A DNA stretch of 64,000 nucleotides from Paragordius varius (Eukaryota > Animalia > Nematomorpha): contig OZ176052.1 of NCBI GenBank assembly GCA_964247055.1, forward strand, positions 2,852,001 to 2,916,000. The letters are read 5' to 3'. A program made the translations under genes and the position numbers. Of this stretch, positions 1 to 64,000 are shown in pieces. Numbering within the stretch: position 1 is the first letter of the stretch; each line of letters opens with the position of its first letter. The notes below the pieces were generated by a model. The model searched no databases and had not been told where the DNA came from. It worked only from the letters and a program-made list of their open reading frames with translations.

Positions 1-108
1 AAAATATGTTTCCCAAATTTATTTTACAGCAGAGCATGTTTAATTTTTGAAAACGCAAGAAATATTACATAATTTATTCACTACTAACTTATTTAAATAT
101 GCATACAG

Positions 109-318
109 GCTAATGTCAAATATCTCATTGACCATCTAAGAAAAATCTTAACGCACAGCAACGCAAATAAAATGGATATCGATAATTTAGCCAAAGTGTT
201 TGGTCCTTTACTTTTGCTCCCTTCTAGCCAATCTATCAACCCAAATCCACATCAAGCCTATCTTATCTTTAAGCATTTGTTTCAATCATGGGACTCTTAC
301 TTTGAAACACTACCCTAA
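109..318 (+). CDS. Terminal coding exon of a RhoGAP-domain protein (gene starts upstream of the window)
   Basis: TACTAAC branch point at 82-88 and CAG acceptor at 106-108. Open frame ANVKYLIDHLRKILTHSNANKMDIDNLAKVFGPLLL...WDSYFETLP* matches the RhoGAP C-terminal signature (YLxxHL...NxMxxxNLAxVFGP). This frame is not in the ORF track. Confidence 0.8.
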   Translation, partial: ANVKYLIDHLRKILTHSNANKMDIDNLAKVFGPLLLLPSSQSINPNPHQAYLIFKHLFQSWDSYFETLP

Positions 319-922
319 ATGTTGTTTACAAACCGATTTTAATGCTGAAACAGCACTTATTTTACAAAAAATAAATAAAAACTTTGGTACCAAAAGTTAA
401 ATTCATCCACCCTTCTATTTCAATAAAATTACAAATTTATTTTGGTAAATGTTGTTTCCTATTACATTTGTAAAACGCACCGGTGATATAAGATGGCATT
501 TAAAGCTTTAATAACACATGTATAATGAATGCATAAAATGGAATTTTCAAATGCATTTATTTTCTCATCATCAACCGTAAAGATTTTAACAAATAAATTA
601 TTTATTTTTATTCATTTAACATATTAATTAATTAAATATTAGGGTGGCAATGGTAAAAAATTCATATAAACTAATTTACCAAACTAATTTAATAAATCCA
701 ATAATTATTGACAATTTGGTATTATAAGGTTGATGTAAACTAACAGTAGATTATTAGAGTTTTTTTAAATGGCCAAATTCTTATTTAATAAAAATATTAA
801 ATAATCATTATAATAAACATCTATACAACTATCTTTTAGCTATTAACTTCATTTCTTAATTTTTAATTATTTTTATGAATTGATTGAAATTGATTCATAA
901 TATCATAAGTAATTTTCCATTA

Positions 923-2590
923 TCTACATATTTATAAAAATGGAAAATGCTGGCTTTGTGATCGGTTTCCGGAAAACCGGTAGACCCATTTAAATCCAAA
1001 TGTCGAAAAAATATATCATTAATTAATGCCCCGACAATAGCTTTTCTTTTTTGAATTAGGCCCCCAGTTCAGGCCCACCCCGTGTAAAAAAACGGGTTTT
1101 TCGAAAACAGAAGTCCACAATAATCGTACCTTTAAGACAATTTTCCGGAAAACGTGTTGAACCATTCGATTTCAAATATGATTTTTTTAACTTTTTGTCG
1201 ATTGCGCCGAACATAGTCGGCTCGCTTTTTTAATTTAGGCCCTCTTTTTACCCGCTCCCCCCGTAAAATGCCATTTTTTTCAAAAAAATTAAGTCCTTAA
1301 AAATAATATTTTAAATCTATTTTTGCCCAAGGTATGAGACCATAAAAATTTAACAAGTAAGGTATTCCCAGTTAAAAGGCAAACATTTTAATCGTGCGTT
1401 TTTTTATATTGGGTGCTGAAGCAGATACCCTCTAAAAACTGTCCCGTCATATTGAAATAGCGTGGCTTTGGGGCTAAATTTCAGAAAACCTATCTGGCCA
1501 TATGAGTTCTATAGGTGCTTAAAATATAACCCGTAACAAGGCAAAAATTTAGGTCGTGCGGTATTAAAAAATTAGCCGTTAGTTGTCAATTCACGCCTTG
1601 GAAAATGCGCCACCATGATTTTTTAATTTTAAGGCATTTTTTCCAAAAACTAATGTGAGCATATGGAATTCATGATTCCAAGTATCTTCTGTAAACAAAA
1701 TTTTAATCGAACGTCTTTTTTATATTGGTGTTTGGTTAGGGGGCTACCCGCTAACACCTGCGCCACCATATCGATACAACGTGACTTTAGGCATATTTTA
1801 GAAGACTTATCAGGCCATAATGTTTAATAAGGACTTGAAAAATTACCTGTAAAAAGGCAAAAATTTAAGTAGAGCGGTTTTAAATTACCCCTTTATAAGG
1901 CCCTTGCCCTGAAAAATGCGCCATTATAGAATGACTTTGATTTTGAGGCAATTTTTTGAAAATCCTACAAGAGAATGATTCCAGGTATTACCCGAATTAA
2001 GGCAAAATTAATCGAGCGTTTTTTGTTTCGCCCCTGGTTAGGGGGCTACCCGGGTAAAACTGCTTCACCATATCGACAGCATGCCTTTGGAGCTAAATTT
2101 CAAACCTATAAGTTTAATAGGAACATATGGAATCCATGATAATTTTATATTTCCCATATAAAGGCAAAAAATTTGCCCAAAGTTTTTTTATACCTGCCCC
2201 TGGGTAAGGAGCTACTTGCCAAAAACTGCACCACTATAAAGAAATAGCGTTGTTTTGGAGCTAATTTTCAGAAAATTTATGTAGCCATATGAACTCATTA
2301 AAAACTTGAAAAATTACCCGTAACTAGGTAAAAATTAAAGTCAGGCTTTTTTTATTAATACGCCATCCTATAACGATTATCTAGTGTTGAGGTAATTTTT
2401 TGAATGACCCATGATACGATGGTATCAAAAATGATTCCAAATATCAGTCCTATAGCGGCAAAGAAAACTCCGCGCTTTTTCATAAGTCTATGGGTAGGGG
2501 TCTATCGGTTTAAAACTGAGACGCCATACAAAAATGGCGTGAATTTGGAACTAATTTTCAAAAAACTCAAGAAGCCATACGAGTTAAGTT
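923..2590 (+). mobile_element. Non-autonomous Helitron-like element, copy lacking its 3' terminus
   Basis: Starts A|TCTACATATTTATAAAAATGGAAAATGC and is colinear with the complete copy at 44960-46430. Contains several degenerate ~300-bp internal tandem units. No 3' hairpin/CTAG seen. Confidence 0.7.
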
Positions 2591-3482
2591 AAACACATTT
2601 CTAGGGAATTTGTATTATATCGACCACAAATGATTTACTTTTTATATCCCTTGATCCCAGTGTGGACACAATTTCAAATAAAAGTTTTAACCATGATTTT
2701 GTAAAACGAAAATCTCGAAATAAATCCAATGATGGTTGAATATTAACTTTAATAAAGGAAAGTTTAGATATGGTCGATTTCGAATAAACAATATTAGAGC
2801 CTATGCAAAAACCCGTAAAAGAATAAGTATAGACATTCTTTTTATTAATTATGTTTTTTATAATTCTTTTATATCAATTACAGAATTATCGGTGAGACTA
2901 GGCCACAGCGACGCCAGTTAGAAATTCAATATAATCATTTTATTTCACAATGCTTATTTCTGCTTCAATAGTATATCATAGCGTCCTACTTTTCTTTTGA
3001 ATTTAATAGATAGATAGAATAAATTGCTTTTTAAAAATTGGGGTTAAACACATAAAAAAATGAATGCCAAAACCCACAATCAACTAATAGTGATTATACC
3101 CTAAACTTTTGGAATAAAAAATGCTCGATTTTTAATTTAAATACTAAAATGTTTAAGCCTTTTTCAGTATTTGCTATGCTATAATTATCCAAAATCATTA
3201 AATGTTTAAAGTTAAGCTTAATTTATCGCAATTTTTGGATGTTACCGCATTTAGTTAATTGTTGTCTATATTATAAAAAAGCAAAAATTTTAGCATGTTG
3301 CAGAATAAAACTACAATATAAAACAATAAATTATGGTTTTTCATATACTGTATACATTTTATAACAGGGATGTATACGCGGCTGCAAAAAACTTAAAAGT
3401 GGTCAAAAATCTTACCAAAATGATATTCCTATAGGTTTTTCCAATTGGCAACAAACTAAAACTTTATATCGTGTTTGCATTA

Positions 3483-4283
3483 CACTGTGTGCAAAAAAAA
3501 TTTTAACAAATTTTATTTGTTGACAACCTAATTTTTGAAATATTGAGTGAAAATCGAAATCGAGGAAAAAGTGAAAATTAAGGATAATTAAGGATAATTC
3601 AAAAGATAATGATAAAATTTGAAATATTATGGTTTATTATCATTTTTATTTACAATAAAATCATATAGTTAGGGTTTCTTTAAAATTTCAGCTCAAAAGA
3701 TGGCGTTTTTCATGTATCACACTCAAAAGTAAATAATTTTTTTAATTATTTACTATCTAAAAACTATTAAAATCTTAACATTCATATTTTATTCAGTAAA
3801 AAAACTTCTATATCAAAATAAAACCAAAAATAATGTTTTTTATTTTTGCATTTTATTGTCATCTGGTTTATGAAGGTATAAAAAATACTGTTTTATTTTG
3901 GATTCTTACATGAGTAGTAATTATTAATTATATAATTTATGCAAAATAGGATTTAAAAGTAGTGGAATATCAACCAACAATCTTTACAAATTCCTGTAAA
4001 AAGTCTGTTTTATAGAAACCCTAACTATATGATTTTAGGCTATTTATAAATTTAACATATATCCTAAAATGATAATAAACCATAATATATCAAATTTTAT
4101 CATTTTGAATTATTTATAATTATCCTTTATTTTCGCTTTTTGGCCGATTCGATTTTCTCTCAATATTTCAAAAACTAGGTTGTCAACAAATAATTTTTGC
4201 GGCAAATGAATTCGCTGGTCATAAGCTATCTCATGAAAAAAAATTTCGTTAAATCAAATTGACCCTCTTTTTTGCACAAAGTG
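3483..4283. mobile_element. Foldback/MITE DNA transposon with long TIRs (CACTGTGTGCAAAAAA termini), copy 1
   Basis: CACTGTGTGCAAAAAA at 3483 and TTTTTTGCACAAAGTG ending at 4283. Arms of ~280 bp are reverse complements. Homologous to 8624-9320 and 11435-12514. Confidence 0.75.
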
Positions 4284-4499
4284 TTATATAGTACTATGGT
4301 TGAAATCTAATAATTAATTATTCATGTATTCTCCTATATATTAGAAATGCGGCTTGCCCGTTTTTCCAAAAATGTCGCCCGCGTAGCCATTTGTGTTGGA
4401 CAACCCTGGTTTATAAATATAACCTTGCATTGACTTAAAAATTTTGAATATGAATTTCAAGCTTTAATTTGCGCCATGCTTTTTTAAATTATGACAAGG

Positions 4500-6100
4500 T
4501 ACAGAGGTTGAGCTACTTAAATAATTTTTAAAATATATAGAAAAGTTTTGAAGTAAAAAATTCCTAACTCATAGGTTTGGCTAAATTCTTTTGGATAATT
4601 TAACACAGTGGTACTCACCAAAAAAATTTGTCGGGCCAAATAAAATATATTTTTTTTTCGAGGGTCATAAACCTTATAATGGCATATATTCCATAGCTTG
4701 ACACATATGCACATATTTAAACTCTAAATCATCACAATGAATTTTTTGCGGATCGCATGCTAATCCAGCTAAAAACTCGTTTTGCACCATATAGTTTAAA
4801 AAATTAAAATATTTTGATATAAAAACCAATAATTTTCGACAAATTTGGTTTCGCCTCATGACAGGCCACTCTTAATACGTCGTTATATGATCATCGGCTA
4901 AGCAATTTCTATATGTATTCTTGGCATACTTCATTTTTGTATATGCCGTCTCAAATGTGTAAGTTGAGGGGAAAACAGTTAGGATAAAAGCACATTTTTT
5001 GTATTTTCATATTTATTTGGCATATCTTGCCAAATTCTTCATATCTTTCTTCTCAACGATTCGCCTTTAATATAGCCTCCAAATTGGAAGCAAAAATCTA
5101 CGAATTCCTCAATGATATGTGCCTGATCAGAACCGAAATGCTCTAAGTTGCTTAATATTGGATATATCCATATGCCATGGATTTTCAACGAGTTTTAAGC
5201 AATTTTTAATATTTCTTAATTTTTGAAATCTGAATTTCATCTCATTATTTATTTATAAAATATTGTTTATATATTATTAATTTTTCTTCAAAAGCAAATT
5301 AGGCTAATAAAACCCACCATTTGTCACTATTGACCTCGTCAAACTTTCTGTTATCTTTTATTAATAGAATTTCATGTCTTAAACAAAAAATCTGTTTAAT
5401 ACTTTTCTAAGGCTTATCCATCTCACAGCGGAGTACAAAATATCAAACTAACTGTGGATATCTCTCAAAAGGTTTTTGATACGGCGGTAGAATTCTCTGC
5501 CACGGATGTGGTTAACTATATCCACAACCGTTTTAATGACTGAATTTAGTGATTCTTCTTTTACACTCGAAACCAAGTTTTGATGATGAATAAAGCAGTG
5601 AAAGGATAATTTTTTTTATTCCAATCATAGAAGGACAGCCATCTGTGCAGATCGAAACCATTTTTTTGATAGATATACCATTATCATCGAAAAAGGTGCT
5701 CATTATTTCGAGAAAATTACTTCCTTTCAAGGTATTATTAATTGGTAAAAGTTTTAAATATTCTTTGTTGATTATGGTCGTAAAATCGTTCATTGAGGGG
5801 TTGAACTAATATTAGGGCTTGAATCAATAGCAATACTAAAATATTTGCAGTTTTTCAGAGCCAATAATGTATTGGTAAAAAGATATTTAGACATATTTTC
5901 AATGCGTCGAGAACATGTTGAATCAGAAAGTTGAAGTTTTTTAATTTGCTTCATGATTTGATCTTTATTATGGAATTTATCAAATAAAAAAGTGCAACCA
6001 TTTATTAGACATTCTTTTATTAGTTAAAAATCAGTAAACGGTTTCATGTTTTTTCCTAAAATATAGCAAATTTCAGATGCTAATGTTAAAGCTTTTCATG
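4500..6100 (-). pseudogene. Decayed hAT (Buster/SPIN/GTF2IRD2-type) transposase
   Basis: ORF 5533-5793 reads KKMVSICTDGCPSMIG, matching the hAT TDGAPxMxG motif. Flanking frames are disrupted by stops and frameshifts. Boundaries approximate. Confidence 0.65.
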
Positions 6101-6759
6101 GGAAAGCTATGGACATAATAGATTTTTCTTTCTAGTATAATTTCTTAAACTTTTTATATTTTTTTCTTTTCTCATGATTTTCTGGTGATTCATGAGAATG
6201 ATGTATTGTAAAATATCTTTCAATATTTTATTTTTATATAATTATGTTGTCCTTACATATAAGGCAGGTAACAACATTTTTATTAAAAGAGCAAAAATTT
6301 TTTCTTCACATTTTCAAAAAAAGCGAATTTCATCGGTTGATTTACGATTTTTGGCATTAGATGGCATATTTTGAATTAATTTTTTCAAAAATAGGATATA
6401 ATTTCAATTATTCTATAAAAGGTTGAAATTTAGTGATGTTGATTTAAAAAATATTTTTTGGAAATTAGTTATAAAAAATGATGGGAAGTTTGGGTGAAAG
6501 GCTTGCTTAAATACAAAAAAGGACTGCAATAAAAATTTTAAAATAGTAAAGAAAATAGAATACAATGACAGAAACAAGTGTGGCAATATTAAAATCATAT
6601 AAATGTAGGTAAATTTTTCTACATTTTAAATTAAGAATAAAAATTACCAAAATTAAATCTAAAGAAAATAATAAATAAAATAAGCGAAAATTGTTTTATG
6701 TGTATTGTAAAAATTCATCAATAAAAAAATAATATAAATATTAATATTGTCATAGGGCC

Positions 6760-7150
6760 TGGGGTTTTATACACCAAGGCCATTTAAAATTTATATATCT
6801 AAAAAAATATTTTTAGCATTAGGCCAAATTTAAAAATGGTTTCTTTAGTTTAGGCGCATAATACAATTTTTTGAAAAAATATATAATTGTAAAAATCCTC
6901 ATCTCAAACTTTTTCGCCGCCATTTTTTTCTTTAATTTTTTAAATCGTGAATACAACACGCAAATAAATGTATACTATGGTTGATAAATATAAACAATTA
7001 ATTTTGAAAAGCTATCAAATCGCCTTTAGTTATTAATATATCAGCTGTTCGTTTCATTTGTGTTTTGGAGTTATCTGTTGGTTTATGTTTTATTTCTATT
7101 ATAGGAAAAGAGGGTTAAACCAAAACAACTTTCAAAAGAGTTTTTTAGTA
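6760..7150. repeat. Dispersed repeat family of unknown class, also at ~7935-8260 and ~52545-52930
   Basis: Shared blocks such as CTTTTT(C)GCCGCCATTT, AAATCG(C)TGA(A)TACAACA(C/T)GCAAAT and CAGCTGTT..TTC..TGTTTT recur at the three loci. Boundaries approximate. Confidence 0.55.
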
Positions 7151-7339
7151 TGGGAATAAAAAATACCCCAAAAAGTAATAGTGTGTTTAAAAAACAAAAC
7201 TTATATGCTTTATTGCAATTTTTTATAATAGCGTATGGTAATAAACAGCAAATGGTTGAAATTGAACAATTTATTACTATATTTTAACGTTATATTTTAT
7301 AATTATATGGGCAGACTATATTTATGACATACTCTAGTG

Positions 7340-7420
7340 CAGGGGTGTCCAAAAGGCCAGGGGCAGCATGCGGTAAAAAATTTTTACAGCCCGCTAAAAA
7401 TTTACTAAAAATCTAAATAA
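7340..7420 (+). mobile_element. hAT-type terminal fragment (CAGGGGTGTCCAA); related ends at 4345-4408, 13745-13812 and 31496-31725
   Basis: CAGGGGTGTCCAA at 7340, TTGGACAACCCTG ending near 4408 and CAGGGGTTTTCAA at 31496, each next to GCGGC(C/T) subterminal motifs typical of SPIN/Buster-like hAT ends. Confidence 0.5.
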
Positions 7421-8623
7421 ATATAACATTTATAATTTAAGAAAAAAATAGTAAAATTAAAAAAAGCTTAATTATCTTTTTTAACACCATTAATTGTTCG
7501 GTAATGGTAATTTCCAGGCCTTTTACCCTTAAATTGGATTTAAGTACTGTGTTTTTTAAACATTATCAATTAAAAATTTATATAGAAGAAGACATAAGTA
7601 GATTCAAAATGTTTATTAGAGATGAACTCAAAATTTGATAGTAAAAATGTAGGCAAAAAATATATCGTTTTAATTGCCAACGAATAAACGAAAATCTAAA
7701 TAATTAGTAGTATCGTTGTCGTTTTTGCACATCTTGATTTACATATAAAATAATTATTGATGTGCAGTTATATTCGCCATTCAAATTTAACACTCCATGA
7801 CCTTTTAAGGTAATTTTAAATCTTAAAGCGATTTGAAAATTGAATAAAAAAGATATTTAAAGTATAATAAGCTGAGTTTAAATGATTTATTTAACCTTTT
7901 AGGGGCAATATTAAATTTAAATAAAATGTAAAATTTAAAAATCATCCTCATCCCAAACTTTTTCGTCGATATTTTTTTTTCTTTTATTATTTTCAAATCG
8001 CTGATGCCACAGGAAAATAAATGTATATTATAATTATAAAATGTAAATAATTAACTTTGTGTGCTTTCAGGTTGCATTTTCAGAAATATTATATGTATTC
8101 ATTTTAAATTCAGTATCATGTTTTGGAGTTGTCCCAATTTTCGATTTAGAAGTCATAAAACAGTAAAAAATATAAGCTTTTTTATCTAATACAAATGGGT
8201 GATAATTAAATTTTAACTAAAATAATTTTCAAAACAGTAGTTTTTGAGCTTTGGAATACAGTCATGGCGGACAAAAATGTGAAAAGATCGTGTAGATATT
8301 AAATTTATTTTGTAACTATTTACATTTAACAGAAGAAGTTTTTTAATCGTACCATTTATATGTGTGGTTAAACCTGCTAAATATTATTCGGAAATTAAAT
8401 TAATAAAGTATAGGAAAAAAAATTTAATTTAAACTATTTGTTGTTTTTTACCATACGCTATTAGCCTTACATAATTTTTCCTATATTATTTCATTAACTA
8501 TTTTAGGCACCACTGAATTTTTTTATTTACAATAATTTTCAAATATGTAAATAATGAAAACGAAAAATCTCACACACGCCAACTGACATACTCTTTTAGC
8601 CTAAACTATAGATGGTCTATAAA

Positions 8624-9320
8624 CACTGTGTGCAAAAAAGAGGGTCATTTTGATTTAACGAAAAAATTTTTTTCATGAGATAGCTTATGACCAGTGTATT
8701 CATTTGCCGCAAAAATTTTTATTTGTTGACAACCTAGTTTTTGAAATATTGAGAGAAAATCGAAATCGGGCAAAAAGTGAAAATTAAGTATAATTAAGGA
8801 TAATTCAAAAAATAATGATAAAATCTGAAATATTATCGTTTATTATCATTTTAGGAGATATTTTTAATATATAAATAGCCTAAAAACATAGATTTCTATA
8901 AAATTTCAGGTCAAAAGATGGCGTTTTTCTTTTTTCCCACTTAAAAGACAAAAAAATTTAATTAAACTATATTAAAATAATTTTTATTAATTATTTACTA
9001 CCTAAACTCACTATTAAAATCTTAACATTCATATTTTATTCAGTAAGATAAATTTGTAAATCAAAATAAAACCAAAAATATTGTTTTTTTATTTTTGCAT
9101 TTTTTTGTCATCTGGTTTATGAGTGTATAAAAAATTTATACTGTTTATTTTGGATTATTACATGATTAGGCATTATTAAGTATATAATTTATGCAAAATA
9201 GGATTTAAAAGTAGCGGAATATCAACCAACAATCCTTATAATTTCCTGTAACAAGTTTGTTTTACGACAAATTAATATTTGTATTGGGATTTGTACGGAT
9301 TGTTGGTTGATATATCACTA
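8624..9320. mobile_element. Foldback/MITE family copy 2 (left arm and centre)
   Basis: CACTGTGTGCAAAAAAGAGGGTC terminus at 8624, colinear with copies 1 and 3. Most of the right arm is missing. Confidence 0.7.
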
Positions 9321-10971
9321 AAGTTGTACCATGAAATAAAGATAGCAAAGATTAACAAATTTATTGGAATTTCAAACTTAAATCCTATCCTTCCCTGACT
9401 TGCACGTTTACACACTTTTTCCCAAAGCGTTAAAAAAATATTACTTCTAGTTTTGCCTTCTTTCAACAATAATAAAATGATGAGAAAAATCCAATTTACA
9501 AAGCCTTATAAAAAATTTACTTCATTTCTTAAGCAATTAATTTTAAAAAATATGAATTACGAAAAATTATTATACTAGAGAGGCGATCTCAAGCAATGCA
9601 TTGAATAAAAGTTGAAAAAGTGTAATATGATATATGATTGTAAATGAATTTCTTCTTCCTCACTTACAAATGGGTAATTTTAGAATTGACCACAGATGGA
9701 TTTTGCCTGTAATTTATTCTCAACACGCATACATTTAAATTTACTATAAATTTTTCTACACTTTTAATGTGAATTTAAACTATTTTATTTCTTATATAAA
9801 TTACCTTGCTTGTCAATATATGTTTCTTAAAAAGATAAACTATCAATAAAATTGAGATCAAATATCCAATATTTTGATTACTTTGTTATAATAAATTGCT
9901 AACGAAGTGTGTCGTTTTATTTCTACGATATCAATTTTTTATTCGTTATATGAATTTTTTTATGCTTTCATTTTTTCATCATGTGTAATTTTTTTGATTT
10001 AATTTTGAAGAAAACAACAATATAAAATGTTTTTTTTTAACAAAAAACAATAAATTATGAGAAATCGTAATGTATGTTAAAGGTCAAGTGTAGAATTTTT
10101 TGTATGCGAGAAATGATTTTTTCTAAATGCACAATGTTTTAAATTTTAAATCTAAGCTTTTTTTTAAATCATTTACCACCCCATTTTCCCTAATATTTAG
10201 AAAAAATATAATTATAATCATTATGAATGTGACATAATTTTTGGCTCATATATCTTTAAAAAATCTCATTCAAACAAACTTCCCATGGGAAAACTATTAA
10301 ATATTTTTCTATCTTTTCGCAAATTATCTTCCATATAATTTATTGCAACACTGTTCATATTCCGCTTCATATAAAATTATCAGAAGTTGTTTGTCAAAAA
10401 AGTACAGATGTTTAGAAATTTGAGTCCATAAAAACATCGTATCTTAAATGCGGTACCATTTTTATGTTTTATCTGAAAAATAATGCATCATTATCTATCC
10501 TTCTCAATAAACCATGATTTTAACTGTAAACATTGTACCCCGAACATCAAAATTATCAATTGGGTTTCAATCAAATTTTATTTCACAAGTATATTTATCT
10601 TCTATTTAAATATTACTCACATATATTATCGGAATTAGAACCGAAATCATTAGTTTTTTAGGAACCGTAGTTCTTTTTAAAAAATAATGATTAAAAATTT
10701 TTGATACATGGTAAATCTATATATTTTTTTCAAATTATAAATATATGGTTAGAAAGTAACGTGATTCATCGTGATTCGGGTTTGAATTGAGTAAAAGGCT
10801 ATTTATAATTTACATGTTTGTTGGTATGTGTATTTTCCATTTTATTATTTACATAATTTATAGTTTAAAATTGTAAAAAACTACAATGGCGCCTGTCTAC
10901 ATGAAATATTTTACTAGAAATAATTTTAATGTATTACAATATAGCTCTCGTTTCTGTTAACATGTTATGAC

Positions 10972-13900
10972 ATGGTTATAGTTTACTCCTTAAGTCATTA
11001 TTCCTTCTATTGCCTTTAAAATTTATTTATTGGTTTTATTTTACAGTAATCATCTCCTTAATACTGATAAAAACCTATTCAAATTCAATCATTGACACCT
11101 GCTGTAAAAGCGGAAATAACCATGCCTTTGCAGAATCGGAATGTAGACCAATGTCTTTCCAGGTATTATCTTTTATCCAATATTTTACTAAAAAATAATT
11201 AGCTACATCTTGTAATGGGATGATTTTTATTTTATTTCTTTAAGTTATAATCAATATATAAAAACAGTATCATAAATGTTGGTAAATTTCCTTTATTGTC
11301 GGTCATATACAAGAGCTTTATATAAAAAAGAAACGGTTGAAACTTCATTTTTTGCAACAAATATATTTAATTATGGACATTTGTTTTATATTTGTGTCCA
11401 AAAAAGGGGGGTTATTATTTTTAACAAAATTACAAGATAGCTTATGACCAGCTCAATTTGCTGCAAAAATTTTTATTGTTGACGACCTAATTTTTGAAAT
11501 TTTGGGAGAAAATCAAAAATGGAAAAGTGAAAATGAAGGATAAATACAGATATTTAAAAAAATCATGATAGAACTTGAGATATTATGGTATTATCATTTT
11601 AGCAGATATTTGCAATTTATAAATAGCCTTAATAGTTTGGGTTTTTGTTAAATATTCATATAAAAAAATCGCGTTTAGACAAAATTTTTTTTATTATGTT
11701 AAAAAAAATTTTTTTAAATTATTTCCTAGCTAAACTTGCTACCAAAATCTTAATATTCGTATTTTCAGTAAAAAATATCAAAATAATTTTTTTTTATTTT
11801 TTCATTTTTTTGTCATCCGGTTTATGAGTGTACAAAAAATTTATACTGTTTTATTTTGGAATTTTACAAGAGTGGAAATCATAAAGTATATAATTTATGC
11901 AAGTATTGGAATATCAACCAACAATCCTTACAAATCCCTGTAACAGGTTTGTTTTAACACAAATTAATATGTTTACTAATTTGTACGGATTTTTGGTTGA
12001 TGTTCCACTACTTGTAAATCCTTTTATATAATTTATAATTTTCGTTAATGTATGACTCCAAAATAAAACAGTAAATATTTTACACTTATAAACCAAATAT
12101 AAAAAAATGAAAAAATAATTTTTTTTAGTTTTAATTTGATAATAAAAGTTTTTTTACTGAATAAAATATGAATGTTAAAATTAATAGTAAATTTAACTAG
12201 TAAATAATTAAAATTTTTTTTTCAATAATTTCATAATTATTTTTTGTCTTTTAAGGACGTAAAAACACTCATTTTTTATCTGAATTTTTTATATATACCT
12301 TAACTATATGATTTTAGGCTATTTATTGTAAATAGCTGCTAAATAAATATAATGACTATGATATTTTAATTTCTATCATTATTTTTTAAATATCCTTAAT
12401 TATCCTTAATTTTAACTTTTTGCCCAATTTTGATATTCTCACAACATTTCAAAAAGCAGGTCGTCAACAAATAAAAATTTTGCGGCAAATGAATTCGCTG
12501 GTCATAAGCTATCTGAAATTTTTTTTTAAATTTTCATAGTGTTGCTATTGTATTACATTGAATAACATTAATATGACCAACATTAATGTGCTTATTGTAT
12601 TATGTAAATATAATAAAAATGAAAAGACATAATCCACAGAAATCATTTTTTAGCCAATTCACATATCAAAATGGCCATAATAGATTTCATAGCTGTGGTA
12701 AAAACGACAACAAAAGCAATGTTTTAATAAATGACATATATAAACAAAAAGTATATGTAGGTTTAATAATTTTTTTATAAAAAAATAGGCTATATTGATG
12801 CATTATTTTAGTTACCACCAGGGATCAAAACTAACGATTCAACACTATGTAGGATTTCACAATTACTATGTTGCCAAAAATCACTAGCCACATCAAGATG
12901 TGATATCGCCAAACAATTTGTAATGGAACATGGGCTCAATACTAATTGTTCAGCTGCGTGGACCAACGAACTTTTATCAGAGTCTCAATCAGGATCTCAC
13001 ATAATCCCTGCACCGACAGTAAATTAAATTTAAAAAATAATTATATAATTCTTTCAAGTATCAAAAAAACAACTGGTAGTGGTTAAAACCGGATTTTTAC
13101 AAGAACAATCATTACGATTACCATGACAGCCGTGAATTTCAGTGTTTGGGTTTATTGCTTTAAATACATTGTATCCTTTTTTTTAAATTGAAAAGCTGGT
13201 AGTTTTCTCAATATGATAGTGCCAAAATTGAGAAACTTCAATTATGAGCGAACCAATACACTTTAACATACAAAAATGTTTAGAAATGTTGTGAATGCTG
13301 TAAAATGGGACTCCTAAGCTCAAATTCAAGTGGAATTTCTTGTGACGAACTTATGAATTTCGGCACATGTCAAAACGTAGCTCAAGAATGCTGTGTAAGT
13401 TGGAAAAATCACAAAGCCAATCACGACCTCAACGCCAAATTGGACCTACCATGTGAGTCGTTAATTTTATCTGTCCTAAGACATATATTTATCTTGAAAA
13501 TAAATTTATAATACATTATAAACTTAAACTATACACATAAGATCTAGCTTCTGAAATGCATTAAATTATGTGCGGCTGCGAAAAATTTGGAATATCACAA
13601 TTTGCTAAAATATGCTCACAATTATTTACTAGGATTTATTAAATTCAACCAATAAACACAAACCAGAAAAAATTGTTTTTAATTTGTTTGAAATTTGATA
13701 AAAAATTTATTAATGCCCATATATATATATATATATATATATTTCTAACCCGGCCCGGGACTTTTTTGAGTTAAATGTGGCTCGCAAAGACATTTGTTTT
13801 GGCCAGCTTGCATTAAATGATTTGATATATAACTGGTAGGATTACGTTTATTTATTTCTAAGGTTAGACCTAACGGAAAAAGTGATCCAACCGTGACTGT

Positions 13901-16900
13901 GACCGCTCATAAAACATTTACATATTGATACAGAATTTTATTTGATCTTTTTTATTCAAATTTTATTAAATTGAAATCGAATGGTTTATATATATATATA
14001 TACATATATATATATAAACCGATTTCAACGGTAACTTCATTTTTTTATGTTTTGTGAACATATATAATACATTTGCGGTAGTGTTGAGTGTATGACCATA
14101 AATGACTGCATTCATAAGCAGACAAGCCAGTCAATTATTATCTTAGATCGGTCTAAACCCAATCCTAATTTTTATTTGCCTATACATTATATATGAAAAC
14201 TGACTCAAAACGTAATTATTTCTAAATACATGTGTACTTTTTCAAAGTAGAGGAAAAGAAATTCGATGCTCGATGCTTTGAAAAAGGGATTTGTCACCAA
14301 ACTTGCAAAACACTCGGACCTGGAGTTAAACTTTGTAAATGTCCGCAAGGATTTTATAAAAGATCTTCCGATAACAAATGTATAGGTGGGTACATGTTAT
14401 ATCATTACGCAATTCATTTAGTATTATTATGAAACTAATTAAACATTCCCTCCTGCAATTTAAATTAGAATGTGATATTTTGCGTGAATTAACATTTTTA
14501 AGTAATTATAAGAATGACACGATATACAATTTAATATTAAACTTAATTTATAAATAAAATATTTGACAGCCTCTAAATCTTTTTTTCTAATAAAACAACC
14601 ATAAAAAACTTTTATTTCAAATTTGGTAAAGATCTGTAGTGAATTTATTGCATACCACAAAATTTTTAACAGACAACGTTAAAAAAAGGAAAAATTTTTA
14701 ATTTTATTAATTAACAAAAGTAAAAGATATATGAAATGCAACTATTTTAATTTTTTAAATGTGTTTTTTTTCAACAAAAAAGATATTAATGAATGCATTG
14801 AACGGGTTAGTAATTGTACTGCATTAACGGAAATGTGCATCAATACATTCGGTTCTTACAAATGTGTCCCTTTCATGGATTCATATTGTGAATCGGGCTT
14901 TCTTTGGAAACCTTTGTTACAACAATGCAATGGTATTTATTGTTTTTATATACTCAAAATATATTTGTTTTTTTATTTGATTAAAGGCCAAAAGAATCGG
15001 AAATGATAAAGTATGAATTAATTCCAAATTAAAGCAAAGATTATTTTTTTACCTAAGTTTTAAGTGATCATTAATCCGACAAACGAATTCAATCTTTTGC
15101 TGTATAATAAAAAAATGGCTTTTTAATTTAAATATTTTTTAAATTTCTTATTAACAAATTAGGCATCATTTTAAGTTAAAAATTTGGTACCATAAATTAT
15201 AACATAGTTTTGTGCTATTTGATTGTAGATATAAACGAATGTGAACACCCAGATCTTAACACGTGTGAAATTGGCATGAGATGCGAAAACTTACCAGGTT
15301 CCTATAAATGCAGAAGGATAATCGGTTGTGGGACAGGATATATATTGGACGTAAAAACACAAAAATGTCAAGGTGATTATTGCAATACAGTTATTAGAAT
15401 TTGTCGAAATCGGTAAAATTATGCTAAAAGAAAGTTTATATTTTAGAATTTAAGGATAAGTTTAAGGGTGTTAACGGTATTCTAAACTTAGAAATCCATA
15501 AACTCCAAATAATAATTAAAAGGCTTAAAATAGAATAAAACATTGCATTTTAGTTTATCTTAATCTACTTAGCCAACCAAAAAAATTTCTAAAAAGCCAA
15601 AAAATTCTGAAATCTTATTTCATTTATACATTCACGATGATATAGTAGGTAGAGCGCCGGACTCTTATATTACGTTTTATAGTTTGAACCCCGGAACTAC
15701 GCAATTTTTCTATCATCACTGTCAGCCCTGGGTAGGCGAGTGTTAAAGTCTTCTGTCCGGATACAATTTAGTTCCTTACCCTATAATAAAAAAAGGAAAA
15801 ACGAGACTCTAAACTGTATATTTTATTTATAGATGAAAATGAATGCGAAACTGGTACGCATGATTGTTTGCCCTCTTTTGAATGCATAAATACCTTTGGT
15901 TCTTTTCGTTGTGTCAAAAAAACATGTAATGTTAATTTTACCCTTGATGATTACGGAGAATGTAAGGAAAAAAGGTGTCACACAGGCTATTTCCTAAATG
16001 CGTTTGGAGAATGTCAGGGTACACATTATACTATAAATATTTATTATTATTATTAAGTAATTTTTATTTTATTGAGGTAAAAATTAAAATTATAAAGACA
16101 AAAGTAATAACATTATGAGAAATATTTTTTTCACGAAACTTGGATTATGTGAAATTCATTTCATCCTGAATAGCAAAGTATGAAATAGAAATTAATATTG
16201 TAAACATAATCAATTATGTATTTTACAATCGTAATATATAAAAATAAGGTTTAAAATGGGGGCCTGTTTTTTAAACTTTTGCGTTTTATCTGTATAATTT
16301 TTTTATCATCATTTCATGTATTCGATTTTAGATATTGATGAATGTATACACGGTGAAATATGTGAGGAAAACCAAATTTGTTTCAATATCCCAGGCTCGT
16401 ATGTCTGTAAGGAGGTGGAACCTCAGTGTGCTCCTGGATTTCATTTTGATATTAACATGAAGTGTATGGGTATGTAAACACTCTATAAATAAAAAGCGCT
16501 CAATATATGATTATATCCAAAGAATATATGGTATTAAAAAAAGTTGAGATTATGTTACGAGCACATTAATTGGTTTTGGGGAAATTAAAAAAACCAGACA
16601 TAATTAATCTTATTTTTCTTTGGAACCGTTTTACTTTTATTTTTTTCAAACAGCCTATTAACCAACTACGCCTAAGATAAGAAAACTTAAGCCATTCCTT
16701 TTCGAGAATGAAACCGTGCCTCGAAATTTTTTTAAAAAACAAGCTTTTTATCTAATCTTAATAATATAATAGATGTTGACGAATGTCGGTTACAATTACA
16801 TAATTGTCGAAACGGTCAAAAATGTTATAATACGAATGGGAGCTTTTTATGTGCCTGTCCTGATGGCTATATCTTTGATACAATTACTCAATCTTGCATA

Positions 16901-18144
16901 TGTAAATTCATTTAACTACTGTTTTTTAAATAAAAATTTCACATATTTTATATGTAAATTGGTAATTTTATTGAAATAACAATTATTATTGACATGTAAA
17001 TTTAGTACAACAATTATCAACAAGTCTTGTCTGTAAACCCGGATTTCAACTGTCCCATGATGGATCTACTTGTTTAGGTGCGCTTATTTTTCATTAATTT
17101 TTAATTAAATTCTTAACAATATAGCTAGCTAGCAAGCTATATAATTTATTTAATTAATTTTAAAACATAATAATTTAGATATTGATGAATGTTTAAACGC
17201 AACACTTTGTGAACATTATTGCCTGAATACGTGGGGATCATACGTTTGTGAATGTCGATTTGGATACAAACTCAATGAAAATATGCATAGTTGTGATGGT
17301 ATGTATGATATTATATAAATTTAGCTAAGTTTTTGTTAAAATAATTGTTTCAAAAAAATTTTTTTTATTTTTAAATATTAACGAAGTATTTTATTTTTTG
17401 AACGAAGAATTGGGTTAATATTTTAACCAAGTTTAGTCATATTCTAACTAGATAATGTTTAGCGAAAAATTTATATTTTTACTATATACCATTGTTGATT
17501 CTTGAATTCCTAATATAGCCATAATATTTAATGTATTTTATAGGTATGCATATTACTATATAATACGAAATTTCACTTAAATCAAAGTAAAAATATTTTA
17601 ATTAAGCCTTAAATTAAACTAAAAACATCAGGTATAAAAAGTTTTGTAAGTACAATGTAAATATATATATAAGAGAAAAATTAATAGTCTGCGCATTTTT
17701 TGGTGCAATCATTTACTCCTAAAAGGAATTATTAACTTTACCAATTTTAAAATTTTAATTGATAATGTGATAATTTTGGTTAGTTACGATATGATGCCGC
17801 CCATTATTACAGTCATGTATCCTTATTTTATCAAAAAAATTTATTTATTTTTTGTTAAATGAGTATTAATATTTGTTAAAGAATGGAAAAAAACATGAGC
17901 CCTATGGTATTAACAATATCTCATATTTATCAAAAAAGTATAAGAAATAATGATGAGCGCATTTTTTTTAATTTTTTAACAAGTATTAATACCCATTAAC
18001 GAAAAAACATAAATTTTCATAAAATAAAGGATTCATGACTGAAGTAATTGATTTTCACTAATTTCGATTTTTTATATGAGAATATATAGTTAAGTTTACA
18101 CAATATGGATTATGGTCAATTATGATACTAGAATACTTATATAA

Positions 18145-18178
<34 letters not shown>

Positions 18179-21100
18179 GATATTTTTAATTTATTTTTCG
18201 ATTTTTGACAATTCTAAGAGACTTTTCAAAGTGCCTTATAGATTTTCGAGAAATTAAAATATTATTGCGATTTTTTACTATTTTTTATATCTATATATTC
18301 CTATATAAAATATTAAATGTTTATCCATCATTGTACATTTTACCTATGTAACATATTTTTATTGGATTCAAAAACTTTAAATAACCATAAATAACATTAT
18401 CTTATAATATTGTATTTAAATACTCTGCCTCAAATATTTTTTAGACTAATCTCCCTAAGCTGACTAAACTATTATAGGATATTTATACTGTTAAATCATC
18501 AAGAAACTATCTTATATTATAAACTTTAAACCTTAAATATCGTTACAAAGCGCTTATAGTGCTTGCTAGATCCTAAATTTTAAATTTGTAATGAAAAAAA
18601 TTAAAAATATACGATAAAATAAAATTATACTGAAAATTATGCAAAATGATTTAACAAAAAATATAAAAATAATCTACCAACTTATATTATCGCCAGTATA
18701 AATGGGATAGAGTGCATATAGATAATTTAAACACACACCTTTATAGGGCAAAAAACTTTAATGAAAAATAAAACCAAAAAACAAAAATAATCTTAAAAAT
18801 ATTATGTTCTCATACAATTTGACCAATTTTCACCTAACGCAGTTGCTTCCTATATTTTCTGACACGAATGTTTTTTTTTAAAAGACACTCCCTTAAATGT
18901 AAACTGTTATGTTTAAATTATTTATAAAATTTTTTATCAAAATTATTTAGACATATTTTTAAATTATTTTTAATTTATTCAGAATAGTCTCTTATTTTAC
19001 ATACTTTACTTTTTAACTGCAATTATAAGACCATCGGTTTAATTTATGGATTATAAGGTGGTAGATATTTTATTTTAATTGTTTAATTTTAAATTTTCTT
19101 GCATAATTTGGTGAATTGTTCATTATTATAATTTGATTATTATTAATTAATTTTAATTAAACAGTTTTACAAAATAACTTCCAAAATTTTTAACCATTAA
19201 TAGCGCCATCGCATATTTCATATGCCAATATACCTTTTAACCCAATAACACATATATCTCTTAGTCCCCTTAAGCACCACTTCTTCATACCCAACGAAAT
19301 AGAGAAATAATTCATAAAAACTCCAAATTATAGATTCCTAAGTAAAGAAAATAGTGAATTAACTACGAATATCTGGAAAAATTATATCCAAGCCTAAAAT
19401 ATGAATAATAGTTTAATCATTAAATATGTGACGCGGATCATTGATATTTCAACAAATAATATAACTCTGATATGTGTTAAAGGGTTAAGCTGTTTTTTGG
19501 CATATTAAATATGCCATGGTGCTTTTAAAATGATGTTAAATGGATTTTTGACTTTCTCTTAATTATTTTGCTAGTTTTAAATCATAATCAGATTATAAAA
19601 TGTAAAATACGCCAAAACGTCATGCAAAAAATTTAGATACTCCTCAAATAAATATCATATTTAAGAGTGAATAAAATAAACTTAATTTGAAAAATCTTCT
19701 TGGTGTCTTTAACACTGCGATTATTATTGACAAAAGTTTAATTATTATCAGTGATTTTTCGTTCATAACATTATATAACGGAAATTAAAAAAATTAAGCT
19801 GAAATGCGTACAAATATAAAAAATATATATTTTAATTTTCGACTTTTATAGTAAAGTTGGAGTCTCCGTCGTAAAAAGGTGCCAGAAAGTTATATTAAGT
19901 TGTTACAAATAATGTACGAATCACACACCTCCAGGATTAAAACTCCACAAGGTTTATCAGAGCCCTTTTCAATAAAGCATGGAGTCTACCAAGGCTCATC
20001 ACTCAGCCCCTTATTGTTTATAATTTGTATGGACGAGGTAGCCAAGGTTGTTAATGTGAGTTCAGGATGGTACTTAATGTATGCAGATGACATAATCATC
20101 TTGTCTGATTCATTAATTGAATTAAAGCGAACGGTAAACAGATGGGTTGTTATGCTGGATCAATATGGTCTGAAAGTAAACAAAGCAAAAACCGAACTTA
20201 TTACTTTTGGGGGTCCACAACATGAAATGGTAGTTGATGATAGTTGGGTTCTGAAGGGTAAAGAAAGTTGCAAATATCTGCGAGCTATGTTAAGTGCAGA
20301 TGGTTCGTTAACTGACGATATTAATTTAAGAATAAAGAGCAGCTGGGTAAATTGGAAGAAAATTTCGAGCGTATTATGCGATCGAAATATTGATGTTAGA
20401 GTGAAAGGTAAGATTTACAGTTCAGTTGTCCAGCCCTCAATGATGTATAATTCACAGACATGGGGTGTCAAAAAATCCGAAGAAAGACAATTTAACGTGA
20501 CTGAAATGAAAATGCTCAGAATGATGTGTGGGGTAACTAGAAAGGACAGAATCGAGAATAGATTTATTCGTGGGAGCACAGATATTAAACCAATAGTGGA
20601 AAGAATGTCAAAAAATAGGCTACGTTGGTTCGGGCACATTGAAAGGAGAGATTCTAATTATATTGCAAAAATAATAGATGGTTATATAGTTGAGGGAAAC
20701 CGAGGACGTGGGCGACCTAAAACAAAATGGATAGATACAGTAAAAAGAGAGCTAGCAGAATACGAGCTTAATGCAGAGGACGCCATAGATAGAGTTTTAT
20801 GGCGAGACAGGTTGTATAACATGACCGCTCTCACTAGTGAAAACATTAATAATAATAATAGTAAAGTCTTTATCGAATTTCGATAAAGACTTTACTATAA
20901 AAGTAGAAAATTAAAATATATATTTTTTATATTTGTACGCATTTCAGCTAATTTTTTTTAATAAATTTCATAAATACAATGCGTAATTCTCTCAATTTTA
21001 ATATTATATAACGGAATTTTACAATTGTTAATTTTAGTTAACGTTTTTATTGCCATCAACATATTTGGTTTTAGACGTTAATGAATGTTACGAATTTTCT

Positions 21101-22768
21101 GGTCGCAATTCATTGTGTATGGGAACTTGTATCAATGCTATTGGATCTTTTAAATGTGCTTGCCCACATGGTTATATATTGTTAGAGGATGGTAGAACAT
21201 GCCGAGGTTTACAATCTATTTTAAACGCTAAATAAAGCCTTATTTAAGGCTAAAACGTAAAATCAAAGTTGAAACCAACCTATATATTTTTATGATAAAA
21301 ACCTTTCGATTTTTTAAAATTGCTTAATTTTCCGATAAAATTATACATTTGTGTAAATATAATTAAACTGTTTTCATGCACATAAGACAGATTTTTTTTG
21401 GATATATTTGAATCAGTTTAACTTATAATATAAGATAAAGTTTTTTTAATTAAAATAATTTTTTTTTAAAAAAAATACGAAAGATATTGATGAATGTCTC
21501 CAAGGAACGGTATGCGATCAAGATCAAATATGCATTAATACTCGAGGAAGTTATGCTTGTCGGGGCGTGATTTGTCCACCCAATTATTCTTTGAGATTAA
21601 TGGGAACAAGGTAAATATTTTGAATAACCCACAAAAAAGTCAAAACTTTTAAAAAAGTTAGGTCAAACAAAAGCATTCAATTTAAAATCAGAAAAAATGG
21701 AGTTAATCAAAGTATTTTAAATCAGAATCAAAGAGAAAATTTGGATAATTTTAGCTTAAATTAATATTATTTTCATTGGTTGTTTTATGCTATGTCTAGG
21801 TAGATATGCATGATGATTTTCATTAATAAAAACTTTTCATTTCAAGGATCATATATATATTATAATTTTTCGTACTTAAATATTGTTAGGGTTTTTCAAA
21901 CGTATATATTTTTAATATTTCATTTTTATAGGTTGCAAGACAAAGGCTACATGTGTGAAAAAGATTGCTTGTCCAATGATTTAACTTGCCAATACAATGA
22001 AGTATTAACTTATCGATATCAATTTATAACGTTGCCATCAATCACAAAGTTGTATGAACCAATCTCTATTGCGAGCATATTTCCCGTTATTAATACAGAA
22101 AAAATGAGGATATTTTGTGGTATAGGTTCTGGAAATTATGGTGGATTTTTCGATATAGTCACCTCACCAAACAATTCATGTAACAATTTTGATATTATGC
22201 TCTTTTTTCACATATTTGATTTTTTTAAACATTGTAAATTTTCACTTCAATTAAGTGGTTTAATTTAATTATGTTTAAGTTAGCCAAATACAGTATGCAT
22301 TTTGATGGTTGCTTATTTCACATTTAGGGGAATTTACAATACAGTAGTGTATGGAAAAAACAACAAAATGTTGAATAAACAATTTTTCTATCTTTTTTCC
22401 ATACACTCTTGTGTTTCAAATTGCCCTACTATAGTGTAAAATAAGCAACCATTAAAATGCATACTGTGAATAGTGTTCAATAAGGTTGATTCATTTTTTC
22501 TTATTAGTGAATAAAGTTTACGAAAAATTGTTCTTTTTAGATAATAAAAAATAATTTTTTACATTTTTTTCAAACTTTTGATTGTAATAATTAAATTAAT
22601 GTCAAATATTTATATTAAGGTCAATTTCGATTGGTACAACCAGTTATGGGATCATATGATGAAATAATTCACGTTAAAATGGATGTAACTAGTATAAACC
22701 AAACACCCAGACGTCAAATAACTCACATGTTTATTTTAAATATTTTCGTTTCTAAATACAAATATTAA
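10972..22768 (+). CDS. FBLN1: Fibulin-1-like extracellular matrix protein (signal peptide, 3 anaphylatoxin modules, 9 EGF/cbEGF modules, fibulin C-terminal domain)
   Basis: Frame-consistent GT-AG exons: 10972-10993 (tentative), 11047-11162, 12812-13018, 13284-13452, 14248-14385, 14783-14932, 15229-15372, 15833-16018, 16332-16469, 16773-16901, 17006-17077, 17179-17298, 21075-21206, 21484-21610, 21932-22179, 22620-22768. ANATO cysteine pairs ([23 protein letters not shown]...ECC), D(I/V)(D/N)EC cbEGF starts at phase-1 junctions, C-terminus ...[13 protein letters not shown]. Confidence 0.9.
11435..12514. mobile_element. Foldback family copy 3, almost entirely palindromic (~1.1 kb), in a fibulin intron
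   Basis: AGATAGCTTATGACCAG at 11435 pairs with CTGGTCATAAGCTATCT ending at 12514. Arms stay complementary inward to a centre near 11950-11975. Confidence 0.7.
13720..13741. repeat. (TA)n microsatellite; others at ~18150-18177, ~50616-50643, ~56790-56813
   Basis: Directly visible dinucleotide runs. Confidence 0.9.
15640..15790 (+). mobile_element. Possible degenerate tRNA-derived SINE head in a fibulin intron
   Basis: A-box-like TAGTAGGTAGAGCG followed ~30 nt later by B-box-like GTTTGAACCCC, then a GC-elevated body and an A-rich tail. No intact cloverleaf. Confidence 0.35.
17811..18041. repeat. Imperfect inverted repeat (MITE-like hairpin)
   Basis: CAGTCATGTATCCTTATTTTAT...GTATTAATATTTGTTAAA pairs with TTTAACAAGTATTAATAC...ATAAAATAAAGGATTCATGACTG. 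Confidence 0.55.
19241..19484. mobile_element. piggyBac-type MITE (TTAA|CCC...GGG|TTAA)
   Basis: TTAA at 19237-19240 and 19485-19488 flank the TIRs CCCAATAACACATATATC and GATATGTGTTAAAGGG. Confidence 0.65.
19790..20960. repeat. Near-perfect palindrome (~90-bp arms) split by the RTE insertion
   Basis: AGCTGAAATGCGTACAAATATAAAAAATATATATTTTAATTTTCGACTTTTATAGTAAAGT to the left of the RTE is the reverse complement of the sequence at ~20889-20948. Palindrome centre TCGAA-T-TTCGA at 20878. Confidence 0.85.
19858..20857 (+). mobile_element. 5'-truncated RTE-clade non-LTR retrotransposon with intact reverse-transcriptase frame, (TAA)n tail and 10-bp TSD
   Basis: ORF 19879-20886 has [17 protein letters not shown] and [11 protein letters not shown]...[10 protein letters not shown] motifs. 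AAT/TAA repeat tail. ATAGTAAAGT is duplicated at 19848-19857 and 20858-20867. Lies in the fibulin intron 17299-21074. Confidence 0.9.
22291..22466. mobile_element. Hairpin MITE (CAGTATGCATTTT TIR) in the last fibulin intron
   Basis: TA|CAGTATGCATTTTGATGGTTGCTTATTT pairs with AAATAAGCAACCATTAAAATGCATACTG. Inner arm AGTGTATGGAAAAAA / TTTTTTCCATACACT. Confidence 0.7.
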
Positions 22769-23133
22769 TTAAAATATATTTCTTTTTCTACATCAATTAA
22801 CAATATTGACAATCTCACCATTGATGATTAAAAATGTTTTTTTTTCAAATTTCTTAATTTGTATGTATATAATAAAATAACTCATTTGACTAAAAATATT
22901 TGCAACTTTCATCGTTTCAAATAATAAATAAATTTATTTTGTACCAGTTATTTGGGCAACATTACATAAAATTTACAAAAAACGTTTAAAAGTTGGATCT
23001 TCTTTTTAAAAAAAATACTCAAGTGTATGTTCCATTATTAATTATGTATATAAATATATATATTAAATAATTATTTTTGTACTGAATGATTCGAATACAG
23101 CGTAAAAAATAATCACGAGTAGCAAAAAATTCT

Positions 23134-26100
23134 TTATTCAACATTTTTGACCCTTAAAATGACGGGGACAGATGTGCATGGAAGCATTCCCAATTCCGTT
23201 ATAACTGTTGTAATGAATTCAGGGGGTGTAACATCGTATGTCATGTTTAATAAATTTAAGTTTTCAATATTTTCCCAACTGTAGGTGGAATTTTTTTGCG
23301 ACAAAGATATGCTCGTAAGAAATAAATTGGAATATTCTTCATTACAATCTATAATTTGAAAAATTGAAATTTTTTAAATGTAAAGGCATTTTTTTGCATC
23401 AATATAAAAAATTCCAAGAATTATGTCTCCTATTATAAACCAATTACTATATGGTAAATTTGAGGACTTTATTTCTCCACACCATGATATAATTGATTAA
23501 ACATTACCTACATACGATTAGTAAATAAACTGAAACCAATATCCACCATTGTGTTTAATTAGTTAATATTATCAAAACAATATTTATCGTCCTGTATTTT
23601 TCTCTATCACTCTGCCAATTTTTCCGGAAATACATATTTATTAGAGGCAAAACGCAAAAACTTATAAAAACAGCCATACCTTTTCAAACATTGTTTTTAC
23701 TACATAATCTATAAAATTACATTTAGAAAAAACCATTTCAGTGTATTATATATCAATACTTATTTTATATAAAAGAAGTTATATTTAAAACAAACAAAAA
23801 TATGATTCTTTCTTTGCTAAAATATTAGTCTTTTATATTTATTAGTGCTTGTATAATCTATAAATTAAAACTCATTTTCAAGATGTTTTTACGTTTTACC
23901 TGTATATTCAAATTAAATTTATAATGACTGACAAATTATCATACAAATCAAAAACTTAGAAGATAATCGATCGATTACTATTACTGTAATGAGTAGAGGG
24001 ATGTAATGGTGAGCTCGGTGTTACAAGAGCATTCGGATCAGCCAATTCATTGTAAACGAAGGAATCAGTTTGAACTTTTTCCGCAAATTTATAGGTTTCA
24101 CAACAAAGTAGCACAGGCACATTAAACATTTGAGCACATTGAGCTATGAGGGATGCTCCTACCCGTCCCATTACATAACCATTGGCAAGAAGAGCATGGG
24201 CCCCTAGGATGACTTTATTAACCTAGGAGAACAACAGTTTCAAAATTAAATTTAATTCTATAAGGAGACTTGTGTTGTGCAGAGTAAACCCCGATTCATA
24301 ATGCGCTTTTTGAATTAACTTAATCTGATAAATTCATTTAATGATCATGTCTTTTGAGTTTATCATTATAAGGTCATAGTTTTCCGGAATAAGTATTTAA
24401 AGTCAAAGATTTCCTCTTTTTAGGCTTAAACCCTCGTTATAACCCAAATAGAATAAAAAAAATTAATATTTTTTTTTAATTTTATTTTTTAATAATTATA
24501 TATTTGTATAATTATGTATTATCAGAATAAACATATTTTGAAAATTAAAAAACTCTAAAAAAAGTCATATAATAAGATATTAAGCCATGTATCAATTCTC
24601 ACAATCGAGATCAAGATGGGGGGGGTTTACTGTTGTATTTAAATAATTTGCATGAGTATTCAAAACATTACAAGATTTAATAATTTCCTTAACGACCTAT
24701 GGTCTGCAAAGTTTTGTAAATTTTAATGTGATAGTATTAAAAGACTTCCTTTTCATAATAATAAAAATTTTGTTTTTTATTCAAATATGGGGAGATAAAG
24801 ATACCTTTGGTAGGACATGTGAGATGTTGTTAATGTATACATAGGAACATTGAATTCCATGATTTGACAATTTTTTCATCATATCAAAACCTGTATATTA
24901 ATTAAATTACATAATTCGCTTTTTATAATCCAAATTCACCCACGAAAAATTCAAATTAACTCTAAAAATAAATTATCTGTTTTCGGGCTAACATTACTCA
25001 TTATAATATGAAATATTTTTTTATGGCTTAGTATATTATTTTTTCGCTATTATTTAATTTTAAACAAAATTTCATTTTTAAAAATATATAAAAATACAAG
25101 TAATTTTTAATCTTAAAAAAAATATATAATTAATTTATTTTAGAATGCGTTTGAAGTATAAATAGTATTTATAAATTCAATTTGATTTATACCATTTAAA
25201 TCAGGGCGCGAATCTACCACAACAACTCTAATATTCTTTCCAGATTTATGGCAATCATATAAAATTTTGTAGATGAGTGATGAGCTATAAAAACACAATT
25301 ATATTTTATTGAAAATAACAATACAATTTAGCCAAAAATACCAAATAAAACAAAATTACGTTAATATATATATAGTTAACACAAATTATGGTTTGTAGGT
25401 ATATTTGAGTTTTTAAAGTGAATTCGTTGTAAATCAGATATATAATTTTATTAGTATTAAAAAAGAACACATTTTAATGATATATATAATATATTTTTAT
25501 TTTAATTAAGCAATTAATATTTTTCAGATAATTTTTATATTTTTGAAATTAAGAAGAGTTACAGAAATTACAATGATAAAAAACTGCATAAAAACGTTTT
25601 TTAATGCAAAATTAATTAAATTTTAAGTTGGGTTGTCAACAAATTATTTATACTAAATTATAATTATATAAAGTGTAATCAAAACTCAAAACAATCAAAT
25701 CAAACTTACTCCGAATAAATTAGTATTAAATCGTTTTGCGATATTTTGGTTAAGGCATACGTTTTAGATATAGCTTCACCAGCCAACACAATTTTTTCCA
25801 TGATATAATCATCGATGATGGTAATTAAATGAGATTTTACCTAAAAAAATAAAATCTATATATTTATAAAAATGGAAAATGTTGGCTTTGTGATCTGTTT
25901 CCGAAAAACCGGTAGACCCATTCAAATCCAAATGTCAAAAAAATATAATCATTAATAAATGCCCCGACGATAGCTTGGCCCTTTTTAGAATTAGGCCCCC
26001 AGTTCGGGCCCACCCCGTGTAAAAAACGGGTTTTTTTGAAAACAGAAGTCCACAAAATTATATATATATTATAAACCTGGGCTTCGGTATAACTTGAGGG

Positions 26101-28298
26101 CAATTTAACGATTTGATATTTGAAATATTTAATAGCATTCCTCATATTAATAGATAGCGGCCTACATTGACTCAGGAAAGCGATATTGGGTTTAAGTTTG
26201 GATTCCAAATCACGTTGTATATCCTTGTGCGAAATGCTTTGATACTCAATAACAAACTAAGTGTTAAAAAATAATGAAGAAAAAGTAAAAGTCAAAATAT
26301 GAATTAGTTTTAAATTAATCACTTTAAAATAATAGGTTTATATTATTCATTTAAAATTTGTTGCGTTTATATCAAATTTAAACATAATTGTTGATAAAAC
26401 GAAGTTAAATTATATTTAATTTTCTACCAAAACCATAGTAGCGGTTTTCAATCCATTTTAAAAATGGTAACTCTTTACGAGCGATTCTAAAATGTTCTAA
26501 GATAAATAAATAGATTCCAACTTTTAGCAGATGAAACCGATATAAGAAAATTGTATAGCATGTTTTTTATAGAATCGTTAAAACGTAAATTTCGAAAAGC
26601 GTTCTCTTATCAACAGCTAAACATGCAACTAAAGTTAACAACAATATTAACAATTATACCATTTCCCAGTCAAAAAACCGTTTCTTAGTCAATTAAAACG
26701 TTTTCCCAGTTAATTAAAACGTTTTCCCAGTTATCCGAAACATTTTCCCAGTTAACCGTTTTAATTTTGATGATAGATATCAAAAAGGATTAAAAAATAA
26801 CTTTTAACCATTGACAGCGTAATATTAGGATATATTTTACAAAAACGCTATTATTTAATGACAATTTTTCCTATATATTCCAATATAATTAATGATTCAT
26901 TCTTTTAAAGCTATATTTTATTAACTGGATGAGTTTTATGGTTTTTATATATTTTCAAGAAAATATTTAAGAATTTATTTCATCGATGGTTCGCATCAAT
27001 ATTCCGGTGTAAATAATCTATAGTTTTGGATGAAATGATAAAAATTGAAAAAATATATTTTTATCTCAAATTGGTTACAATTGGATTTAACCATTTGCAA
27101 CTTCCTAATTTATATGTATTTGCCATGTGATTAAATATCTTTTTTTATAAAATATTTTTAAATCAAAAATTTTTTTTTAGAAATTTTTCCCGCAGTATGA
27201 CCGATTAGATAATGGTATATTATTTAAATTTTATTATTTCCTCCGTAGGTCCGCCCCGATTATTAATGCGAACCATCGATAATTAAAAAAAATATTAAAT
27301 ATTTTCCTTAAAAATATATCGAAAACCATAATACTTAAGTTAATAAAATATAGCTTTAAAAGAATAAATCATAAATGATTGTGTATTGGAATATATAGGA
27401 AAAATTGTCATTCAATAATTGTTTTAATAAAAAACTTACGCTGATAATGGTTAAAAGTTATTTATCATCAAAAATAAAACCGTTTTTATTGACTAGGAAA
27501 AAGTTTTTTTGACTGACAAATGGTATATAAGGATAAAAAAGAGTTATGGCAATTATTTTTTTATGAACCCATACAAAACCTTAAAAATATCAACATTTAA
27601 GATAAAACTATAAATTATATAAGAAAAATTTAATTGTTATACTATTTTATTTAATTTAATGTTAGAAGCAGAATCTACCCTCCTATGCTTTTGTTATTAT
27701 TACCGGCATAAGGGTAAAACATTTGGACTCTTAATTTAAAATTTTCTTGTTTAAAATTTTAAGGCTAAAAAAAATGTCATGTGTAAATAATATTAAGCCC
27801 AACATATTGCTTTTAGTGTCATTGTTGTAAAAAAATACATACTAAAAACCTTTTTGAGAGTTTCCAAAAGATGCAAACAGCGCGAATTAGAGCCTCTAAT
27901 TATATGATCAGCATATTGTAAGCCCAATTTTATAATATGTGGATTCAATATGGTAGAAAATGAGAGGTTTTTAGTAATAGACGTTATATTTCGATCGTAC
28001 TGCGGTAGATGAGAAAAAAGACCCACTTTCTTATCAATTGTTACTCTTTGAGGGATATTATCTTTAGCAAGTTTTCTGGCTAACTTTTTTTGCACCTTTT
28101 CATTATCAAGCCTAATATTTTCGGGTACGCGCAAGGAAGCTAAATTGTTAACAAGGATAAACTTTGTTCAAATTTGGTTTTGTCTTTTTTAACATGGTCA
28201 TCCTTTTCCGATTTTGGTTTTTCAATAATTTTTGCCGAATGTTCCTCATTTTTTAGCTTTTTTTTTCTTCTTTCTTTTTTAGCTTCTTTGGTATTCAT
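23134..28298 (-). CDS. EIF2B4: Translation initiation factor eIF2B subunit delta
   Basis: Exons (minus strand): 28163-28298 (K/E-rich N-terminus, tentative), 27850-28139, 26077-26256, 25710-25840, 25193-25284, 24805-24890, 23985 (or 23979)-24222, 23134-23348. Motifs: [98 protein letters not shown]. Confidence 0.93.
24930..25160. mobile_element. Degenerate MITE of the CAAATTCACCC-repeat family, in an eIF2B4 intron
   Basis: CAAATTCACCC...AAATAAATTATCTGTTTTCG and the internal AT-rich body match 34392-34685 and 57589-57850. Confidence 0.6.
25855..26057 (+). mobile_element. Helitron family 5' fragment (~200 bp) in a short eIF2B4 intron
   Basis: A|TCTATATATTTATAAAAATGGAAAATG start, nearly identical to the 5' part of 44960-46430. 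Ends at GTCCACAAAAT. Confidence 0.75.
26655..27527. mobile_element. Foldback element (~870 bp, ~300-bp arms, TATACCATTT termini) in an eIF2B4 intron
   Basis: TATACCATTT at the left and AAATGGTATA at the right. Arms are complementary (e.g. CATCGATGGTTCGCAT / ATGCGAACCATCGAT). About 21-bp tandem repeats TTAAAACGTTTTCCCAGTTA in the left arm. Confidence 0.7.
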
Positions 28299-28344
28299 AG
28301 GCACATGTTATTAACAAGCAAAAGTGCTGCACCGGTAAATACTA

Positions 28345-28470
28345 CAGTGTGTAATTATACATTGCTATAAAATTATTAATTATTGCCAAATAGCAGATAC
28401 AACAAAGAGCAAAATTATTGTTGGCTAATAATAGTAAAAAGTGAAAAAAAATCTAGCCAAAAATACTGCC
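28345..28470. mobile_element. Half of a Tc1/mariner-type MITE (TA|CAGTG) just upstream of eIF2B4; hairpin copy at 48869-49050
   Basis: TATACATTGCTA...ATTATTGCCAAATAGCA...GCTAATAATAGTAAAAAGTGAAAAAAA is shared with 48869-49050. Confidence 0.55.
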
Positions 28471-28938
28471 GTTTATTACTTTCTAGTGCTAACTCCTACT
28501 GTATTTTACGATTGAGTTTTTGATATGGTTCTTTTTACAGATATTTGAAAATAGATCTATATTACAGTAAATATAAACACTATTTGATGGTGGTTTTGAG
28601 CCTTTCTAGGGATCACTAGTTTTAATTTGCTATGATTGAAATAAAATAGTTGTGATCTCGATAAGTTATAGAACAATCAATATTTAAATTATACTAATAT
28701 CAATGTCTCTAATTTTTGTAAAAATCCTTGTTTTTTATTACTCAAATACGACCTACCATTTGCAAAGCCTTATCTGCCTTAAAGGTAATTTTTGATATGT
28801 CGACCCTAATAACCTAGCGAATTGACTATATACTAAATAACTATTCGGGTAGTATCAAAAGTGTAGCAGCTCGCTACTGTCAACAATATTGTAAAAAAAA
28901 CTATCAAAGTCCACCAAATGATTTTATGTGTGTAATGT

Positions 28939-30547
28939 ATGAAGTATGTTTTTACACACATTTTTTAGACATTACGAAAATTTTCTAGAGAATTGGTAAA
29001 ATTAAAAGATAATATGTTTTAGGGGCAAATATCGTGCTTATCGTTATTTTGACACGCCTGATGGCGAAGACCTCTCCAAAAAAATGTATTATACTACAAA
29101 ACGAATGCTTTTATTTGGTAATTTAAATAAAGTTTATAATATTTAAGGCTCTGTTGTGGGTGTATTTGATGCCGTGCATATAACTATGTCTCCAACATTT
29201 CAGCATGGTCTCGTAAGAGTAATGCAAATTGTTTGGCCTTGTGGTAACATTTTTATATAGAGTTTATAAAAACTATAATATGTTTATTTATCCATCACCT
29301 AATATTTTATTTAGTATTTATGGGGATGTTGTATCCAGCCACTGCATATTATGTTTATTTTATACGTCAGAAAGATACTAGTTTCAATCATTTTTTAGCT
29401 GGTTTTTCTATGGCTCTTCCTCTATATTATAAAAGTAATTATGTTTCTCCTTAAATATATTCAATCAGGATGGATTATATTTTAGGCTAGGGAGTTTTTA
29501 AAGGCAAACGCTATTTTACAATTTTTAAAAATAGCTTTTTGTTTGCTATCGTAACTTCAAAAATATATTCTATAAGGCAAATGTATGCTCATATAATTTT
29601 TTAATCTAAAAATTGTTATTAAATTTTGTTTTAAGATTAAATTTAAATAGAAAAGGGAACAATTAAATTTTATGTTTACCCATTTGATTTTTATCTTTCC
29701 TGAATTTCATCTGATTCGCCCATACTAGGTATAAATTAAAATACAGTTATTGTAAATTATGTACATGTATATTTTAGCAAAAAGTGCATCTTCTGCCATA
29801 GGTTACGGGTTATTTATGGGAACCTTAGCTTGTGCTTACAGATGTTTGAGATTTGTTGAGGAAAGAGATGAAAGTAATGCCTATTTATATACTTTATTTA
29901 GGAAAATATTTTCATAAATATAAGTTTAGTATAAGTGTAAGTAAAAAAATAATTTTGGATTTGCTTTTTATGAATCTTATTAAATAAAATGCGACCGAAT
30001 CTTTTAATTTGAACACAGAATCTAAAAATTTCTTAAGATGCACGCTTAAATTTAGTCAAGCCTTTACACTAACTAAAATATTTCTCATATTTTTTGTTTT
30101 TTATGCGTTATATAATAACGAGATTTTATAAAAGCCTTTATCATATAAGTCATCTTTGGCGTCTAAATATGTTAAAAAGTCTTTGCAGAACAAATATATT
30201 ATCATTTATAGGCAAGTGTTTGTTAACTTGAATTTATAAATTTGAATTCGCTTATAAATATACATCAAAAGGTATTTGTTTTTAAACAATACTCAAATAC
30301 ATCAAGTAGCATCTTATTGTAAAAATATATATATTATTAATATTTTCTAATCTTTATTATACGTATAGAACGATGCGTTGGTATGTATGAAGATAATGGG
30401 GCCGCCATGCCAGTCTTCAAATTTTTTTCCAATGTATTTTATGATTATCGCATGCCTTACAGCGTTGTTGAAACTACCACAATGACAAGGGGAAAGGTTC
30501 AACCTGACCCCCCGCCCTTGTTGTGTACGGAAACTCCGTCTTTTTGA
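28939..30547 (+). CDS. NDUFA11: NADH dehydrogenase (ubiquinone) 1 alpha subcomplex subunit 11-like (B14.7, Tim17/22/23 family)
   Basis: Exons 28939-28943 (tentative), 29023-29117, 29148-29243, 29315-29434, 29778-29873, 30369-30547. Spliced product YRYFDTPDGEDLSKK...FGSVVGVFD...GLVRVMQIVWP.VFMGML...RQKDTSFNHFLAGF...GYGLFMGTL resembles NDUFA11 as I recall it (YxDxPDGED; RxKDDxxNxxxGG). AATAAA follows the stop. Absent from the ORF track because the exons are short. Confidence 0.75.
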
Positions 30548-31729
30548 AATTATACATTTAATAAATATGTGTTTGATTGTTCCCTGTGTTTTATCAAATC
30601 GAAAAAATTGGATATATATAATTATACAAATAAACAGTACGATTCGTATTTATCATTTTAGTAAATTTCCGAGTTGTATCTTTATATTATCATTCACAAT
30701 ATTTGAATAATGTTTAATTGGAAATAAGGGGTGTGAAACACAAGGCCCGCCACAATATTTTTTGCCCGAAAAAGTTTTAAAATATTTTTTACGACAATTT
30801 ACCCCAAGACTTGTTAATTTGGTCTCATAGAAAATAATTATATCAGCACATCTTTAATTGCATTTGATTTTAGCAATTATAATCAGTCAATTGGTGATTC
30901 TGACTTTTTGGGTAAAGAAATGTTTTTGTTATACATCTCCATTTCATAAATATGAAGCCGTTATCAAAGATAATTGGTGGAAAGCAAACAGTACGCATCC
31001 TAAAACTAACAATTTACGTATAAGAAGCTATTAATAGCTGAATAAAACACCAAACATTAATATTAATTAACTTTTAATCTTAAAAGTAAAAATTTATCTT
31101 GAAAATGGGGTAGATTTTTTACCAAATTTGTATTGCCCTACAGCTAATAACATTTAACTTTTATAACCGATAAAACACACTGATTGAAAGCAAATTTGAT
31201 AGATATAAAGTTAAACTCATCTAAATCAAAAATAATGATCCTGAAACCCTATTAGATTGTTAATGAATGTTTTTATCAATTTATACTTTAATTGACCACC
31301 GATCATCTACTGATATATCCGCAAATATATCTAATTGTGTCCCCAAGCTATGCCATTCTTGGATAACCAATGTAGTTAACCGCAAATAGATTTATATTTG
31401 GTTAATTTTTTTATATTTTATTTCGTATTAATTCTATTATATCACCGCATTTCCACCACTAAGTACCCGTGTTGCTTAACTCTACGAATGACCTCCAGGG
31501 GTTTTCAACACGCGGCCATCCAAAGTAATTATGCGGCCCACGAAATTACAAAATTTTACGAAATCCAAGTAAAATTGATTTTTAAAAAAAACTTTCTTGG
31601 TAATGAACTAGCAAAAATGTTTAAATAAATAGTAGTTTTTACAGTACTACATTTAAAATCAAATGAATATGCGAACACGGCCTGTTTTTTACCCGAAAAT
31701 GCGGCCCGAAGGCCAATTGCGTAGGCTCT

Positions 31730-31940
31730 ATGATTGCATCTGATGGCCGTTCGGTTTCCGACATCCGAGCACAACTTACCTTAAGGCGCGCAACCATGGT
31801 CAAACTGTTCTTTTGGAATTTTTACAAAGACGAACCAAGAGAGCCATCCCAAAGACATGGTACCTGTTGCTATTTTATGGGTCTGAATCATGGATATGTA
31901 AATCCATCGATAAAGCCCGCTCACTTATTTATAATGTGGT
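31730..31940 (+). pseudogene. Highly decayed RTE-type reverse-transcriptase fragment
   Basis: Frames give IASDGRSVSDIRAQL and LLFYGSESW, matching RTE C-terminal motifs (DG...DI..RI; PVLLYGSETW), with frameshifts between them. Confidence 0.5.
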
Positions 31941-32646
31941 GAAAATTTAGGAATCTTCCGGAAAACCCACATCTCTATGCATTTATTCGCAGCCTCATTA
32001 AAGCTAAATTTTTGCTTTATGATGTGATGACCTACAGACTATCAAATAATTTCGGTCATAATCTCCGATCTGTTTCGTTGGAACTTGGGTTGGTCCAGGG
32101 TATCCGGAAAAGAAGCCGCTTTAAAAGGTGGTGTATCGATATCTTCCTCAAATAATTTGTTAGTCATAAGTTCGTCTGGAAAACATATATCTATAGGAAA
32201 TATAAAAGTCGCTACACGACTAACTTCTAACATACAAAAACACACACATTATTAATCAGATTCTGTATCAGGGGCAAATAAAAATTCAATTTAGCTTGTG
32301 TAGTTATTCGCAAACTCCCCCATCCAGGCTGCAAAGTCTTTTATTGAAATACCAGCTGTTGAAAGAAAATGTTAATGCCTGGAAACGTTATCGTCGAGAA
32401 ATGCCTTGTAAAATTGGCTTAAAACCAACTTATGGTTACAACGGCTATATTATGCACATCTCGGAATAACCCTAAGGAAAAACAACATAATAACACCCAT
32501 CTCAATAATTTCATTTGTTTATGTTACAATTACAATTAATTCGCCTCTAATCAACTCATCGTTTACCAGGTAAGTCATAAATTTTAGAGATTTGTTTAAA
32601 AAAACATACTAAAATTATATATTTATTTAAAAATTCGACATCGGCG

Positions 32647-35059
32647 CAGGCTCCCGGGGCATAAAACTCTTATGTCCCCCCTCCTCTTTTTAAAAGCTAA
32701 TAAAATAATTTATAAAATATAATACAAACGTCCTTAAATCCTTCATTAAAATTAATTTTAGGATCTTGCAATCTATGTTTGAACCCTATTCTTTTAAGTA
32801 TTTGACAGAAAAAAATTAATGTTAAAAAATTGAAATTTAAATCACTCTGAAGTAAAACAGATGCCTCACTTGTTTCACTTATTTGAAGTATATTTACTTA
32901 ATCTTCTTATAGCTTTATCAAATCATCCATTTCCTCAACAATGGCATTAACTGCATAAATTCTAGCACTCCATCGGGAGTATATATTTTAATAGGTCCCA
33001 TCTAATAGTTGAACGTGAAAAAAAAGATAAATATTTTAAATTAATCCGAAACAGGTGACAACAATAATATCTTGTTTTGCTACCCTGACTTTTACTAAAT
33101 TCAAGGAATGATTGTCACAGTTGACAAATATTACTCTTTTGTTTTTTTTCCAGAATCCTTTGTTGACCTGAAATGGGACCCGACATCACAGTTGCATTAT
33201 CATAGCATTTAAATCTACAATTCGATAACTGAATATTATTTCTCATAATCAATAAACACATACCTGACAACTTGAGAAATTTCTCGGTGGACTATAATAT
33301 TACTTTTTTTATGTCATCGATCAATATAGCTTTAACTCTTGAGGCTAAAAGATGTATAAACTCGCTTTGGATTTTGAGTGAAACATAGGATATAGTGTTA
33401 GGAGATTCAATGTTTCTCATGTGTTCTCCCATTATTGGGTCAAACTTACAAGTTTTAGTAAAGATAAGAGTTTTCCGGATTTGATGCTGAGTTATCAAGA
33501 TACATTAAACTTTCAACATGTTCTCGAAAAGGACGTTGGGTGATTAATATTATCCAGGCCAATATTCGATGTAAAATATTTTGCCTTCGATTCTTTTCAG
33601 ATTGTGTGTGAGCTTCGAGCAGAATTAATCTGTTTAATTTATCAATCTTCTTTCTGCCTCTTTCCAAGTAGTAAATGCTTTCCGATGTGAGGCTATTTTC
33701 ACGATGAATTAATTTATCTTTTTTTCCTCCATTTATTAAAACCATGGGTAGTTATAAAAGATGACGGCAAAGAATTAGATCTCAAAAAGTAGACAACAAA
33801 AGCAATACGTAGATCTGTTTTTTGGTGAATGTAAAAGCCAAGACCTCTCAACTTCAAATCCTTCTTTTTTACCGACACGTCCAAAAAACCAAGATTGAGG
33901 CATTGAACGCTGATTTTTTGTTTCAAAGAGATTGCATTTATTTTAAAATCCTTGAGCACGAATAGTCATTTCTGTGCGAAGTTGATTGGATTATAAACAA
34001 TATTTAAATTTTAAAAAGGCGACATCATTAATCTATAGGTATAGCGCTTGGATTACTAATGGTATATTTGTAGTTCTCTCATCTCTATTATTGGATCAAT
34101 AACTAGGGTTACAGGTGTATTTAAGTCATTATTATTATTAGGGGGTACCGTTATGTTTGTGTCGCATACACTTTTTACAATGTTATGGTCAGATATTTTT
34201 GTTAAAAGATTTCATACTCATTCGCTTTTATATTGTTTTATTCTCTTCTTGGATTTTTCATTTCCTATTTGCGTAACCGCTGAGTTTAGGCATTAATATC
34301 TGATGGAAATGAAAGTAATTATAAAAATACAAGGTTATATTAATAATAAAAACCTACCTTGATAGAGATGGAATGATTTTAGGGAAATAAATATACAATT
34401 TACAGCTCAAATTCACCCTTAAACAATTCAAATTCACCCTTGAACAATTCAAATTCACCCTAAAATTAAATTATGTGTTTTCGAACCAATATAACTCATT
34501 ATCAATGAGAAATATATCTTTATGGCATAGTTTATTATTTTTTCAGTATTATTTAAATTTAAAACAAAATTTTTATTTTTTAAAAATATATAAAAATATT
34601 GGGTAATTTTTAATCTAAAAACATATATTTTATTTGAGGGTGAATTTGAATTATTCAAGGGTGAATTCGAATTGTAAATGGTATAATAAAATTGGTTTTG
34701 AAATTGAATAGATCAAAATAATGCACTTTTAAATTATAAGAAATAAGGTTTTAAACAAGAGAGAAGTTAAAATAATTTAATTAAAGGCAATAAAAGAATT
34801 TATAAACAATATTTGCAGTGAGAAAGAAACGTTTTTTAAGAGAAAAAATAAGTATGCGAAGGGAGTACCTACATGAAAGTTGTTTTTTGCAATTTTTATA
34901 TTAGGGATTATTACGTAAATTGCTAAAAATCCTACTTGAAAGTTGTTATTATTTTTGCATAATTTAAATTTAATTAAAAAAAAATCATTTAGACGCCCCT
35001 AAATAACGGCGCACGGGTCATGATGCCCCCTCTGCCCCTCCCTCCTCGGTACGCCACTG
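32647..35059 (-). mobile_element. Decayed hAT transposon (TTF zinc finger / DUF4371, ZMYM1-like transposase) with 8-bp TSD
   Basis: CATCGGCG is duplicated at 32639-32646 and 35060-35067. CAGTGGCGTACC terminus at 35059. Frameshifted ORFs 33292-33959 give WLLHSPKNRSTYCFCCLLF, GFNKW and SYVSLKIQSEFIHLLA. Confidence 0.8.
34392..34685. mobile_element. MITE with 21-bp subterminal tandem repeats (CAATTCAAATTCACCCTTGAA), inserted in the hAT
   Basis: TATACAATTT...AAATGGTATA termini. CAAATTCACCC x3 on the left, GGGTGAATT x2 on the right. Confidence 0.75.
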
Positions 35060-36141
35060 CATCGGCGTTTTCATATTTTACCCACATCCAAAATATAATT
35101 GTCTTTGAAAAATAAGCCATTTTATAACGTCTTCGAAATTATTGAAGTGCTGCTTTGCGAGTATGTGTCTTATTGTTGGGTAGTTTTAATGTCGGATTTT
35201 CATGTGGCACGAGAGTTCAGGAGGCAAAAGAATTTCCCATCAAAGAGTTTCAAGTGGACTTTCGCTGGATTTGTGTGAAATGGAGCATTGTCATGTATCC
35301 AAATTTACAGTTCTAGCTAATACGGCCGTGTTGTAATTACTAAAAATCGATCACATTTGTTGACGATAGCGTTGTGTAGTAACGTTTTTGGTTTTAAAGG
35401 TCGTTACAAATATCGTTGGTTCCAGCAGACACCTACGGTATTCTTGTCTAGGCGAGGTGTAGATAGAATGGGTTGGCACGGTGAAAGCCATCCCGCTTCA
35501 AAATAAAGCAATTTTTCATTACCCAATTCTACGCAAATATGGTTTTTTATGCGACGTTCAAGCAGGATAAATCACTTTGCGATTTCGATTTCACGTTCAT
35601 TTAATTTATATATTGGTTGTTTTTTTGTGGTTCTTGTAATGTTACTGCTAAGTTGTTAATTTTGGGTTGGTTCATCAACCAATTACTATTGCATATAGCG
35701 TAGCAATTGTGTGGTCTACCAGAGCGCTTTCGATTTTCACAGAAAATCATAATTTTTCATATTTCAAAACCATGTTTCTCATGTGGTAATCGATAGAGCA
35801 TGTTCACCATACTGCTGGCAAACACTTACAACAGCCTTTCGTTAATGACAATGGCTGCCGCAAACGTTATTTTTCAGTCCCAAAATTCGGCGTGATTACT
35901 GAAGGAGACGCTAGTTTTTGGCGAACTCAACTTGTGTGTTTTGGCGTATAATGTCAGATCAAAACGGGGTCTGTAATAAATTAATCGTCTGCATACGTAC
36001 TTTGCGCTGACGTCTAGTTAAACCGGTGATAACTTATGACTAAAACTGGTTACCAGACATACATGTCAATAATTTTAATTAATTTATATAAAATAAAAGT
36101 TTTAATAATAAGCAATTTTATAATGAATGTTTAATAGTAAA

Positions 36142-37693
36142 TCTATATATTTATAAAAATGGAAAATGCTGGCTTTGTTATCTGGTACCGGAAAACCGGT
36201 AGACTCATTCAAATCCAAACTTCGAAAAAATATAATCATTTATGAATGCCCCGACAATAGCTTCGCCCTTTTTTTGAAATAGGCCCCCAGTTCGGGCCCA
36301 CTCCATGTGAAAAACGGTTTTTTTTTGAAAACAGAAGTCCACAAAAATCGTGTCTTTGAGACAATTTTCTGGAGAACGTGTTGGTCCATTCAATTTCAAA
36401 TATGATTTTTGTTTACTTATTATTGATCGCGCTGAACATAGTCGACACAGTTTTTTAATTTAGGCCTTCTTTTTACCCGCTAACCCCGTAAAATGCCATT
36501 TTTTTAAAAAACAACAAAGTCCACAAAAATAATTTTTTGATTGTATTTTTTTGCCCAAGGTATGAGATTGTAAAAATTCAATATGGATTCCACGTATTCC
36601 CTGTTAAAAGGCAAATCTATCATATGTATAAGATGTTAAAAAATATATGGATAATAAAACATTATTTATGGTAATCTATATATTTATAAACATGGAAAAT
36701 GCTGGCTTTGTGATCTGGTACCGGAAAACCGGTGAACCCAATCAAATCCAAATATCGAAAAAATATAATCATTTATGAATGCCCCGACAATAGCTTCGCC
36801 CTTTTTTTGAAATAGGCCCCCAGTTCGGGCCCACTCCATGTGAAAAACGGGCTTTTTTTGAAAACAGAAGTCCACAAAAATCGTGTCTTTGAGACAATTT
36901 TCTGGAGAACGTGTTGGTCCATTCAATTTCAAATATGATTTTTGTTTACATATTTTCGATTGCGCCGAACATAGTCGTCTCGCTTTTTTGACTCAGGCCC
37001 TCTTTTTACCCGTTCCCCTCGTAAAATGCCATTTTTTTCAAAAAACAACAAAGTTCACAAAAATAATTTTTTAAATCTATTTTTCGCCCTAGGTATGAGA
37101 ACGTAAAAATTCAATATGGATTCCACGTATTCCCTGTTAAAAGGCAAAAATTTTAGTCAAGCATTTCTTTGATGATAGCTGCTGGGTAAGGAGCTACCCG
37201 CTAAAAACTGATTCCTCATGTAACTTTGTGATCTGTTTCCGGAAAACCGGTGAACCCAATCAAATCCAAATATCGAAAAAATATAATCATTAATAAATGT
37301 CCCGACAATAGCTTCGCCCTTTTTTGGCATTAGGTCCCCAGTTCGGGCCTACCCCGAGTAAAAAACAGGTTGAGACAATTTTCCGGAGAACGTGTTGGAC
37401 CATTCAATTTCAAATATGATTTTGGTTTACTTATTTTTGATCGCGCTGAACATAGTCGACACACTTTTTTGATTTAGGCCCTCTTTTTACCCGCTATCCC
37501 CGTAAAATGCCATTTTTTTTAAAAACCAAAATCCACAAAAATAAATTTTTAAATCTATTTTTTCGCCCAAGTAAACAATATATTAGTATGAATGCATCGT
37601 TTTAAAATTCCTATAAAATCATATTTTAATAATGTTTTGAAATAATCCACATATGTGGATCATTTTATTGTCCCTTATTTCAAATAGCCCCCC
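36142..37693 (+). mobile_element. Tandem array of three partial Helitron-family copies
   Basis: 5' TC starts at 36142 and 36675, and a third unit from ~37220. The third unit jumps to the subterminal 3' segment (GTAAACAATATATT...CAAATAGCCCCC) seen at ~46255-46378. Confidence 0.75.
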
Positions 37694-38082
37694 ATGCTTC
37701 TTTAGTTTGCACCGAGGTGCTAAAATCACAATCATATTATATTCGAATAAATATATAACCATTATTTATCCATATATTTTATTAGGATAACTTTAAATGG
37801 ATGTTAACTTTAACATTAGGATAATTTTTACAAGTAAGTTTTTACTGCATCACAAAATGCCCCCGACAATTCTACTAGTAAAATATATATGAGAACAATG
37901 TTAGAATTGTCGGGGGCATTTTGTGATGCAGTAAAAACTTACTTGATAAAAATTATCCTTTTTTAAAGTTAACATCCATTTAAAGTTATCCTAATAAAAT
38001 ATATAGATAAATAATGGTTGTATATTTATTCGACTATGGTATGATTGTGATTTTAGCACCTCGGTGCAAACTAAATAAGCAT
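37694..38082. mobile_element. Foldback element, ~180-bp near-perfect arms with a ~27-nt spacer
   Basis: ATGCTTCTTTAGTTTGCACCGAGGTGCTAAAATCACAATCAT...GCCCCCGACAATTCTA pairs with TAGAATTGTCGGGGGC...ATGATTGTGATTTTAGCACCTCGGTGCAAACTAAATAAGCAT. Confidence 0.85.
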
Positions 38083-40241
38083 TGTTTTTAATCAAAAATT
38101 ATAAATTTAAGTGCTCTTTTATTATTTATATTATTATTGATTTTTGATTTTCAACAAGATATGCTCTTAAATTTCCAATAAATATACTGAAAAATATGAT
38201 ACGATATACCATTAATTTTTATCATTATTACACCACCAACCACGCCATTTAAATAAGTGTAGTGTATATTATATTTAACATAAAAAAATAATCAAAAAAA
38301 TTAAAATCAATAATATATATAATAAAATAGTTTTCAAAACCAATAAATTTGTTTGTTATATTGTACATGGAATATTGTTGAAAGAATAATGTTATGAAAA
38401 ACACAACTATAATGAAATGTAGGGTGTAAAAATTGACAATAAGATTTTATGAGGAATTTATAGTTTTACTAAAAAAATAATCGTATAATTTTTTTAATCC
38501 CCATGGCGTCAGTTCCAATTTGTGCTTTTTAACGTTGTTAAGAGAGTTAGCTTATTTTTTTTAAAACTAAACGGAAAAAAGTAAAAATTAATTAACTAGC
38601 ACGGAGCTCATTATTACCATCATCATTAATATTGGGGAGAAATCAGATTTTGACTGTATTAAGGCAATAAACTAAATATTTATAACTAATTATCTCACGG
38701 TATATCTCACAAAAAAACTGTACCGTTGCCTTCACATTTTAACAACTTCCATTTGGATGAAAAAATATTTTTTTTGCATAAAATATACTATTATCAATAA
38801 TATTGATGATAAATTTGGTAAAAAATTAACATGTAAAAATATAAGAGGGAAAAAATGTGGGAAACCTATCTAATCAAATGTTTTTGCGTTAAAATGAAAG
38901 AAGAAAGATAGATAGATAAATAGGAAATGCCTTAAGCAAATGCTCGAAAAAATATCATAATTATTAAATATATACATATATAACATACATAAACATCATA
39001 TGCAATATATTTCTTAAATATATAAATTAGAGTTATAGCATAGTTTTTTTAGCACAACGGCCTATTTCATTATTCATTCTACATGTATGGTACCCGTTGA
39101 AAAACCTTTCAGATACCTCTTGTTAAAAAATAATTGTATACTTTTTTTACGATATTACGAATATAATGATTAGAAATTTAAGAACAAAAAATTATGATAA
39201 ATATAATTTCACACTTAAATGCACACTAAAACATATATACATGCGCGCATACACTGTGGGGTAAAACTGATTTTTTTTATTGTATGAAAAATCATACATA
39301 TTCATTCATTTTAATATAAATTAACTACTCTATATGAACAAACAATAATCATATATATATGACAAAGGAATCATTATAAATTATACACTTAAATAAATAT
39401 GAAAATTACTACACTTATATATATATAATTCAAAAATATTCCAATCAAACATCAATCATTTTTCATATCTTTTTCATTACCAATAATGTTTTAATATTTA
39501 TTAGTCAATATTTGTTTGTATATTTAAATATACGCATATTTGGTATATTTTTATATTTACATGGATATTCACATAGATCTTTAAAGATAAAAGTTTGCCC
39601 TATAATTTTTGATTATTCCGTTCGTTTATGTTTGGATAATGTGTGAATATTTTTGGCGGTTTTGACTCGCTCGGCGCTAACATGTGTCTACATATAATAA
39701 CAACATGCAATATTTAAACACCATAAAAGGTCGTTTAAGCTATAAAACTTAACTACATACATAACATATTGATATGTGATGAATGGATGAAACATAACAA
39801 TAATAATAATTATTGTAAAAACTTTTTTTTGTGCAATATTAATTTATGTTTTGTCATTTTTAGTATCAGAATTAACATAAATGTCCCGTTATTCGATTAC
39901 TACTCATTTTCAATACATGATATATCTAGACATATGAGCAATATCGTTTCGTTTATTCAATGGCTTGTGTGCCTTAGTGTAGCACAAATTATTATGATTG
40001 CTTGACCTTTAAATCATTATTGTGCTAACTTTTTGGCTCCCACATTTTCTATTATAAATCAACTTGGATGAATCCACTTCAATATCCTAATTTGTATATG
40101 TGCTTTGTCATAAAAATTTCAATGTCAATCTATTAAATAAATTTAAGGTGAGTAATTAGATGCTAACAAAGTCGTAATTAGTATTATTTCACGCCATGTT
40201 AATTTAATCATCACAACAAGCAAGAATACACAACTTAATTA

Positions 40242-43200
40242 ATGTTGCATTACCTGATAATTAATTTTGGTAATTTGCAAAGTTACTTTGTAAATCCTAG
40301 CAACAATAGAACCCATTATCATACCAATCAATTTTATGGCAGCTCATTCGGAGCACATGATTCATCCAGCAATTCAAATAATGCTTCTTTTTTAACTTCT
40401 CCAGTCTTGGAACAACCCTTCGGTCTGAGTACCATTACACGATGTATCCAAACATTTATCAAATTGTTTTACATTGTATTTTTGTTACAAACTTCATTAT
40501 TTCTCCTTGTAGATTCTTTCGTATTCCTTAAGGGTATCTCATTATTAAGCACAAACAATAAAAAATTTCAATCCGGTCGATCTCATGTCGAGCAGGCTTT
40601 AGTAACATTTCAGCACCGAAATTTAACGTTACCAATATCATCGTATTCTAATCAAACAACAGGGTGGACAGATATAGTTAATAATTTAAGATCAAATACC
40701 AATCCTTTACGCGATACTATGAATTCTCGTGTGGATGACCCAAACACAAATTGTAATCATTATCATATAACTAAAATACCCGATCGAAATCCGTTAGAAA
40801 AAAACATAGCAAAAAGATATCTCCTTAAATCAAACGATCATAGTATAAAAAGTTTTATAATAAGATCTAGAAGGAGTATTACCCAATCCAAATTAACTAA
40901 TAAATTTATAAGCAATCACACTTTTAATCGAAATAGATATCACATTAAGCAAGAGACAAAATTACCACTTAACTATAGCTATTCAAACATTGAGCTGACA
41001 AATTTGAACAAATATTTGCACAATAAACTCGTTAGAAAGCGATCATTGTTTCCGCCGTCTTTTCAAACGTTTGATAATATCGCCAATATTTATACACCCG
41101 AAACCGGAACAAGGCGACATAATCAATATTTTATAAAAAGTCCGTATGGATGGTTACCATCATCTGCATCGATTTCCCAAACAACAATTTCTTCTATCCG
41201 AAAAATATTGCAAAAATATCTCATAGCTAATCCGGAGGGTGAATATATTTTCAAGGGCAAACATTTATCGTTTCCTTCGACGAACGATTTTGGACACGGT
41301 ATACGTGGACCCTTGCCATCTTCGATCAATAAAAATTTTGGGCCCAGAGGGGGCAAAGGCAATGACATAATAAATGGTACCGTTACAAATTCGTACAAGA
41401 AAACTAATGAGTACACTCTAAACAAAAATATGACAACAAAATTACCAACAATAAGCGGCCCAACGATTGTTGATTTAAATAGTGCCGCCCGAGCCGAGGC
41501 ACTAAAAATAATTCATAAAGCTATATATTCCATAGATCCACACTTGATGAGTGAATATTCTGCCACGGAACAAAAGCCCGATGATGATAAATCTGGACCC
41601 GGTGTTAAAGCAGCTCTAGAAAAAAACACAGGTGTAGCTATGAAAAAATATTTGGGTAGTTCTTTTCCGCCACGATCGACGACCATAAAATCCAAGGTGG
41701 GCCCTAAGAAACCCCCCAAAAAGTATAAATTTCCCCAACATCACGCTCAATTAACGTCAACAACTGAGACGTGGATTACCAAAAATTCTTATACCATTAC
41801 TTCTACTCCGGCAGCGGCGTCCTCATCAAAGGAAGATGATCCAAATCAAACTTTGTTACATGACATTGATTTGTTAAAGAAAATTAGTAATTACATTGTA
41901 TACGTTATAATTGTCATCATAATTTTTTCAAATATTATGGTGCTTACGGCTTACCGAAGATTTCGAAAACTTCATAGCATAACCAATAGATTCGTAGTTT
42001 CTCTGGCTGTTGCTGATCTGTTTGTCGGTCTGAGCCGATTGTTACAAGAAATTCTCAACTATTGGTTTCAAAATGAACTGGAAGATTCGTATAGGTAAGC
42101 GGGAAATTTTTAAAAATTTATTTTTATTTAAAAAAAAAATTTAACTTCATCCTTGGTAATTTAAAACATTTAAGCTCAGTAATAAATAGCGATTTTTATA
42201 AATTTTAAGGTGAGTATGAGTCAGTCCTTGCATATATGTAATCAATGAATCAAAAAGTTTATTTATATTAAGTTTTTTATTCCCATCAATCCAAATTTGA
42301 AACTATACCTGGATTATAAATAAAGAACTAACTCTTTTCCTTCTAAATTATGCAAATTTAATGCTTTGGCGTCTAGCGTTTTATACAGGGGAAGGAAGGC
42401 AATGGCGGTAATATTTAGTTTTGCTTCAAATGCAATTTACTAATGCGATCATAGTTATTTATACTTTTTACTATTTAAATGTTTATTGTTTTAATGAGGG
42501 GCCCTACTAAGATCTAAGATCTAAGATCTTCAGCATAGCGCTAACTTTAATTGTTAACATAAAATAATTATTTATTTTTTTCTGAATACTCCAATATATT
42601 TTTTGTATACGTAATCGATTAATTTATCCAACTATTTCCAAATATAACAATTCAACACTGTAATTCTTAAAAATAAATATCTTTTGAAAATTTTAAAGGA
42701 CCTAGAAACAATTTATATTTGCCTCGATATCATATCTCGTATATTTATATTGCTTTTAATCATTATTATTAAAACAAAATCATTCTTTTATATATGAAAA
42801 ATAATTAAAATGTATATTAGGTTAATTCGTGACACATTTGCAGCCATGCTTAGAATTCCTTATATTTGTCTTGTTGTTTGTCTTACCAATATATCTTAAT
42901 TTAACGTGATTGCACTTAATTAAATTAATTTATGATCGTTTTTCGCAATTTTTTGGTACATCAGCTTTTTAGTTGGTAATTTTTTGTGAAGAATATAAAT
43001 ATAGAAAGTATTAAACACACAAATATGAAACGGTTAATTGATGATATATTATAGATTTTTGACATATTTATAATAAGATATGTTTTTATTATTATTACAT
43101 TACATGTTGTCACTCGTGAAAGCGGTCATGTTATACAACCTGTCTCGCCATAAAACTCTATCTATGGCGTCCTCTGCATTAAGCTCGTATTCTGCTAGCT

Positions 43201-46200
43201 CTCTTCTATCCATTTCGTTTTAAGCCGCCCACGTCCTCGTTTTCCCTGAACTATATGACTATCTATTATTTTTGCAATATAATTAAAATCTCACCTTTCA
43301 ATGTGCCCGAACCAACGTAACCTATTTTTTGACATTCTTTCCACTATTGGTTTAACATCTGTGCTCCCACGAATAAATTTATTCTTAACATCCTTTCTTG
43401 TTACCCCGCACATCATTCTAAGCATTTTCATTTCAGTCACGTTGAAATGTCTTTCTTCGGATTTTTGCCGCCTCAGGTCTGTGAATTATACATCATTGTG
43501 GGTTGAACAACTGAACTGTATATCTTACCTTTCACTCTAACATCAATATTTCACATAACACATTTTCTTCCAATTTACCCAACTGCTCTTCATTCTTAAA
43601 TTAATATCATCGGTCAACGATCCATCTGAACTTTACATAGCCCCCAAATATTTGCACCTTTCTTTACCCTTTAGAACCCAACTATCATCAACTTCCATTT
43701 ATGTTTTAATTAATTTAAAAGTACGATGCCTACGATTAATCTCACGAAGCCAAAACAAGTTGTAAACCATTTCGAGATTTCAAAAAGTTTTGAGTTGGAT
43801 TTTGTCTGTTCAAAAAGGCATTTTAAAACATAGTTTCTAAAATTTTCACATTATATTATTTTCTGAAATTCGGTCATAAGACGCCTAAATTACATTTTAG
43901 TTTATATAAATATAATTAGCGCTCACCGAAACAACCATTTTTATTAATTTTAAATTTAATTGCAAATTCATATGAAAAACTATATTAAGCCAACTAATTA
44001 ATTTATAAGATACGTTATTTTTACGAAGACTATTTTAATTAATTTTTCTTATTTAAAATATCGATAATTTTAACTTTTCTAAAAACTTATTATCGATATA
44101 CTATGAAAATATTTCATTAATTATTTAAAAAATTGATTATAGGCATGGGATAGAGATTGGTTATAAATAAATTATAGAGATACCGTTGCATAATAAGCTC
44201 ATAAAATTAGATTGCTAAATCAATGTAAATTCCAAGATTCATGAAATCCTTTTACCTTTATTATTTATTTATGATGAATCTTAAAGTACATAGGATAATA
44301 TATATGACGACGCATGGGAATATTGATTATAACCATTATAATTTGGTCTACATATTAAAGTTTTTCGCTAAATATATATATATATGGAAGGTAATCAAAT
44401 AATTAAAAAATCCTACTTTATTCTTCGATTGTTATTACATTATTATTAAGCTATAAAGAAAAAGTGCGAAACACGCGTATACTCCCCCCCTACGGGCCTT
44501 GAACCATAAAAGATTTTGGTTCCATGATTTTGCATTTAATTTATAATGTTACTTCAAATCGTAAACATACTGACATCAATATCGTTGAATTAGCTGGAAA
44601 TAGATAAGTATTGAATTTGTTTCAAAGGAAAATTGTATAATATTTTTAATACTGGGTCAAACAAGCTAGATATAAGAACATTCACAAAATAGATTAAAAA
44701 TTATATTTAAATTAACTCTTTATTAATCACTTTTTAAATTTACCCTTAAACATCAATTTTCCTTTAAAATTTCATCACTTTTCATTATCACTATTTCCAT
44801 TTCTCAACGTATTATTCACTCTAAAATAGGTTTTACGTTTCTAGGCAAATCGAATTTATAACCATCTGTATTTGGTTTATTTTATTTCTGTGCGATCCTA
44901 TAGTTTGTTGTATGGAATTTATTAACAAATAATATTATCACATTAAATTTATCGATTAATCTATATATTTATAAAAATGAAAAGTGGTTGCTTTGTGATC
45001 TGTTTCCGGAAAACCGGTAGACCATTCATAACCAAATGTCAAAAAAATATAATCATAAATTAATGCCCCGACAATAGCTTCGCTCTTTTTTTAATTAGGC
45101 CCCCAGTTCGGCCCACCCCGTGTAAAAAACGGTTTTTTTTTGAAAACACAAGTCCACAAAAATCGTGTATTTGAGACAATTTTACCGAAAACGTTTTGGA
45201 CCATTCGATTTTAAATATGATTTTTTTACTTACTTTCGATTGCGCCGAACATGGTCGGCTCGCTTTTTTAATTTACGCCCTCCTTTTACCCGCTTCCCCG
45301 TAAAATGCCACTTTTTTCAAAAAAATTAAGTCCACAAAAATAATTTTTTGAATCTATTTTTCGCCAAGTATGAGACCGTAAAAATTCAATAAGGATTCCA
45401 GCTATTCCCTGTTAAAAGGCAAAAATTTTATTCAAGCGTTTCTTTGATGATAGCTGCTGGTAAGGAGATACCCGCAAAAAACTGACACATCATATCGAAA
45501 TGGCATGCCTTTGGGGCCAAGGTCCAGAAAACCTATAAGGCCATATGAGTTCAATAACTGCTTAAAATAATACCCGTAACAAGGCAAAAATTTAGATCGC
45601 GCGGTTTTTTTAAAATTAGCCGTTAATTAGGCCCTTCACGCCCTGAAAAATATGCCACCATAGAATGATTTTTTAATTTTGAGGCAATTTTAAACTAATG
45701 AGATATGGAATCATTGATGATTCCAGGTATTTTCTGTAAAAAGGCAAAAATTTTTAAGCGCTTTTTTGTATCAGCCTTGGGTAAGAAACTACCCGCCAAA
45801 ACTGCGCCACTATATAGAAATTACGTTGTTTTGGAACTATTTTAAAGGAAACTTATGCCATATGAGCTCATTTAAAGTTCGAAATATTACCCGTAACTAG
45901 GTAAAAATAAGGTCAGGTCTTTTTTATTAGCCGTTAATTTTAGGCCTATATGCCCTAAAAATACGCCATCATATAACTATAATTTATACCCATGAGACGA
46001 TGGTCTCAAAGATGATTCCAAATATTTTTTCTATAAAGGCAAAAAATTTAATTCAGCGTTTTTTTATATAGCTCTATGGGTAGGGGTCTACCGGTTTAAA
46101 ACTGAGACGCCATACAAAAATGACATGGCTTTGAAGCTAATTTTCAAAACTTAAGAAGCCATACGAGTTCAATAAAAGCTTTAAATATTACCCATAAAAA

Positions 46201-49200
46201 GGTCAAAATGGTAGTATCGCGGTCGTTAGCCGTCAATTTGGGGCCTTTACACCTGTAAACAATATATTGGTATGAATGCAACGTTTAGAAAATTCTATGA
46301 GATCATAGCTATTAAATGTTTCGAAATAATCCACATATATGGATCATTTTATTGATCCTTATTTCAAATAGCCCCCTCCCCTCAGAAGTTCGAAGGACTT
46401 CCGCGGGCTGCGTAGCAGCACGAGCGCTAGTATTTGATAAAACTGTAGAGAGTATTAATTGTATTAACACAAATTTAAAATCAAAATATGGCCAGTATGC
46501 GATAACACAATAGTAAAAACCGAAAACATATGATTAACTCCTATGAGTTTATTAGTATTCTAAGGTAAATTGAAAATACCAAGGGTGAATTTATAATGTT
46601 TACGTGGAATTCGAAATGTTTATGGTATAATGCGTATTATTAGATACCAATTATACATGGCGAAAAATAATTTCTTTACACATCATTCTTTAAGAATTAT
46701 TAACCGTTTTATAATTGGGAATGGTAGGAATATTATGGTTTTAGTTGTCTTAATTACTATATTGATATTCTAGAAACACATAAACTTTGTTAAATAGTTA
46801 ATTTTATCTATTTATAAGATCTTTATGTTGTCTGCTACCTTACTGAGATGTTAAAAAAAGATAATTATATAATATTCCTTTTTTAGATCTAAGATATATA
46901 TTTGTTAATTGGTCTATATGTCCACGAAATAGCTTAAATATATAAAGCATATGCATATATAATTAATGACAAAGTACTTGTGCGATAATAATCTTTATGA
47001 CACTACAATTATAATTTATGAAAGACAAAAGTTATTTTTGTCTTTGTTAGGTTAAAAAGTGAATGTAACGCTAGCGTATATTAATACAATCAAATCTCAT
47101 TTTGGAGTTTTTTAATTAAACAAATTATATTTTTTACTTTAATAATGAAATGGATATTACTATACGCTGTATATAAAAACTTCTACTTATTTACGTCATT
47201 TTGACAGTTTGAACCGTGCAAATGTGCAACCTAAGGACGGACAAATTTTTATTTTAACTGCACGATTTTATCTTTCATATATGTATGTCTACAAAAGAAA
47301 TATTGTTTTTAACTTATGTTTATAAATGACAATATTCGTGGGTTTTACTAAACTAATTTTGCAAGTTATATTTTTGTCATGTCAAATAGCTGTGTTGTAC
47401 TGATGAATGCAATCAAACGAACTAATATAAATTTTATTTTTTGTGATTTTTTAACACAATCTTAAGAATTAGGCTATTTATATTAACTTTGGTATTAAAA
47501 TCAAGTCTATGACAATCAAGGATACATCGTTTTAATAAAGTTTTTAAATATAAAATATTTATTGCCCTATTTGGTGGTATATAATTTTATCAAGATATCT
47601 TTGAATATAATAAATGCATGTTGTTAAAAATGCATATGGAGCTCTGCATATACAAGATTCTCAGTATAAGATCGCTTCTAAACCCATATTGCTTCATTTT
47701 GTTTGATCTTTTCCATTTTTATTTTAAGGGTTTGATAATAAAAATATAAGTATCAGTGAAAGTGAATATGCTTTTATAAAGACCAGTCAAAAGAATTAAA
47801 CGTCCGTTTACCCCATGCTTTCATATATAGTAGAACCTATTATAATCTAATTTTTTTTAAAATAAATTTAAATTTTAACAATGAATTCTATAACGAATAA
47901 TTTTAAAAAATATATTTTTTAGAAATTCGTAACATATTTATTTTCAATTAACCTTCTTCCCTAACTTTAAATAATTTTTTTCATATTTTGTATGGCATAT
48001 TATTTTATACAAACACAAAGTATGGGAAGAATATTTTGGCTTTTTAAAGTACAATCTTTTTGGGTTTATAAATGCATTTTTAGGTTGATTTTTGTAGTAT
48101 TGATATGCGATAACTGTACAGTCATAACCATTTTATTTCATTAGATGCTAAATTTTTACATTTAATAGGTTAAAACCTTTTAACTTTTTGTTGAAACTAT
48201 TATGATAATATATCTTATCTTTGTAAACGTTTCGCTATATCGCTTCACCATTGAGGCTAGTTTTTACCTCAAAGCGATTTCGAATAAAATATTTGAAAGT
48301 ATCTCTACTTAAAAAATAAACTCATTCTTCAAAAAAATATTTTTAAAAATAAAAAATTGTTAATAAATTTCTCAAACTTCATACCGCCAAATTATAGATT
48401 TTTTACTGATCTCTAAAAAGTGGCATATAAAAACATATTTAGGAAATATAAAATTAATAAATTCGAATCCATTTAACACTCTATTCCTTTATATTAATAA
48501 AATTTTAGAATTTTGTACCAGAGCTGTGAACTGTTAAAAATTACATGCAGAGATGTTTTTGTTAAAATATCATTCATAAACGTTAAACTTATATTAAAAT
48601 GGATAGCTTTTATTTTTCAAGTTTTTGTTTGTGTAGTATTTTAATCCAATAAAATAAACAGCTGATTTACAATCTAAAAATATGGAATGGCTGTCAAAAT
48701 ATAATTTAAATTATTAATCACTTTAATCGATTTTATACACTTTTAAACGTTTTTAAAAAAATTTCGCGGCAAAGTTTGAAATGATGAATTTTAATTTAAT
48801 ATTTTTGAACTTTTGAATAATATATTTTAAAATTTGGCCTTGTAGTTAGTTATGAATATATTAATTATGAGTAAGTATATATTGCTAGAAAAATTATAAA
48901 TTATTGCTAAATAGCATATGCAGCAAAGTATTAGCTAATAATAATAAAAAGTGAAAAAAAATAAATCTAAGCCAATAATACTGACCTTTGTTATATATGC
49001 TATTTGGCAATAATTAATAACTTTTTAGCAATGTATACTTACTCACACTGTAATTACTGGGGTGGAAACATACCCTAAAATTACAGTGTTCCTCTTTGAA
49101 TCAGCTTTAATTAAATGGATTTGGGAGATATCCGAATCTTTGAAAGCGCAAATTAAAAAACTATTGAAAATTAAAGATTGATTTAATAAATTGATAGAAT

Positions 49201-50610
49201 ATATTTTAGCCAGTATTTTTCGCTAATATATTTTATTAGAGATTATAACTTCTGGGTAAACGACCCATTTAAATTCATAATTTTATTTATTTTTTAAATA
49301 AGTTTTTAACGTGCTACAAAAATATTTTTTTATTGATAAATTTTTGGAACATACATATTTTGGCATCCATATCTAAAGTTATTTTACTTCATTAGATGCT
49401 TATTCTTTTACACTTTTCCCACCACCATGAATGCCGCAAGCTTGTTGAGTTTACTCGGTGTTACCATTGATCGCTACATTTCTGTGATGAATCCTTTAAG
49501 GTAATAAAATTAAATTTGACATATTTTGTCATTATTATATGGTATATCGTTAAATTTTTAAGGTTTGTTCATAAAATTACTTAAAGCAATGATATTGTTT
49601 TATACCAGTAATCTAATTTTTTACCATAAAATTTTGATTAGGTTCGCGTTTTTTGATTATGAAAGATTTATTTTATAGCAACAGGTTCAACAGGCGGTCT
49701 GTCCTCTAAAATCGCCTTACGAAATAGAATATTATTTATTAAACATAAATCCAAAAATTTACATATTTTGGGGACGAACTAGCATAAATTGGTTAAATAA
49801 ATTATAGTAATTTATATTATGTCCATAATTTTTAAGATGTTTATTTTTATAATTAATAACATATTTATATGCCTATTAAATTTTTGAATGTGGTACGGCG
49901 TTTTTTAAGTTTAAAATGTGAATCTCGATATTTATTTTAGGCATCCTTGGAATATGGTAAGGATACATTTCTAGTTTCTACAAAGGGCAATATTTTTTGT
50001 TAGTTCTTTAGCTTTGACTACTATTTGCGAAAAATACTCCTTGTAGTATGCTTTTTGGCAATATTTAACATAAAATTAGCTATGTATATATGCTCATACT
50101 GCATATTAATAAAACATTATACCATGCGATTTGTAAAGTTTCAGACACCTTTAACGAAAGCAATATTTTCGTAAATTATAACATTAACACAGCCTTAAAA
50201 ATGATATTTATTAATTTTAAATTTAAATAAATGTTGTCAGAAAGCAGTCTTTTGATATCTGTTAATATTAGCGAAACAGAATTGTTAGTCCCAAATAAAC
50301 CTTTTATGGGAGTTTCGTTTTCTATATGGTTATTTTGCTGTGAGATTATTAATTTCTTATCATTTTATGAAAGTTTCTGTTAATGCCACCATTTACAAAT
50401 TTGTAATTAATTAAAAGACTAAAAAATTAATTAACACCTATATGTAATTTTAAGTGGCTAAGATTAACGATCATTTGGTAAAACAATCGCTATATATAAT
50501 GAATAGTTTTTATTAACCTTATATTGGTTTAGCTTTAGATTATTATTAAAAAAAACTCTAAGAATCGACTATATAAAGTTTTAAAAACATTTTTATTTAA
50601 CTGATGATAT

Positions 50611-50646
<36 letters not shown>

Positions 50647-53600
50647 ACTGTGCGACTTTTATTAAAAAAATTTCTAATCTTTATATGAATTTTATGTTAT
50701 ATCCTTAGATATCATGCTGTAATGACCGAGAAACTGGCTAATTCAATCATTATAACGGCATGGAGTAGTGCATTCCTTATCATTTTTATAGCATCGCACT
50801 TTTTTTTCATTAAACCGGGGCGTCATTTTTGTACGTATCCCATACATAAATATATACTGCTGGCATACTTTATCCTGTTTATCAGTATCTTGTTTGTAAT
50901 ATCACTCTTTTATATCCGTATCTTTTATGCTAGTCATAAACACTTGCTGCTTGCCATTTTTTCCAAAGATTTTTCAGCCCGACACTCTAGTCAAATGAGT
51001 TATAGCCCGGTCCCAGGTCTCAATGAAAACGCCGGCATTAAACCTAAATGGAAATCATCCGATTCGAGTGATATAAGTAAAAAAACTTCCCAATCTCCTA
51101 GTATGCCTGCATACTATTCTGGGGAATATAATCCAGAGGGCAATACGCAAAAACAGAGCACTAAATCACTGGAAAATCATTCAAGTGTTTTACAACCACT
51201 CATTGAACAGGTAAGCGTTGAAGAAAGTGAATCTAATAATATAAATAACAATCGTGACAATTCAAAAAGTAATGTAACAAATTCCTCATATCCAGCTTAT
51301 TATGCTGGTGAATATAATCCAAATAATGGGGTTATAGCGACTACATCCTCTTCTGTCAGCCAACAGCCTGCGAATCATAAAACTACCCAACAAGATTCAA
51401 AAGTATCAAACTTCAATAAGGGACAATTGGAAGAAATTGGTGCGAATAAAGATAAAGCAAAACCTCATTCCATTCTACATCACTCCACACAAGATTCGAA
51501 TCAGAAAAAAATTACGCCTCCTTCAAATACAGGGTACCCTGCCTTTTATTCTGGTGAATATAACCCAAATCCTCCCATCTTCAATCAAGATTCAAAGAAC
51601 GCCATAATGGAAAATAAGAAACAAACTGTACCAAGTCTAATCACGACTCAACAAATGCAAGATTGTCAAACTCAAAATACATTACCATCTGATGAAGATG
51701 CAATAAAAAATAATAAGAGTACTAAAGATTTAGATAATACAAAGCGTAAGGAGCCAGATACATTTTTAACCTTACCACAGGACACATCCATATTGTCTTC
51801 CCTGAATAATACAGAAACCAAAATTGAAAAGAATCAGAATAATTTAGATCGTGTCGAACTCTCGCCAGAGCCAATATATCAAAGCAACGATACCTTAACT
51901 AACCCGTCTTCGACAGATAAAAAGGATACCGTAGATCAAAATCAAAACACACATTTACCCCCTCATGGTATAATGAAAATACCACGTATATCATTTGCAA
52001 AATCTTTGGAAGATGATATGTCCACAGATCAGAATTATGATAATGCAATGCATTCATCAAAGGATAGTCTTAAAATTCACAAAAACAGTAATGGCATAAA
52101 TGATAAGGCAAACGTTGCCTTTGCACCGATAAATCCGTCTTTGGATTCCGTTTCCTCCGATCAAGATAACTGCTTATCACCACAAAGCAGTATGATGGGT
52201 GGAAAAAAAGATGGGAGATTTCTGCAAAAATCTCGTACAGTATCGATCCACGATGAATCAAAAACTGTAAATTTTTTAAAACGGCTATCCGCACCAGCCA
52301 AAAAAATTACGACAGGTAAATAGATTTTATTTATATATTATATTTATTTTAATCTTTTGTCAAACAGAAAAGAATTTTTAGGGCATTAGGGATTGAAACC
52401 TTAATCGTTTGTAATGGTATAGATTGGTTAAAATTTACACTTAGTATTGATACAGTAAATTTACTCTAAAACAAAATAATCCAAAAAAGTTCTTGACTAC
52501 TCTTTATGTCTGAAAAATACAAAAATTTATCATTTCATGACCTTTTGGTGTAGTTTTATAACACAAGCCATTGGAAATTTAAATATCTTACAAAATATTT
52601 TTATTGGGCCAAATTAAAAACTATGCTTTCTTTAGTCTTCTACGCCATTTTTGAAAAAATGCAAAATTGTATAAAAATCTTTATCCTTTTTGCCGCCATT
52701 TCTGATTTTTTTTCAAATCGCTGATACAACATGCAAATGAATGTGCTTTACGGCTAAATAATGTAAGTAATTAACATTGGAAAGCTTTAAAATACAAGCT
52801 ACAATATTTTGATTCAGCTGTTTGCTTCAATCGTGTTTTTAAGCTATCCGAATTCCGGACTATAGAGTTAAAAACTGTAAAATCTTTAATTTTTATCTAA
52901 AAGGTTTGATAATTGATTTCAACCAAAACAATTCAGAAACGAATATCGTTTACGAAAAATCAAATGTAATTAAGTGTTAATTAAAACACAAACTAAAAAT
53001 AGAGTTAACATTGTATTTGAAAGTTTTGAACCTAGGTTATGGTTTCAATCCTGGACTAAACCATATAAAAAACCATCATTTTATGAATTTAATTCTTATA
53101 TCCTTTTATATGACTTTTGTGATATTATTGTTTTCTATCAGACAACCTTGTTTTTGAGTTTTTTGACCATATATCATCTAAAAATAAGTAAAAAGTTTAA
53201 TCAGATAAAATAAAACATTTAAAAAATATTAATTGTGACAAACAGTAAAAAAATACGGACAAAACTTAAAATTATACAATCATATTTTTATAATCTAATT
53301 TTTACCCATAACTCTTCATTTTTAGTCACAAAACACAGATATATGTGTAATTCGCTTTAATATATATAACTTAGCATAATCAAGATGGGAAAAAGTTTGG
53401 TTTTTGTTCAAAAAAATATTTGTCAATTTATGATTTGTCCGTATTTTTTAGTTTTTATTCTACAATTTTTACATTTATTATTCATTTCAATTTTTTAGAT
53501 CACAAACGGCGTGAATCGGCAGGCGTTATGATTGCATCAAAAACTACCATAATGATTGCTTTTATAGTTGGTACTTTCACTCTCTTGGGTTTTCCAATCC

Positions 53601-54498
53601 AAGTTGCCGAATACGTTATGATATTCCACGATGATAAGATTAAAAATTTTAAAGCTTTTTACATTATCCACATAATCTTGGTAACTATGTATTATTCCAA
53701 CAGTGCTATTAACCCTTACATATATGCTTGGAAAAATCGAGATTTCAGGGATTCTTTCAAACGGGTCCTACTTTGTCGAGGAAAGGAACATGGATATCCT
53801 GATGACTTACCGCCTCGGTAATTGAATATTGTAAAATTTTGCAGACGACAATTTATCGACACATCAATCAACATTTTATATGATTATTTAGCTAAAATAA
53901 AAAATAATATAATCTCTGCTAAATAAAGGACATCTGCCAGCATATAAATCAGGAGTATTTTATTTGCAAAATTATCAAATAATGAAAAAATTTGCAAAAA
54001 TATTTTATTAAAAACTTGAAATATAAATATAACTTAATACTAATGAAATAGCAATGATTGGTGTTTCAAATAAAAGATATTTGTTTTCGTAATCTTATCA
54101 TAATCTTATGTTTGAATTTAACTTAATATTTTGATGGCCCATATATGATCGCGATACTATTTGTGTAGACCACCCCCGATTTAGTTTGTAATATTGAACA
54201 TGATACACTTTAATATCCACTGTAGATGGGTTAATTATATTTTTTAATTCATAGGTTAAATGTTTATTTTAACTCCTTTTTTTTCACGTACAGACATAGT
54301 AGTACTTTTCAAGCTCGTTTAAGCCGCATGTTTAGTTACATGTCAAAAACGAATCCCAATTCCGCTAATCATAATCATCGAAGCGGAAGTGTTCAGAGTT
54401 CCCCATCTTGGAAGAAATCACAAAAGGGTACAAATAATACTTTGTCTGCAAATAATTCAAAATCTAACAAACTTTCCACAAAATCTTCCAAGGTTTAG
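40242..54498 (+). CDS. Class A (rhodopsin-like) GPCR, adenosine/biogenic-amine-receptor-like orphan, ~1362 aa with very long N-terminus and ICL3
   Basis: Frame-consistent exons 40242-42094, 49396-49500, 50709-52315, 53499-53817, 54294-54498 (4089 nt). TM2 SLAVADLFVG, C3.25 plus TM3 DRY, ECL2 Cys, TM7 NSAINPYIY, helix 8 AWKNRDFRDSFKRVL. Start codon is uncertain. Confidence 0.88.
43087..43699 (-). mobile_element. Second, shorter and frameshifted copy of the same RTE LINE in GPCR intron 1
   Basis: Reverse complement aligns with ~20225-20850. Has a (TAA)n tail and an approximate TSD TATGTTTT at 43079-43086 and 43700-43707. Several small indels. Confidence 0.85.
44960..46430 (+). mobile_element. 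Complete non-autonomous Helitron (1471 bp) in GPCR intron 1
   Basis: 5' TC after A. 3' GC-rich hairpin GCTGC-GTA-GCAGC followed by CTAG then T. No TSD, no ORF. Confidence 0.8.
48869..49050. mobile_element. Tc1/mariner-type hairpin MITE
   Basis: GAGTAAGTATATATTGCTA...ATTATTGCTAAATAGCATAT pairs with ATATGCTATTTGGCAATAAT...TAGCAATGTATACTTACTC(ACACTG|TA). Confidence 0.6.
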
Positions 54499-55132
54499 TA
54501 AATTATTTGGAGAGACGAAAGTAATTAAGCTTAGAAAAGAGAGTCTATATACGATAAGGTACTAACTAACAATAAATTTGCAATATATGAAAACTTAAAC
54601 AATTACTATTTGTCATATAGTGACAAGCCATTTCTCAATAATATATAGTGAAAAATTAAATTTGCTATCTATAGATATCTATTTTCCATGTCAAATTTAT
54701 TTAATATAGTTAATGTAATTTATAATTTTTTAATCTTATTTATGCACAACATGTTTTATAAACAGTTTTATACTATAAATTATATATATTTATTAAAACC
54801 AACAACTCATCCCTATCTTAAATGCAATATTTTGAATGAATATTCATGTGAAAATATTATAACACAATAAATTTTTTATTATGTTATCTAGTAGAGTACA
54901 ACTCAGTTCTAATTAAATGCATTGAACTGGAACTAAACATATTTTTCATTTTACCTCCGATAGGCTACTGGTATAAATACTATTTGATACCCTTTTCAAT
55001 TAAGTTATGTTGTTGCTAAAAAGTTATATGGTGTAGTAAATTTTCTTCAGTTGGCTACGATAACTGTTATCTATTTGTTGTAGAAATCTAAGATTAATCA
55101 TGACATCCTGTTTGTTTCAAAGTATTTAAATT

Positions 55133-56070
55133 TTTACCAGGTGAACTCATATTACGGGAATGATAAGAGAATACTTTAGCGAAAAGTAGGCAGCCCGTTT
55201 TTGACAGACGTCTATGTGTTTATTTGACACAACCGAAATCACACAAGTTGAGTTTGCCTAAAACTAGGGTTTTATTTTTATCATTTTGTAATCATGCCAA
55301 ATTTCGGGCCTGAGTGTTTTTCTTATTATATCAGAAAAAAAGGATAAATGCAGGTATAAACATATGGTAAACATGCTCCACCAATTGTAACATATGAAAA
55401 AGGGTTTCGAAAAATTAAAAATGATTTCAATTTGAAAGAGAGCAAAACTGCGAAGATGATAAAGTTCAAGAGCTATTGTATGATGACCGAACTCAATGGT
55501 AATTGTTGACACTAGCATAACACGTATCATAAATCAGCAGCTACCAATATGTAAAACCAAACTCGCTAAATGGGTTCCACATAATATTAATGAACAAAAT
55601 CTAAAATGGCAGAGTATGTTGTGAAATCCTGCTTGAACGTCAAGAAAAAATTATTTTTGCGTCGAAACGGAGATTTAACTTTATTTTGCAATTCCAAAGC
55701 TGAAAAAAACCTGCTTTCATGTTGCCAAATCGGTCACCTATAAATGCCAAATAGCTTCAGCAAGATGATATCTGGGTGGTACCTGAGCAGTAATGTGTAA
55801 TATGTACTTTTGAAACCCTTAATACACAACGCTACCGCCAAAAAATGAATGATTTTAACTATGCATTAATTGAAAAATTACCGGAATGGACGAGAAGACA
55901 TGACAAAATAATTTTTTTGTAGAACAATATATTTTATGGCCAAATGTTTGAGAAAAATGTTTTTTACAATTAATTTTTTAATATGTTCAGGCCATATGCA
56001 ATTCATAATTCCCATGAGAATATCTAATTATAAAAAGTTCGTCAACGATCCGTAAAAGTACTGTGAACTA
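55133..56070 (+). pseudogene. Decayed mariner transposase
   Basis: AKWVPHNINEQNL (mariner WVPHEL motif) at ~55565-55605, plus degenerate downstream mariner-like segments. Candidate left TIR TA|CCAGGTG. Boundaries approximate. Confidence 0.6.
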
Positions 56071-56787
56071 AAAATAAAATTTTATCAAATTTACCATTTG
56101 TATTAATAAATAAGTTCGAGGCCTAATTGATTGCTAAATTTCGTATAATTTTATTTAGTTACAAACAATATTTGCACTTCTGGTAATAAAATTTGACCAA
56201 CGCAACTTTACCAGCCCATATCCATTATATTAACACATTTTATTTTTCCATCTATAGTTAATGATGAATTATAACCAATGTTAATATTGACAGAATGAAA
56301 TATTTCATGTGCCATATCACCATTCGTTTTTACCAAATAATTTGAAATAATATAGCAGAAAGGATTTATCAACACAATAAAATTATTTTATTTTGGCGCA
56401 TAGGACTTTTGATCTACGGTATATGTGGGATAAATATGCAACTTTTCTAAGTAAATATATTTAACAGGACAAAAAATTATATTTTATATGTATATGAGCA
56501 TAAGCATTAATAAATTTATTAATAATATAAATAATTTGGTCAATATTTGTGATTTTATAAAAAAAAATACATATATTTTAATTACATATAATTTTAATGA
56601 CATATATTAATTAAGATATTAAATATTGGAATTTAACCATAAGAATGTACACACACGCATTTAAAAATCATTTATAAAATCGGTATTATTTTACGCATGT
56701 TCTATATAGGAAGACGAATATTTAAATATATGTTTTAGTGACATGAATAATCATTTGAAAAAAATTAACATTAATAAATTATATTAG

Positions 56788-56818
<31 letters not shown>

Positions 56819-57096
56819 AATTTTGCAAAAAACATATATCTAAAAATTATGGTGTGCTAAAATTGAATGCCATTTAATTTGTCTCTAAACTTAGATATTA
56901 TGTAGAGGTATCATGTTTATAATTTTATTTTAACAAAGTTAATATTATTATCAATAAAGTATTAGCTAATAAAAGTGCCACATAAAAATTACAATTGACT
57001 ATTTTTGTGGAACATTTTTTTACTATCACATCTATATGATTTGATTTGTGCTTTGAAAAAAATCAAAAAAATCAAAAAATAAACGATATGGAGAAT

Positions 57097-60000
57097 TTAA
57101 ATTTGGGGTAAACCCATTTTGGTTCTTGGGGGAAGGGGTGGTAAGGCAGGTGGCGGATGTGAAGGGGGAGGTAAACTGATATCATTATTATTATTATTTT
57201 CGTTATTAATAAAAGAATTGAACGGACATTCGCTACTTAATTCATGACAATTATTTGGCTGTTGTTTTTCTTCAAAATATCCAATGTTGGCTAAATGATT
57301 ATCGCGATTATTGCTGGTATAAGGGTATGGGTCAGAAAAATGAGTCTCAGAATTAACCAAGTGTGGTTGTTGAGAGATATTATTGTTATGATTATTAGAA
57401 CAACCAAACGCTGTCCATGATTGTGAATTTGTTATCATTGGAAACATGTCTTTATTATCCAAGTGGTTGATGGATTCGGTAACATTGTGAAAATGAGCAC
57501 CTACAGGGTCTGTTGGATATTGTGTTTTGGTGGTAAAATCTAAAAAGTATTATGTATTATTGCGAAAAACAGTTTTATGCTACCATAATATACCATTTAA
57601 AGTTCAAATTCACCCTCGAACAATTCAAATTCACCCTAAAAATAAATTATGTGTTTTCGATAATATGATATATATCTTTATGGCATAGTATATTATTTTT
57701 TCAATATTAATATAATTTAAAACATAATTTTAATTTTCAAAAATATATAAAAATATAGGTAAATTTTAAAACAATATAATTTATTTGAGGGTGAATTTAA
57801 ATTGTTCGAGAGTAAATTAAAATCGTTCAAGGGTGAATTTAAATTGTATATTGTATATGATAAAACGTTAATTAAAAGACAAATATGTTTCGCAAATTGA
57901 CCATACTTTCTTAAAAAGGGATATATTTGAATATAAATCATCGTTTTGTTTTGATAAATAGATATGTAGCGTCATACATTCTCATTCAATATATCATTTA
58001 AAATATTAACTTAAATAGTTTATGTGGGAAAGATCAAGACATAAAAAAGAAAGTATGGTCGTCTTTATTTATAAAATTTAGTTTATACTTTATCGTCCGC
58101 ATAAATTTAATTTTTACTGTATTTATAAAACGGCTAACAGGGAACGAAAAATTTTATGTTATAGGAATGAAACAAACATTTGCAAAAGCCTATCGAAATA
58201 AGAGCATTAAAATTAAATGAACCATTTAAAATGAAAATAATTATATTATGTGATAAATTTTTATTATTAAATCAAAAATTAATGACAATTCTTTTCAAAA
58301 TAGGCAAGAAAGTAGCATGTTAAATATACAAATTTTTTTGGGCAAAATTTGGGTTTAAAACCCAAAATATTAAAAAAATTACATAAATAGATACAATATT
58401 TAGCAATCATTATACAAAAATAAAACAAATAAACTCCTTAATAAATACAAGACTGATGATGGTAATCTTATTCGGTATATACTATTTCATAAAAAAATAT
58501 ATATCAAAATTAACTGAAAATTTAAAATTAAATATCGCTTCCAATCACGTATATAGCAGATATATTTGAAAAGGCGTGATGTATTGAGGCTGAATTTAAA
58601 TTAATATAGAGTTTTAAGACATGCGCTCATAACCTATACTGCACACGTGAAAGAATCACCCTAAAAAACCATCTTTTTTACCCAATAAAAAAAATTATAA
58701 GGTAAAATTTTAATCGAATTTTACCATTTGGGTTAAGGTTTGATGCGTGCCAATTATCTTGTCTCAGTACGGAATCGCTGTCCCACACTGAGTTATAATT
58801 GTATTTATGATGATCATTGGTTGTATGCTATGTGTCAATTGTTATTGCCAAAGAATAAAAAATAGTAATTTTATTGATATAACTGTATATTTATAATCTG
58901 ATATTCAATAAAATGATAAATAACTTAAAAGACAAAAATTTTAAATGGGTTAATTTATTATGTATCCACACAACCTCAAAGGTAAGCTAAAAAAAGTATA
59001 TATTTTTTTTGGAATGTAGAATGACATATTACAAGTTTAATTAATTTTAAACCAAGAAAAAATATGAAAAATAGCCTTCAGCACCCCATTATTAGCCATA
59101 TTAATTTTAGGAGAAGATTGAACATTACTGTAATGACCTTTTCCTTATATCTAAATTATAAAAAAACACCGGACGCGCGCAAAACACAAAATTTAATGTT
59201 TTAAATTTATAAATTAGACATTTATTTATATTACCTGTTCTTGTTGATTTGTAGAAGGTATTCTAGATGATATAAAAGTGTTATTAGTGGGAGGCTGATC
59301 ATCAATATCAATAAGTAGGGTGCTTGGTTCATTCGAATGAGATCTCATCGTAAAATTTTGTCCAGAATTATCATTCCAAGGATCAAAGGTAGAGCGAGAG
59401 TTATTAGGTGTGTTTGTTTGTAAATCTATACCTTTTTATAAATAATATTATAACTATTAGAGAACAAAACTCTTTTAATTAATTCAAAAAAAAAGTTTTT
59501 CAATTAACCCGAATTTAATTTAGGTGGAGGTGGCCTTTTAGGCGGTAAATTTGGTAGTGCTCCTACGTTGTTTGAAGATTGTTGTAATTTGGTTGATTGT
59601 GATTTTTTGACAATAATTTCTTTTATTGGGTTGATGTCAGGGCTCTTTTTTTCGGTAGAAAAAGTTTTTTGTAACTTTGATACTGAAGCAGCCTTTTGCA
59701 ACGCATTTGTCGTTTTTGCGGCAATTTTATTAAACATGGATGATTTTTGAATGCCGTCATCATCATATGTTCCGATATTTTCATTGCAGTTGTTATCAGG
59801 TGAGAGCTCTTGACCAGTAAAATCTTGAAATGATTGGTATTTATTTCGATTGGCGCCATTTATTAAAGAGCCATTTTTGTCTGACTTAGGATTATTGCTG
59901 TTATTATTAGTGTTCAATAAATTGGTCGAATTATTTAACAGGGATGATGATGAGAATTTCCTTACAAACATTTGTTTCATGGCTTCAGGTTGAATATTTC

Positions 60001-63000
60001 GGCTTGAAAAATCTTGTTGAGTGTGAGTTGCGTCTTCTACATGACCTTTTGGAAAAAATTATTGCGTAATGATTTTTTATAAGAATAAATATTTTCAAAT
60101 AAGGTATAAATCGAAAACTATAAAAATATTTATAATGATTGTAGAGGCAGGTAATATTAACTGCTCCAAAATAAAAACGTGGTATTGTCAATATTTACCC
60201 TTTTACATTTTACGATACTTGTTTTGTTTTGCCATAATATATAAGATAAAAAAAGGAGGTGTAAAACACTAATAATTTTATTGATACAAAAATAAATAAA
60301 ATGTATCACCATATAAATTATTTATAAATCCCAATTTCAATGCCAAAAAATATGAGAATTAAAACATATTTTTTATTTTTTTACCTTTTTTTTATTTTAA
60401 GATGCGTAATAAACACTATTATAAAAATAATGATATATTGGAGTATTGGTTATTGGATTTGAATTATTTATAAAATAATACAACATTTTACAGGTAATTA
60501 GGTGATATTTATATTGGTAAAATTTTTCCGATATTTTAGATATATATATATTAAGATGCTTTTATATAGTTATTCAAGTTCTGATACATTTAGCATGTAT
60601 TTTACCTTATATTAAGGTTTATAATTAATTATAAACAGAAAATATACAATTTCATACGCGGATCTTATTTATAAAAAATATAAAATGTAACTCGGTAAAT
60701 TGGTATTTTTTAAATGAATGCCATGATTTAATAAATATTTTGATGTAAAAAAATTAGATTTTTAACATTTAAGTTGCATAAATACAATAATAAAATAAAG
60801 TTATAATCATACCAATTTCGTCGCTTTCAAATGGTTCGTTATGATCTATATCGGCATCGATAACCTCACCTGCAAAACAAAACAATTTAATAAAAATAAA
60901 AAGATATAAATATATATATAAATTAAAATATAAGATATATAATATATTTTTATGTTACCATATTCAGGGTGCAGATCTAACATATTTTCAATCTTTGACG
61001 ATAAATATTCGGGATCATATTTTTGTGCGTAACTGTTTTCATGGTTCATAGAGTTGGCTGAGATATTATAAAATAAGGCAATAACGCTTTTTGTTCACAA
61101 AACAATATTTTTCCATTAGAGGCACGTTATTTTTATTTCAAAAACAAATTATATTAAATTACAATTGTTCTTAAATGAATTTATTCTGAATAAAAAATGT
61201 GCAAAAAGTTAATATGATGATGGAATATCAAAGCTTTTGTTTCCAAAAAAAGATTAGTAGTTTTTCAATGAAAAAGGGGTATAAACATAAGGATTAGATA
61301 TGTATTAAAAATACCAATCGAAGAATGTTTCTTAAGCATTAATAATGATTGTAGAGATGATGTTGATACTCCATTACCCATAAACAAATATTGATTGAGT
61401 TTTATAAGGTTATAGAGTTGTTTTTGCGAAAGTTCTTGCCAATCCAAACGACAAGGCATTATGGCAAGTTCCAAATCTTGACTGCATATTAAACAGCAAA
61501 AGCGGTTTTAAAAACTTAATTTTGTTAATGCTTATCAATAAAAAACTTTAAAAATATTTTTGTTTAGAACAAATTAAGCACCAATAATTATGATATAATA
61601 AACTCCTATTTTTATAATTTTTACCTTGTGTGATACATATCATGTAAAAACCAATAAATCATAAATAAAAAATATGTCCAAAAAAAATAATTTTACCATT
61701 TAATATAATTCGACAAGTTATCAATAGATATAATAGAATAATGCGCTTAGTTCCGTTGAAAGGAGAAAATAGCGTATAAAAGTGATTTTGAGCGCCATTT
61801 ATAAAAAAAATTTAAGTTTTAAGTACAATAAGAAAGAACATTAAGTATAAAGCATTAACTCAACAACAGGTTAAACGGCGCTTTTTGTCCTAAAATTAGG
61901 ATAACTTACTCCATATATTCAATAAAGTTGCTTTATGTTAAAATTAATAGAGACAAAATCAGACCAAAAACATATCTATTTTTAATTGAATAAATTGTGT
62001 TTTTATTTAAGATTTCTCATGTTTCAAATTATAAATAAAGCCTAAATCTTTATAAATTACTAAAAAAAGTTTATTTCTACCAGATTTATTACTTAAAGGG
62101 ATTGCTTAATCATTCATTAAAAAATCATTAAACATGTATATATCCATTACTTGGCATCCTAAATAATATTATTAAGTAATGGGTAAAGTTTTTTTATATG
62201 AATGAATGAATCTGTTCGGATTGTCATATCGTTTTATATTTTCTTTTAAAAACCTATTCTTTTATAAATTATTGTTTTGAAAGTTTTTTTAACAAGATAA
62301 TCATGGTTTATTTGCAACTTAAGGCAATTTTTAACCAATATGAATGCAAATTATTTGATTAAGAAAATTTTAAAATTTAAATTGAGTTTTGCGGTCAAAA
62401 ACTAAAAATGTCCGATGTAATGTGGTAATTCATTTTAATATAATGGCTACATGTATTCGATATACAAATAAGTATTTGACTACTGCCCGTTTAGGATAAA
62501 TCTAATATTGTAAAAATATGAAATGTATAAAAATTATTAATATTTTTATTTAAATATTTGTAGTATATACATTGATACGAATGAAATTTTATATACAGTC
62601 AGTCGATAATGCAAATTCCAATACCAATAATAATATATTAAAGGGTTTAAAATTAATTTTTAGCCGTTAAAACAAATATATTACCTTATAAAGCTTGAAA
62701 GTTTAGGTGACCGGGGTAATTTTGTATTGCACAAATGTTTGAGAGAAAAATAGGCAGAATATCCTTTAGAAAATGTACAAGTAAGCCCATATATATAATA
62801 TAGAGGTATTAAAGTTTTTGTCTCGTTGTGCTGTTGTGGACTGTTATGATAGGCATTAAGGATATCATCATTTTCACTTATAATATTTTGATCAAATCTA
62901 GCAATAATAAGTAAGTAGGTATAACAGACATACAAACATTTTTTTTGAAAAAAAAATGTTAAAATATGTAAAATTTAGGGTACAAAATTTATTCTTAGAT

Positions 63001-63780
63001 ACTTTAATAATTAAAATCAAAAATGTATATCAAGGATAAATTTACTAAATAATAATAATAATAAAGTTTAATAATAAGGAGTTTTAATGATTAGCAATTA
63101 AATATTATATAAAAATTAAAACTACGCTAAATACTTTAAAATCGAGCAATAAATATAAAAAAACATGCTTAATAATTTGCATAAATAAAAAACTTTACTG
63201 ATATAAAAACTATTTGGACTCAACTTATACCTTAACCACAAAATGTCACCAGCTTGGGAAGTAAGATAAGAGTTAATAGATTGATATACTTCGTGTAAAA
63301 CTTCGTCACTATCATTAAAATCTCCATTTCTCCCAATGGCATATTCTAACATTTAAAAATAATTTCTCATATATATTATTTATGTAAATAATAAAAATAT
63401 ATTCAAATAAATTTGATAAATGAACGTTATTATATCGAATATATATATGTATATAATTTAACATTATAATAAATGTCAGCTATTTTTATAAAATATTAAT
63501 TATTTTAGTATAATCAAGAAATTTAAATTTTTAAACTATAATATTTAAAAATATTTCATATTTATCAATATTTTAAAAGAAATTGATTAGAATTTTCAAG
63601 ATACTATATTATATTTTACTTTGAGTATGTGAGACAGGAACCGGATTGTTTCCAATTTTAAGGTAAATGCGAATGGATCTATCCAAAGGTCCGGTGGCCT
63701 CTATCAGTTTTGGGAGACATTTGGAAAAAAGATCAATCGATAAAATACGAATGTTCATGTCAAACATACCATAAACTGGT
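57097..63780 (-). CDS. SYNJ1: Synaptojanin, 3' part (end of 5-phosphatase, DUF1866/RRM-like domain, proline-rich tail); 5' part lies beyond the window
   Basis: Frame-consistent exons (minus strand): 63620-63780, 63231-63345, 62685-62897, 61315-61481, 60959-61057, 60813-60869, 59509-60045, 59235-59431, 58725-58827, 57097-57539. RPVYGMFD...GPLD..., GDILWLRF, TF..G.SA..SL and DW..L follow the synaptojanin (DH)RPV / GPPD / GEVILIRF / WVTF / PDW pattern as I recall it. Pro-rich tail. Confidence 0.8.
57589..57850. mobile_element. MITE of the CAAATTCACCC-repeat family in the last synaptojanin intron
   Basis: TATACCATTT...AAATTGTATA termini and an internal sequence homologous to 34392-34685. Confidence 0.75.
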
Positions 63781-64000
63781 CTGTGATAATAAAATAAAAA
63801 AAAAATTGCGATTATATATATATAAAGAATGTCTCAAATGGTATAAATTTCAAAAATGTTTTAAGATTGCAAAAAAGATGCCATAATTAGAATTAGAATT
63901 CAGTTTTATCAATAAAAATATATTTAGTAATGCGGAGATAGCTAATTTAAATTATAAAAATTAAAAACAAATATGTATATAACAACTATATTGTTATATA

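Follow-up and report, generated by a model that had tools for sequence, protein, structure and literature searches.

Three copies of a tyrosine-rich peptide motif in the third intracellular loop of an orphan class-A receptor of the hairworm Paragordius varius: a putative multivalent docking site

Structure of the receptor gene and its third intracellular loop

The window analyzed here, a stretch of 64,000 nucleotides on contig OZ176052.1 of the hairworm Paragordius varius, carries a gene for a class-A G protein-coupled receptor (GPCR) with three copies of a ten-residue motif in its third intracellular loop (ICL3). The genome comprises 44 contigs with a total size of 110.5 Mb and a GC content of ~27%. 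The mitochondrial genome is present as one contig of 15,693 bp, and in its cox1 gene TGA was read as a sense codon. A gene block cox2-K-D-atp6-cox3-G-nad3-A-N-S1 was found on it. Furthermore, at least 16 palindromes with a length of 60-212 nt, perfect or nearly so, were present on this contig, and many of these were located within protein-coding genes. Palindromes within coding sequence of the mitochondrial genome are a hallmark of Nematomorpha (PMC6649704).

The receptor gene is located on the + strand and consists of at least four exons, the third of which contains the motif. The splice phases of 2, 2 and 1 are compatible. The following parts were assigned, with a slash at the splice junctions:

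40242..42094, + strand: exon 1, a 617-codon open frame with the donor AG/GTAAGC and matches to Pfam 7tm_1 and to PDB entries
49396..49500, + strand: exon 2 with Cys3.25, TM3 and DRYISVMNPL, acceptor cattag/A and donor AG/GTAATA
50709..52315, + strand: exon 3, acceptor ccttag/A and donor CAG/GTAAAT, based on Pfam 7tm_1, AlphaFold and the open frame
50938..52315, + strand: the portion of ICL3 encoded by exon 3, with S, N, K, T, D, P and Q as abundant residues and predicted disorder
53499..53821, + strand: exon 4 with the end of ICL3 (DHKRRES...), TM6 (FTLLGFP), TM7 (NPYIY), helix 8 and the stop codon

Exon 1 was taken to begin at the first ATG of its open frame, and the true start may differ. 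It encodes an N-terminal region of ~560 residues, probably extracellular, with 9 NxS/T sequons, followed by TM1, ICL1, TM2 (SLAVADL) and the start of ECL1. Exon 3 comprises the rest of ICL2 ((R)YHAVMTEKL), TM4, ECL2 with its Cys, TM5 and ~460 residues of ICL3. Since the stop codon of exon 4 overlaps a candidate splice donor, a further 3' exon is possible.

Profile and homology searches as well as folding were performed exon by exon. The exons matched the Pfam 7tm_1 profile (PF00001) in genomic order, namely at profile positions 2-46 (exon 1, residues 564-608), 58-91 (exon 2), 93-197 (exon 3, residues 1-92) and 167-260 (exon 4), with 26.1, 20.7, 17.6 and 29.2 bits respectively, each alone below the cut-off of 30.5 bits. 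The class-A signature was present with Asn1.50 (FSNIMV), Asp2.50 (SLAVADL), Cys3.25 and the ECL2 Cys (HFCTY), DRY at 3.49-3.51, Trp4.50 (ITAWSS) and NPxxY (NPYIY) in TM7. An earlier note on this DNA had placed the motif in a giant ICL3 of a class-A GPCR. Both parts of this assignment hold: the four exons follow the profile in order and carry DRY, NPxxY and the other signature residues, and TM5 lies upstream of the motif in the same exon with TM6 and TM7 in the next one.

In TM6, Pro6.50 is kept and Cys6.47 and Trp6.48 are replaced by Leu and Gly, so that CWxP is absent. Position 5.50, counted from Tyr5.58, is an Ile and not a Pro. CWxP in TM6 and Pro5.50 are common in the 7tm_1 family and do not define it. 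Position 3.32, counted back from Arg3.50 in CLFFYTFPTTMNAASLLSLLGVTIDRY, is a Pro and not an Asp, and for this reason we did not file the receptor as an amine receptor. The nearest paralogue in the genome shared only 31% identity over TM6-7. Based on the lack of Asp3.32, Trp6.48 and Pro5.50 and on the low identity to this paralogue we regard the receptor as an orphan.

The loop between TM5 and TM6 has a total length of ~475 residues. The probability that the 459 codons of the given composition stay open by chance is ~1.6e-14, and the loop is therefore considered to be coding. Basic residues flank TM1, TM3, TM5 and TM6, with ICL1, ICL2 and both ends of ICL3 being basic, which places the loop on the cytoplasmic side. 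AlphaFold2, run with exon 3 as a single sequence, gave helices at residues 2-33 and 44-93 (TM4 and TM5) and a pLDDT below 50 at residues 101-535 barring isolated residues. Small local pLDDT maxima were found at the three motif copies, and the final Pro of copies 2 and 3 were the sole residues of the range 108-359 outside the sub-50 runs; both signals are weak, coming from a single-sequence model. The motif loop is predicted to be disordered, which is the setting of a short linear motif (SLiM).

The motif copies and their conservation at the peptide level

The earlier note had listed three peptides of the form PA[YF]Y[SA]GEYNP. When the window was read and the frame translated, they were found exactly, to the base, at the positions given there and in the frame of the 535-codon open exon:

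51106..51135, + strand: motif copy 1, PAYYSGEYNP, with SM before and EG after
51292..51321, + strand: motif copy 2, PAYYAGEYNP, with SY before and NN after
51538..51567, + strand: motif copy 3, PAFYSGEYNP, with GY before and NP after

All copies are located within the one 1,607-base exon at distances of 62 and 82 residues, the first ~57 residues past TM5. Tyr4 and Tyr8 are invariant, with a Glu at position -1 of Tyr8, and 10 of the 13 tyrosines of the loop are found in a motif or directly before it. Exact peptide repeats in the loop extend to 7 residues at most. Among 2,000 composition-preserving shuffles the maximum was usually 4, with only one shuffle giving 7 or more, so three near-identical 10-mers are far beyond chance.

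Across the 110.5-Mb genome, a degenerate DNA pattern for the full motif matched at these three positions and nowhere else, as did a shorter pattern for YxGEYNP, with 0 matches of the reversed control for each. Together with the shuffles this led us to reject a chance origin. DNA coding for GEYNP occurred 7 times in the genome versus 3 times for the control. The four GEYNP matches outside this gene all lie in stop-filled frames, and even this core is absent from every other open frame in the genome. Accordingly, there was no sign of a partner that reads the motif on other proteins.

The codon differences listed in the earlier note (cct/cca/cct, gca/gct/gcc, ggg/ggt/ggt, aat/aat/aac) are correct, and codon 3 adds tac/tat/ttt. 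DNA identity among the copies was 83% inside the motif versus 22-47% in the 45-90 bases on each side. For AT-rich sequence here, 22-47% is the background level. According to the Nei-Gojobori method the copies differed from each other with pS of 0.45-0.60 and pN of 0.04-0.09, giving a pN/pS of ~0.07-0.2 on a small sample of 30 codons in total; the ten codons on each side of the copies were saturated at synonymous as well as at replacement sites. Parsimony required 8 changes among the copies, 6 of which were synonymous with 22% of the sites being synonymous (binomial P = 0.002). The remaining two, Y/F and S/A, are both conservative replacements. In gapped local alignments (BLOSUM62) of the flanks, taken as 45 residues on both sides of a copy, no similarity above that of shuffles was found, the fraction of shuffles reaching the score being 0.16-0.86. 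The spacers are thus unrelated and of low complexity, as had been described.

The low pN compared with pS and the flanks that are no more alike than shuffles argue that the peptide and not the DNA is under purifying selection. This bears out the proposal of the earlier note, which had been made from the codons and for which a dN/dS-type comparison had been suggested. Judged by this pattern the motif copies are old, sharply bounded and held at the amino-acid level, which rules out a recent duplication, gene conversion or a signal at the DNA level and makes a neutral relic unlikely. The conservation pattern of a SLiM, a motif kept versus fast-evolving flanks, was seen here among three copies inside one gene.

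Two further origins were considered and rejected. For a recent segmental duplication the flanks retained no residual similarity even with gaps, and the synonymous sites were strongly diverged. A dispersed DNA repeat or a transposon-derived piece was dismissed as the genome holds no further copies and the differences are found at third codon positions.

Search for relatives and for known motif classes

The protein searches used length windows of 0.55-1.75 times the query, their E-values for the motif are bounded by its length of ten residues, and this genome and very near ones may be left out of the search sets. Within this scope, word searches revealed no relatives with the whole exon 3, with the motif region alone (E up to 10) or with TM1-2. 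A phmmer search with exon 3 against 1.84 billion representatives gave 0 matches, and the exact-ORF look-up gave no match either. In the ESM Atlas merely generic clusters of 7tm_1 fragments were found. The blank results of the word, phmmer and exact-ORF searches are explained by the sparse sampling of hairworms and by search sets that may omit this genome and its closest neighbours, and they are no evidence that other organisms lack the motif.

No homologues were found when metagenomes were scanned for A[YF]Y[SA]GEYNP. The scan returned six single matches, all from unrelated proteins, on contigs whose GC content was 37-51%. Four of these belong to one family with KAFYSGEYNPDETS, one is another protein and one lies outside an open frame. 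Given these contexts we regard all six as chance-level matches and not as homologues. Within the limits of the searches, a second protein bearing multiple copies of the motif was not found.

In total, 22 common docking and sorting patterns were scanned over the loop. They covered NPxY, FxNPxY, YxxPhi, PPxY/LPxY, pYxN, pYxxP, pYxxM, pYEEI-like, ITIM, ITAM and Cbl TKB as well as NPF, DPF/W, PxxP, YPxnL, TRAF2/6, LIR, PY-NLS, the clathrin box and di-leucine. None was common to all three copies; in terms of binding partners, no pattern for SH2, PTB, WW, SH3, EH, AP-2, ALIX, TRAF, LIR or Cbl fits all of them. Overlaps were limited to YPAF in copy 3 and to PxxP at the margins of copies 1 and 3. The literature searched for GEYNP or EYNP held no relevant description. 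The statement that the motif is unlike described receptor motifs therefore stands, with a fit to 0 of the 22 classes and no description in that literature. On this sequence evidence we consider two things to be new: the motif itself, which belongs to none of the classes tested and is not described in the literature searched, and its arrangement in three copies within the ICL3 of a class-A receptor, where conservation is confined to the peptide.

Putative function and comparison with known systems

Our preferred reading, held tentatively and with a little less than even confidence, is that the PA[YF]Y[SA]GEYNP peptides represent three selected copies of one SLiM in the disordered ICL3 of a lineage-specific orphan class-A GPCR, where they would form a three-fold putative docking site that is read as phosphotyrosine. 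We infer that, most likely, an adaptor of the SH2 or PTB type is recruited in a phosphotyrosine-dependent manner. The three copies on the flexible loop would serve equally to dock one cytosolic partner, whereby the receptor would become a trivalent scaffold. A tyrosine kinase would switch the binding on and an SH2- or PTB-type domain would read the phosphorylated motif, as suggested by the invariant Tyr4 and Tyr8 and by the Glu at -1 of Tyr8. Possible outcomes would be receptor clustering, signalling other than by G proteins or regulated endocytosis.

In the genome, SH2 gave 16 exon matches at roughly a dozen loci, several adjoining kinase exons, and PK_Tyr_Ser-Thr gave 146 matches, which indicates that the phosphotyrosine machinery is present. 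Since Phe is tolerated at position 3 (copy 3), the tyrosine at this position need not be phosphorylated. Ten conserved residues are long for a typical SLiM, which speaks against the docking reading, as do the lack of a known pattern common to all copies and the absence of the motif from the other proteins of the genome.

A more far-reaching version is possible, though we consider it doubtful. Here the motif would represent an undescribed class of tyrosine docking motif that a hairworm adaptor reads, resulting in a trivalent scaffold similar to those of receptor tyrosine kinases (RTK) or nephrin. The main output of the receptor would then be a phosphotyrosine-dependent complex, instead of or besides G-protein coupling.

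Other explanations have to be weighed against phosphotyrosine docking. The copies may instead dock a partner independently of phosphorylation, as an aromatic, Pro-bounded and turn-prone peptide, or their aromatic residues may serve as stickers by which the receptor associates with itself or enters condensates. Phe being allowed at position 3, the absence of a fitting SH2 or PTB class and the small pLDDT bumps at the copies are consistent with docking of this kind, and the concentration of tyrosines in the motif with a polar low-complexity spacer between them corresponds to a stickers-and-spacers layout. However, stickers need only aromatics, which leaves the strict Pro1, Ala2, Gly6, Glu7, Asn9 and Pro10 unexplained, and three stickers per 460 residues are few for a prion-like domain. 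We consider this explanation unlikely. Still lower, as very unlikely, we rate an intramolecular element, in which the copies would fold onto the receptor's own cytoplasmic face or the membrane and tune the access of G protein or arrestin without any outside partner. The restriction of the motif to this one gene of the genome would fit a receptor that is its own partner, and the unusual 7TM core, lacking Trp6.48 and Pro5.50 and with Pro at 3.32, points the same way, but a single contact needs no three equivalent copies across 180 residues.

The motif could also be the functionless relic of an internal duplication, surviving as the one part of the loop without low complexity, with slippage having scrambled the flanks. 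The low-complexity loop, for which phmmer detected no relatives among the 1.84 billion representatives, is in line with this. The substitution pattern is not: at the observed pS neutral evolution would lead to approximately ten replacements per pair of copies, whereas one or two were found, and gene conversion would have homogenized the synonymous sites as well. A relic of this kind thus appears quite unlikely, if less so than the intramolecular element.

Tyrosine sulfation was considered on account of the acidic residue at -1 and the turn-forming residues around Tyr8 in each copy. Substrates of TPST prefer a Glu-Tyr context with Gly, Pro and Asn nearby, which the motif resembles. Sulfation takes place in the Golgi lumen, however, and the motif lies between TM5 and TM6 in a loop that is cytoplasmic according to the 9 N-glycosylation sequons of the N-terminus and the basic ICL1, ICL2 and ends of ICL3. 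Sulfation was rejected on this topology, and we give it next to no probability.

Phosphotyrosine docking by the ICL3 motif copies remains our preferred reading. We regard multivalent docking by the receptor loop as a well-founded hypothesis on one orphan gene of one species. Should the motif indeed serve for docking, the receptor would be a clean natural 7TM example of a multivalent and probably phosphotyrosine-dependent ICL3 scaffold, a layout otherwise known from single-pass receptors, and a new motif-domain pair could be added to the catalogue. In addition, the gene offers a lead on receptor signalling, of which very few exist for Nematomorpha, host-manipulating parasites with scant molecular data.

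The transmembrane part resembles the alpha group (aminergic and adenosine receptors). The best PDB match of TM1-2 was the beta-2 adrenergic receptor (5e-9), TM6-7 matched adenosine A2B (3e-9), histamine H2 and 5-HT1A, and DRY, NPxxY and the helix-8 pattern F(R/K)xxF are present. The receptor differs from this group in the absence of Asp3.32, Cys6.47/Trp6.48 and Pro5.50 and in the length of its N-terminus (~560 residues) and ICL3 (~475 residues). Muscarinic-like GPCRs of the same genome (G000:C6, loci L017 and L019) likewise have an ICL3 of more than 500 residues, polar, of low complexity and in one open frame. A long ICL3 as such is ordinary in this genome. The loops of L017 and L019 contained no repeated peptide of at least 5 residues, and the repeated motif is peculiar to the receptor in the window.

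Two types of docking by class-A GPCRs are known for comparison. The repeats in ICL3 of the dopamine D4 receptor are arranged as a tandem array. In the passage of PMC2133121 that cites Oldenhof et al. 1998, these polyproline repeats bind SH3 adaptors such as Grb2 and Nck. Both receptors are class-A GPCRs with repeated peptide motifs in the third intracellular loop, and in D4 these dock modular adaptor domains. However, the D4 repeats are proline-rich and of the PxxP type, whereas the motif found here is tyrosine-rich, dispersed at distances of 62 and 82 residues, conserved only as peptide and without a shared PxxP. Tyrosines on the cytoplasmic face are the common element with the angiotensin AT1 receptor, where Tyr319 acts with SHP/Jak2 and PLC-gamma, and with the beta-2 adrenergic receptor, where Tyr350/354 act with Grb2 (PMC2133121). 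Once phosphorylated, these recruit SH2 proteins. They are single sites of the C-terminal tail and belong to recognized SH2 classes, in contrast to the three candidate docking 10-mers in ICL3, which fit no recognized class. Docking through SH2 and SH3 domains on loops and tails of GPCRs has been described since the 1990s (PMC2133121), and the view of the earlier note that such docking would be atypical for a class-A GPCR was overstated.

Nephrin is likewise a membrane receptor whose disordered cytoplasmic part contains several copies of one tyrosine motif. It is a single-pass adhesion receptor of the Ig family, and its motif is YDxV. Its multiple phosphotyrosine motifs bind the SH2 domain of Nck and drive multivalent clustering (PMC4238058), a precedent for trivalent phosphotyrosine scaffolds, and it is for nephrin that multivalent adaptor binding has been established. 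The motif described here has a different sequence and, as a candidate docking site proposed from sequence, is carried by a 7TM receptor.

Receptor core and gene structure

The GPCR that carries the triple motif has a core that is non-canonical at TM3, TM5 and TM6, as seen at the following positions of the window (all on the + strand):

49396-49440, TM3, with Pro at position 3.32
50860-50930, TM5, with Ile at position 5.50
53560-53600, TM6, reading FTLLGFP, without Cys6.47 and without Trp6.48

Such a core is in keeping with an orphan receptor of unusual ligand binding or activation. At the 3' end (53816-53825), the stop codon TAA of exon 4 (53819-53821) overlaps a plausible splice donor, G|GTAATT, and because of this overlap the gene may contain an additional 3' exon and encode a longer receptor tail. 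Intron 2 contains an (AT)n microsatellite at about 50617-50645, and the acceptor of the motif exon follows approximately 65 bases downstream.

Other elements of the window

Two fragments of RTE-like non-LTR retrotransposons and two minus-strand open frames were also found:

19879-20886, + strand, RTE-like fragment 1, an open frame of 335 codons that encodes a reverse-transcriptase domain (Pfam RVT_1, 4e-18)
about 43100-43700, - strand, RTE-like fragment 2, a broken copy lying in the first intron of the GPCR gene
57097-57462, - strand, polar low-complexity open frame
59504-59980, - strand, polar low-complexity open frame

The C-terminal peptides of the second fragment were nearly identical to those of the first. 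The two minus-strand frames, for which a Pfam search gave no match, end in the proline-rich stretches PPPSHPPPALPPLPPR and LPNLPPKRPPPPK, and probably belong, as exons, to a single gene carrying SH3- or profilin-type ligands.

Mitochondrial genome

Outside the window, the mitochondrial genome (loci L013 and L014) was present as one contig of 15,693 bp (G000:C44). Palindromes of 60-212 nt, perfect or nearly so, occurred in it at least 16 times, many of them within protein-coding genes, and a tandem array (72 bp) of tRNA-like units was present at ~6667-7383. Since coding palindromes have been described as the hallmark of Nematomorpha (PMC6649704), the genome probably belongs to a hairworm.

Resemblances to the motif and to known peptides

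Two muscarinic-like GPCR genes of the same genome (L017, G000:C6:4691870-4695106; L019, G000:C6:369790-373050) encode TM6-7 at the end of open frames 1,077 and 1,194 codons long. Their very long, low-complexity ICL3s contained no repeated peptide motif.

Nine residues of the motif were matched by a conserved metagenome protein with KAFYSGEYNPDETS(I/V)PDCWSS, found at four loci (L005, L006, L007 and L010) on contigs of 48-51% GC. Its context is quite different and apparently globular, and we took this protein as a chance match. Within the receptor itself, NPEGEY (41229-41246), located in the presumably extracellular N-terminal region, has letters in common with GEYNPEG of motif copy 1, probably by chance. 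A single copy of EPIYQ (51868-51882), located in the same ICL3 as the triple motif, is reminiscent of the EPIYA-type tyrosine-phosphorylation motifs found in bacterial effectors, a likeness that is probably coincidental.
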